Shown here one piece after another: positions 1 through 64,000 of a DNA stretch of 64,000 nucleotides. Each line of letters begins with the position of its first letter. Position 1 is the stretch's first letter. The stretch spans positions 507,656,001-507,720,000 of the forward strand of contig NW_027362771.1 of NCBI RefSeq assembly GCF_046119375.1, in the 5' to 3' direction. A model generated the notes under the pieces. That model searched no databases, had not been told where the DNA came from, and saw only the letters and a program-made list of their open reading frames with translations. Source of the DNA: Phyllobates terribilis. Lineage: Eukaryota. The translations under genes were made by a program, and so were the position numbers.

Positions 1-1305
1 TATACTTAACAAAAAAGTGTGAAACAACTGAAAATATGTCTTATATTCTAGGTTCTTCAAAGTAGCCACCTTTTGCTTTGATGACTGCTTTGCACACTCT
101 TGGCATTCTATTGATGAGCTTCAAGAGGTAGTCACCGGAAATGGTTTTCACTTCACAGGTGTGCCCTGTCAGGTTTAATAAGTGGGATTTCTTGCCTTAT
201 AAATGGGGTTGGGACCATCAGTTGTGTTGTGCAGAAGTCTGGTGGATACACAGCTGACAGTCCTACTGAATAGACTGTTAGAATTTGTATTATGGCAAGA
301 AAAAAGCAGCTAAGTAAAGAAAAACGAGTGGCCATCATTACTTTAAGAAATGAAGGTCAGTCAGTCTGAAAAATTGGGCAAACTTTGAAAGTGTCCCCAA
401 GTGCAGTTGCAAAAACCATCAAGCGCTACAAAGAAACTGGCTCACATGAGGAGCGCCCCAGGAAAGGAAGACCAAGAGTCACCTCTGCTTCTGAGGATAA
501 GTTTATCCGAGTCACCAGCCTCAGAAATCGCAGGTTAACAGCAGCTCAGATTAGAGACCAGGTCAATGCCACACAGAGTTCTAGCAGCAGACTCATCTCT
601 TCAACAACTGGTAAGAGGAGACCTTGTGCAGCAGGCCTTCATGGTAAAATAGCTGCTAGGAAACCACTGCTAAGGACAAGCAACAAGCAGAAGAGACTTG
701 TTTGGGCTAAAGAACACAAGGAATGGACAGTAGACCAGTGGAAATCTGTGCTTTGGTCTGATGAGTCCAAATTTGAGCTCTTTGGTTCCAACCACCGTGT
801 CTTTGTGCGATGCAGAAAAGGTGAACGGATGGACTCTACATGCCTGGCTCCCACCGTGAAGCATGGAGGAGGAGGTGTGATGGTGTGGGGTTGCTTTGCT
901 GGTGACACTGTTGGGGATTTATTCAAAATTGAAGGCATACTGAACCAGCTTGGCTACCACAGCATCTTGCAGCGGCATGCTATTCCTTCCGGTTTGCGTT
1001 TTGTTGGACCATCATTTATTTATCAACAGGACAATGACCACAAACACACCTCCAGGCTGTGTAACGGTTATTTGACCAAGACGGAGAGTGATGGGGTGCT
1101 ACGCCAGATGACCTGGCCTCCACAGTCACCAGACCTGAACCCAATTGAGATGGTTTGGGGTGAGCTGGACCGCAGAGTGAAGGCAAAAGGGCCAACAAGT
1201 GCAAAACATCTCTGAGAACTCCTTCAAGATTGTTGGAAGACCATTTCCGGTGACTACCTCTTGAAGCTCATCAAGAGAATGTGTCCAAACTTTTGGTCTG
1301 TACTG
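1..1305 (+). mobile_element. Tc1/mariner element with DD38E transposase (Intruder-type spacing), left end cut by the window
   Basis: The transposase starts at ATG 291 (MARKKQLSKEKRVAII), has an in-frame TGA at 367, and continues as ORF 385-1215 with WSDESKF, QQDND and SPDLNPIE. The D codon is at 1030 and the E codon at 1147, so 38 residues lie between them. The long TIR (~100-150) is inverted to ~1235-1280. The terminus ...GGTCTGTACTG is followed by TA at 1306. Confidence 0.9.
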
Positions 1306-1422
1306 TATATGTGGCAGATGAGAGTGTCCCAATGCCACTACTCGCTCTACACTCTCTGTAGCTATATGTAAATATTAATCTTGGATACCATAAAACTATT
1401 TTTTCCTAATTACTCCACACAG

Positions 1423-1586
1423 TTATGCCCCTGAATGCTACCATATGTCATTGCATCTATTAATGAGACACTATATAGATGATACTTTCTGTAGATTTCT
1501 CAAGTATCACACAGTTTCTAACAAAAGCTCAATTTTTATAGGCCGATTAGACCAGTTAAAGCCTGGGCGAGCATGGAATCCATCAA
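1423..1586 (+). other. Candidate coding exon of an unidentified gene (YAPECYHMSLHLLMRH...GRAWNPS)
   Basis: Acceptor ttttttcCTAATtactccacacAG, donor AA|gtaagc, and 54 open codons (phase 2 in, phase 1 out). No protein family recognised. Confidence 0.4.
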
Positions 1587-2865
1587 GTAAGCTATTACAA
1601 CTTTCATTGCTGCATTTGCATTAATGGAACCCATAGACAAGAATTGTCGAAATCCTGGAAAAAATGAATATATATTTTTTATATTTTCTAAATTCATCAG
1701 TAAAATCTCCTCTGTTTATGAATGGTGTATGTATCTATTTATCTTCACTAGAGTGGGTTAATTGCTTTGATTACAGTTTATCTCTTCCCAGGTTTTTCCA
1801 AAATCACAGTAAAAACACTGTAATTATGCATTGACTTTGGAAAACCATTGCAAATAATGCACCATGATTGTAATGCGTGGACCCCCTTTTACCCCACATT
1901 TATAAAGAGTTATGCTATGTCTTCGATAGTGAGGAAAAGACAGGAAAAGAAGACACAAAAGTGATAGAGATAAGAGCGGAAGACAACAGAGAGGAGAACA
2001 TCGGACTGGGAGTAGAGAGATAGTGAGATATACAGATATTATAGGGTGTATACGACTGTAGATGTTTAATAGTAACTGATGAATGACAGGTTATGGGTAG
2101 AGATTGAAGAAGGTTCAGACTGGGCTTCGTAGGAGATCACACACAGTAGACACAAAGGCCTCCAGTAGACGCCTTGCTGCAATGGCAACCAATCGGCACC
2201 CAACGATCGCCTTGCGTGGGAGGCCGATGGCCATACAAAGTGACAGCCGCCGTGTTAAAGTGAATCAGTTACTGTTGGGTGCCAGCTATGTAACAGCCAT
2301 CACCGGTGCTTCAGGAAGCAGACTCAACTCCTGAGCCTGCTCCATACAGAGATAGTGCGTCCTCATTAAGGGGTTAACCTTCATTCAGCATATCCTACCC
2401 CAGTCTTCATATAACCCTGTGTCCTCTGGATGTCAACGTAGATTATATATGATTTATATGACTTATTGTTTGCGAAGAAAACTGGAGAGAGGAAGAACGA
2501 GAGGAAACAACTATGGAGAGGGAGAATTGGAGTGTGAGTAGGTAAGTGGAGAGTGTGAGACCACAGATATAATGGATGATTATATACATACAATATAGAT
2601 GGTACAATATTATATACTTATAGTTATGGCACTTTCCATTGTGTAATACAAAACCCGGCTGCATATACATAATGATAATTAATGGAGGCAAAAACAAAAG
2701 AGTAGTGAGGTCAGATCCTTTATTCCTGAGCAGTTCAGTACCGTCTATAATGTTGTTCTCCATTTCTATCCCTCCATTCTATCAAATTGCTTGCAGGCAT
2801 GTGACATCAGGGAGGGGCCTAGAACTAATTAGGACCTTTGCAGGTCCCCTTCATCTTCCTCTCCA

Positions 2866-3050
2866 GCACTGATCAGTGCCGGGCAGGAGAGGGAGACTTC
2901 TGTAGCGCTGTCCTGCACTGATCAGTGTCAGGCAGCTCTCTCCTGCACTGATCAGTGTCGGGCAGCTCTCTCCTGCACTGATCAGTGTCGGGCAGCTCTC
3001 TCCTACGCTGATCAGTGTCGGGCAGGAGAGGGAGACTTGTGCAGCTCTCT
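2866..3050. repeat. 30-bp minisatellite (~5 copies)
   Basis: Unit ctgcactgatcagtgtcgggcagctctctc. It explains the repetitive ORFs 2851-3081 and 2873-3163. Confidence 0.85.
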
Positions 3051-3983
3051 TCCTGCACCGGCCTCTCTCTCCCTGCCCCACCTCTCAGGCCAACTTGATT
3101 ACTAGCCCCATTGCAGTCCCTATGGCTGACACGGCTGTAATTCTGCCCCTGTAAAATGGTCAATGAATGTCAAATGGTGAGAAAGGAGATAATGAACAAA
3201 GGGTCACAAAAGGAGCAATAAATGAGTTACTATTGAAGATGCAATGTTCCAGGGATGGGATGGGACACCTACTGAAAATGTGCAGAATTGTACACGGTGT
3301 GTTTTTTTTTGCTGTGTTTTCTGAATTAATTTATAAAAACACTACATCAAATAATGACCATGATTGTATTGTATGAACCCACTTAAACACTCCACATGAT
3401 GGAGCTATTACAAGAATTGTCATTTATGAGAGCACTACTGCATCAAGTCTGTGTTATGTGTCCAGTAGTGAGGAAGAGGAAGAAGAAGTGGTCATGAATG
3501 TAATAACACTAGAGATAGGGGAGGAAGATGGTGTCACAGATAACACCGGACTGTAAGTAGAGAGACTGTAACATATACAGATTATAATAAAAATTGTATA
3601 CAATTGTAGGTACTGTAATAGTAAATGGGGAATGACTTGTTATCACTGGGTAGAGACTGAGGAGGATATAACACATGGCTGTACATATCCCTGGCAGACA
3701 ACGTGAGAAATCGATGAGTGTCAGCTTCATCTCCTCCGCTGATCAGCGTCGGGCAGGAAGAGGGAGACTCCTGTGTCTCTTACTGCACAAGTCTCTCTCT
3801 CCCTACCCGGCTTCTCTGACACTGTAGCAGTCGCTATAGTTGACATGTCATAGTCTTGCCCCTCTAAATGGGTCAGTGAATGTCATTTGTAAAGGAGATA
3901 ATGGACAAAAGGTCAGAAAAGGAGCAACAAATGTCAAATGGTCACAGATATCAGTGCCTTCTAAGTGCCACTTGCTCCTTTAA

Positions 3984-4446
3984 GGCCCCGACACACATAG
4001 CGACGCTACAGCGATCCCGACAACGATACGACCTGTCAGGGATTGTTGCTGCGTCGCTATGTGGTCGCTGGTGAGCTGTCAAACAGGCAGGCTCACAAGC
4101 GATCAGGGGAGCAGCGAGGTTACTGCTCACCGTAGCAGAGTGGTAACCATGATAAACAGTGGGTTACTAAGTGCGCGTGTGCCCCTAGTAACCCGCTGCT
4201 TATCATGGTTACCAGCCTGATCGCTGCTCCCGCTGGTCACACACAGCGATGTGTGCTGACCAACGGGAGAGCAACGACCAAAAAATGGTCCAGGACATTT
4301 TGCAGCGATCAGCGACCTCACAGCAGGGGCCTGATCGCTGCAAAGTGTCTCACATAGCGACATCGCTAGTGAGATCGCTGTTGCGTCACCAAAACCGTGA
4401 CTCAGCAGCGATCTCGCTAGCGATCTCGCTATGTGAGACGGGGGCT
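3984..4446. mobile_element. PIF/Harbinger-like MITE
   Basis: TIR GGCCCCGACACACATAGCGA...TCGCTATGTGAGACGGGGGCT flanked by TAA/TTA. It interrupts a block that is contiguous in the paralogous copy at ~5790-5850. Confidence 0.7.
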
Positions 4447-6969
4447 TTAGTGCCCTTCTGGATTCCCATTTCCAATTTATTGCTCAAACAGCTCCCTACT
4501 CTCACAGAAAAGCACTAAAAAGGGAGAATGAATGGCAAGTGGGCATTAAAGGAGGCACTGAATTCTGTGCCAGTGTGCCATTTATTGCCCCTTTTAGTTA
4601 TGCCATGCATTTTTAGCCAGGGCCCGGTTGCCCTCATTTAATCATCTAAAGCTAAAATGAATCAGTAAAGATTTGTACTTATTGCGCCTCTCTGCCCCGG
4701 TGCCGGAGAAGGAGAAGGCTGCTGTAGTCTTACGTCCTGACTCCAGTCACCAGATACAGACCGGCATGATGTCATCATTGTGCTATATTTTGCTGAATTC
4801 ATTTATAAAAACACTGCAAAAAAACCACCATGATTGTATTGAATGAACCCAAACACTCCACATAAAGAGCGATACAAGAATGGTCATTTATCAGACAGTT
4901 ACTGCATCAAGTCTATGTTATGTGTGCAGCAGTGAGGAAGAGGAGGGAGAAGTAATTATAAATGATATAACACCAGAAATAGGGGAGGAAGATGGTGGCA
5001 AAGAGAACAGCAGAGTGTGAGTAGAGAGATGGAGACATATACAGACATCATAGATTGTATGTGATTGTAGATATTTTAATAGTAAATGGGAAATGACTTG
5101 TTCTCACTGGGTAGAGACTGATGAGGATATAACACATGGCTGTACATATCCCTGGGTATCAGAAGCTGATGGAGGTTAATGATTACAGGGGCCCCTACAC
5201 CAGGATTGTAGTAAACACAATTTTTGGAGCCCCTGTTCTTGCCTAATCTGTCCCGCCTCTCCAATGTGGCAGTGGAACACTAAGTTTTTCCAAATTCATT
5301 TATTAAATGCTTTTTTTCTGTAATAATTTTGGAAAGTCACTGCAAGAAATCCCCATGATTGCATTGTAAGAACTTACGCTATCACTCGCTTATAAAGGAT
5401 TAATTACTATAATGATCATTTAAGAGACAGTTACTGCATCAAGTCTATGTCATGTGTTCAGCAGTGAGGAAGAGGAGGGAGAAGTGGGCATGGAGGATAT
5501 AACACCAAAGATAACAGAGGAAGATGGCGACAGAGATAACACCGGACTGTAAGTAGAGAGACAGTGGCATATACAGATATTATGGGATGTATACGATTGT
5601 AGATGTTTAGTAGTAGCTGATGAATGACTTGTTATCACTGGGTAGAGATGGAGGAACATATAAAACATGGCTGTACATATACACGACTGTAGTTCTGCCT
5701 CAGTAAAGGGGTCAATGAATGTCAGTTGGGGAGAAATAGGGTAATGAACAGAAGTTCACAGAAGGATCCATAAATGGAATAAGGTCACAGAAATCAGTGC
5801 CTCCTATGTGCCCCGTTTGGCCCTTTAGTGCCCTACTGGATGACAATTTCCAGTTTATTGCTCATATAGCACCCAAATGGCACAGAGGAGCATCACAGAG
5901 AATCTGTCAGTAGGATCAACCTTCCTAAGCCGTCCATATTGGCGGATCCAAGGATCCAACATCTGCTTATTTGTAAACCATAATCACTTTCATCCTGCTG
6001 GGTGGCAAAAAAAAAAATTGCAAATATTTTTGTCAGAATTTTGCAGCGTTCACAACAAAAATTTGTGATTTGTCCGAATGTGTGAATGTGCCCTAAGTGT
6101 GCTGCCATGTATTGACCCATTCATTGCTCAGGCCCTTCCATAAAATAAATAAGGTAATCCGGCTTGTACAATTTTTGATTTGTTCAGTGGATATAGGATT
6201 TCTGTATATTGTGCTGATCGAGTTACATGGAGTCTAAAGGGGGTTCCCCATAAACAACATATCCCCTATCCATAGGATATGTTTTAGATTTATGATCTTT
6301 CAGGGGCCGTCCACTCGGACTGTCACTAATCAGACCAGGTTTCCCCAAATTTTTCAGTATGAATGAAGCTTTGCTGAGCATGTGCAACCACTTACTGTCT
6401 ATAGGAGTGGTGGTCGCACATGCTCAGTAATGCTTCCTTAAAACAGGTAATTTTGAGATCCCTGTCTTTGTGATTGGTGGGGGTCCTAGAAAATCGATGT
6501 CTATCTATCCTGTGAACAAGTGATACATGTTGTTTTCAGGACAAGTTCAAAATTCTGCTGGTTTCCTGATACCAGTATGGAAACTGGCATTAAAAGGGTA
6601 TTCCACAGTAAGTGATGGCTTCTTGCTAGGTCATCACTTAATGATGACTGGTTGTCTGACCGCTGGGACCCCCACCAATTCTAAGATTGAAGGGGGCGCA
6701 GCGCTACATCCTCTTCAAGGGTGGGTCCGAAGATCGGATAACAGGCGATATCACGACAAGCCCTTACAGGAATGGGATCAATTCCTGATATGGGATCGTG
6801 GGTTTATGAGGACAGTTTAGTTCAGGAAAAGGACATCTACTAGTCAGGGACAAGTCGTGATTATGACTGTAAAACAGGAAAAAAATTATAAAACTGCATT
6901 GTGTAAATGACAAGAAAACCCATAACTCAAATTCCCATTAATTTGTCTTTTTTCCGGTTTCTTGTGCAG

Positions 6970-7124
6970 AAAGGGTTTGATGTTTTTTTGCATCCATGAT
7001 TTTCAACACTCTGGATCTGATGGAAAACAAAACTTTCTTGAAAAAACTAAAGTTTGGCACTGGAGATGGCAATTTGCAATATTACTTATTCAACTGGAGA
7101 TGCCCAGCTATGGAGTCTGAAAAG
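6970..7124 (+). pseudogene. Isolated, frameshifted exon of a glycylpeptide N-myristoyltransferase (NMT1/NMT2) gene
   Basis: Reads KGFDV-[17-nt insertion][41 protein letters not shown], matching the NMT C-terminal segment ([40 protein letters not shown]). Acceptor cttgtgcAG, donor AAG|gtgcga. 155-17=138 nt = 46 codons. Confidence 0.85.
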
Positions 7125-7634
7125 GTGCGAATATACCTACAATGGACAGGAACATCTCACCCAGAAGCTGAGATACAGGGAGATGTTTAATGGGATCCTC
7201 GCACTGTAGAATTGCCTTAATTGTCCCCATCTTGTTGCTGAATTTTAGGAGACATAAGGTCACAATTTTTTGTTTTCCAGGGTTGAGGAACTCCAAAAAA
7301 TATTTTGTTTTCCTGAAAGCATTTATTTCACCTCAACCTCCTCTTCACATACTGACATCAGATAATTAGAATTATACGTTTGGGAAGAAGAGACAGGGCT
7401 TTATCTCTGGCTGGGCGATAATTAAAGGGGATGTCCCACCGTTAAATCAGTATTTTTAACTATCTAGTTAAGAATCACATTAATTTGCATTGTATAGTGC
7501 CACCTGGTGTTGAAAGTGTATGGCAATGTGCACGTCCACCTACTGAGCTGAGTGTTGGTGGTCACACATGCTCAGTCACTCTCCCCACAGCTTGGTGACT
7601 GCTTGTCAGGGAAGGAGCAGAGCCTCTGCAGTAA

Positions 7635-8260
7635 CCTATCTGCCAGAAATGGAAGGAGTCCAATTCTGTGCAAAGGGAGGACCTATGAACACAGATTAGC
7701 AGCAGAACATGACAAATATATGAAAGCAAAATGATGATACGAAATCCTGATGCTGGAAACATGCTAAATTACTATCAAATAGCTGCTAGCTGCCTTCCAA
7801 GAATATTATCAGCTGCCAGAAGTGGAAGGAGTCCATGTCTATCCAAAGTTGTGGCTCTAGCAGTACAGATTAGCAGCAGAACATAAGAGATACATGAAAG
7901 TCAAATAAAAGATACACAATCAGTATGCTAGAAACATGCTAAATTATTATAAAACAGCTGCTATCTGCCTTCCAATACCATTATCAGCTGCCAGAGGTAG
8001 AAGGAGTCCATGTTTGTCCAAAGTTGAGGCTCTAGCAGTACAGATTAGCAGCAGAACATAAGAAGTACATGAAAGTATAATAAAGATCCACAATCCTGAT
8101 GCTAGAAACATCCTAAATTACTATAAAACAGCTGTTAATTGCCTTTTTTACTAAAATTAATAGCTGCCAGAAGTGGAAGGAGAACGATTTTGTCCAGTAT
8201 GTTGCCCTAGGTGCACAGATTAGCAGCCACACTAATGGGGACACATGGAAATCAAAAAAC
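7635..8260. repeat. ~175-bp tandem repeat (~3.7 copies)
   Basis: The motif acagattagcagc recurs at 7691, 7865, 8040 and 8215. Confidence 0.85.
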
Positions 8261-10966
8261 GATGAAAAATGTATTATTTTTTAGAGAAAGTTTGCAAATT
8301 ACTTTAAAATGACTAATAATGAAGCCCCTGCACCCCCTTGTCTTTTGAGAATCATCTGTACTTTGCTTTTTTTTTCTCTTTTTGGGTCGGCCTGGTGTTA
8401 CAGTAAACTCCGCCATAGTAGACCGCCTCAGTCATTGGAGCTGCTCTTCAGAGGAGACAAGCACAAAGTGAAGAAGATGCTGGAGCCACCAGGTGGTGTG
8501 AAGGAAAGGAGGCAGCAGCCTGGGCAGCTTTGCCACCACACAGAGATCGTCGTCGTCATGTCCTCCTGGCGTACATCCTTTATTTACAGGGCTAAAAGCA
8601 ACACAAAATATCTGTCCCACAAAGAGATAATACAGAAGCACAAGTTCCTTTAAGCTTGGAAAGATCTAACTTTGCAAGGACATGATAGATCATTTGGTCT
8701 TCTCGTCACCATTGTTTTGCTTTGTTATTTTTCTATACGGATCTGACTCCGGATTGCATGTGAAACAAACTTTTCCGATTTGGCAATGCACCTTCGAATG
8801 TAGCGTCTCAACCATGTGATTATCAAAGGGCCAAAAATAAGTCACTGTACAATGGATCTCAGGACTATTCTTGCGAGCGAGTGTGAGGTTAGAGTAAATA
8901 CGAAACATCCATGGAGTGATCGCAGTGTCGCCTTCTTATCCTTTTCCCCTGCAAAAGTATTCCTTCCTTTCAGGTCTTTAAGTAAAGCGTATTTGAAATA
9001 AAAAAGATAGAAATTTCACTTTATTGTCAAATATTACTATAATGTGAGACTGTCAAACCCTGTATTAGATGATCTTCTGTGACTGTGTCCCCATGACAAC
9101 CCTTCTTGCCCCAATGCTAAAGGCAGTACTTTATCTTTGGGCATCATAGAAGATCTGGGTAAAAAAAATAAATAAATCTGAATTCTGACTGGTAACAATG
9201 AGGCCCTGTGTTACTGTCAGATGGTCAAGAAGTGTTATCATGGGGACACACATAATATCTTATCACAGACTGGATTGTGGATACTGGGAGTTTTCTGTTA
9301 AAGGGAAGCTGTCATCTCACTTGTGCTGTCTGATCCGCAGGCAGAATGAATCAGACACCGTGTGTTACTGCAGCCGTGTGTGTTTTACTCTGAAACGCTG
9401 CAGCATCTGAGAAAGAATAGTTTGAAAAGTCGGCCGGGGACCATGTGTCTGAGATGACTAGTCCAAGGCAGGTCCTGGTGGCTTCTGGCCTCCCTGATCC
9501 CTTTGACAAGTCTCTCCTATTACACACACATAGAGAGACCTGTCAGTCTAGGGGAACGGGGGTGGGGAGGAGCTGCCAGAGTCCGATACTTGGACTAGTC
9601 ATCTGAGACACACAGTCCCCTGCCGACTTTTCAAACTGTTTTGTCTGACGCCGCGTAAAACCTACACGGCTGCTGTAACACACAGTGTCTGATTCATGCT
9701 ACAGTGCTTCAGACAGTACAAGTCAGATGATAGGCTCCTTATAACAAGGTCAACAAACAAAACAAAGTCACGTGCTGACTTATGCAACTTACAGTATATC
9801 CAGTAGATAGTACTCATATGAACAAAGTGTAAACTTTAAACTGGGTCGTCCAGTTTTGGCGGAAGCTGCAGTGATTGTCGAATACTAACAGTGTGAAATA
9901 TACACACTGTTAGGATTCGGCTCCGTTTATCGATTTCAGCGGTCATCATGTGATCTGCACACTTGAGGTCACATTCCGACTAGATTCTCATCTGCTACTC
10001 TCAATAGGACACTGAGCGAAGTGAATGAGAATATAGTCGGCACGTGACTGCAAATATGGAAATCACAGAATAGCCATGACTACACGAATGCTGAAACCCG
10101 AATCCTAACAGTGAGTACATTGCACAATGTTTGGAATCTGGCTAGCTGCATCATATGCTGAAAACTCTGCAAAAGCTGGACAACCCCTTTAACATTACAC
10201 AATGTAGGCTGTAAATTTGTGTCATTGTTACAGCAAAACGGTTGTCCAGCTAACCAATAAAAGTTGTTTTAAAGTGAAGACAAAATGATAACATTTACTA
10301 ATGTAATTTACTTTTAAAGGGTTAAAGGGGAGCGATTATCACAAAATTACTATTGTTTAAATCAGAATTTTGTGTTAAATGTATTTTGTTTAAATTTTTG
10401 GCAATTATTTTTTTTTTTTCACCTATCACAATCTGTCTCAAAAATTCAAAATAGAAATCTTGCAATTCTCACACCGGCCACTGGGGCTTTTTTCATCTCA
10501 TACTTTCTGTTGTTAAAGGGAAACAACACATGTACATTAGCAACAAGGGTGCCTTATAAATTTTACGTACCAAAAACGCACTAAAAACCTGCGTTTTTGA
10601 CGTAGCTTCTTTCCTGCCAAGAGATCAGGTTTTGCTGCAGAAAAAAAACGCTGAAAAAACACAATGTGTGAACATAACCTTAGACAGCAGTAATGTTTTT
10701 TTCCATTATGTCTAGCACCTTGCACTTTTCTTATTGATACTGCTCCTTACTGGTTTTCCATAGATTTTGGCCTTTGCTAATATCAGACTGTTCATATTGT
10801 TATGTTCAGATGTTATTCACATTTTGTGATAGTTCAGGTTCTCCCTGCTATTTTATTATATACATTTTTAATATATTTTCTAAATAAAATTGATATTTTT
10901 TATATATTTAGAGCATATGTCTCTTCTTGAACCTGTTGAATAATTCTCAGGCTGTGAGGTTATATA

Positions 10967-11808
10967 CACTGCTCAAAAAAAATAAAGGGAACACTCAAAT
11001 AACACATCCTAGATCTGAATGAATGAAATATTCTCATTGAATACTTTGTTCTGTACAAAGTTGAATGAGCTGACAACAAAATCACACACAAATCATCAAT
11101 GGAAATCAAATTTATTAACCAATGGAAGCCTGGATTTGGAGTCACCCCCAAAATTAAAGTGGAAAAACACACTACAGGCTGATCCAACTTTGATGTAATG
11201 TCCTTAAAACAAGTCAAAATGAGGCTTAGTATTGTGTGTGGCATCCACGTGCCTGTATGACCTCCCTACAACGCCTGGGCATGCTCCTGATGAGGGTGCG
11301 GATGGTCTCCTGTGGGATCTCCTCCCAGACCTGGACTAAAGCATCTGCCAACTCCTGGACAGTCTGTGGTGCAACATGACGTTGGTGGATGGAGCGAGAC
11401 ATGATGTCCCAGATGTGCTCAATCGGATTCAGGTCTGGGGAACGGGCGGGCCAGTCCATAGCTTCAATACCTTCATCTTGCAGGAACTGCTGACACACTC
11501 CAGCCACATGAGATCTGGCATTGTCCTGCATTAGGAGGAACCCAGGGCCAACCGCACCAGCATATGGTCTCACAAGGGGTCTGAGGATCTCATCTCGGTA
11601 CCTAATGGCAGTCAGGCTACCTCTGGCGAGCACATGGAGGTCTGTGCGGCCCTCCAAAGAAATGCCACCCCACACCATTACTGACCCACTGCCAAACCGG
11701 TCAAGCTGAAGGATGTTGCAGGCAGCAGATCGCTCTCCATGGCGTCTATAGACTCTGTCACGTCTGTCACATGTGCTCAGTGTGAACCTGCTTTCATCTG
11801 TGAAGAGC
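10967..11808 (-). mobile_element. Tc1 (DD34E) element, 3' half
   Basis: TA then TIR CACTGCTCAAAAAAAATAAAGGGAACAC at 10967. Minus ORF 11226-11678 has MVWGGIS, MQDNAR and SPDLNPIE with 34 residues between D and E. It is truncated at ~11808 by another repeat. Confidence 0.9.
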
Positions 11809-12457
11809 CTGATCTATCAATATAAAAAAAGAATTAATCCGATCGGTAAACGGCGTAACGAGAAAAAAATTCTAAACGCCAGAACTACATTTTTTGGTCG
11901 CCGCAACATTGCAATAAAATGCAATAATGGGCAATCAAAACATCGGATCTATCCCAAAATGGTATAAATAAAACTTCAGCTCGGTGCGCAAAAAATAAGC
12001 CCTCACCCGGCCCCAGATCCCGAAAAATGGAGATGCTACAGGTCTTAGAAAATGGCGCTATATATTTTTTTTTTACCAAACTTTGAAATTTTTTTTCACC
12101 ACTTAAATAAAAAAGAACCTAAACATGTTTGGTGTCTACGAACTCATAATGACCTGGAGAATAAAAATGGCAGGTCAGTTTTAGCATTCAGTGAACGTGG
12201 TAAAAAAAATGAAAAAAAAACATCTGTGGTATTGCACTTTTTTTGAAATTTCACCGCACTTGGAATTTTTTTCCTGTTTTCCCGTACAAGATATGGTAAA
12301 ACTAGTAATGGCGTTGAAAAGTGCAACTCGTCCCACAAAAAATAAGCCCTCACATGGCCATATTGACCAAAAAATAAAAACGCTATGGCTCTGGGAACAA
12401 GGGGAGCAAAAAATTAAAATGCAAAAATGGAAAATCCCAGGGTTGCGAAGGGGTTAA
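11809..12457. mobile_element. Non-autonomous DNA transposon end, TTAA-flanked (piggyBac-like, superfamily uncertain)
   Basis: Ends ...GTTGCGAAGGGG|TTAA. AT-rich body of a common repeat type. Related pieces lie at ~2130-2378 and ~15826-16806. Confidence 0.5.
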
Positions 12458-12459
12458 AG

Positions 12460-13195
12460 TACACTCTGCACCCCATCTTGACTGAAAAAAAACAGAAATG
12501 TAGAAATTTTTGCAAATTTATTAAAAAAGAAAACTGAAATATCACATGGTCATAAGTATTCAGACCCTTTGCTCAGTATTGAGTAGAAGCACCCTTTTGA
12601 GCTAGTACAGCCATGAGTCTTCTTGGGAATGATGCAACAAGTTTTTCACACCTGGATTTGGGGATCCTCTGCCATTCTTCCTTGCAGATCCTCTCCAGTT
12701 CCGTCAGGTTGGATGGTGAACATTGGTGGACAGCCATTTTCAGGTCTCTCCAGAGATGCTGAATTGGGTTTAGGTCAGGGCTCTGGCCGGGCCAGTCAAA
12801 AATGGTCACAGAGTTGTTCTGAAGCCACTCCTTTGTTATTTTAGCTGTGTGCTTAGGGTCATTGTCTTGTTGGAAGGTGAACCTTCAGCCAAGTCTGAGG
12901 TCCAGAGCACTCTAGAAGAGGTTTTCATCCAGGATATCTCTGTACTTGACCGCATTCATGTTTCCTTCAATTGCAACCAGTCATCCTGTCCCTGTAGCTG
13001 AAACCCCCCCCCCATACCATGATGCTGCCACCACCATCTTTCACTGTTGGGATTGTATTGGGCAGGTGATGAGCAGTGCCTGGTTTTATCCACACATACC
13101 GCTTAGAATTATCACCAAAAAGTTCTATCTTCGTCTCATCAGACCAGAGAATCTTATTACTCATAGTCTGGGAGTCCTTCATGTGTTTTGTCTGT
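12460..13195 (-). mobile_element. Degenerate Tc1 element (Tdr1/Tc1DR-like)
   Basis: Minus ORFs 12967-13314 ([12 protein letters not shown]...GGGSIMVWG) and 12573-12809 (WPGQSPDLNPIQHLW...GASTQY). TIR-type motif cataagtattcagaccctttg. Confidence 0.85.
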
Positions 13196-13448
13196 TTACA
13201 CAGGCCAATTATCGAGAAATGAGTGCTCCTTGAAATGCTCATTCCTGATAATTGACCTGTGTAAATGCTCCCTAAACTCATCCAAAATGTTGAACACACT
13301 CCACAAATATACACACTTACTAGTTACTATCCTTAAGGAATAAAAATCTATAGATAGCATGCTCTTCTACATCTAAATAATAATAATGTAATATATAATG
13401 TAATATAATGTACTCTTAAATAGTGCTACTGTGAACAGGTTATTGGGA

Positions 13449-14290
13449 TGTAACACGCAGACAGAGATGACCGATGCAGTCTGGATCTGAGGTCTTGATC
13501 GGCGTAGTCTGGATCTGGGGTCTTGACTGATGCAGTCTGGATCTGATGTCTTGAGTGATGCAGTCTGGATCTGAGGTCTTGATCGGCATAGTCTGGATCT
13601 GGGATTTTGACCAGCGCAGTCTGGATCTGGGGTCTTGACCAGAATAGCCTGGACTTCGGTGCTTGATGCTACGGGTCTGGGTGGTGGAACCTCTGTGTTG
13701 TGATACAAGGAGGGACCAGAGGGTAACTAAGTGCCTACCCGGACCAACCCTGGCTACGTGGTGGCTTAATCGACTCCGCGAACCAACGAGGAACTGGGAA
13801 GGTGGCCCAGGTGCCATCAGGCACAGCAGATGAGCACGGTAGGTAGGCAGACAGGTGATGCAGGTAGGCAGACAGACTTGGCTGGCAGACTGACAAGTTG
13901 ACACGGCTGGTAGACAGACTGGTGGGCACGGCTGATAGACAGGCTGGTGGGCACGGCTGATAGAAAGGCTGGCAGGCAGCACTGAAACCTGAGGGCTGGA
14001 GAAGTGCTAGAACACAAAACTACAGCTTTGCACAGGCACCTCCATTTTGGAGGAAGTGCCTTATATAGGGGCAGTCCTCTGGTCATTGGCCGGGGACTTT
14101 TTAGGACGGCGTGCATGGCCCCTTTAAGAGGGAGGGAGCGCGTGCCCTAAGTACAGTGCCCGGGGATCTGCGCGCGGTGCGTGCACCCCGGGCAGAGGCA
14201 GCGAGGGAGACGGAGGACGCCGGACCGAGACCACGGCGGTGAGGGGATCGGAGTCTCTGCCGGGTAGGAGGCAGAGACGCTGATGCTACA
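13449..14290 (-). mobile_element. Solo LTR related to the Gypsy element at 40971-47480
   Basis: TGTAGC...GTTACA termini on the minus strand. TATATAA at 14067-14061 is followed by GGCACTTCCTCCAAAATGGAGGTGCC as in the full element. Internal 28-bp tandem repeat at ~13475-13640. No matching TSD. Confidence 0.8.
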
Positions 14291-17242
14291 CTTGACCTAC
14301 GATGTCCGACTGGTCTCAGTCCCTGGCCACTCCTCGACCACTCTGCCTCTGCGTTCCACCGCTCACACATCCTTCCTTTCTCACTGGTTCCCGCCAACTG
14401 CTTTCCCGCCTTTTCGCTCCACCCTTTTGTATTTGGTAACGCGCTACAGCTACCCCCTCACCTGGTGCTCTCTTCAAATCCATTCCCCCAGGAATGGTTC
14501 CTCTATCCTCCGGTTCCATCTTACTCAGCTTGCTCTATAGATGGTGACATTTGGTCACAAGTGTCGTGGAACTTTGAAGGACCGTGTCTTCGACTCCCCA
14601 CCCACTTACACTACCATGCGGTTGACCTAAACTATAAAGCCTTAATGCCACTGCCAATTATCTTCTAAATGTATGTTAATGAGAATATACTGTAACTGCA
14701 GCAGACTAAACAGGATTTATTTTTTGGCTGTAACCATGGAAACATATCAGACTGTATAGGGCCAGTAAGCACAAAAAAAGGGTAGAGAATGTTTAAATTG
14801 ATTGCTGTAAGTTTGATTCATTTTTTATTTAAGATGCTCTGATGCAATACAAAATGTTTTGAAACGTTTATGTATATATCCTTTAAAGGGGTTTCCAAGG
14901 CTTATGATACTTATGACCTTTCCCAAAATATGTCACCAATCAGATCTCTAGGTCCGACACCCCTACAATCAGTTGTTATCAGCTCTGCTGGCAGCTGGAT
15001 GTAAATAATGAACGGAATCAGAACAGCTCAGCTCCGTTCTCTGCCGATAACTGCAACTTGGCTCCTGTTGAAGTGAATAGAGGCTGAGCTGCAGTACCCA
15101 GGAACGGCCACAATATAGTAATGGAGCTGTGCTGTTCTGGCCACATCCGGCCATCGATGGCGCTAATAACAGCCGATCGTGGGGGTGCATATCCCATATT
15201 AATAGCCTATCCTAAGGTCTCCTGCAGACAACAGTTTTTTCTGGTCTAAGTGTGATGTAAGAAAACATCGGATGACACTCGGACCAATGTTATTCTATGG
15301 GGCTAGTCACATGTCCGATTATTTTGCCCAGACAGAGTTTTTCCAAGGACAAAAATCACAGCATGTACGATTTGCATAGTACTCGGCCATGAGTCTGTTA
15401 AAAATATCGGACCGCAATCAGATGACATCTGAGTACAGTCTGATTTTCACGGACTGACAGAATGGAGAATTTTTTTTTCCCCCCATCTTCACATCCCAAA
15501 AAAAAATCAGATCACACTCTGTTCAGGGTCTGATTAGCATAACCAGTCATCAGTATCAGAAACCTGGACTTTCAGGTCTTTTATAAACCATAAACCTTGA
15601 AACCACCAATAAATACTTGGCACCGAGGAGAGTAGTCATTGTGTCGCAGCAGCTCGTTTGCCTCTGTACTGGGCTGTGATGCCTTGTGTACACGTGCGGC
15701 AGTACGGTCAGTGAAGATCAAGGACAATTTTATTGTTGACTTTTGCTTTCAGTCCCACAGGACAATTATCATTACAATTGCTCTGGAACACTAGCATATG
15801 GTGATGATACGCAACTGAAACAGGCCTTTAGGGTATCCCGTAAAATGGACAGGACAATTTACTGTGCAATTTCTCTTGAGTACACCAATACCCCATCCGT
15901 GGAGGAAAACTACTGTTTGGGTGCACAGCAGGGCTCGAAATGGAAGGAGAACCATTTGACTTTTGAAGCGCAAAATCATCTGGAATAGATATCGGACACC
16001 ATGTCACGTTTGGGGAGCCCCTGATGTGCCTTAAGCAGTGGAAACCCACACTAGTGACCTCATTTTGGAAACTGCACCCCTCAAGGAATTTATCTAAAGG
16101 TATGCTGAGCATCTTGAACCCACAGGTGAGGCAAGGAATTTTAAAACATTTCGACCGTGAAAATTAAAAATGACGATTTTCCTCCAAAAATGTTGTTTTA
16201 GCCCCAAATTTTTCATTTTCACAAAGGTAACAGGAGAAAATAGACCACAGAATTTGTTGTGCAATTTCTCCTGAGTACAGGGATGCCCCATATGTGCTCA
16301 GAAACTCTTGTTTGGGCAAACGGCAGGGCTTGGAAGGCAAGGAGCGCTATTTGATTGTTAGGAGTGTGAAATTGTCTGGAACAGATTGGACGCCGTTTCG
16401 CATTTGGAGAGCCGCCAAAATATACGTATTTATTGGTGTAATATTTTTTGTTCTTCATTTTGTGTTTTTTTTTTTTAATACATTTTTTCAATCTTCTTAA
16501 CTTTTTTTACTTAGTCCCTCTATCCGACTTTATCTTTTATTAGTCTGATCACTTGTCTCATGCATTGCAATGCATGAGACCTATGATATTACAGAGGCAG
16601 ATTGCCTGTTACACCCTGCCTATGGCTGGGTCTCACAGGCCACCGTACCTGGCGACCATTGTTTGACCTCCGGGTGCCATGAGAACCCTTGGCTCCCCGT
16701 GATTTTGTCGAGGGGGTGCCGATGGGGATGAGAGAGGAAGCCCCCCTCCCTCTCACAACCTTCCAAATGCCGCGATCGCTATCAATCACGGCATCTGGAG
16801 GGTTAATCAGACGGGCTGATCACATGCTGTGATCGGTCAGCCTGATTGACACACAGCAATGGCGCCCGCCGCCATCACCGTTAACAGCTGATCGTCAGAG
16901 GTGCCAGTGTCGGACCCAAACCGATCAGACATTGATGCCCTATCCGAAGGATAGGGGCATTTCCTGTTGGTAGGACCCCTATATAGCCATACATCTATGG
17001 CAGACTGGGTGGATGTGCCATACATGTACGAGATGGGAATACCCCTGGAGGGAGGGCGCCCCTTTCACTGTCGCAAAAACTTTACCAAATAAATAAAGTT
17101 GAAGCAGCAAAATCTGCCCCCTTCAGATATGAAGGGAAAAGCCCTGGACAGGTCCTCCCACCTTGGGGATCTGTAGATGGTAATGTGAGCGGGAACAAAG
17201 TACACAGGAAACCGCGATATGACAGCTGCAGATGAAAGAGGC

Positions 17243-17252
17243 GCGCATGCGC
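17243..17252. promoter_or_regulatory. NRF1-type motif GCGCATGCGC in the PCYOX1 proximal promoter/5' region
   Basis: Perfect palindromic NRF1 core 36 nt upstream of the PCYOX1 ATG in a CpG-rich patch. Confidence 0.5.
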
Positions 17253-17287
17253 ACTAGTGGCCCGGACTAGGAAGCCTGCAGGACGCC

Positions 17288-17390
17288 ATGCAGCTCTCGG
17301 CCGCCGTCTCGTCTATGCTGTGCGGTGTTATACTGTGCAGCCTGCGGGCGGCAGCGGTACCGGACCTGCGGCATGCACCCAACAAGATCG
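17288..17390 (+). CDS. PCYOX1: Prenylcysteine oxidase 1, coding exon 1 (signal peptide)
   Basis: gccATG; MQLSAAVSSMLCGVILCSLRAAAVPDLRHAPNKI; donor G|gtaagc; 103 nt, phase 1. Confidence 0.92.
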
Positions 17391-17589
17391 GTAAGCATGG
17401 TAGTAATGAGGGTGGTCTGTACAGGCAGGGGAGGGCTGGGAGCAGTGCAGGCGCTAACCTGCGGGTAACGAGAGAAGCAGAAGGAGCTCTGCAGGTCTGT
17501 CCCGATACACTGAGCTCCAGGGGACAGGGGAGGACAGGGGAGGACGTGTGTCCACTATTCAGCAATTCTGTTTCCCTAAACGTGTGCAG

Positions 17590-17710
17590 GTGACAGTGTG
17601 CATGGCGCAGACATATGTGCAGGTGTGCATGGCGCAGACATATGTTCAGGTGACAGTGTGCATGGCGCAGACATATGTGCGGGGGTGCATGGCGCAGACA
17701 TATGTGTATT
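17590..17710. repeat. Short tandem repeat (20/28-nt units, gtgcatggcgcagacatatgt) in PCYOX1 intron 1
   Basis: Four copies are visible. They explain the repetitive ORFs 17254-17748 and 17548-17877. Confidence 0.8.
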
Positions 17711-18229
17711 GTGCCAGTGTGCATTGTTGGGTGATGGCAGCAGGACACCTGAGCTCTGCAGCCCCCACATTATTCCACAACCATTTGGCTGTTCCTTCAG
17801 AGGGTCATCAGCGCTTTGTAAATCACAGGACTGTCCGTGTTGTCACACGCGGACCCCTGGACGTCTGTAGTCAGTAACAATACCCGTGCAGTGTACACAC
17901 AAAGTCCATATAAACTCTCAGAAGCAGATTATGGCCACCCTGTAGTATATATTTTGCTCCTTTCCCCATCCTAGAGATTAAATTAATACAAACGGTGATG
18001 AGGAAACCAGATTATTGTGCCCCCTAACCAAGTAATCATTCCCCCTTAAAAGAAATAATAATCCCACCCTAGTACACCCTTAACACAAATAATGCGTTTG
18101 TTACATTTTTTAAAAATTTCTCATCCAGTCACTCATTGTAGATCCCTATAGCCAGTGCAGCAGCATAGACTACATGCGTAAGAGGCGGTTGCTCTGGGCC
18201 TAAAATTTCAAAGGCAAAAAAAATATTCA

Positions 18230-18785
18230 ACTTTAGCATGAAGTGCTCTAAAATTTCCTGGTAGACGGCTGCGCTGACTTTGGTCTTGATAAAACACAGT
18301 GGACCTACACCAGCAGATGACATGGCTCCCCAAACCATCACTGATTGTGGAAACTTCACACTAGACCTCAAGCAGCTTGGATTGTGGCCTCTGCACTCTT
18401 CCTCCAGACTCTGGGACCTTGATTTCCAAATGAAAATTGTATCTCTGGGACCTTGTGGAGTGTGTCAATGACGGCCTTCTGGACATCTGTCAAGTCAGCA
18501 GTCTTCCCTATGACTGTGGAGCCTACTGAAACAGACTAAAGGACCTTTTTAAATGCTTAGGAAGCCTTTGCAGGTGGTTTTTGTTATTCTAATTTACTGA
18601 GATAATGACTTTTGTGTTTTCATTGGCTGTAAGTTATAATCATCAACATTAACAGAAATAAACACTTGAAATAGATCACTCTATTTGTAATGACTCTATA
18701 TAATATATGAGTTTCACTTTTTGTATTGAAGAACTGAATTAAATTAACTTTTTGATGACATTCTAATTTTAGTGAGATGCACCTG
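18230..18785 (-). mobile_element. Internally deleted Tc1 element
   Basis: Minus ORF SVKFPQSVMVWGAMSSAGVGPLCFIKTKVSAAVYQEILEHFM. Terminus CAGGTGCATCTCACTAAAATTAGAAT next to TA. Confidence 0.8.
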
Positions 18786-20229
18786 TATTATCTGAGGATG
18801 CTGAAAATACTCGGATAAGAGCGAGTATGCTTGGAATAGCACGTTATCCGAGCACATTCGCTCAACACTAATTACCAAGACAGAAGCCAGGGTCCAAAAT
18901 GACTTTTTTGGCTTCATATTCTCTTGGGTTTCTGATTGGCAGAAGAATGAACATAAGTAAAATCATTTTGTCCTTGAAAATTGTGCAACATTTTAGTTGG
19001 AATAAGTCCATAATTGCATAAACAATTTTACATGTCAGGACGTGAATAAACTTAGTCTGTCACCCTTAGTCCTAATAAAAATCAAGTCTGCTTAGTTTAG
19101 TTTATTTTATCTTTATCCAGAAAATGATCTTTAATCCTGATGCAAATGTAGTCTGCGCACCCTTGGCGTGGCCAAAACTTTGTGCTCCTTTCCGCCTCTC
19201 CCCCTTTGCTGATTGACAGTGCTGTCTGAACTGAAAACAGCCGTGCGCACCCGGTGCAGGAGCGCACACATCTATCTTTCCTGTCTAGAGCGAGCTAAGA
19301 AAACTAAACAACATGGATGATTTTTAGAAGGGCTAAGTCCTCTAAATGACCATCTGATTAGTTGAAAGTGAATATTGAGGGTTACAGACTACCATTAACG
19401 TGTATGGGAACTGGCTGGCAAATTTATTGTAATTTTGTTTTAAAAAAAAAAAAAGGAAGCGCCTTACTGAACTTGTGGGCTCCCTGTAAAAATAGAGCTG
19501 CTGATCAAGTAAGAACACAAAGTTATTCTGTTTTGTACAAAACCATCTAAAGTTCACGATCCACCAGAAAAAGTTTATCAAAGGCCGCTCAGTGTACATT
19601 TATGTGAAATACGCTTTTAGTATCTTCTACGTGGAAATGTGATTGCTTAAACGTACTGGCCGGAAGCCTGAGACTGCCCTACCGCCAGATCCCGATCACA
19701 TCTTTCTGATTTATCTATTGCATTATGATTATGGAGGCAGTGAGTGCTATCAAATCGCCACCCGCAACAAGGTTCAAATGCATATTTCCCCTCGCTCATG
19801 ACAGCACAACGAGAGCGGGTCGGCCATCTAGGACAGGAAGCCTGTGGGTAAAAATGGTAGAGTCTCCCACTTTCCCTCAGTGGTTTCCTGTCCTAGAACA
19901 TGGAGATCTATGAATCTAGGATGTTCCCCGGTGAGGCATGGGTAGTTTCCTGTTAGTGAGTAGTTTCTCAGAACCTACCTTCACTTCCCAAAATCCTTTC
20001 CTCTCCTTTGGCACTTGTCTGGAAGGATGAGTCCCAAAGTGGAGAGTCAGTGGTGCTGCTGATCACCACCAGGAGTACATCTCCAGAAGTGACATATCCA
20101 ACACCGATGCTCTGGGTTGTAGAAGCTGGACACAGTTCACCAGACCTGTGGCAGGGGCTACTGGTAGTGTAGCACATGTGCAGAGCGCTGTGGAATTTTA
20201 ATAGATTACCACCATTACAAGAGCTCCTC

Positions 20230-21110
20230 TGTTAATTGGAGGAGAGACAGAGACCTTCCACGCAGCCCAAAGCTCACCTTCAATTTATAAAGAAGGTGGA
20301 TTTAGGGCTATTCGGGCTGCTACGTATGAAAGCTTCCAGGACTGAGAACATGGAGAGTCTAGAAGAACCAAATCATGATCCCTCTACCACCTCGCATGGT
20401 GCTTTGGGTGGTATGGGTGAGTGCCTATTTGCTGTGGAAAGGTTTTCTGCCTTGTTAATTCTAGCTTTTTATTAGACTAAGGAAAGATATTGCCTTTTGA
20501 TGAGAAGTGAAGTCCATTCTGTTTTGCAGGATAAAGCTTACCCCTATGACATCTGTTGGTAGCTCGGAGGATGAATTTGAGGAAGCGGACAGTGGGGTAT
20601 TAGATTCAAATAGTCCACCCTCCTCTTCTGATGATGGAAAGATGGGAAAATCCTTTACTTTATTCACCTGAAGACATTCATCAATTGTCTAAAATGATGA
20701 TCAAGGATCATTAAAGAGCCTAAGAAGTCAAGATCTGTTCAGGACGATATGTTTTGTAGCCTGGATGTTGGGAAGAGAAAGCCTTCTGTCATAAAAAGTG
20801 TAGCTGGCCTCATCGAGAGAGAATGGAAGAAACTTGACAAAAAAAAATGTTTTATTCCCAAAAGTGTAAAACGCAACTATCCATTTGAGGAATCTTATTT
20901 TGGGTTGTTGGGACAAGGCATTGAAAATTGATGTCACTATTTCTAGATTTCTAAAAGTCTTCTCTCTTTTTGACACTGGCTCTCCGATAGACCCTATAGG
21001 AAGGAATAAAGTTCTCTGAGGAGGGCCTGGGTATCGGGGGGGTCCTTGGTTTTTAAACCTGGTATCGCTAGTACATGTACAATTGTATCCCTTAGCTTTG
21101 AAACAAGCTA
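20230..21110 (+). mobile_element. DIRS-type retrotransposon ORF1 (gag-like) fragment, degenerate
   Basis: An acidic SSEDE-rich stretch is followed by LIEREWKKLDKK...PKSVKRNYPFEE and D-P-x-G-R-like remnants typical of vertebrate DIRS ORF1. Broken frames. Confidence 0.6.
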
Positions 21111-22645
21111 CTTAAACCATAAGATGTGAGGGAACCTTTAAAGCCACGTTCACACATTGAGTATTTGGTGAGGTTTTTACCTCCAGTATTTTGTAAACTA
21201 AAACCAGGAGTGGAACATTCATTGGGAAAGTATAATAGAAACACGTCACCACTTCTGTATTTATCACCCACTCCTGGTTTTGGCTTACACTAAGGTAAAA
21301 TACTGACCAAATACTGAAGGTATGCACGTGGCCTTATACTTTTCCTCTGACTGTTCCACTCCTGGTTTTGGCTTGCAAATATTGAGGTAAAAAAACCTCA
21401 CCAAATACCCAATATGTGTACGTGGACTAAGGGTATGTGCATAAGTATTTGGTGCAGAAATTTCTGCATCTCTTGGTAGGAAAAATGTTGCGTAAAATAA
21501 GTGCGTTTTTGGTGCTGATTTCCCTCCACTCATTAATATGAGTGAAATCTGCAGCAAAGACTGACAGAATTGACATGCTGCAGATTTAAGTCTGGAAGTC
21601 AAAAATAAGCAACGTGTGCATGAGACTTTAGGATTCTCATTCAACTTGCTGCCATCATGGAAGCCTTCAGGTTTTGTGACAAATCTGTGCAGTGAAAAAT
21701 GTGACAAATCTGCAACGTGTGCACAGGCCCTTAGGGGGTCAGATTTTCTCCTCCCTACCAGAAAGCTGCCGATCCCTTGGCTGCCGCCTCCACTGATATT
21801 AGATTGGCAGCTAGGTCTACTCTCCTTATTAAGTCAGCATGTAGAGCCCTATGACTAAAGTATTGGCAGTGAGATAACCTATATTTAGATTTGTAACGTG
21901 TTATTCCCTGTGAACGAGTCCATTCGATCAGGGATTCGTCTTCTATTAATAATGGTCCCCTCCTGTGCCTTCATATATTAGTAATGCCCGCTTTGTGCCT
22001 GCGGTATGATATTGCCTTTTTTAAGTGAATCAAAAACCTGAAGCTCACAACCCCACTCCCATGATGAGCCACAGCTTCACTTCTCCGTCCTGAAGTTTTC
22101 AGCCCAGCGCAGGCGGTGCAAGGACTAGATGTCATCGTGGCGCCCAACCCTTCCCCCGCTCTAGTAAGCATACAGCAGTGGTGCAGGTGGGAACCAGTGG
22201 TTTTCGGGGTCTAGTCACAGTTGGACCCTTTGTGACTGTGATTGTTATTCCACTGGTACCAAAATGTATGTTAATAAGACAAAACCGACAGATTGCTTAT
22301 GGTCAGTTACCATGGCGATGCATAGGCCTGAAAACAAAACTTCAGATTTCTAACTTGCTTAATTTTTTAATTTTAGATTTATAAAAAAAAAAAATTATTC
22401 AAAGGTTGACACAGCCCTTACAGCGTCTGTTCACACTTGGCTTTTATTAGCACATAAACCTGCCAACTTTTCTGAATTTTGCAGGACTGTCTAGAATTTT
22501 CAGACACTGTCCCTGCAAATTTGAGTCCCTTGCTGAAAATTATGCAAACCCCACTCATAAAAAAATAAATAAAAATGGATGGGTTGAGGGTGTTCTCAGG
22601 AGAGTTGGGGACACTCATGGTAGGGGTTTGGTTGGTGGGACTTAA

Positions 22646-22994
22646 AGGGGTATTCCCATCTCCAAGATCCTATTCCTATATGGTAATAATAATATATTAT
22701 AATAGCAAATTCCTCCAGTTAGAAATATAGTATAGTTCTTCTGATTCACGATGTTGCTTACCCCATGTACCCGCACTGCAGTAGCTTTGGTATCCATGGT
22801 TACAACAACTAACATCTCACTATATCGGTGGCCGTAACCATGGATACCTAAGCTACTGCAGTGCCCTGTATGGGGAAAGCGACATAGCGAATCAGAAGAA
22901 CTATACTAAATTTTTAATTGGAGGTGTTTGCTCATATTATAATTATTATATCTACTACATATAGGGATAGGATCTTGGAGATAGGAATACCCAT
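22646..22994. mobile_element. T2/Kolobok-type MITE (TTAA TSD)
   Basis: TTAA|AGGGGTATTCCCATCTCCAAGATCCTAT ... ATAGGATCTTGGAGATAGGAATACCCAT|TTAA. Confidence 0.8.
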
Positions 22995-23487
22995 TTAATT
23001 TAAACGTCCCTGTTCCCCCAACAGAAATGTTATAAAGTAAGAGCAGGTCCACTAGGAAAGCTCCAAGCTCCCGACATACTCCCTCTACATGTTCATAGAT
23101 ATCTATTAGTCACGTGGAGGACAGAAGGGTCATTTTGGACTCCATTGCCAATTAATGTCAGCATACTTAAAAAAAAAAAAAAAAAAAAAAAAGTTTGGGA
23201 TAATGTATAAAGTTAACCCATAGGTGACGGAAGCCACTGATAGTACCCGTCACAGGCGAGCGTTAATTGTTTAGATGTATATGTCATGCAGTTTTTAATT
23301 GCTTTCCATAACATCTGTTTAATGGATGCCACCCTAGCCTGTGGGTGACTGATGCCGATGATGGGCACTCCCTTTATTGGATATGTCGGTAACTTTTTCT
23401 GCTGTATACATATACGGCTATATGAACAGGACCTTAAAGATCAGCTTTTTGAAGTTCTGAAATGTTTAATATCATTTATTTTTCTAG

Positions 23488-23694
23488 CTGTTGTGGGAGC
23501 TGGGGTCGGAGGAACATCCACAGCTTATTTCTTGCGACAGAAGTTTGGGAACCACGTCCAGATTGACATAATTGAAAAGGGAGAGATCGGAGGTCGTCTG
23601 TCAACCATAGAGATGGAAGGGAAGCATTATGAGTCTGGGGGGTCCGTTATACACCCTCTGAATCTGCACATGAAATCATTCGTGAAGGAGTTGG
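23488..23694 (+). CDS. PCYOX1: Prenylcysteine oxidase 1, exon 2 (FAD-binding GxGxxG)
   Basis: tttctAG|; [21 protein letters not shown]...[23 protein letters not shown]; |gtgagt; 207 nt. Confidence 0.97.
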
Positions 23695-25039
23695 GTGAGT
23701 AACAACTAAAATAAGACACATAAGAACCTTTAGTTTAGAACGGATAAATGCACAGACTGTATCACTGACAGAGTATAAGTGGGACTGCTGGGCGGCTGCT
23801 TTATTCATCAGCAGTCATAGTCAGTCAGTGAACATGGAAGACTTGTGTATAAAGCGTAGGTCCATTCTGCAGGGAATGTCAACAGTTGGACTCTTAGGCT
23901 AAGTGCTCACGATGCAGAAATGCTGCAGATTTTTTCTGCATCTCCCTGGCAGGAAAAAACGCATGCGGATTTTACATGCGTTTTTCCCGCCAGGTAGAAG
24001 GGTTTGTCAAGCGTTTTTGCATGCATTTCTGCATGCAGGTTATCAAGCGCTTTTCCAAGCGATTTTAGCATCACTTGGAAAGTGCTTGACAGCTTGGTCA
24101 CACTATATAAATCCATGCAAAAGGCCTGGATTTATATAGTGTGACCAAGTTAATAGCTAAAAAGAATAAAAATGGTAAAAAATAAAGATTATACTTACCT
24201 TCTGATGGCCCCCAGTGTTTTCTCCTCTGCGTCCGGTCTGTTTTATGGGTCGCGTGACCTGTCACATGACTAAATGACGTCATGGCTGGTCCTTTCACAC
24301 CACCGCGACCCATACAACAGACCGGACGCAGCGGAGAAAACACCGGGGGCCATCAGATGGTAAGTATAATCTTAAAAAAATTATTTTTTATTTTAAATTA
24401 ACAGGTTCTATGGTACTCGAGTCTGGAGGAGAGTCTCCTCTTCTCCAGACCCGGGTACCATCCGCACATTGAATCGCACAATATCCGCATGTGCATATGT
24501 GCTCATACGGATATTATGCGATTCAATGCAAGTCAATGGTGGCAATTACGCTGCGTGTCCGCAAAATTAATGGACATGCTGCTTATTTTTCCGCAATGAT
24601 AATCCACAGCGGAAATTTCCACAGCATGTACACAGCACATGCGGATTATCATTTGGGACCATGGAGCACGTATTACCAAGTGTTTTTTAAGCGTTTTCGC
24701 TGCGGAAAAAACGCATAGTGGGCACGTAGCCTTAGGGAAGAGTCAGACGAGGATCACATCGCAATTCTCGGACTTGCCGTCGGCTCTCCTGACTTGAGCC
24801 TGACAGCATGTATTTCTACGCTTGAGTTAGGAGGCCAGTCCGAGCATTGCATTGCGACCCTCATCCGAGTTGTACGGCTGTCTGACTATTCCCTTAAGCT
24901 GTATTAGATCCTGCCGTAGTCAGTATGTAATAGACTTTTATGTCAGACAATAAGACGTAAAGCTTTTGAGTCTTTACAGCCTTTTTTCCTGTAATTAAGC
25001 ATCCAGGCTTGGATGTAACCGATGACTTTTCCCTTCTAG

Positions 25040-25214
25040 GTCTCAATGCTCGCTCACTGAACGACGATCTGGTTGGAATCTATAATGGAGATGAGTTCGT
25101 TTTTCAAGAGAGTGAATGGTTTTTGGTTAATGTCTTCAAAATGCTCTGGAACTATGGTCTCAATTTCATGCGAATGTACATGTGGGTGGAAGACATATTG
25201 GATAAATTCATGAG
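25040..25214 (+). CDS. PCYOX1: Prenylcysteine oxidase 1, exon 3
   Basis: ccttctAG|; GIYNGDEFVFQESEWFLVNVFKMLWNYG...EDILDKFMR; |gtttgt; 175 nt. Confidence 0.97.
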
Positions 25215-25315
25215 GTTTGTAAATTTTAGATTCGCACATCATACAGGATATCTTGCGTTGTTTATATCTGCCTCTTATCATCCTCACCTCATCAGTGACA
25301 ATTAGGTGCTGTCTA

Positions 25316-26882
25316 CAGTTATGGCCAAAAGTATTGAGAATGAGACAAATAGTAATTTTTCCAAAGTTTACTGCTTCATTTTTTGTAATGGCAATTTGCA
25401 TATACTCCTGAATGTCAAAGAGTGATCAGCTTAACAGCAATTACTGTACTTGCAAAGTCAATATTTGCCCAGAAAATGAACTTTAACCCCCAAAACACAT
25501 TTCAACATCATTGCAGTCCTGCCTTAAAAGGAGCAGCTAACATCGTTTTAGTGATTGATCCATTAACACAGGTGTGGGTGTTGATGAGGACAGGGCTGGC
25601 GATCATCAGTCATGATTAAGTAAGAATGACATCACTGGACACTTTAAAAGGAGGCTGGTTCTTGGTATCATTGTTTCTCTTCAGTTAACCATGGTTATCT
25701 CTAAAGAAACACGTGCAGCCATCATTGCACTGCACAAAAATGGCCTAACAGGGAAGAGTATCGCAGCTACAAAGATTGCACCTCAGTCAACAATCTATCG
25801 CATTATCAAGAACTTCAAGGAGAGAGCTTCCATTGTTGTCAAAAAGGCTCCAGGGCGCCCAAGAAAGACCAGCAAGCGCCAGGACCGTATCTTAAAACTG
25901 TTTCAGCTGCGGGATCGGACTACCAGCAGTGCCGAGCTTGCTCAGGAATGGCAGCAGGCTGGTGTGAGTGCTTCTGCACGCACTGTGAGGCGGAGACTCT
26001 TTGAGCAAGGGCTGGTTTCAAGGAGGGCAGCAAAGAAGCCACTTCTCTCCAGAAAAAACATCAGGGACCGACTGATATTCTGCAAAAGGTACAGGGAGTG
26101 GACTGCTGAGGACTGGGGCAAAGTCATTTTCTCTGATGAATCCCCTTTTCGATTGTTTGGGACATCTGGAAAACAGCTTATTCGGAGAAGAAGAGGTGAG
26201 CGCTACCACCAGTCTTGTCTCATGCCAACTGTAAAGCATCCTGAAACCATTCATGTGTGGGGTTGCTTCTCAGCCAAGGGAATCGGCTCACTCACAGTCT
26301 TGGCTAAAAACACAGCCATGAATAAAGAATGGTACCAGAATGTCCTCCAAGAGCAACTTCTCCCAACCGTCCAAGAGCAGTTTGGCGCCCAACAATGCCT
26401 TTTCCAGCATGATGGAGCACCTTGCCATAAAGCAAAGGTGATAACTAAATGGCTCATGGAGCAAAACAGAGATTTTGGGTCCATGGCCTGGAAACTCCCC
26501 AGATCTTAATCCCATTGAGAACTTGTGGTCAATCATCAAGAGACGGGTGGACAACCAAAAACCAACAAATTCTGGCAAAATGCAAGCATTGATTATGCAA
26601 GAATGGACTGCTATCAGTCAGGATTTGGTCCAAAAGTTGATTGAGAGCATGCCAGGGAGAATTCCAGAGGTCTTGAAGAAGAAGGGGCAACACTGCAAAT
26701 ATTGACTTGCTGCATTAACTCATTCTAACTGTCAATATAACCTATTGGTACTCATAATATGATTGCAATTATATGTCTGTATGTGATATAAACATCAGAC
26801 AAACACTAATAAAAACCAGAGGCCAGCAGATCATGTGAAAATATCATTTTGGTGTCATTCTCAAAACTTTTGGCCATGACTG
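25316..26882 (+). mobile_element. Full-length Tc1 element, DD35E (Traveler-type) after repair of one frameshift
   Basis: TA|CAGTTATGGCCAAAAGTATTGAGAATGA ... TCATTCTCAAAACTTTTGGCCATGACTG|TA. ORF 25691-26509 plus ORF 26475-26705, with FSDESPF, FQHDGAPCH and SPDLNPIE. Single frameshift at ~26468. Confidence 0.93.
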
Positions 26883-27254
26883 TATACATGGCGATGCCTG
26901 GCAGCCAGTGACCTTAGGCAATGTTCACACATCCATTTAAGATCCGGTCATACTGGCCAGGGGCAATAATCAGGAAAGAGACCAGTCCAGCGCCACCCAC
27001 CAGCCGGCTTTTCTAGCTGATTGACAGGTCTTTCAATATGTCAGGAGAGACCTGACAGTCATATGCAACGGCGCTTGGAGAAGCCGGAGCATTTCATAGA
27101 AAAATAGACATTCCTGCAATCGTGTAGGCAGGCACTGATTCATGCTGCCCATGGTTTGAGTAGCATAAATGAAGTGACCGCTTCCCTTTATAAACATATC
27201 CATGAAAGTCTAACCATCCGTTATGATCCTTTTTCCTATAACCCTTAATGTTAA

Positions 27255-27934
27255 AGGGAATGTGTCACCCCCCCCCTGGGCGATATGAGACCTCTACTAT
27301 GGCCATACAGGGTATAGAAAAGTAAATCTATACTTACCTGTATGGCCCATAGCAGAGATCTGATTGCAGAAAAAAGCACTTTAATCAATTATTTTTTCCA
27401 CAAACTTGGTGTCCGGGGGACGCCAAGCAATCCCCGCCTATCTGCTTATTATTCCCTCAAATCACTTCCTCTCTGCTTAATTAGCATATACCACCCTCCC
27501 CTGCACGTCACAGGGCCCTGTGATGTGCACTGTGCTCCCTGACTTCCCGTGCATGCACACATAGAGCGCACTTTGCTTCATCCCGGCCCGTCTCTCCGTG
27601 CACTGCGCTGCAGGGTTCTATTGCTCAGGCGCCGGAAAGTGACAGTGCTTCTCCCCCCCCCCCCCCAGGTGCCTGCGCAATAGAAACCTGCGGCGCAGTG
27701 CACAGAGAGACGGGCCGGGATGAAGCAAAATGCTTTCTATGTGAGCGGCACTTTGCGCATGCCCGGAAGTCAGGGAGCACACGGCAACCCTGTGGAAAGA
27801 AAAATTGATTAAAGTGCTTTTCTCTGCAATCAGACCTCTGCTATGGGCCATACTGGTAAGTATAGATTTACTTTTCTATAACCTGTATGGCCATAGTAGA
27901 GGTCTGATATTGCCCAGGGGGTGACGGATTCCCT
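27255..27934. mobile_element. T2/Kolobok-type MITE with long TIRs
   Basis: TTAA|AGGGAATGTGTCACCCCC ... GGGGGTGACGGATTCCCT|TTCA. About 150-bp inverted arms plus an internal inverted repeat. Confidence 0.75.
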
Positions 27935-28669
27935 TTCACAATAAAAAATAACAGAACAGAAGTGTCCATTCTGTCTGCAATGCATCCAAGAACGATTGGA
28001 AACTGATGACATTTTAGGAAAAATTAAACCAGTTTGAATTTATTGGTCCTGTATCTGATTTGTTTTATTTCTTCAAACTGATCATAAAAAAATTAAATGG
28101 GAGCATAGGCTTAGGGTGTATTCACACTGGATAGAATGGTGCAACAGCGTGCTGTACACTCGCTGCACCGCTGTCTGTAAATATACCTATTTTTGCTGCA
28201 ATTTTATAGCAACTGCAATTAGATTTTTGAAAGACTGCAGGGGTTAATCCGCTTTTGTGGTTTCACCACACTGGATGAATTACACCGTAGATGTTTGGGT
28301 CACTTTACCATGTCACTTCTCAGAACCCCATCACTAATTGGCACTCAGGTATTTCCCATTGTATTTCCTAAACACCCGACCTAATTTTTGATAGAAGTGC
28401 TAAGGATTTTGTTACGTTCTTGAACGTTAGAAACACAGAACAATTATTCTACTATGCACTTGCTTATTGTGTAAATTGGATGTAGGTAAGTAGCTCCGCG
28501 CGTCCTCATTCTAGTTCTTCTCTGGAATAAAGAATATTGTTTTTTATTCTTGTTGTACCTGAAGCTCCACATTACCACCCTCTGTCTGATTTTTCTTTTT
28601 ATTCTTCACTTCTTTTGTCCAGTCGGCTGTGGTCATATGTAGTTATTGCAGATCTTTTCTTGTTGACAG

Positions 28670-28881
28670 GATCTACCGGTATCAGACCTTTGACTATTCG
28701 TTCTCCAGCACCGAGTCTATGCTTCACGCTATGGGTGGAAATGATTTCATTACAAAGGTAAATGTGACCATAGATGAAGTTATGCAGAAAGCTGGCTTCT
28801 CTCAGAGGTTCATCGATGACATTGTGGTTCCGGCTATGAGAGTCAACTACGGACAAGGAGCGAAAGTCAACGGCTTTGTTG
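28670..28881 (+). CDS. PCYOX1: Prenylcysteine oxidase 1, exon 4
   Basis: tgttgacAG|; RIYRYQTFDYSFSS...PAMRVNYGQGAKVNGFVG; |gtaagt; 212 nt. Confidence 0.97.
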
Positions 28882-30104
28882 GTAAGTGCTCAAACTGGAG
28901 TGCAAAAGTGCACAACTCCCCTCAGTCTTCCTGCCAAGTACAAAACTTTGCAAATTTTGTAATTATCATTATGCTTTAGAGAGTAAAATGAATGTAGCCA
29001 GCAGCTGGAAGCATCGCCTAGCTGCATGTAGCAGAGACCGGTGGCATCAAAATATGTAGGGAGCACACTTGATGGCTGTGAAACGAAACATTTTACAACT
29101 TTCTAATATACTTTTTGTTTCTCAAATCCTCATCAATTATTAATCTCTGGAGGACGTGGCCTGGACATGGCACCGAGAACAGGGCTGGGCTGTAGAGACA
29201 GCAAGCCAAACCTCCGACTCCACAGCACGGCCTCACTACTGAGCGTGTACATAAAGTGCAGCACAGATTCATCTCAACTAAAAAGGCGAGATCATTCAAT
29301 CAGGGACCGAACAGAGATTTATAGGACATTTCATAACTTTCCCAAATTCTTCTGAAACCTTTACAGCACATCCTGCATTGAACTACTCCACAACTCTGAC
29401 TCCACAGCACTGGTTGGAGGATCTTCACTGCCGAGCGTGTACATAAAGTGCAGCACAGATTCATCTCAACTAAAAGCCGAGATCCTTAGATCAGGAATAG
29501 AACAGACATTTATAGGACATTTCATAACTTTCCCTCATACTTATGAAAAAATATTCATACTGCATTGAACTACTGTACACAATTTATTAGATATTTTAGG
29601 AGTCAGTCCATTTCATACTGACTCCACAGCACTGACCAAGAGGATGCACAGATTGAGAGCTTTCTCCTCAGATGGTGTTCCTACTGGAATTACAAGCAAT
29701 TTACAGCCTCCCACACGCAATCTGTTATGGGAAAGAAAGACAAGAGACCAGAGGTTAATCTGAGGTCCTCCACCTCTGTCAGCACGCTTGGGATGCAGTG
29801 TCTCCTATCAGAGGGCTCCTCTTCCCGTGCGGCACAGGGGATTCTGATATGGGGAACGCCATCATTGATTTTAAACATCATATAGCGTCTATCTCTACTA
29901 AACAAGACATGGAGCAATATATAGAGAGGCTGGAGACTACATACAAAACTGAAATACATTCCCTCACTTCTAGCCTGTCACAGGTCACTGACAAGGTACA
30001 GAGACTAGAGGCCGATGTCATACAAGTTGTGGCCATCATAATGATCATAAACAAACACCAGAACTTCACAGCCAGCATATAGTCTGTTTAATATGGTTGA
30101 TGAC

Positions 30105-32359
30105 TAGTGTTGAGCATTCCGATACTGAAATATCGGGTATCGGCCGATATTCGCGGTATCGGAATTCCGATACTTAATTCCGATACTTTTACAATATCGA
30201 ATACCGGAATCGGAAGTTCCCATAATGCCTGCGCTCTGCAGTGTCTCTGAAGGATGACAAGCTGGATGGCAGCGCTCAGCTGAGATCCAGCCTGTCATCA
30301 GAATGCCATCCCAGCGTGGGAGAATTCTCCTGATTGTTTAAAAGCCGGCGGGCGGTAAAAAGCCGCCGGCTTTTAAACAATCACACAGCCCCATACTGCT
30401 TCCCCGCAGCCTCCCACCCCGATCCTCGGCTCCCCTCGCCACCTCCCATCCCGATCGTAAGTTAGGACCGGGCGGGGAGCGCAGCACCAAGGAGCGGGGA
30501 GCGAAGAACCGGGGCGGGGAAGCCGGCAGTGAAAAGACTTCACCACCGGCTTTCCCGTTCTGTGCTGCGCTTTCCCGCCGGTTATTTCAAATGAACAGCT
30601 GAGGTATCAGGTGATGCCGATCAGCTGTTCATTTGAAGTTGCCGTGGTGCCCTCAGAGGGTTCATGTGAGTTCATGCTTCACTGCATTGCATGAACTCAC
30701 ATGAACTTTCCCACGGCCGCACAGGTCAGCCTCACCTCCCAGACCGGTCATGATTGGTGTGTGTGGGTGTCTGTGCGGGTGTGCGCGGTGTCTGTGCGGT
30801 GTGTGTGATGTCTGCGGCTCACCTCATGCACGTCACTGACAGCATGGGAAAATTCTCCTGCACTCAGCGCTTCAGCGTGCGAATTCTCCCACGCTGTCAG
30901 TGACGTGCATGAGGTGAGCTGAGTTCATTGGACATGAACTCGGCTCATCTGGATGACGTCACAGAGAGACACTGAGGAGCGCAAGCATGCCTGCGCTTCT
31001 CAGTGTCTGCGGGATGACAGGCTGGATGGCAGCTTTCTCCTGCGGTCCAGCCTGTCATCTCGATGTAGCAGAGCTGGAGCCATCGTGGGAACCATGGAAA
31101 GGTAAGGATGAGGTTGCTTTATTATTTTTCTTTTATTGCAGGAGATCGTTGGCTTCAGCTGGAATGGGCGTGACGGTAAGTATGGTTTAATTTAGAACAA
31201 TAAAGAATTGTGTGTTTATTTCAATTAAAGGACTTTATTCTCGGTGTTTGTGTTTTTTTTTTTTAACTTTGACTATGGGGTTAGTAATGGGGGTGTCTTA
31301 TAGACGCCTCTCCATTACTAACCTGGGCTTGATGTCAGCTGGCATTATAAGCTGACATCAACCCCAGCCCTATTACCCCCTGCCACCGCTACAGGGCAGT
31401 GGGAAGAGCGAGGCTAAGTGCCAGAATTGGCGCATCCTATGGATGCGCCATTTCTGGGGCGGCTGACTGCTGGTGTTTCTAGCCTGGGAGGGGGCCAATA
31501 TTCATGGCACCCTTCCTGGGCTATTAATATCAGCCCCCAGCTGTCTGCCTAGCCTTTGCTAGCTATTAAATTAGGGGGAACCCCACGTCATTTTTTTGGG
31601 GGGGTCCCCCATTTTAATAGCTAGTAAAGGCTAAGTATTCCGCTGGGGGCTGATATTAGCAGCCTGGGAAGCTCCGTGGGTATTACCCCCTTCCCAGGCT
31701 TCAAACATCTGCCCCAGCTGTCTGCTTAACCTCCGCTAGAGACTAAAATTAAGGGGAACCCCACGCCAATTTTTTTTTAAATAAATCCTTTATTTTAACA
31801 CTAAATGACAAGTACAGTAAGCAACACTGTCACTGTACTTCATATATATGTGACTGACATGTTTCTATCTATCTAATCTATGTATGATTCTCTATTCCTT
31901 CTATTCTAAATTGTCGGGTACAGATGCTGAATTGCCGGCCGGCTTTCTTAAAGAGACGGTGCATTAAAACACTATTATTTTTTTTTAATAAATCCTTTGC
32001 ACTAAATGACAAGTACATTAAGCAACACTGTCACTGTACTTCATATATATGTGACTGACATGTTTCTATCTATCTAATCTATGTGTGAAGCTCTATTCTT
32101 TCTGTTGTAAATTGTCGGGTACCGGTGTATGCCGCTGATGAATTGCCGGCTTTTCGCATAATACATTCTACATTATTCTTAGTTGTTTTACTTCATGTAG
32201 AATTAACCTACAAGGAAAGAAAGGGTTTATTTTCATTCCGATATTTCTGTCCCATTGACTTGCATTGGTTTCCGGTATCGGAATCGGCGATATCCGATAC
32301 TTTTTGAGTATCGGTCCGATCCGATATTTCCTGATATCGGAAGGTATCGCTCAACACTA
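30105..32359. mobile_element. Non-autonomous hAT element inserted in L1 ORF1
   Basis: TIR TAGTGTTGAGC...GCTCAACACTA, perfect 8-bp TSD TTGATGAC (30097-30104 and 32360-32367), and many subterminal CCGATA/TATCGG motifs. Confidence 0.9.
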
Positions 32360-33446
32360 TTGATGACCAAGAAAATCTCCACAATAATATCTGGATAAGG
32401 GGTATACCTGAAAGCATCAATGCACAAGCGATTATTCCAACCCTGAGGACATTATCAATAGGATCACCAAGGATATTATTGAGTAAAGAGCTGGAGATCG
32501 ACAGGGCGCACTGTACACTAGGTCTTGAGTGTCCAAGGGTCACATTTTTTCAATGTAAAAGAGGCCATTATGAGGAAAAGCAAGGGAGTTGGGCTCTGTT
32601 GATTTCAATGGAAATTACATACAATTGTTCAGGGATTTATCTCAAATGACACTTGCTTCAAGAAGGGTATTGAAACCACTACTTGATGCCCTCTGGGAAA
32701 ATAGCCTGATGTACTCCTGGGGGTTCCCATTCCAGCTGCAGGGCTGGAAAAATGGAACGTTGTATACTTAGAAAGATAGAAGCGATATGGTACCATTTTG
32801 TGATGCCCTGGACATTCCCAGAATCCATATATCTGACTGACCACCTGCTCTATCATTGCCACGGAGAGGTCCAGCACGTCGCAGACTGCGTTCAATGGAT
32901 CAGGAACTAGAGGGTGATGCACCTAGACGGGAAAGGACCTGCCAATATATGAGCTCCTGACATGAATCTGGTCTTCCCTGATGGGAGAGACAGTTTGCAG
33001 ATACTTACTTTTTTCTTTACACATATAATTAGTTATAGCTAAATAGAGTTTTATATGCCACTCTTCCACTATACAGAATGTCCCAGTTCATATAATATCT
33101 TAGAACAGCATTTAAGTTGAGTTCATATTATTATATTATATTATGAGGGTGTATTACATTACTTGCTTTATATTCCATGTTTCCCCCTAATAGAAAACCT
33201 AGGTCTGAAAGTTTGACTTAAGCCAGTAGACAACCCGCAGTTAAGGACTTGCATTGGGATCTGCTTGTTTCACAGTTTTCTAGTGTTCGATTTATTCATA
33301 ATCTATACCTCTTAGATTAGACGCTGAGGTAGACATTACTATCTAACGTCTATACTTCCTCCTTGTTCTTAATCTCTCTATCCTTTTTTCTCCCCCCCCC
33401 CCCCCCCCTCCTTTTTTTTTTTTTTTTTTTTTACATACAATATGGC

Positions 33447-34039
33447 TGTAACTTTGGCTTCCCTGCATGCTTCTCCCCTCCTTCCCCCAGCAGGGATGCC
33501 GACATGCTCACCGCCACGGCTGCTCGGTGGCATCTCCAGCTCCTGCCGCGACTCCCCATGCACTTCGCGCAGGTCTCCCGGCTATGCGCTTGGCCCGTGT
33601 GCTCCCCTCTTCTTAAAAGGGCAGCGCACACTCAGCTTGGAAGCATTAGGTATTCAAGGCACCCTCTCCTGTAGGGAGGTGCCTGAGCAACTTCATTATC
33701 AAGTGTGTCTCTAAGCTACTAGTCCGTTCCTGTACCTGTTCTGCAATCCTGCACCAGTACCTGTCCAACGACCCTGAGCTCGTCCTGTCTGAACCGGTAC
33801 CGGTATCCATACCTCCAGTGATCCTGCCTGACATGGAGTCCATACCCTACGTCCCTAACCCCTGGCGTCAGCTGCTGCAGTACCAGAGACTGCCCTGGAG
33901 TGATTCCTCGTGGCTACCTGCAGCACAAGCCTAACCTCACTATCAGAGGCTCCAGTGAAGAACCAGGTAGCCGCTTAGTTACGTCCCACCAGGATAAGCC
34001 CGACCCATGGCACAGTGGTCCACACCCACCAGCATGACA
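33447..34039 (+). mobile_element. Solo LTR (593 bp) inserted at the L1 ORF2 start codon
   Basis: TGTA...GACA termini and 5-bp TSD ATGGC (33442-33446 and 34040-34044). TATTCAA/GGCACC...GGTGCC/GCCTGAGCAA cassette as in the full Gypsy LTR. Confidence 0.85.
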
Positions 34040-35952
34040 ATGGCGCAACTCAAAACTTGCTCATTGAATATCAGAGGACTTAATGTTTCAGAAAAAAAGA
34101 GCTCAAGAGTTTTATCATATGCTTAAACAACATGTACATTTTCTCTTTCTTCAGGAGGCCCACTTTAGAGGCAACCATATACCTCAGTTTACTAACAGAT
34201 ACTATTCATCTTGGCGCCACAGTACAAATACAGTTTTAGTCTAAAGGTCGGAGAGTAGGCATACACAAATCACTGTCGTATACTATTTTAGAAACTCTGT
34301 CTGACACGGAGGGGAGGTATGTGTTTAAGATCTAGATCTACTCCAAAATTTTGACTTACAAACCTCTCTCTCCCTAATTATGACCAAATTAAGATGGCAT
34401 GTCAATAATTAAACTAAAAATTTTTGCAGAGAGCCCTATCATTGGAGGTGACTTTAATTTTGTCTTGGATCCTTCTTTAGACGCGTCCCTGGGCAGGAGT
34501 CACCAATCTAATAAATCGCAAACAAAAGCTTTACTAAACGTCTCTCCAACTGGTCGATGTATGGAGGATACTACATGCAGACGTAAATAATTATACATAT
34601 TATTCTCCTTTACACAATACGCATAGATTTTTTTCCTAATTAGCCATCACTTGCTTACTTGGCAACCTACATCTCAGATAGGACCTACTATATGGTCAGA
34701 TCATGCTCATGTATATTGTAATCTGACTATACCCGACTCCCAGCAAAGCTTCAGATGTTGTAACTTAAATGATAATTAAAAGAGGCACCCGGATCAGAAA
34801 TTCATAACTCCACTGACATAACTGAAGCATTTCATTGCTATTATAGCTCGCTATATAATATTAATGGACTATAACATCTAATATTCTTGAAACAAAAATT
34901 TACAAATATATTATGGACACTGCCCTTTTATTCCTTACAGGCGCCTGAGCAGGTGATTCTTTCACTGAACAAGAGATATGGAATGATCTAATGGCCTCTC
35001 CTATTGGAAAGAGCCATGGGCCAAATGGATTAAATCTTACATTTTATAAGATATTTGCACCCCAGTTATTACCATTTTTAGTAAAAGTGTTCAATAATAT
35101 ATCAGAAGATCCCCCTTTGCACCCCTATCACTTGAGGCTCACATAATGGTTTTATCAAAGTCTAGAAGAGAATCAAGTGCCTGCCCTAATTTTCATCCAA
35201 TATCATTAGACGCAGATGTCAAAGTATTCTGTAAAGTAATGGCAGCACTGCTCTCCCACTATCTACCCTCAATTCCTTGGCTTCATTAAGGGTAGAGAAG
35301 CTTGCGATGATACAAATAAAATGTTGATGTCACATGCAAAAAAAAAAAGGGACCCAATGTGTCTCATTTCTGTTGACACTGAAAAAGCGTTTCGACAGAC
35401 TGCATTGGACTTTCTTGAAGAGCACCCTACGACAAATTGGGTTGAGCCCTTTCTTGCTATCTAAAATTCTGTCCTAATACACTGACCCTAATGCGAGAGT
35501 TAGGGTAAATGGCGCTTCATTTCAGGGCGGAAAGGAAAGTGACAGCAGTTTCGGCCAGCAGATGACGATTCGTTTGGGTATCACATCATTCACTGGGGAT
35601 TCACAAATAAATCGTCATAGGAAGTGGGTAATATGCACAGAACCCTAAGCCTGCCGTACAGAGTGAATGGTAGGGAATTTTACCATAACTTAAATTACAA
35701 CAGTTATGAGTTTTTAAAAACGTATTAATTTAAATTTACTTTTGGATTTCGGACTTTAATCACTCAAGTAGGTCCTTGTACTAAACTTCTATCTTGCATA
35801 TACAAAGCAACACAAAGAGACACCTGCAATGACCCTCTACTCTTTACTGGGGCTTGGGAGAAAGAATATTGGATAGTCAAATTTCAAAGGAGGATTGGCA
35901 AAAAGGATTCATACTGTCCTATTACTTGCCGTGCTCAGGAGAAAAACTATAA

Positions 35953-36155
35953 GGCCACGGCCCCACTGTCAGTATTTGGTCAGTATTCGGTCAGTATTTT
36001 TTCTCAGGAGTAGGAGCCAAAACCAGGTGAGGAACAATCAGAGAAAAGGTATTATAGAAACGAATCACCAATTCTGCATTTATCACCCACTCATGGTTTT
36101 AGCTCCCACTCCTGAGAAAAAATACTGACCGAATACTGATAGTGGGGCCATGGCC
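35953..36155. mobile_element. PIF/Harbinger-like MITE in L1 ORF2
   Basis: TAA|GGCCACGGCCCCACTGTCAGTATT ... AATACTGATAGTGGGGCCATGGCC|TAA. Confidence 0.8.
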
Positions 36156-36777
36156 TAAGACTCTATCTAGATGGTATCATTGTCCCACTAGGCTAAATAA
36201 GATCTTTCCTCTCTGTGTCGGACTTGTGCTGGCGGTGTGGCGGTGCAGCTGGGTCTATGTTACATATATGGTGGAAATGCCCATTAGTGTTGGTTTTTAT
36301 GCAATTCCATAGTCTCACCGGTAGCAGAGTCACACCCTCCCTATAGTTTTCTTTTTTTTAGTATTCCCTCACCTCCTTTTCCTTCCCATTCTTTCTCTTT
36401 CTGTCATCCATTCCTCTAGCACACACAATTATTTGGTTCATGTTATAGCTTATATTAGTATCTTATCAAACTGGTTATGGCTATATTATAATGTTTAACA
36501 ATAGCTTACAGTAATATAAATAACATCAACTTTTCTATTGTTATTGAATGTAATTGGAATGTTCCGTTTTCGTATTAATGTTAAAACTCAACAAAAATAT
36601 TTAAAGTAAATGTATTAAAATATCTGTATGCCGTCAACAAGCGGAAATTATAATATTCTTGCTAAAACCTGATGCACTATGAAGTCTTGTTGCATATGTT
36701 GGCGCAAGCGACAGGTAGCGGAACCTGTAATTTTATTATTTTAGTTATACTGATGTTCCTAAATGTTTGTTTTCTAG

Positions 36778-36930
36778 GGGCAGTGTCTCTAGCTGGTACT
36801 GATTCTGGACTTTGGGCAGTGGAAGGAGGTAACAACCTAGTTTGCACTGGGCTTCTCTATGCTTCAAAGGCCCAACTAGTTAAGGGCACAGTCACCTCTG
36901 TGCAAGAGAAGGCTCGTCCTACAAAGTCAG
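36778..36930 (+). CDS. PCYOX1: Prenylcysteine oxidase 1, exon 5
   Basis: tttctAG|; GAVSLAGTDSGLWAVEGGNNLVC...RPTKSG; |gtaagt; 153 nt. Confidence 0.97.
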
Positions 36931-37516
36931 GTAAGTTTCTCTATCTTCTTTTTATATTCTTTGCCGGCTGCACAACTCACCCTGGCCATTCATTAAGAGG
37001 CTGCATGGGGGAACAGTGAATCTCCACTTTTTACACCTTACTGTGCCAGGGGATTGTAGTAGGGAGGACAACATTTTAAAGATTCTCTGAAGGGGGAAGA
37101 ACCTGTTTTAAATAATTTAGTATTGAGAAATTGGACTGTTACCGATGTGTTTAATACTGAATATGCTTATTTATTTAATTAATATTATTATGAGGTGAGG
37201 AAAAGGAGGGCGATTCACATTTTTATGTGGCTGGGCTTCATGGGAGAACCATTATGTTTGGGTTGGTGGCCATCAGCATGCCCCTGGCTGTCATAGTAAA
37301 TCATTAGCACCTCACAATCTCTTCAAATGGATGCCCAACTAGGATTGAGCAATTCAAAATGCTGTTTTCAGAGATTGATAACAGAATTTTAAGTGGCTAC
37401 GTAGCAGAGATCAGACATGGCTCCAATTGCTGCTATTTCAGGAAGATGCCGGCTGCATAAGACATCCAGCACCTGCCCTGTATGGAGCGGGCTCACCTCC
37501 TGGGCCTGCACCATAA

Positions 37517-37726
37517 NNNNNNNNNNNNNNNNNNNNNNNNNNNNNNNNNNNNNNNNNNNNNNNNNNNNNNNNNNNNNNNNNNNNNNNNNNNNNNNNNNNN
37601 NNNNNNNNNNNNNNNNNNNNNNNNNNNNNNNNNNNNNNNNNNNNNNNNNNNNNNNNNNNNNNNNNNNNNNNNNNNNNNNNNNNNNNNNNNNNNNNNNNNN
37701 NNNNNNNNNNNNNNNNNNNNNNNNNN
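37517..37726. other. Assembly gap (210 N) in PCYOX1 intron 5
   Basis: Run of N. The true length of intron 5 is unknown. Confidence 0.99.
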
Positions 37727-37999
37727 CAGCATGGAGGCTTCTGAAACTTTTCAAATCACTTGATTATGCAATTTTTCATTCCTAAAAAAAAAAAAGTATA
37801 TATTTCTTAGATATAATATACTTAAAATGGCACTGAAGGGGCAGGCACCTAAGGAGTTTATGAATTCTATTCCAAAGAGCAGAGTTATTGATTATGGTTC
37901 AATCTAGTTCCATTCCGTACGTATGACTTATGAATATTTTATGCCATGTTTGTTTTTCTATATCCTTCTTTCATTATTTTGTTTGCCATTTTATTTCAG

Positions 38000-38652
38000 G
38001 AGATACAGTGAAACTGTATGAAGTCAATTATGAGACCGAGCAAGGGCCCTCACTAGGCTTGTATGATATTGTAGTTATTGCTACTCCACTCGCTAAGGAA
38101 ATTACCAACATTAAATTCCTCGACTTTGACCTACCAATCGAGGCTTCCAAGCCATACCAGCAGACCGTGGCCACCTTTGTCCACGGGCAGATCAACACTT
38201 CTTTCTTTGGTTATCCGAAGCCATCGCAATTTCCTGTATCAGAAATATTAACCACAGATGAACCAAAGCTCTTCATCAATAGCATCGGCCCCGTGTCTCC
38301 TGTGAAACCAGAGTCTGAAAGTTCTAAATCCTCTGATATTAAAGTCTGGAAGATCTTCTCGCCTGAGCCCCTCACAGATGAACAGTTGCGTCTCTTGTTC
38401 GAGTCATATCATGCAGTTATTGTAAAGAAATGGTTGGCTTATCCCCAGTACCACCCTCCCGAAAAATTACCCCCTATAATACTGCACCATGACCTTTATT
38501 ATCTGAACAGTATAGAGTCTGCAGCCAGTGCCATGGAGATGTGTGCCATCTCCGCAAAGAATATTGCCCTTTTATCGTACCACCGCTGGTATGGGCAAGA
38601 TGGACAAATTGACCAGGAAGATTTAGACGAACGTCTCAAGTCTGAGTTATAA
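38000..38652 (+). CDS. PCYOX1: Prenylcysteine oxidase 1, last coding exon
   Basis: ttatttcAG|; YDIVVIATPL...VWKIFS...WLAYP...YYLNSIESAASAMEMCAISAKNIALL...DERLKSEL*. The six exons sum to 1503 nt = 500 aa plus stop, with all phases compatible. Confidence 0.98.
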
Positions 38653-40789
38653 TTTTTTTTTTTTTTTAACTAAATAACATCTATGATTTTCACCTAGAAA
38701 CTTGCCTCACTTTCTGATGGCATCCTGAATGAAAAAGGCCAACTTTTTCTTCATTTAGTGGTAATTCTGACAGTCACTTGCACACAATGCTTTTTTGCCT
38801 AGTGTGGTCATTACATCTGAGCTAGAAATGGTTAAAGAGCTGCCTCTCAAAAGATGAGGGTCACACACTACTCTCAAAAACAAGGGTCCACTGACTCCCC
38901 TATTCTGGGAAGTGTCTTGAGAACCCTAGTTCTGGAGATGCATAGATGGAGGTCCCACCTCTGGATATGCCTTTCATCAGACAGCCCCTGTAACTATAAC
39001 CTGCCAGCACCAATCCATCTGTGATTTATACTGCAGCCAGCAATGCTGTCTACTGGTGGATTAATGCCCTCCACACCACAGCTTTGCTTGTAGTCTTGCC
39101 AGGACAATGCTGCGTATAATTAAACTATATACAATTTAATCTTAGTTTTCTGAAATGCAATAATCCTATTGACTGCAATATACTCCCTTTGTTCTAAACT
39201 TTTATTTTAGATCAGGCAAAAATATTCCAATTTTTTAATTTTCATTTAAAAAAAATCTTCCCGAGTGTAGATATCACTGTTACACAAGTTATGGCGCCCC
39301 CCTGGGGTTCTTTTAATTTCTTTGCAGAACGTCTCCCAAATGCGCCCAGTGTCGATGGTCACATTTGCTCAGACTGGACACAGTCAACGCCTGGAGGACG
39401 CCATTGACCTTCAATAGGGCCTGTGGATACTGCACTAACTTTGCCTTAAAATATAACTCGTGGTCTGAACTCAGCCGCTAATACCTTTTCAATTTCTCAT
39501 TTTTGGATTTTATTACTTGAAAACACGACCTGTATTGATGTGAATTGAGACATCCGCCCTTCCTGCATAACTCAAAACTATTAAAACTGAGGTTCTGCCA
39601 TCCAAGCCTCCTTTGTTTTGAGCGTTTTTTTTTTTTTTTTTTCTTCTTCCTTAACATAGTTTTCATTTTGTGCTATCAGCAAAGCATACATACCACTATT
39701 ACAACAAATCCTGCCGGTAGTAATTGAACTGTTAACACCAATGTCAATAATTTTGAAATAAAGGAAAAATTAACAACCAAAGTCTTTTGTGTACTGAGCT
39801 GAACTAATGGGTTAAAGGGAATCTGTCAGCAGGATTTAGCCTCCCAATTTATTTATATGGGCATGTAGCTCCTTCAAAGACAAGTAAAGCCATAGCTTTC
39901 CATGGCCAGTCTGTTACTGAGAAATCAGTCTTAAATTGAGATGCAAATCAGGCTGAAGAGCCTCCCTTAATTTACAGGGAATCTGTGAGCATAAAACGAC
40001 TGTTCAAACCAAGCAGTTGATGTAACCTAACGGTTCAATGCACCTTCCCACCTATTTGTTTTCCATCTACCTCCACCTTCCTCTGACTTCATTGACAGCA
40101 CTTTGTATTAGCCAGAGGAGAGCGGCGTGGGTAGGAAGGTGCACTCAACAGTTCGGCCACACCATGGGTGCACCGAGCTGGCAATCCCTTTAATCTTGGA
40201 GCTAAAGAGGCTCTATCGTGTTGCCAAAATATCTTCAATTTACAGGATAAAACACCCCCACCTGTCGAAAACTTAATTGGCAAACACAAGACAATCCTGA
40301 GGATGACCAAATAATTCCATATTGAAGGGGTTGTCTGTAATGAGAAAACCTTTTAAAGTACTGCAAATTCAGTTTCAGAACCTACAGTAAAAGATTGGGT
40401 CATGCCTTACCTATGGCAAGTAAAACTTTATTACTTACGTAGATGCAAACATACCAAGAACATCTGATGATTTAGGATATATTTACATGAGACATTTTTT
40501 AGATCAACACTAAGGCAAAACGGAAAGATGTTTGTAAAAATTGCAGCGTTTTTGCCATGATTATTAAATATGTGACATAAAGCCCCATAAAGACAACTTC
40601 TGTAAATGTACCAAAACTGCAAGCATGGCTAGAAGCCACATTGTCATCTCATTACCATCACAGGCACCATTATAATGGAGGGTAATCCTTCTGTGGGCAA
40701 ACAAAATGGGGCATAGCGGGTAATGGAGAGCTCACCTCCTCCCACTTGATCTCTGCCCATGGCACAGTTTTCTTAGTCTTGTGTCCTAT

Positions 40790-40970
40790 TTAAAGTAAGG
40801 GAGAATAAATATTGACATCAAATGGAGGGGGTCGGAGAATTACATTTAATTAAAATGTGAGTCTCGGTTGCACAGAGTCCTCAAGGTCTGCGCCCTGTGT
40901 TGGGAATGTGGAGAAGAAGGCAACCTCCTGCACGTCTTAAGGTCTTGTGGCATAATTCTGGCTTAATAGC
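40790..40970 (+). mobile_element. L1 ORF2 3' fragment (target of the Gypsy insertion)
   Basis: LCWECGEEGNLLHVLRSC resembles the L1 C-terminal CCHC-like motif. Confidence 0.5.
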
Positions 40971-42136
40971 TGTAGCGCCGGCGTCCCTGCCCTCTGCTAG
41001 GCAGGGACGCTGTTCCCCTCACCCCTCTGCTCCGAGCCCGGCGTCCTCCTCCCGCTCTGCTGGCAGCGCACGCTCCTTCCCGGCCACTGTGCTTAGGGCG
41101 CGCGCTCCCTCCCTCTTAAAGGGGCCGCGCGCGCCGTCCTAAGGAGTCCCCGGCCAATGGCCGGAGGACTTCACCATATTTAAGGCACCTCCTCCAAAAT
41201 GGAGGTGCCCGAGCAATGTTGTTGCACTGTTCACTACTCTGCTTCAGCCCTCAGGTCCCGTTGCCAGTTACCTGCCAGAAACCTGCCAGTTTGCTGTCTG
41301 TTTCCTGCCTGACATTCCTCCTACCTGCTTGCTAGCCTGAGGTCCGACGGTCTGCCTTCCTACTCCTGTCAGTCTGTCTATGGACCAGCTTGCCCGCTCA
41401 CCTGGGAGCGCACATCTGCTACCTGCCTGCTAGCCTACCTGGAGGCTCTGCCGTCACGTGCTGTGACCTCCTGCCATTCCAGAGACTCCTGCCCGCTCAC
41501 CTGGGAGCGCTCATCTGCTGCCTGTCTGCTAGCCTACCTGGAGGCTCCGCCGTCACGTGCTGTGACCACCTGCCATTCCAGAGACTCCTGCCCGCTCACC
41601 TGGGAGCGCTCATCTGCTGCCTGTCTGTTGGCCTACCTGGAGGCTCCGCCGTCACATGCTGTGACCACCCGTTTATCCAGAGACTCTCGCTTGCTCACCT
41701 GGGGGCACACATCTACCATCTGCCTGCTAGCCTACCTGGAGGCTCAGCCATTACAGGTCGTACCTACCCTTTACCCAGAGACTGCCCCGGTCACTTGCCG
41801 TGACCTCCTGCCCGTTCATCCAGAGACTGCCCCGGTCACTTGCTGTGACCCCCTGCCCGTTCATCCAGAGACTGCCCCGGTCACTTGCCGTGACCCCCTG
41901 CCCGTTCATCCAGAGACTGCCCCGGTCACTTGCCGTGACCCCCTGCCCGTTCATCCAGAGACTACCCCGGTCCCTTGCCGTGACCTCCAGCCCGTTCACC
42001 CAGAGACTGTCCCGGTCACCTGCTGTGACTGCCTGCCCGTCTTCCCTGGTCGCCACCCGCTCCCTTACAAGGACCGCCCCCTTGTATAGTAGCTCAGAGG
42101 TTCCGCCTCCCAGACTCGTTACAGTTTGCTCGGGCC

Positions 42137-43080
42137 ATGGAACCCGGTGGCACCCAAGCTCCCTCACTCTCGGACCTGTGTCATGAACTGTCCCGTCAGA
42201 GGTCCCAACAGGAGTCCATCCTGGGTCACCTGCGGAATGTCAATTCTCGCCTGGACACTCTGACTGCTCCACCAGCAACCACCGCCAGTGCCATGACTCG
42301 CAATCCGGCAGCTCCGCTGCCCACCAATACTATGGTATCCTACCCCGGCTTTCTGCACCTCCTCGCTTCGGAGGCGACTCCGCTCAGGCTCGGGGCTTTA
42401 TAAATCAGTGCACCCTAAACTTTGAACTCCTGTCCCACCAGTTTAACTCCGACCGGGCCAAAATTGCCTTCATCATGTCCCATCTCACCGGGGAGGCCCT
42501 GGCCTGGCTAAATCCTCTATGGGAGAGAGGAGACCCCCTGGTGTCCGACTTGCCTGCCTTTCTCATGGCTTTCCGGAAAGTCTTCGACGAACCTGGACGG
42601 AAGACCTCATCCGCATCATCTCTGCTACGCCTCTGTCAGGGAAGTCTCACCGTGGGCCAATATGCCATACGGTTCCGTACCCTTGCCTCGGAGCTGGCCT
42701 GGGATAACGGCGCTCTGGTATCTGTCTTCTGGGAGGGTCTGTCCGGCCGTATTAAAGATGAACTTGCCGGTCGAGACATTCCTACCACTCTCGATGACCT
42801 AATAACTCTTGCCACCCGGATTGACCTACGGTTCCAGGAGCGTGCCAAAGAAGTCACCCGTGAGAGGAGGTTTCCACGTCTAGCTCCTACTTTTCAGAAA
42901 TCCGTCACTCCCTCCGTTTCTCCCCAGGTACACTCTCCTGAGCCTATGCAGGTCGACCAGACCAAGATGGTCAAAACCCGTCAGGACTTACGCCGTGCCG
43001 AGGGGAGCTGCTTCTACTGTGGCAGTAAGGAGCACCGGATCCGTACCTGCCCGGAGAGGTCAGGAAATGCCTGTGTCTAG
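42137..43080 (+). CDS. Gypsy gag (PEG10/RTL-like capsid plus CCHC knuckle), one frameshift near 42340
   Basis: ORF 42137-42403 shifts -1 at a C run into the frame of ORF 42475-43080. Confidence 0.85.
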
Positions 43081-46000
43081 GTTCGCTCAGAGAGGTCGAC
43101 CTAGACAAGAATAAATCCTCTCCATCTCTGCTGCTGTCAGTCTCAATTATCTGCGGGGAGAATCGTTATTTCGAACTAGCCCAACTTGACTCTGGAGCGG
43201 CCGGGAATCTTATTTCACAGGCCCTGGTAGAAAAATACCGCATTCCCACCAAACCTCTGGCTATACCATTATCTGTCGCTGCTGTGGATGGGGGCCTCTT
43301 ACCACGTCCCATCCAACTCATCACCGAATCCGTAACTTTGCAGGTGGGAATGCTGCATTCTGAGAGCATCTCTTTTCATGTTCTGCCTGGACTCTCTCAC
43401 GCCCTCTTACTAGGTCTACCTTGGCTCCAGAGACATGCACCCGTGCTTGACTGGCAGACCGGAGAAGTCCTTCGCTGGGGACAGGACTGTCATAAGACTT
43501 GTTTGGTTCCTGTTCATCCCGCCCGTCCTTCTCCTACCCCAACTAATCTACCTGGACTTCCGATTCCCTATTGGTCATTTGCTGATGTCTTTAATAAAAA
43601 GGAGGCAGAGACATTACCCCCTCATAGACCATACGACTGTCCTATCGACCTGTTACCCGGTACTACGCCTCCCCGTGGGCGTATTTACCCATTGTCCGCT
43701 GCTGAGACCCGGTCGATGTCCGAATATATTGAGGAGAATTTGGCCAGGGGATTCATCCGGAAATCTACCTCCCCGGCGGGAGCAGGCTTCTTTTTCGTAA
43801 AAAAAGAAGGACGGCTCTCTCCGTCCCTGTATAGACTATAGAGGCCTTAACCAGATCACGGTGAAGAATAAGTACCCCCTTCCGCTCATTCCAGAATTAT
43901 TTGATCGTCTGAGGGGGGCTAGAATCTTCACCAAACTGGACCTCCGTGGGGCGTACAACCTGGTCCGTATCCGTCAAGGGGATGAATGGAAGACTGCATT
44001 CAACACCCGGGACGGCCACTATGAATATCTGGTAATGCCCTTTGGTCTCTGTAACGCTCCTGCCGTCTTTCAAGAGTTGGTCAATGACATCTTCCGGGAC
44101 CTTCTCTACTCCTGCGTAGTGGTGTACCTGGACGACATCTTGGTCTTCTCTCCGGATCTCCAGACTCACCGGAGAGACGTTCGTCAGGTCCTGCTCAGGC
44201 TCAGGCAGAATCACCTCTTCGCTAAATATGAGAAGTGCCTCTTTGAGCAGACCTCGCTTCCGTTTTTGGGCTACATTATTTCTCAGACCGGCCTACGAAT
44301 GGATCCAGAGAAACTGTCTGCCATCGAGAAATGGCCCCGACCGGAGGGGTTGAAGGCCATTCAGCGGTTCCTGGGCTTCGCCAACTACTACCGCCTCTTC
44401 ATACCGCACTTCTCTTCCCGGACTGCCCCAATTTCCGCGCTCACCCGTAAGGGCACTAATCCCAGAGAGTGGCCGCCCGAAGCAGAGGAGGCCTTTCTTT
44501 CCTTAAAACAGGCCTTCTCTTCCGCCCCGGTGCTGCATCGCCCAGATGGCAACAAGCAGTTCTTCCTGGAGGTTGACGCCTCCTCCTCTGGAGCCGGAGC
44601 GGTACTTACCCAAAAATCATCTTCCGGGAGAATGGTAACTTGTGGCTTCTTCTCCAAACTCTTCTGAGCGCAACTATTCCATAGGAGATCGAGAGTTATT
44701 GGCCATCAAGCTGGCATTGGAGGAGTGGCGTTACCTGCTCGAAGGGGCTCTTCACCCGGTAATTTACACTGACCACAAGAACTTGGCTTACCTCCAGCAT
44801 GCCCAGAGACTTAACCCGCGCCAAGCTCGGTGGTCCTTGTTTTTTGCTCGCTTTGATTTTATTCTTCATTTTCGCCCGGCTGACAAAAACATCAAGGCGG
44901 ACGCCTTGTCCCGATCCTTTCTGGTGTCTGATCTCGAGGAAGAACCGAAACACATCATCGATCCCGCCAGAGTAATGCAGGTGGCTCCCGTGAGTCTAAA
45001 TCGTCTCCCTCCCGGTAAGACGTTCGTATCAGTACCTGATCGGGAGAAGATCCTACACTGGGGTCACTCGTCTAAACTAGCTGGCCACGCCGGTCAGAAA
45101 AAGACCCTCCAGCTTATTACCCGGCACTACTGGTGGCCTACCCTGCACAAGGACGTAATAGACTTTGTTTCTGCCTGTGTGTCCTGCGCTCGCAACAAGG
45201 TTCCGAGACATCTGCCAGCCGGTCGCCTCCTTCCGCTCCCAGTACCTGCTGCCCCCTGGCAGCATATAGCAATGGACTTTATAACTGATCTCCCCGTCTC
45301 TGCCGGTTGTACGGTCATTTGGGTGGTCGCTGACCGCTTTTCCAAGATGGCTCATTTCGTTCCCCTGCCAGGCCTCCCGTCTGCACCCGAGCTGGCTAAA
45401 GACTTTATCCGCCACATCTTCCGTCTTCATGGCCTGCCCCTCCACATCGTGTCGGATCGTGGGGTACAGTTCACCTCACGCTTCTGGAGAGCCACTTGTA
45501 AACTGCTAGACGTCACCCTGGACTTCTCCTCCGCTTACCACCCACAGTCTAATGGTCAAGTGGAGCGGATCAATCAGAACCTGACCAGTTACCTCCGGCA
45601 CTTCGTTAATGCCCACCATTCAGACTGGGTGGATCTCCTGCCATGGGCCGAATTTTCTTACAACAATCACGAGAGCGAATCTTCCTCCAAATCCCCGTTT
45701 TTTGTTGTCTTCGGTCAGCATCCTCGGATCCCATTTCCCGTCTCCACCTCGGTGGACAATCCGGCTGCGGAATCTCTTGTTAACAAATTTTCCTCCATAT
45801 GGGAGAGTACCCGATCCGCACTCCTTCTGTCATCCGAGCGTATGAAAAGACATGCTGACAAAAAACGTCTGGATCCTCCTCAATTCCGTCCAGGGGATAA
45901 GGTCTGGCTCTCGTCCAAGTATGTCCGGCTCAAGATTCCTTCCTATAAGTTAGGGCCTCGGTTCATCGGTCCTCTGGAGGTCATCAGTCAGATCAACCCG

Positions 46001-46540
46001 GTGGCCTATAAATTGAAACTCCCGGCCAACTTGCGGATCCCTAACTCCTTCCATGTATCTCTCCTCAAACCTGTGGTACTTAACTCTTTTTCCAAGTCTA
46101 CAGGTACGCCTCCTGCTCCGGTTTCCGCTGAAAACGAATTTGAGGTAGAGAACTTTCTGGCCACCAAAAGGGTAAGAGGGAAGACCTTTTTTCTAGTAGA
46201 TTGGAAGGGGTTTGGTCCTGAAGAGAGAACGTGGGAGCCCCGGGAGAACATCCATGCCCCTCTCATCCTAGCTAAATTTCTCTCTGGCCTAAAAAAGGGG
46301 GGGCCTAAAGGGGGGGGGGGTACTGTAGCGCCGGCGTCCCTGCCCTCTGCTAGGCAGGGATGCTGTTCCCCTCACCCCTCTGCTCCGAGCCCGGCGTCCT
46401 CCTCCCGCTCTGCTGGCAGTGCGCGCTCCTTCCCGGCCACTGTGCTTAGGGCGCGCGCGCGCTCCCTCCATCTTAAAGGGGCCGCGCGCGCCGTCCTAAG
46501 GAGTCCCCGGCCAATGGCTGGAGGACTTCACCATATTTAA
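43062..46540 (+). CDS. Gypsy pol (PR-RT-RH-IN-chromo) in the -1 frame to gag, with two disruptions
   Basis: Open from 43062 through LDSGA. There is a +1 A in the A run at ~43800 and a small deletion at ~44660. ORFs 43284-43841, 43861-44667 and 44642-46540. Confidence 0.9.
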
Positions 46541-47545
46541 GGCACCTCCTCCAAAATGGAGGTGCCCGAGCAATGTTGTTGCACTGTTCACTACTCTGCT
46601 TCAGCCCTCAGGTCCCGTTGCCAGTTACCTGCCAGAAACCTGCCAGTTTGCTGTCTGTTTCCTGCCTGACATTCCTCCTACCTGCTTGCTAGCCTGAGGT
46701 CCGACGGTCTGCCTTCCTACTCCTGTCAGTCTGTCTATGGACCAGCTTGCCCGCTCACCTGGGAGCGCACATCTGCTACCTGCCTGCTAGCCTACCTGGA
46801 GGCTCCGCCGTCACGTGCTGTGACCACCTGCCATTCCAGAGACTCCTGCCCGCTCACCTGGGAGCGCTCATCTGCTGCCTGTCTGCTAGCCTACCTGGAG
46901 GCTCCGCCGTCACGTGCTGTGACCACCTGCCATTCCAGAGACTCCTGCCCGCTCACCTGGGAGCGCTCATCTGCTGCCTGTCTGTTGGCCTACCTGGAGG
47001 CTCCGCCGTCACATGCTGTGACCACCCATTTATCCAGAGACTCTCGCTTGCTCACCTGGGAGCACACATCTACCATCTGCCTGCTAGCCTACCTGGAGGC
47101 TCAGCCATCACAGGTCGTACCTACCCTTTACCCAGAGACTGCCCCGGTCACTTGCCGTGACCTCCTGCCCGTTCATCCAGAGACTGCCCCGGTCACTTGC
47201 CGTGACCCCCTGTCCGTTCATCCAGAGACTGCCCCAGTCACTTGCCGTGACCCCCTGCCCGTTCATCCAGAGACTGCCCCGGTCACTTGCCGTGACCCCC
47301 TGCCCGTTCATCCAGAGACTACCCTGGTCCCTTGCCGTGACCTCCAGCCCGTTCACCCAGAGACTGTCCCGGTCACCTGCTGTGACTGCCTGCCCGTCTT
47401 CCCTGGTCGCCACCCGCTCCCTTACAAGGACCGCCCCCTTGTATAGTAGCTCAGAGGTTCCGCCTCCCAGACCCGTTACAATAGCGATCAGATTGCTGGA
47501 TGACCTCTGCAGGATGATGTTGGGCTTTTCTTCTATCCTGCAGCA

Positions 47546-48137
47546 TCCTCCCTGTTTAGAAATAAACTAGATGGTGGCCCGATTCTAACGCATCGGGTAT
47601 TCTAGAATATGTATGCGGCCGACCAATCAGAGAAGCGGTGTTTTAAATTTTGCACCAATATCGCTGATTGGTCGCAGCCGGGCGGCTGCGACCAATCAGC
47701 GAAGCATGTTTCAAATCTGGCGCCAATTCGCGGCCGGACTGCGCTCGTTGCTGATTGGTCTCGGCCGGCGGCCGCCACCAATCAGGACAGTGGTGTTCTC
47801 AATTTCGCGCCAATATCGCTGATTGATTGGTCGCGGCACGAACCGTGTTAGTGAGGACCGGGGAGCGGCACTGCCTGTGCGGGTACTTCCGCTGCGAGCA
47901 GCTGGGAGATGACCGGCTGGCGCCGGACATCTCCCGGCTGCATCGCCGCTGACCTCTATGCGGCTACCGTCAGATCAGCGGCTAGGGCCGCTGATCTCCC
48001 GACAGCAGGTGTGAAGGGAGGACCGGGGAGCGGCGCCGCCTAGGCCGCTGGTCGGGGTACTTCTGCCGTGGCCGGACCAATCAGCGACGCTGGATTTCCT
48101 GGACGGACAGACGGGATAAGCCGATTATATAGTAGAT
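47546..48137. mobile_element. Non-autonomous element with AACTAGATGG...TATATAGTAGAT ends (possibly Helentron-associated), CCAAT-rich
   Basis: Characteristic termini and a GC-rich body with about 8 CCAAT/ATTGG motifs. The superfamily assignment is inference. Confidence 0.4.
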
Positions 48138-48174
48138 TCTCCCTTCTTAGACATCTTAATGCCACAAACACTTT

Positions 48175-48807
48175 TGTACCAGTGCTCTGAAAATACATGA
48201 CTGCATTGGGTACTAGTGCTGTACATCTCAGCTGTCTATGCCCATTCTCTTTGATGCTCAGTAGTAAAGCAGTAGTTTGCAATTGGTTTTCTGGTACTTG
48301 GATGAGGTCTTGTGTGTTAGAATTGGTGAGATTTTGCCACAACAGTCTAAGTGGTGTGGTAGATCGGTCACTCAGCTGCACATGGAGGTAGACACAGGTA
48401 TGCTGTCTCTTTAAATTTCTTGTTAGTTTATTAAAGTGCAGCATAAACCAATATTGAGTCCATAAAAGAAAAAACTGCCCTCTGAGCAAAAACAGGAAAA
48501 CAAAACAAAATGGTAACATAAAGCACAGTCCTTGTGGTAGCCGGGATCCGCCTGCTCAGAGTTCAGCAACTCCGCATGGTTCAGGTCAGCTGAACACAAA
48601 CATGTCTTGAGTTACTCTCTCCAGACCTACTAAACACCAAATGCCTCAGCAGGCAGAGTATTTAAATCCCAGACCACACCCTGGGGTGGAGATATGGTGA
48701 ACGACCTCCCACCCGCTCTGTAGTCGTTCACTCAAACTGGCCCATTTAAATATGGCTTATTAACCCTCTCAGCACATACCATGCAGGAGAAGACTACATG
48801 TGTCACA
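48175..48807 (-). mobile_element. Probable solo LTR-like repeat
   Basis: TG...CA-like ends, minus-strand TTTAAATA and AATAAA. No TSD found. Confidence 0.35.
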
Positions 48808-48936
48808 GCTGTGTAAAAGCAGCGACACGTGCAGCCGCGGCGGCTGCAACTGCAAGGCCGAGCACGCCAAAACTACTTGTCGAGTACCCGAGCGTACTCG
48901 TTTAAAGGATTAAACGAGCACGCTCACTCCTCACTA

Positions 48937-51900
48937 ATTAACATACATAATAAATAATACATAATGAAACAGTTTGTCATTCTAATACAGAACATTACAA
49001 AAACATTTTTACAAAACAATGGGCATATCCAACTTGTCATTCAGTCCCAGTGGACCTTGGGCATTTGTATTTAAAATCAATCTAGCTTCTTTTCTCAACA
49101 GCATTAAATTGTGATTGCCTCCTCTTTTAGGAAAATTTACTTTAGCTATCACTGCAAACCGCAAGAGATCAGGATTACTCCCATGAACCTCTTTCATGTG
49201 TTTTATTAACCTGGGTGCTCCCTTGCCAGAGGTGATAGAATTATAATGCTCCCTAAATCTCACAAACAGGGGGAGTATTGTTTTTCCTACATAAAAGAAT
49301 TTACTGGGACAAAAGATTACGTAAACTATATGTGTGGTTCTGCAAGAAATGAAATAATTGACACGGCACTCTACAGCTCCCAGCTGAAGTACACTGTCAG
49401 TCAGGTGTAGATGGTAAAATTACCCACCGGGAATGTGTCTTTCTAACCATTTTTTATTGTCCTCCTCCAATCTATTCCTAACTAATAAGTCTTTCAGATT
49501 TTTACATCTTTTGTACGACATAACAGGTTTTATTATCGCTCTATCACTTTCTGGTAAACGCCAATTTCTACGTACTGCCGATTTAATAATTTTGTCCATA
49601 TTAGTATGTTTAAAACTGAACACAAATTTACCCATTTTTTTCTGCATTTGATTCTTATTAAAAATCAGCTCATGTTGTGAATTTTCTGCTGCTCTTTCTA
49701 AAAGTTGAGAAAGTTAGATTTCAGCTCCATAGCTTGTTTTTGAAATGTTTCCTCGTTGTTATTGATTTTGCGTATCCGCAACAGCGAATTAGTAGCAGTT
49801 GGTTTTTTTGTAGGTTTCTGTGTGAATCCTACCGTCTTTAACATCCAAGAACTCTAATGTAATACCGCCCCAATTAGCAGTAAAACTCATATTTTCGGTG
49901 TTGCTCTCATTTTAAATATTTTACAAAACCTGCAAAATCTTCCCGTCGTCCTGCCCATACAATAAATACGTCATCCACATATCTAAAGTATGCACGGACG
50001 TATTTAATGTAAGGGTTATTGATATTAGTGATGTATTTTTCTTCAAAAGTTGCCAAGAACAGATTTGCAGAAGTCCATGCGACAGGTGTCCCCATTGCTG
50101 TCCTGACTTCTTGTTGGTACCATTTTTTTACCAAATTTAAATGAATTGTGGGACAACACAAAATCCAGTGCTTCAGTCACAAAATTAATGAAATCTTGTT
50201 CCTTATTCAAGTTTTCCAATATAGTTCTTATTGCCTCTATACCTATTTTTTTGCGGGATACAGGTATACAAGGTTTCAATATCTATTGAGGCAAGAGTAA
50301 AATCCTCCTGCCAATCTATGGTGTACAAAGCTTTTAAAAAATCTCCAGTATCTTTCAGATATAAAGGGACACTTATTAGAATGGGTCGCAGTAACCAATC
50401 TAGATACTTTGAGAGAGGTTCTGTAATAGACCCAATCCCCGACGGGCGTCAAGGATTTGTGGAGTTTTGAAATGTAGTACCAATAACGTTTATATGGATA
50501 CATGGAGTAATTTGGTAACTGTTTTATTGGACCGTATCCCTTTCTCTAGCTGTTGTCTTAGAAATGTACGCCGTTGATTTTTATACCTGAGTTGGGTCAT
50601 ATTTCAATACGGCATAAGTTCTGTCGTCAGAAAGCGGTCTACTAGCCTCTCGTAAATAATCCTCTTTCCTTAGTAGTACGATATTGCCGCCTTTTCTCAC
50701 TACTGTATCAAACCAGGATTTAATTTCATTTAAGGCTTTTATTTCTCCTTCAGATAGAATGCTAATAGATTTGTTATAAACACAGCTTCCACGTCTTTAA
50801 TGACTCTGTCCTGAAATAAATCAATAGTATTGCCTGGACTAATATGCGGCATGTACGTGGATTTTACTCCCCCTGTGAAGAATTGAGAAATAGGTGTAGC
50901 GGAGGCTACTCTGTGCTCCACATTTTCGGGGTCTTCTATGCTCATCAGTAGATCTACCTCTATCGGATCTATATAAGTAGCAATACTGAAACCTAGGGGA
51001 TTAGGAGTTACCGGACTCTCGCCTACCAGAGATTTTTTAGTATCATTTTTCTGTTGTTTAAAAGCCTTAAAAAGATATAATTTCCTAAAATCTATAAATA
51101 ACTATTTTGATTTCAGTGATGTCAAAAGAGTCTGGTATACAAAAATGTAATCTTTTAGATAATAATGTCATATGGTTCTTATTGAGCTGGTGGTCCGTGA
51201 GATTTATAACTTTGTCTAGTTTCTCCATGAGACTTGTTTCCACTACTTCCAGGACCTCCTTCCCCCCTCCTCTTCTGGTCCGTTTCCTAAAGGGAGTGAT
51301 GTTAGATGTTGAAGTATCCATCTCCAAAAATTCCATGTTCCGATCCGCCATACTGGCGCTAGAGTCTGAGTCGGTCGTCCATCCAGCTCTATTAGACCGC
51401 TTTCTTTTAAAGAATTTGGATGGTCTATTCCTGTTTGCCAATTTATTCCTGTTACTCTGTCTGTTCCTATTGTTCACATTTTTATTCCAGGAGAAAACCT
51501 GTGCATTGTCAGTCATTTTTGTCCCCAAAAAATTTTTTTTTCCTCTCCTTGATCTCTGCTTGCAGTGGGATTAACTTATTGTCCAATTTTGTCAAGACAG
51601 ATTTAAATTGATTCTCCATGTGCCTCATTTTTAATTCTGCTTTAGCTTTTTCCATCTCCGTCATTAAGGACAAATATTCGGTTTCATTTTGTAGTAACAC
51701 TAGTCTCAGAAATCTTTGCGAGTATTCCAAATGGATTTGCTCCCACTCTTTACAGAACTCGGCATGGTCCTGAAATTGGGAGATTTCCTTAAAAATCCAA
51801 AGACCACGTGGGACGTGTGCTGATTCGTCATATGCTTTGTGACTCAATAGTCCAAAATAATCTAATTTCTTTCTCTGATAAGACATTAATTTTATTTTCC

Positions 51901-52168
51901 AAATTTCTGGTGCCCATGCTTTGAATATCCTCTTTGATGTTACAGTCCATGAAAAACAACCCCGCATCCTCCCTTCCTGCCATTAAACCGCCTTTGACCG
52001 GTGGCATATCTGAGGGTCCACAGATCGGGTTATCCATATTTGGAACAGATATATTCCCCTTTGGTTCGTTGTGCCTAGCTTCTAAGAAAAAAACGTACCT
52101 GATTTAAGTGAGGGTTGTTAAATGGACGACGGACGTTTCGCATCTGGTCTGATGCTTCTACGAGTCCA
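48937..52168 (-). mobile_element. Penelope-like retroelement (RT plus GIY-YIG, Neptune-like long N-terminus), degenerate
   Basis: Minus frames from ATG 52037: N-terminal domain with HVPRGLWIFK...FCKEWEQI, then RT (ASIDIETLYTCIP, TAMGT, YFRYVDDVFIVW), then GIY-YIG (HIVYVIFCPSKFFYVGKT...VRFREH...GLND), stop at 49009. Several frameshifts. Confidence 0.9.
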
Positions 52169-52210
52169 GGTAGAAGTGTCAGACCAGACCCGAAACTGTT
52201 GTCGTCCATT
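52121..52210. ncRNA. Two inverted hammerhead-ribozyme-like motifs at the PLE 5' end
   Basis: Minus copy (52168-52121): UGGAC-UCGUAGAA-GCAUC(AGACCA)GAUGC-GAAACGUCCGUC-GUCCA. Plus copy (52170-52210): GUAGAA-GUGUC(AGACCA)GACCC-GAAACUGUUGUC-GUCCA. Confidence 0.55.
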
Positions 52211-52562
52211 GATTTCCCCGCACGCCTCCTGCATGTCCCGTGAATCGCAATAAAGGACTGTTTTTAGGAAATGGTGAGTGCTGTTTTTCTTTGTCCTGGA
52301 TGAACTGCAATACTAAACTTGCTATGCACCACAGCACTCCTTTTTTTTTTGATACCGCATTGGTTCACAGAAGGGTTAAGTGATTTGTAATGGTATGGTG
52401 CCGAAGACTATCTTACCATTATTGTTAGGATACCCTTTTTCTTATAAGTTTGTCGTGAACTTTGTGTTTTTTGCGCCCTACTATTTTTATATACAATAAA
52501 ATTATATATTTTCTGGTTTATTTTTCTATGTGGTCATTTAGTCTGTGTAGTATGTTATGTAC
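52169..52562 (+). mobile_element. Inverted pseudo-LTR of a related Penelope-like element
   Basis: The hammerhead-like motif is followed by AATAAA (52249), a GTGAGT donor-like site and a T-rich tail, in the opposite orientation to the PLE ORF. Confidence 0.5.
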
Positions 52563-52584
52563 TAAGTGTGAATACCTACCTTAA

Positions 52585-52928
52585 AAGGGTTGTCTGGTCT
52601 AAATTGAGCAAGTCTGCAGTCACGCTGTGTGACTGCAGATTTATCAATCCTCCCAGCACATGCACTGTGAGGATTCGCTGGGTATGTATGCATTATACAT
52701 ACTCCAGGCCAGAGCCCGATTAGTGGGCACGGCCTCATTCTATACACTCGTATGGAGTGAGGCCACGCTGCATCTGGCCGGGAGTATGTATAGCGCATAC
52801 ATACCCGCCGGTCCTGGCTCAGGAACTGGCGAATGCTCGCAGTGCAGAGTGCGTATGCTGCAGGGATTCATAAGTCTGCAGTCACACACAGTGACCGCAG
52901 ACTTATCGATTGAGACCGGACAACCCCT
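52585..52928. mobile_element. T2/Kolobok-type MITE
   Basis: TTAA|AAGGGTTGTCTGGTCT ... ACCGGACAACCCCT|TTAA, with internal inverted arms. Confidence 0.75.
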
Positions 52929-54082
52929 TTAAATTTATGACACTAATTATATTGTGGTGTATTTCTACACTAATACATTGTGACAAACTACAGCAGTTTG
53001 GAGCTAGGCCAGAATATCCGTTAATAAATTACCGTATGTGGAGAGTCATTCATTGGGTCTCCAGCATTTAGTGCTGCGGTTGGAAATCTGATGCTGGCGA
53101 CAGGCGCACCCCAGCAGTAACAGCAGATGGCTGGGGGTGAGAAGTGTCTTTTCACATCAGGGGGAACAAAGCCTAAATGTTCAGGCTACATGCAGCCATT
53201 TTCATCATGACGGACTTTGGAATAATATATAGTGTTACTTAATACAGGCTGGAAACTGCTGATGAACATGAAGCCGGTGTAGTACAAGCCCTAGTCTTTC
53301 TGCTCCACTTTCTCCTGCAATATTTTGTGAAACCACCTTGATCATTAAAATAAAAAGGTATACTGCAGAATAAATGAGCATTGGAGAAAAACAGACTGTT
53401 CTGGGCAGTGAATCCCTGTGTCGTGTACCACCCCATCAAGGCCTGCACTAAGAATTGTATCAGGCTCATACTGGAAACGCTGTCAGTCTGAACGGCCAGA
53501 GGGAGCAAGGTCCTAGACTGGCAGCATCAACACTTCTTACATCTAAATATTTAAGAGGGGGGTAATTATTCAAAGCTCAGACATTGCCATTCTGAATACA
53601 TCCAAGAAATCTGATTTACTAACCCTAGACCCATTCTGTAGTGGAGATCTCTGTTCCTACTGATAAAGCCATGTTCACATAGCATTTGACCCCACATTCA
53701 AGGTCTCTGTCTGGGCATCCGTCCGTATCCCCGCAAAACAGCATTCGGGTGTATGCGCTGATGAGGTTATTGACTATAATGATGCAGACGGAATTATACT
53801 GTGCTCTGTCGTGCATCATTTTCAGCCATATATACCTAGTTGAAATGATTAGCAAGACATAGTCGACTGCGTCTTGCTGCCTACCTCCAATAGTAAACAT
53901 TTGTTTCAGCGAGCAGAATTTTTAGTTAATAAAATGCAGCACTCATCATTAACTGAAAAGTTTTAATACAAAACAACAGAAGTTACACAGAAAAGTAAAG
54001 CATCTTCCATAAACATCACACATTCAGGATTCTAGGTAATATACTGGGTTGTGTCCGGGGTCTTCCATCTCTATCCACTGTA

Positions 54083-54133
54083 TTATACTCGTTCCAAAGC
54101 TTCTAACATAATGATGCTGTTCCCTCTTATAAC
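54083..54133 (-). CDS. SNRPG: Small nuclear ribonucleoprotein G (SmG), exon 4
   Basis: tttttAG|VIRGNSIIMLEALERV*; 51 nt; candidate ATTAAA poly(A) signal at ~53962-53967. Confidence 0.97.
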   Translation of the reverse strand, partial: VIRGNSIIMLEALERV

Positions 54134-55076
54134 CTAAAAAGACAAGAATGGATGCCGTATCACAAGTGAGAACTGGAGCATCAGATCACGCATTAATGTT
54201 TAGTATAAAAAAGGTTTCTATCCAAGGAAGGAAAAAAAACAACAAAAAAAAAACCACTTCCCAAAAGGATCCTCCCTCCTGAAATCCAAAGATATGAGAA
54301 TCAGATCAGCTCTGAACTTCACTGCTGACTGTCATGGGCTGTTGCTGTACTTACTAGGTGCTGGCATATTGCTAAAATAGATGGAAAACGAATTGATCCC
54401 AAAACAGAGGCCCCTTCAGCAGTACAACAGCGATCTCTATTATCTACTGCGAAAGCAACAGGAACATAGCTGGAGGCAAGTAAATGGGGTTGTATAGTAG
54501 TTGTCGGCATAGCGGGCGGCTTGTAACGCTGCTGTGCAGGAAATTAAGTGAATCCGTGAAAGAAATACACGTGCTGTGAATCATTCACTTGGAAGATTGG
54601 TTGAGATACAACTAAATTAAAAGGTAACCAGTAGTGTCAAAAATCCTATTAACCTGCAGATGTGGGGTTAATAGCGTACTAAAGCCGTGTGGTCGCCGCA
54701 CTGAAAGCCGCCGGGAGGAAATTAACTTTATTCCTTGGGCTTTCAGTTATAGAGGCCGGCAAGGCTTCAGTCACTGCTCAGTACACACAGTGAACAGTGG
54801 CGGATGTAACAGTGCTGAGCCTGCTGTCAGTCAGTGCCGAGGTGTAGTTACAGCCACCACTCACAATGTACTGAGCGCTGACTGAACTCGTGCCGGCCGT
54901 GCCTCTACGACCAAATGCTAGAAGAAATAAAGTTCATTTCCCCCTAATAGCCGGCCACACGGCTTTTGGAACGCTATTAACATGCAGAATAACCCAATGG
55001 CTGCAGGGTCATAGGATTTTGGGGCATGACAGGTGCCATTTAAGGACTGTAGAGCTAGTTCTCCTCTCACACTTAC

Positions 55077-55201
55077 CACCATGCCAATGTTGTTTTGGTG
55101 CCCAGATCCAGACACCTCCGTGCACTCATCTACCACCAAGTTCATGAATGGGTCAAACCCTCTAAGGATTCCTTGTACATGTCTGCCACCATTTAGTTTC
55201 A
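55077..55201 (-). CDS. SNRPG: SmG exon 3
   Basis: cttacAG|[42 protein letters not shown]|gtaagt; 125 nt. Confidence 0.98.
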
Positions 55202-55314
55202 CTGTAAGATGAGAGAAGAATAAAGGACAAGTGAAATCGGTAGGTGGGGGCTCTGCCCAGTGCTAAAATATAAAGTGTAGATGAGACGCGAGGCCGCGCA
55301 CAGAGGACACTTAC

Positions 55315-55337
55315 ATGACAGCTTCTTGTCCATGAAC
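55315..55337 (-). CDS. SNRPG: SmG exon 2 (23-nt microexon)
   Basis: ttttcAG|G TTC ATG GAC AAG AAG CTG TCA T|gtaagt (KFMDKKLS). Confidence 0.95.
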
Positions 55338-56390
55338 CTGAAAAAATAATCCAGAGTTAGTAGATATAAAAACAACTTACATTACATACTGATAACAATG
55401 AATATAGGACCCCGTCCCTGGGATCACTGCAGTGACTTTCATCAAGGAAATAATGGAGCACTGGTCCCTTTCACTCTGCAAAATCTGGTTGCTACTGGCA
55501 ACTGCCCCCTTTTTGGACTGGCTGTGATGATCACCACACTCCTCGTGGTATCAAACCAAATCATTATCAGCCATGTCCACAAAATAACGTTCACTATTAC
55601 TGTAATGGACACGTGGACAGTGATGAGGAAGATGGCGAAAACTCCAGAAAGCAATCACAGTGCGAAGAATAAAACCTGTGATTAGTGATTTTTTTCTTAA
55701 CGCTTTCTCTTACGACAAAGCCGGATGGTCAAAGAGGTTTTATCATGGGGATGATGAGAGTCGCTGACGGATTTGGTCCTTTAACGGGAACCAGTCATGG
55801 TGGGAAATATTTCCCTGCAGATAATACACTGTGTAGCGAGTGGGGACCGCGACAGCTCCAATTAGTGGTGACAAGCAGCTGCAGGAAGAATATTACTCCA
55901 TTTCTCCCTGAAGCCGCTGACCTAGGAAGGCAGGACTGTAACGCTATATACCTGATGATTAACCCTTTCTAAATATCATTTCACGACATGACAGGTTCCC
56001 TTTAAATGTGATTTGTGATACATGGGCATGGCATAGTCACAAAATATAAATCCACTGTGAAAACACAGGTGAACAGAGTACATGGGTGGCCATCTGAGGC
56101 CTTGTAACCTTTACATATTTTGCTATGGGCATCTGCACCACAAGCGCATGTGCAGAATCACTCCCATAACTAGACACCAATCAGAAACCAGCTTTCATGT
56201 TTTAACCCTCCACTTTGGACTAAAAAAGGCCATATGATTGGTCGCTGTGGGATCCTGACAGCTCTGGGTCCTTGCGCCGCATGCGCCATACTCGGCCTGC
56301 TGCAGTTATGTCTCCTCCTCAGGCCTGAAGACAAACTGTAATGATGGCGCTTGAGCCCCGCGCCCCCTCCACCATCCCCGGGGGTCTTAC

Positions 56391-56422
56391 TTCTTCAGCT
56401 CGGGCGGGTGTGCTTTGCTCAT
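56391..56422 (-). CDS. SNRPG: SmG exon 1
   Basis: ATG AGC AAA GCA CAC CCG CCC GAG CTG AAG AA|gtaaga (MSKAHPPELK). Total CDS is 231 nt = 76 aa. Confidence 0.97.
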
Positions 56423-56849
56423 TTTCCTTCCTCGTGTGGCGCCGGCTCGTATCACACAACAGCTCCAGCCGCCAGGAAACCAGCAACGTTTTTACAAAAG
56501 GCGCACACTATTGACGTAAGGGGAAGCGGAACAGGCGGTGACGACTGCACGGGGCGGACATTTTTGTTTTGGGCGAAGCCACCCAAACTGTAACAGAGGG
56601 GAACGTGAGATAAATCACAGTGCAGCTGTGGACACAGCTGTATAACGTCGTACGTGGAGGAGCTGGTCCGCGCCATCTTTCTACCTGCTTCTAGGTTATA
56701 CATGTTGTTATCGCTCCCTGATGCCAGAAACAAACTTGGCGGATAGTGATGCCGAAGCGTCCTAGGATACAGGAAGTGACGCAGTAAGGGCGGAAGCGCG
56801 ATCCCATGCCCTTGGAGCCCATGCTGCTGCATGTTTCTACTACATAGAA
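56423..56849. promoter_or_regulatory. Divergent (bidirectional) CpG-rich promoter region SNRPG/FAM136A
   Basis: The start codons are 427 nt apart on opposite strands. Motifs: TGACGTA (56512), GGGGCGG (56551), CGCCATCTT YY1-type (56671), GGAAGTGACGCA ETS-CRE-type (56772). Confidence 0.75.
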
Positions 56850-56936
56850 ATGGCTGAGGAGTATCAGAACCGGCTGCAGAATGCGGTGGACGGTATGGTG
56901 AAGAGCCTGGAGAGGGAGAATATCCGGAAGATGCAG
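56850..56936 (+). CDS. FAM136A: FAM136A exon 1
   Basis: MAEEYQNRLQNAVDGMVKSLERENIRKMQ|gtggga; 87 nt, phase 0. Confidence 0.93.
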
Positions 56937-58349
56937 GTGGGAGAGAGTGTGACCAGTGCCTGGACCTGCCCAGTGCAGGGACTAATAATGGCCAGCATAC
57001 CATGAACCCTTTAAGGACGTAGGAGATTTTTATATATTTTATTGGTTACACTTTTATTTTTCCTGCTCTTCTTACATGAGCAATAATGTTTTATAGCAGA
57101 ACTTCTGTCATGGATGGAGAAATGCAAGCGCCCAGAGAGGTTCTGTGCGCCTCATCCAAGAGAATCAGGCCGATAATGCAAAAACACACTCTGATCAAAC
57201 TCATGGTGGGATCTGATCCTCCTGGAGGAGGAGAAGATGGAGAAAAAATAGTCACAATCTTCTCCATTCTGTCAGTGTGCGGAAATCAGACTGCACTCAG
57301 ATGTCATCCAAGTGCAGTCTGATGTTTCCCACACACTCCTTGACTTGCACGGCTGAGTGCGATCCGAATATCAGATCAAACTTGGTCATGCAGAGATTTG
57401 TTTTTTTTTCCTCAGATAGAAAATATGCTTGTCTGCACCTACCCTTACAGTGAGCAGCCCGAGGGTGCACTGCTGTAACCACACATCAGTCCCCTGCAGC
57501 GCAGTCGTGGGGCGCTGATGCAATAGAAGGCTGATTTGTGCTATTGCAGGATATAGTATAAGCAATCCGCCGACCACAGGTTCAAGTTCCCTAAGAGGAC
57601 TAAAAAAATTAAGTAAAAAAAAAACCTTCAAAATTTGAATCCTCTTTTTCCACCATTTAAACTCAAGATCTTAAAACATTAAAGACATTAAAGAATTAGA
57701 CTTATATTGGGTGCCTGAAAAACACATATAAAATACACAGCTGCCTGTTCAGAATCACAGCATCAAAAAGGGGAAAAATCCGGCATACGCTCCCAGAGAT
57801 ATAGGTCATGCCCCCTTGGTAGAATATAACCCTAAATAATAAGGCCCATACCTCTGGAACTGTATGGCGGATTTTAAAAGAACAGAAAAGAGCAAAAACT
57901 GCCCTCTTATGACCCAGTGATGGTGGTTACATGGCAGCGATCTGAGCGAGCTCTGGACACTGCTGTGATAGCGAACACCTGCCCTGTGTGGCGTAGGCTC
58001 TGCTCCTGCCCCATATACCCATCCCATGAAGGGTATGCATATGTCGCGGAGCGGGAAGGGGTTAATTAGCCATCTGGTGACCTGTGTTATTATATGCAAT
58101 ATCAATATGGCTGTGTTATCATTCTGCCTATCATCAGAGAAGTGCTGTTATAGTCATGTGACCGCTGCAGCCAATCAGAGAATTCATCTGTGCTATGACT
58201 TGCACAATGGCACATTTATCACTTTTGCAGCCGGTGCAGCACTGCCCTGGATCCATAGGGATGACAGAAGGGCGAGTACACTTCCGATTGTTATCTTGAA
58301 AAGATCCGTGTCTAAGGGAAACATTTTTTCAATGTTGGACAGCCCCTTT

Positions 58350-58590
58350 AAGGAGTGGCTTGAGAAACATGACTTAGAGATGATGGCGATGACTTGGTCT
58401 GTAAATTTCCCAGATCTTATTCTGATCGGGCCTCTGCGGGCTATCCCGATAACATGGCCACACCTTTTATCCTACTATTAACCTCTTGGTATCTGATACC
58501 ATAGGACACCTTCAGAAGTCTAGTGACCTCCAAGCAACCACAGGTCCAGAGGTGCTTTATTATTTTGAGGGTGAACACAATATTCGGTTT
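58350..58590 (+). mobile_element. Tc1 transposase remnant
   Basis: KEWLEKHDLEMMAMTWSVNFPDLILI is a decayed WPxxSPDLNPIE motif. Confidence 0.5.
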
Positions 58591-59422
58591 ATGCTGCAAC
58601 CATAGAAAATTATTACAATTTCAGCGTCCCCAGTGGTTGATACTTTTTAATAACCATTAAAAAGTAACAACCACTGAGGACTCTGAAATTTTAATATTTT
58701 TCTATCTCCCCACTAACACGATAGAAATATATATATATCTTATTCATATTCATGCTGCAACCATAGACATCATGTAAAGTCACTGCAGTGCACTAGTGTG
58801 GCCACAAGGTGGCAGACGTGTACAAATGATGACATACAGTGTTGTGTGAGGTCTCCACAGTTGCAGAAATGTCATTGGTTTCATGATCAGCTTATATAAT
58901 TATCTTGTGAGACCCTCAGACACCTTTGATCTTATTTTAGCAGACCCATGATGATGAATACTTTTGAGGCTGTATTTTGTTCTTTTAATTTGCACCTTTT
59001 GTGTTACTGTCTGTAAGGAGAGCTGTGTGTGACATACTTCTTTGTGTGTACATGCCCCCACGCTGTATCGCCTCTGCACTGGCGGTGTAATGACCGTGCT
59101 GCCCCCCCGGAGAAGATGTGCAGAGGTGTCTTCTCCAGATTATGTACAGTCACATAGAGGGCATTAGAAGGGGCATGTAAGGCCGTTAGGAAAGTAAATC
59201 TGTGCGTCAGGGGACTACAGTAGGGTCCTGATGATGGCCGCCGGCCCATGATGGACTGCACTGAACTCTGCTCTTTGCTTTTGACTGTCTGGTTAATGTT
59301 TGCGGAGATGCCTCCAGTAATCGTTGGCTATTTTCTACTGCAATATCATTTTTAACCCCTTATTGATCTGCCATCTAAAGGTTTTGGGAAAACTCCTGTT
59401 CTTCTGCTGCAGTTTTGTTTAA

Positions 59423-59743
59423 AAGGGAACCTGTGAGGCGATTCATGCCGCCTAAACCACAGGCAGCATGAATGGAGTTGGTGTTTAATTCTCCGGCACG
59501 TCAAAGAAAAGCCACTAGGATCCTTCTGGGGACGATTTGGAGACTGGTCTGGCTCCGCTCCCGGACATCTTTCCCATCCGGTGTGTACATAGAGAGACTT
59601 GTCAGTCACCTGCAGCAGCGCTGGGAAGAGGCGGCCAAGGAGTTTCAAGGTGTATATTCTCTGAAAGGCCTGAGCGTTAAGGAGAATAATATACCTGGCT
59701 GCAATTGTGGTTTGGGTAGCAGGACTCACCTGAAGGGTTCCCA
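59423..59743. mobile_element. T2/Kolobok-type MITE
   Basis: TTAA|AAGGGAACCTGTGAGG ... CCTGAAGGGTTCCCA|TTAA. Confidence 0.65.
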
Positions 59744-61357
59744 TTAAAATGAGACAAATTGTCCTTTACTCCTCCTCCTCAGGTCCAGCGCTGAGTCTCC
59801 GCCGCTGCTCTGGCGTCTGTTACTATCTACAGTGCTGACGTCATGTTGACATTGCCAGTAATGGAGCTGAGCGTTTCTCATGCCTTCAGCTCAGGCAGAG
59901 ATGCTGATCTCACTGATGCGTGGGGCTGTCAACGTGACATCAGAGCTGCAGGGACTCGGCGCTGGACCCAGGAAGGGTGAGTTAAGCACAGGTTTGTTTG
60001 TCTTTTAAAACCAACTGCAGCTGAGGACAATGAGAAAATCCCTTTAATGAGCAGTCAGTGCTTTTAGCTTTTTCCTGTCCACATTTCAGCAGCCATTTTT
60101 TTTTTTTATTACTGACATGTCTGTATGAGGCCTTGTTTTTTTTTTTGCAAGTATTATTACGTTAGTTTTCTTCCCTATTTTGCAGGGTACAAATAAACTT
60201 TGTGCAATTTATATAATTTAGCAATTTCTTGAATCCTTTTTTATTTTTTTTGTTAATTTTATTGCTTTTATGATTCATGTTTCACAAGCAGTTGAATGCA
60301 TTCTTCAGGTTATTACGGTTGTGTGGATACCTAATGTGTGTACGTTTTTTGTTATAAAATGCATTTCAGTACACATTTATATGAAAATTCACGTATTCTT
60401 TTGGTGATAGAGACTTTATTTTATTTTTTTAATTACATTTTTATTCGGCCCTGATGTTTTGATGTGATCTTTTTTTTACATAATGTTTCTTTATCCATAT
60501 ACAGTTATTATTTTTTTTTTCTCTTTATTTTGCATTTTTATTATTGTAATTGTGGCTTCTTTTGTAGCCCCCGCATACAGGGGACAATAGCCCATTACTG
60601 TGTCAGACGTCACTGGCAGCCTATCTGGGTCTCCTATGCAGGTCACTTCCAAACAGAAAACTGGTGTGTACAGGTGCATATTAAGAGTAGCCATCTCCAT
60701 ATGTAAGTAACAAAGTTGCACTCTGTAGCTCTATAGCATGCAAACATGAAATATATGAAATTGGAATTGCATTACTGCTCTAGAAAATAATTAAAATGAA
60801 GATACTTAGCGCAAAAATTGGCCAATTCATGTGTACCCGGCAGCCACAATAAGGCGACTCTCTCTGCTGGGAACCTATCTAGTGTGAATCCTCTCATGGG
60901 CTAAGTATCTTAATTTTTCATATTTTCTAGAGCAGTAATGCAATTCAGATTTCATATATTTCCGTTTGTATGCTATAGCGTTGCAGAGTGCTACTTTATT
61001 TGTTGGTTACTATGCAGGGCAGAAATACGACGATCATTAGATTCAATCTACGCATCTGCTTTGCTATTGCTTTTATTTAGCACATAACGTTGTATGAGTT
61101 CTACGCTGCCAGCAAAAGAGAAGACAGAAGCCGTAATAAGCTCCGTCTGTCTTCTGTGCGGGGTCCCCGGTTGTGTCGGTCAGCCCAGGACCTGACTGTT
61201 GCTGCTAGATTGCAGGAACTTAAATATAAAAGGCACAAAATAACAAAAAACCCGAAACACCAGAAATCATGTTAATAGCAGGTGGTGGTCTTAATGTGAG
61301 TACAGGGGTGCCAGGTCCTCCTTGCTGGTGGACTGGAGGCCAATACTGGTGTAAAAG

Positions 61358-61642
61358 CAGGGCGTCGGAGTCGGTATAAAATGGTCCGACTCCTAAAATA
61401 TATAATAAATTGGGTACAGTAGTTCAATGCAGTTTGTGGGGAATATTTTTTCATAAGAATTTGGGAAAGTTATGAAGGGTCCTATAAATGTCTGTCCTAC
61501 TCCTGATCTAAGGATCTAGACTTTTAGCTGAGATGAATCTGGGCTACAGTAAATTTATCACTTAAACATGAGCCATGTATGAGGGAGTCTGAGTCATAGA
61601 ATTGAGGAGTCGGAGGTTTGGCTTACCGACTCCACCACCCTG
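61358..61642. mobile_element. hAT-like MITE
   Basis: CAGGGCGTCGGAGTCGG ... CCGACTCCACCACCCTG; near-perfect 8-bp TSD tgtaaaag/tataaaag. Confidence 0.7.
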
Positions 61643-61991
61643 TATAAAAGGATAGAGAGTAGGACATAATGAAAAAAGTTGAGAGACTTTATTCGTGTTT
61701 GTTTTTTAAAGGGATCCCAGCCTTCAGCTCACGGAATAAACCTTTTTTTACATATTGATTGTTAGTAATGTGGGTCATACCTGAGAGTTCAGTGGCGTTC
61801 GTAGTGGCACTGTCATCTTTGCCACTAGTCACTCATTACGTCACATTTCTGTGAGACCACCAGTACGTATACCTGGGGCAGAAGGGAAAAGATAAGGCAT
61901 GGTACAGCAGTCACTGCCCTAAATAGAGCCCTGCATCTGTATATTATGTGTTCAGGAACGTGACTTTATTCCACTCTGGTTCTTCTTTCAG

Positions 61992-62132
61992 GGGAAGATG
62001 TTCCTGTGTAGTGCACAATGCTGTGATAACGAGAAGGCCTCCATGCAGCAGGTGCACAGCTGCATCGAGCGCTGCCATGCCCCCCTCGCACAGGCGCAGA
62101 GTCTGGTCACCAATGAGCTGGAGAGATTTCAG
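61992..62132 (+). CDS. FAM136A: FAM136A exon 2
   Basis: tctttcAG|[47 protein letters not shown]|gtaagt; 141 nt. Confidence 0.97.
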
Positions 62133-62243
62133 GTAAGTCCAACAATAATCTCAATACAATTTTTTTTTTCTGTATAATCCAGCAGGGGGCAGCAAAGTTC
62201 TATTGTAACCAGTGTTCATGGTTTTCAGGATAATGCTGCATAT

Positions 62244-62520
62244 GGCAGGGGACAGTTCGTTACCCCGGGGCGGCAGGGGACAGTTCGTTACCCCGGGGCG
62301 GCAGGGGACAGTTCGTTACCCCGGGGCGGCAGGGGACAGTTCGTTACCCCGGGGCGGCAGGGGACAGTTCGTTACCCCGGGGCGGCAGGGGACAGTTCGT
62401 TACCCCGGGGCGGCAGGGGACAGTTCGTTACCCCGGGGCGACAGGGGACAGTTCGTTACCCCGGGGCGGCAAGGGACAGTTCTTTACCCCGGGGCGGCAG
62501 GGGACAGTTCATTACCCAGG
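62244..62520. repeat. 28-bp G-rich minisatellite (~10 copies) in FAM136A intron 2
   Basis: Unit ggcaggggacagttcgttaccccggggc, nearly invariant. Confidence 0.95.
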
Positions 62521-63342
62521 GTTTTATGTGTCCTAGTAAAGAAACCATGTGATAAGATGGAGCTTACTAATTCAAGGAGTTTTCTAGATATAATTTTGCA
62601 GTGCATCAGTATCAGCTGAGTAAAAATCACAGTGAGCTGAACTCCGCCACCCACTGCCGCCGCCTCGGGTCCATGTTGATAGGACAAGCATCGGTGATCT
62701 CACAACTACAGCGCATGACCACTACAGACAATCACTGGGCTCAGCGGTTTTGTGCCGCGTACTTAAGCATGACCGCTGAGCCCAGTGATTGGCTCCGGGG
62801 GGAACGTCCTGTAGTTGTACTACAAATACTGTAAACCCCTTTAAGGCTCTGTTTACATCTGCGTTGTGCCTTACATTCATAACAGAAGCCACCACGCTCT
62901 GTCGGATCTGTGCTACCAGTGATGGCAGCAGTACCCATTGATTTATATTGGGGCTGTGTCAAAATATCCAGCGTTTTGATGAGAGGAATATCGCCACTTG
63001 CGTTCCTTTTTTTTCATGTTAAAAGTGCCAAAATCTGAATCCGAGATGTGGATGCAAGCAGAGCCTCAATATTTTGGGGAAATTTTATCACGTTCTCATC
63101 ACTTTTTCTAGCCTACGTATCTACCAATTTTACTACACCCTGTTTTTTTTTGTGGAAAAATTTGGGAACTGTTAAATTTTTTTTTTGTTCTCTTTTTACT
63201 TGAAAAGTGGTCAGAATGTAGCGAAAGCCTCCACCGATGTCAGCACTGCTATAATTTACTCCAGGTATTGGCATAGACTTGCACTATGATTTGTACCATT
63301 ATCACGTTTGGCAGCTGGAGTTCATTCATGGACAGTTTTTAA

Positions 63343-63672
63343 AGGGGTTTTCTGTTGAAAATGAATTATCGCCTATCCACTTGATAGGGGGTAACTTACT
63401 GATCGTTGGGGGTCTGACCACTGGGACCCTCAGCAGAATGGGGACTGCTATCTCCGTTACGAAACAGAGCTGCAGGTCGGATACGTGACCAATGCTCCAT
63501 TCATTCCCTATGAGGCTGCCATAAAAGATGAGCGCAGGCCCATAGGGAATAAATGGAGGAGCGGTCAGGCATCCGCACTGCTGCTCCATTCTAACAGGGG
63601 TTAAAGTATCGGGTTCTGCCAATCCGTGCAGGTCCAAGGTGTCAGATCTTCTCCGATCCATACACAGCCCCT
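63343..63672. mobile_element. T2/Kolobok-type MITE
   Basis: TTAA|AGGGGTTTTCTG ... CAGCCCCT|TTAA. Confidence 0.6.
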
Positions 63673-63827
63673 TTAAGACTGCCTGTACGGGCCCATAATT
63701 GGCTGCATGTAACTTTTCTGGTGACACCCCCCTGTATTTCGCTTTAGACTTATAGTACATGTCCATTCACATTCAATGCTACAGAGTCTTGATTAATGTC
63801 GCTCCCCTGAATCCTCCTCCCCCCTAG

Positions 63828-64000
63828 GATCGCCTTGGCCGCTGCACAATGCACTGCAATGACAAAGCAAAGGATTCCCTGGATTCTGGAAGTAAGGAAT
63901 CACATGCAAGAACTCAGCTGGAGAGTTGTGTGATGAAGTGCGCGGAGGACCACATGAACCTCATCCCCAGTATGACCAAGAAGCTGAAGGATTCTCTGGC
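63828..64000 (+). CDS. FAM136A: FAM136A exon 3 (stop beyond the window end)
   Basis: cccctAG|[57 protein letters not shown]... Confidence 0.97.

What the first reader, a model, noticed from the sequence alone, without database searches (positions are those of the whole stretch)
52121..52210. Head-to-head pair of hammerhead-like RNAs with covarying stem II and a non-canonical catalytic core
Seen: the minus copy folds as a type I hammerhead. Stem I is UGGAC/GUCCA, the core is UCGUAGAA where CUGANGA(A) is expected, stem II is GCAUC/GAUGC with loop AGACCA, then GAAA, a minimal stem III ACG/CGU and a GUC cleavage triplet. The plus copy keeps GUAGAAG, loop AGACCA, CGAAAC and GUCGUCCAUU but swaps stem II to G(U)GUC/GACCC, which looks like compensatory change. 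G5, G8, A9, G12, A13 and A14 are retained while positions 3, 4 and 6 deviate. Established: PLEs carry minimal hammerheads with short stem III, some cleaving as dimers. Inference: a variant-core ribozyme family shared by two subfamilies. A read-through transcript would fold the 90 nt into one long hairpin that masks both ribozymes, a possible conformational switch or dsRNA source.
Basis: partly seen in the sequence, partly recalled or inferred. Interest (0 to 1): 0.72.

Follow-up and report, generated by a model that had tools for sequence, protein, structure and literature searches.

The report
Decayed Penelope hammerhead remnant, inverted duplicate
This is the worn-out hammerhead-ribozyme motif at the front of a dead Penelope-like jumping gene in a frog, sitting next to a 41-base back-to-front copy of itself of the kind these elements often leave when they insert; nothing shows it is a working or new kind of ribozyme.

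Summary
The sequence features are real. An imperfect inverted repeat lies at 52108-52223; its convincingly homologous core is 41 nt per arm, 52121-52161 and 52170-52210.

The minus arm (52168-52123) is the only place in the window that fits a relaxed type I hammerhead outline (0.01 expected by chance). It lies in sense 90 nt upstream of the ATG of a degenerate minus-strand Penelope-like element (PLE), which is where PLE hammerheads sit.

Three results argue against a working or new ribozyme:
- Three of the four U-turn bases differ (UCGU instead of CUGA). Published saturation mutagenesis found such changes low in activity.
- No Rfam hammerhead model matches, even at E<=10.
- The plus arm lacks stem I and positions 3-4 and does not fold alone.

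The claimed stem II covariation is one compensated pair plus one broken pair. At least half of the differences between the arms are CpG-type transitions.

The motif is essentially single-copy in DNA contigs at 80% likeness or more, and no RNA contig covers it.

My best reading is a decayed PLE hammerhead remnant plus an inverted duplicate made at integration, a documented PLE hallmark. The scan has noted other PLE hammerhead variants elsewhere in this frog genome.

The parts
52123..52168 (-). Minus hammerhead-like motif. Stem I 52168-52164 / 52127-52123; 5' box UCGUAGA 52163-52157; bulged A 52156; stem II plus loop 52155-52140; GAAA 52139-52136; helix III region 52135-52129; C17 at 52128. The predicted cut would fall between 52128 and 52127.
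   Evidence: It is the only hit in the window to a relaxed type I descriptor, with 0.01 expected. The fold forms stems I and II. No Rfam hammerhead model matches.
52170..52210 (+). Plus arm: an inverted 41-nt duplicate running from G5 to 7 nt past the would-be cut site (52203/52204). It lacks the stem I 5' strand and core positions 3-4.
   Evidence: It differs from the minus arm at 8 of 41 positions. It does not fold alone.
52162..52169 (-). 8-nt spacer and hairpin loop between the arms. It is non-palindromic and belongs to the minus copy, because it carries stem I 5' strand bases and positions 3-4.
   Evidence: Read directly from the sequence and from the repeat arms.
48930..52165 (-). Degenerate Penelope-like element. 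N-terminal domain 52037-51512, RT with YVDD 50757-49883, GIY-YIG-type endonuclease 49422-49009, and a short 3' UTR. There are at least 10 frame disruptions. The left end is approximate.
   Evidence: ORF map; tblastn of frog and newt relatives; sources of those relatives; weak RVT_1 hit; IVYVI..C / FYVGKT / RFREH read in the translation.
52216..52303 (.). A repeat of about 10-20 copies that abuts the plus arm. It is not part of the hammerhead-like motif.
   Evidence: Contig depth rises from about 11 to 44-101 only to the right of about 52216, and the left ends of the laid pieces lie at 52216-52232.

Best explanation
The minus copy is the hammerhead-derived motif that Penelope-like elements carry at the junction of pseudo-LTR and ORF. 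Here it heads a dead, frameshifted frog PLE on the minus strand. Its 3' half is intact: G10.1-C11.1, GAAA, a short helix III and GUC. Its 5' U-turn box reads UCGU instead of CUGA, so it most likely does not cleave.

The plus copy is not a second ribozyme gene. It is a 41-nt inverted duplicate of the element's own 5' end, made when the element integrated. The plus strand is the element's first-strand cDNA. Continued synthesis after snap-back onto itself, or a second priming on the opposite target strand, gives exactly this head-to-head structure. This step is inferred, not shown.

The two arms have since drifted apart, largely by CpG decay. At this locus the structure is a molecular fossil with no demonstrated function.
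For: Hammerhead origin and PLE context:
- The minus copy is the single hit to the relaxed hammerhead descriptor in 128 kb of sequence (both strands), with 0.01 expected.
- It lies in sense 90 nt upstream of the ATG at 52037 of a PLE that has an N-terminal domain, an RT and a GIY-YIG endonuclease. The element's relatives are frog and newt proteins.
- PLE hammerheads lie at the pLTR-ORF junction (PMC11167929, PMC4209133). The bulged base after A9 and the G10.1-C11.1 pair are PLE min-hammerhead traits (PMC4209133).

Inverted duplicate:
- A purified PLE protein cleaves and extends both target strands, and hammerhead cleavage was not needed for insertion in vitro (PMC11167929).
- Homology between the arms covers only 41 nt. 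Beyond that the differences are 1 transition to 5 transversions, as for unrelated sequence.
- At least 4 of the 8 differences inside the arms are CpG-type changes.
- There is no PLE coding sequence on the plus strand.
- The adjoining repeat at 52216-52303 does not extend into the plus arm.

No sign of activity:
- No Rfam hammerhead model matches, even at E<=10 on 111 nt.
- All single and double CUGA-turn mutants had low activity except the C:G to G:C swap (PMC9901934).
- The motif is single-copy at 80% likeness or more, and no RNA contig lies on it.
Against: - Both arms share U at position 6, so the source RNA already carried the odd box when it was copied. A lineage-wide variant is therefore possible.
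- The differences between the arms cluster in three runs, in stem II and loop III (P about 0.001 under uniform placement). That is also the pattern expected of a constrained RNA.
- The region is not CpG-depleted (observed/expected 1.08 against 0.53 for the window).
- My rough age estimate for the element (a few percent divergence, judged from the number of frame disruptions) is somewhat low for 20% divergence between the arms, unless CpG sites dominate.
- No target-site duplication and no 3' pseudo-LTR copy were found.
- No other family members could be examined.
Confidence: 0.7

Rival explanations
1. A real hammerhead variant with an altered U-turn (UCGUAGA) is conserved in two PLE subfamilies and cleaves, perhaps as a dimer or with help from the element's protein. 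The hairpin masks it in read-through RNA.
For: - Blocks GUAGAAG, UCAGACCAGA, CGAAAC and GUCGUCCAUU are identical in both arms, while stem II and loop III differ.
- One stem II pair is compensated.
- PLE hammerheads are known to vary, including core swaps such as U3-A8 (PMC4209133).
- The Anolis PLE hammerhead cleaves only with protein present (PMC11167929).
- The source RNA already had U6.
Against: - Three of the four U-turn bases are changed, and saturation mutagenesis found no rescue within two changes other than the C3:G8 swap (PMC9901934).
- No Rfam hammerhead model matches.
- The plus copy lacks stem I and positions 3-4.
- One stem II pair is broken.
- Helix III is not palindromic, so it lacks the palindromic helix III that the published dimer model relies on.
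- Only one sense copy lies on each strand.
- The motif is single-copy at 80% likeness or more and no RNA was seen.
Confidence: 0.1
2. Two separate insertions. An older, severely truncated PLE fragment of a related subfamily (the plus arm) was later hit head-on by the full-length minus element, because PLEs tend to insert into or next to existing copies. Both hammerheads are decayed.
For: [quoted passage not shown]
- Arm divergence of 20% is higher than the element's coding decay suggests.
- The sequences downstream of GUCCAUU are unrelated.
Against: - The plus arm starts exactly where the minus copy's inverted homology starts.
- It has no tail or coding sequence of its own.
- The adjoining repeat family does not carry the motif.
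- Identity in both arms at the non-consensus position 6 is easier to explain by one source.
Confidence: 0.15
3. The 41-bp hairpin itself is the functional unit, for example a small-RNA precursor or a regulatory structure.
For: The fold is very stable on both strands. Generic miRNA-precursor models match weakly (mir-607 at 33 bits).
Against: - Those scores are far below the gathering thresholds (33 against 94 bits).
- Any inverted repeat gives such matches.
- No RNA contig lies on it.
- One haplotype carries a 1-nt deletion in the arm.
Confidence: 0.03

Closest known systems
Minimal type I hammerhead motifs of Penelope-like elements (Cervera and de la Pena 2014, PMC4209133; Lunse, Weinberg and Breaker, RNA Biol, known to me only from reference lists)
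   Same: - Position in the pseudo-LTR just upstream of the PLE ORF.
- Short stem I.
- Bulged base between A9 and G10.1.
- G10.1-C11.1 pair, GAAA box, very short helix III and GUC site.
- Pairs of motifs on opposite strands close together are reported for Schistosoma.
   Different: - The 5' box is UCGUAGA instead of CUGANGA, with positions 3, 4 and 6 changed.
- Known natural core variants keep the 3-8 pair (U3-A8); here it would be U3.G8.
- Helix III and loop 3 are not palindromic.
- No Rfam hammerhead model matches.
Inverted 5'-truncated copy and 30-40-bp 'tail' of PLE insertions (Craig et al. 2021, PMC8557442; Arkhipova 2006)
   Same: A short inverted copy of the element's own sequence lies immediately next to its 5' end and forms an inverted repeat. 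Its length (41 nt) is in the range of the described extensions.
   Different: The usual drawing has the inverted copy next to a full upstream pseudo-LTR. Here the upstream pseudo-LTR is only about 40 nt, and no 3' pseudo-LTR copy is present.
Poseidon element of Anolis carolinensis (PAc; PMC11167929)
   Same: It is a vertebrate PLE with a hammerhead at the pLTR-ORF junction. Both target strands are cleaved and extended, and unprocessed RNA is used as template, which fits an uncleaved junction in both arms here.
   Different: The PAc hammerhead has the canonical C3/G8 core and overlaps the start codon. Here the motif lies 90 nt upstream and its U-turn is changed.

Membership tests
Hammerhead ribozyme (type I, PLE minimal form) | 5' core box C3 U4 G5 A6 N7 G8 A9 | tested here: not met
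   The minus copy reads U C G U A G A (52163-52157), so positions 3, 4 and 6 differ. The plus copy begins at G5 and also has U at position 6.
Hammerhead ribozyme (type I, PLE minimal form) | 3' core G12 A13 A14, A15.1-U16.1 and a cleavable U-H site | tested here: met
   GAAA at 52139-52136 followed by GUC ending at 52128 on the minus strand; GAAA at 52192-52195 followed by GUC ending at 52203 on the plus strand.
Hammerhead ribozyme (type I, PLE minimal form) | Stems I and II around the core, with a G10.1-C11.1 pair and a bulged base after A9 | tested here: inconclusive
   Minus copy: 5-bp stem I and 5-bp stem II appear in the minimum-energy fold, but z is only -1.5. Plus copy: no stem I 5' strand, stem II has a U.C mismatch, and the hammerhead fold is not predicted.
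Hammerhead ribozyme (type I, PLE minimal form) | Palindromic helix III / loop 3 that allows an active dimer | tested here: not met
   ACGUCCGU on the minus strand and ACUGUUGU on the plus strand are not palindromes. Each strand carries only one sense copy.
Hammerhead ribozyme (type I, PLE minimal form) | Match to the curated covariance models (Rfam hammerhead families) | tested here: not met
   No hammerhead family matches at gathering score, at E<=10 on 551 nt or at E<=10 on 111 nt.
Hammerhead ribozyme (type I, PLE minimal form) | Site-specific self-cleavage | not testable with these tools
   Only contigs were available, with no raw RNA reads, and no RNA contig covers the motif.
Penelope-like element | Single ORF with an RT (YxDD) related to other PLE RTs | tested here: met
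   tblastn of frog and newt relatives matches 50757-49883, YVDD is present, and RVT_1 hits weakly.
Penelope-like element | C-terminal GIY-YIG endonuclease | tested here: inconclusive
   The motifs IVYVI..C, FYVGKT and RFREH are read directly in the translation of 49422-49006. Pfam gave no hit for the final 84-aa ORF of that region (49263-49009).
Penelope-like element | Pseudo-LTRs and/or an inverted 5'-truncated copy at the 5' end | tested here: met
   The inverted 41-nt copy abuts the 5' end. No direct 3' pseudo-LTR copy of the motif was found.

The most novel reading that the evidence does not exclude
An amphibian PLE lineage that was still mobile when this copy inserted carried a hammerhead whose U-turn had changed from CUGA to UCGU. 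Either this is a new working core variant, perhaps protein-assisted, or it is a natural case of a PLE that kept transposing after its hammerhead died, which would support the view that the ribozyme is dispensable.
Probability: 0.12. Interest if true: 0.55.

Novelty: new member of a known kind. Interest (0 to 1): 0.2.

Why it matters
As it stands, this is an ordinary fossil of a known element type, and its main use is for annotation.

It would matter only if other, intact copies of this frog PLE lineage keep the same altered U-turn. That would either widen the known sequence space of the hammerhead core or show in nature that PLEs can move without a working hammerhead. The latter is suggested by in vitro work (PMC11167929) and by hammerhead-less Naiad elements (PMC8557442).

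Tried and rejected
Searches for other copies:
This blocked the family-level test.
- Pattern scans of metagenome and viral contigs: empty.
- Protein-guided scans of viral and metagenome contigs: no relatives.
- Search for a third copy or a 3' pseudo-LTR copy in the window: none.
- Canonical, U3-A8, A3-U8 and G3-C8 hammerhead descriptors across the window: no credible hits.
- Earlier-findings look-ups by sequence: blank.

Structural ideas tested and dropped:
- A target-site duplication: none clear.
- The 52216-52303 repeat as a MITE split by the PLE: no matching left arm.
- A hammerhead on the opposite strand or in another register: no GAAA box or no G8.
- Another ribozyme class: no Rfam hit of any class.

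Literature:
- The paper by Lunse et al. is not held.

Full report
**Observation.** The window holds a 54-nt imperfect inverted repeat, 52108-52161 / 52170-52223, 74% complementary with an 8-nt spacer.

- Stem I is UGGAC/GUCCA (52168-52164 / 52127-52123).
- The 5' box is UCGUAGA (52163-52157), followed by a bulged A (52156).
- Stem II is GCAUC/GAUGC with loop AGACCA (52155-52140).
- GAAA lies at 52139-52136, followed by a very short helix III.
- GUC ends at 52128.

Folded alone, the minus copy forms stems I and II, but weakly (-12.3 kcal/mol, z = -1.5). The plus copy alone does not form the hammerhead fold (z = +1.0). The whole 122 nt folds into one long hairpin on either strand (-65 and -69 kcal/mol, z about -10).

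**Is it hammerhead-derived?** Yes, for the minus copy. I wrote a relaxed type I descriptor that keeps only G5, G8, A9, G10.1-C11.1, GAAA, U-H, a 5-bp stem I and a stem II of at least 4 bp. It hits exactly once in both strands of the window, at 52168-52123, against 0.01 hits per random window.

The context fits as well. Immediately downstream on the same strand lies a degenerate Penelope-like element:
- An N-terminal domain runs from 52037 to 51512.
- An RT with YVDD runs from 50757 to 49883.
- A C-terminal GIY-YIG-type domain is read as IVYVI..C, FYVGKT and RFREH.
- The ORF is broken into at least 10 pieces.

HMMER found 15 relatives of the N-terminal domain. Four of them were looked up, and all are frog or newt proteins: Hyla sarda, Ranitomeya imitator, Dendropsophus ebraccatus and Lissotriton helveticus.

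The would-be cut site is 90 nt upstream of the ATG at 52037. PLE hammerheads sit in the pseudo-LTR at the junction with the ORF (PMC4209133; PMC11167929). The bulged base after A9 and the G10.1-C11.1 pair are listed as recurrent traits of PLE minimal hammerheads.

**Is it a working or a new ribozyme?** The evidence is against this.
- *Core.* The 5' box differs from CUGANGA at positions 3, 4 and 6, that is, three of the four bases of the CUGA uridine turn. Comprehensive single and double mutagenesis of a hammerhead found that only the C:G to G:C swap of the 3-8 pair kept activity in this motif. [quoted passage not shown]
- *Covariance models.* No Rfam hammerhead family matches at gathering score, at E<=10 on 551 nt or at E<=10 on 111 nt with the laxest filters. 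Only generic hairpin (miRNA-precursor) models match, far below their thresholds.
- *Dimer.* Helix III is not palindromic, and each strand holds only one sense copy, so the dimer route known for PLE hammerheads is not available in cis.
- *Plus copy.* It begins at G5 and has no stem I partner.

**The claimed covariation.** In the 41 nt that align convincingly (52121-52161 against 52170-52210) there are 8 differences, in three runs: stem II inner pairs on both strands, and loop III.
- Stem II pair 3 is A-U against G-C, which is compensated.
- Stem II pair 2 is C-G against U.C, which is broken.
- The 5' strand differs as CA against TG, the classic two outcomes of CpG decay.
- At least 4 of the 8 differences are of this CpG type.

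My inference is that an ancestral GCGUC/GACGC stem decaying at its CpGs keeps pairing, including G.U, in three of four outcomes. The apparent compensation therefore carries little weight.

The clustering is formally non-random under uniform placement (P about 0.001), but CpG sites explain it. Beyond position 41 the arms differ at 6 of 13 positions, with 1 transition to 5 transversions, as unrelated sequence would.

**What the plus arm is.**
- There is no PLE coding sequence on the plus strand to its right.
- Logan contigs of two DNA samples show the motif region at about single-copy depth at 80% likeness or more.
- A separate repeat of about 10-20 copies starts only at about 52216 and ends at about 52303. 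That family does not carry the motif.

The plus arm is therefore a 41-nt inverted duplicate of the minus element's own 5' end, not the head of a second subfamily. [quoted passage not shown] A purified vertebrate PLE protein cleaves and extends both target strands (PMC11167929).

Because the element is on the minus strand, its first-strand cDNA is the plus strand, synthesised from left to right. Continued synthesis after snap-back onto itself at about 52165-52169, or a second priming event on the other target strand, would write exactly 52170-52210. This step is inferred, not shown.

Both arms run through the would-be cut site by 7 identical bases. The template was therefore uncleaved, in line with the finding that unprocessed RNA is the main substrate and that hammerhead cleavage is not needed for insertion in vitro.

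**What remains open.**
- Both arms share U at position 6, so the source RNA already had the odd box. A lineage-wide variant is therefore not excluded.
- The region is not CpG-poor (observed/expected 1.08).
- Arm divergence (20%) is on the high side for the element's apparent age.
- No target-site duplication and no 3' pseudo-LTR copy were found.

**Limits of the family test.**
- Scans of metagenome and viral contigs were empty.
- The single read-laying run returned contigs only.
- No RNA contig covered 51400-52190 in the two runs guessed to be RNA. That is weak negative evidence.

**Earlier notes of this scan.** Other notes record PLE hammerhead motifs elsewhere in the same frog genome, including A3-U8 core families and 'non-canonical' cores. 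I did not test those claims. They gave me the frog lead, which one search supports.

**Verdict.** This is a decayed Penelope-like hammerhead remnant with an inverted duplicate made at integration: a new member of a known kind, of low interest. I put the probability that it represents a real variant-core lineage at about 0.1.

Noticed in passing
window:52216-52303: An 85-nt segment present in about 10-20 copies at 80% likeness or more. In one 263-nt DNA contig from elsewhere, two such segments lie inverted with 95 nt between them, so it may be the arm of a small palindromic element.
   Followed up: partly
window:52610-52904: MITE-like element with 60-nt terminal inverted repeats (52610-52669 / 52845-52904). 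Contig depth over 52588-52675 is 55,000-90,000, so it is one of the most abundant repeats in this frog. The RNA-guessed runs also hold it.
   Followed up: partly
window:41391-47397: Ty3/gypsy-type LTR retrotransposon with RT, RNase H, integrase and chromodomain ORFs at 43861-46540. The flanking regions at 41391-42040 and 46748-47397 each hold a 99-nt x3.6 and a 45-nt x5.9 tandem array, presumably inside its LTRs.
   Followed up: partly
window:52148: In one DNA sample a contig shows a 1-nt deletion in loop II of the minus motif. This is probably a haplotype difference and hints at no strong constraint.
   Followed up: no
window:52680-52806: A 34-nt inverted repeat, 91% complementary, with a 59-nt spacer, inside the MITE-like element.
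   Followed up: no
window:52272-52281: ATG followed directly by GTGAGT, a consensus 5' splice site, inside the 52216-52303 repeat. PLEs are known to carry 5' introns, but no link was shown here.
   Followed up: no
window:31476-31505 (-): A descriptor hit for an A3-U8 hammerhead box (AUGAAUA, a 5-bp stem, GAAA) without a convincing stem I or cut site. It is probably chance.
   Followed up: no
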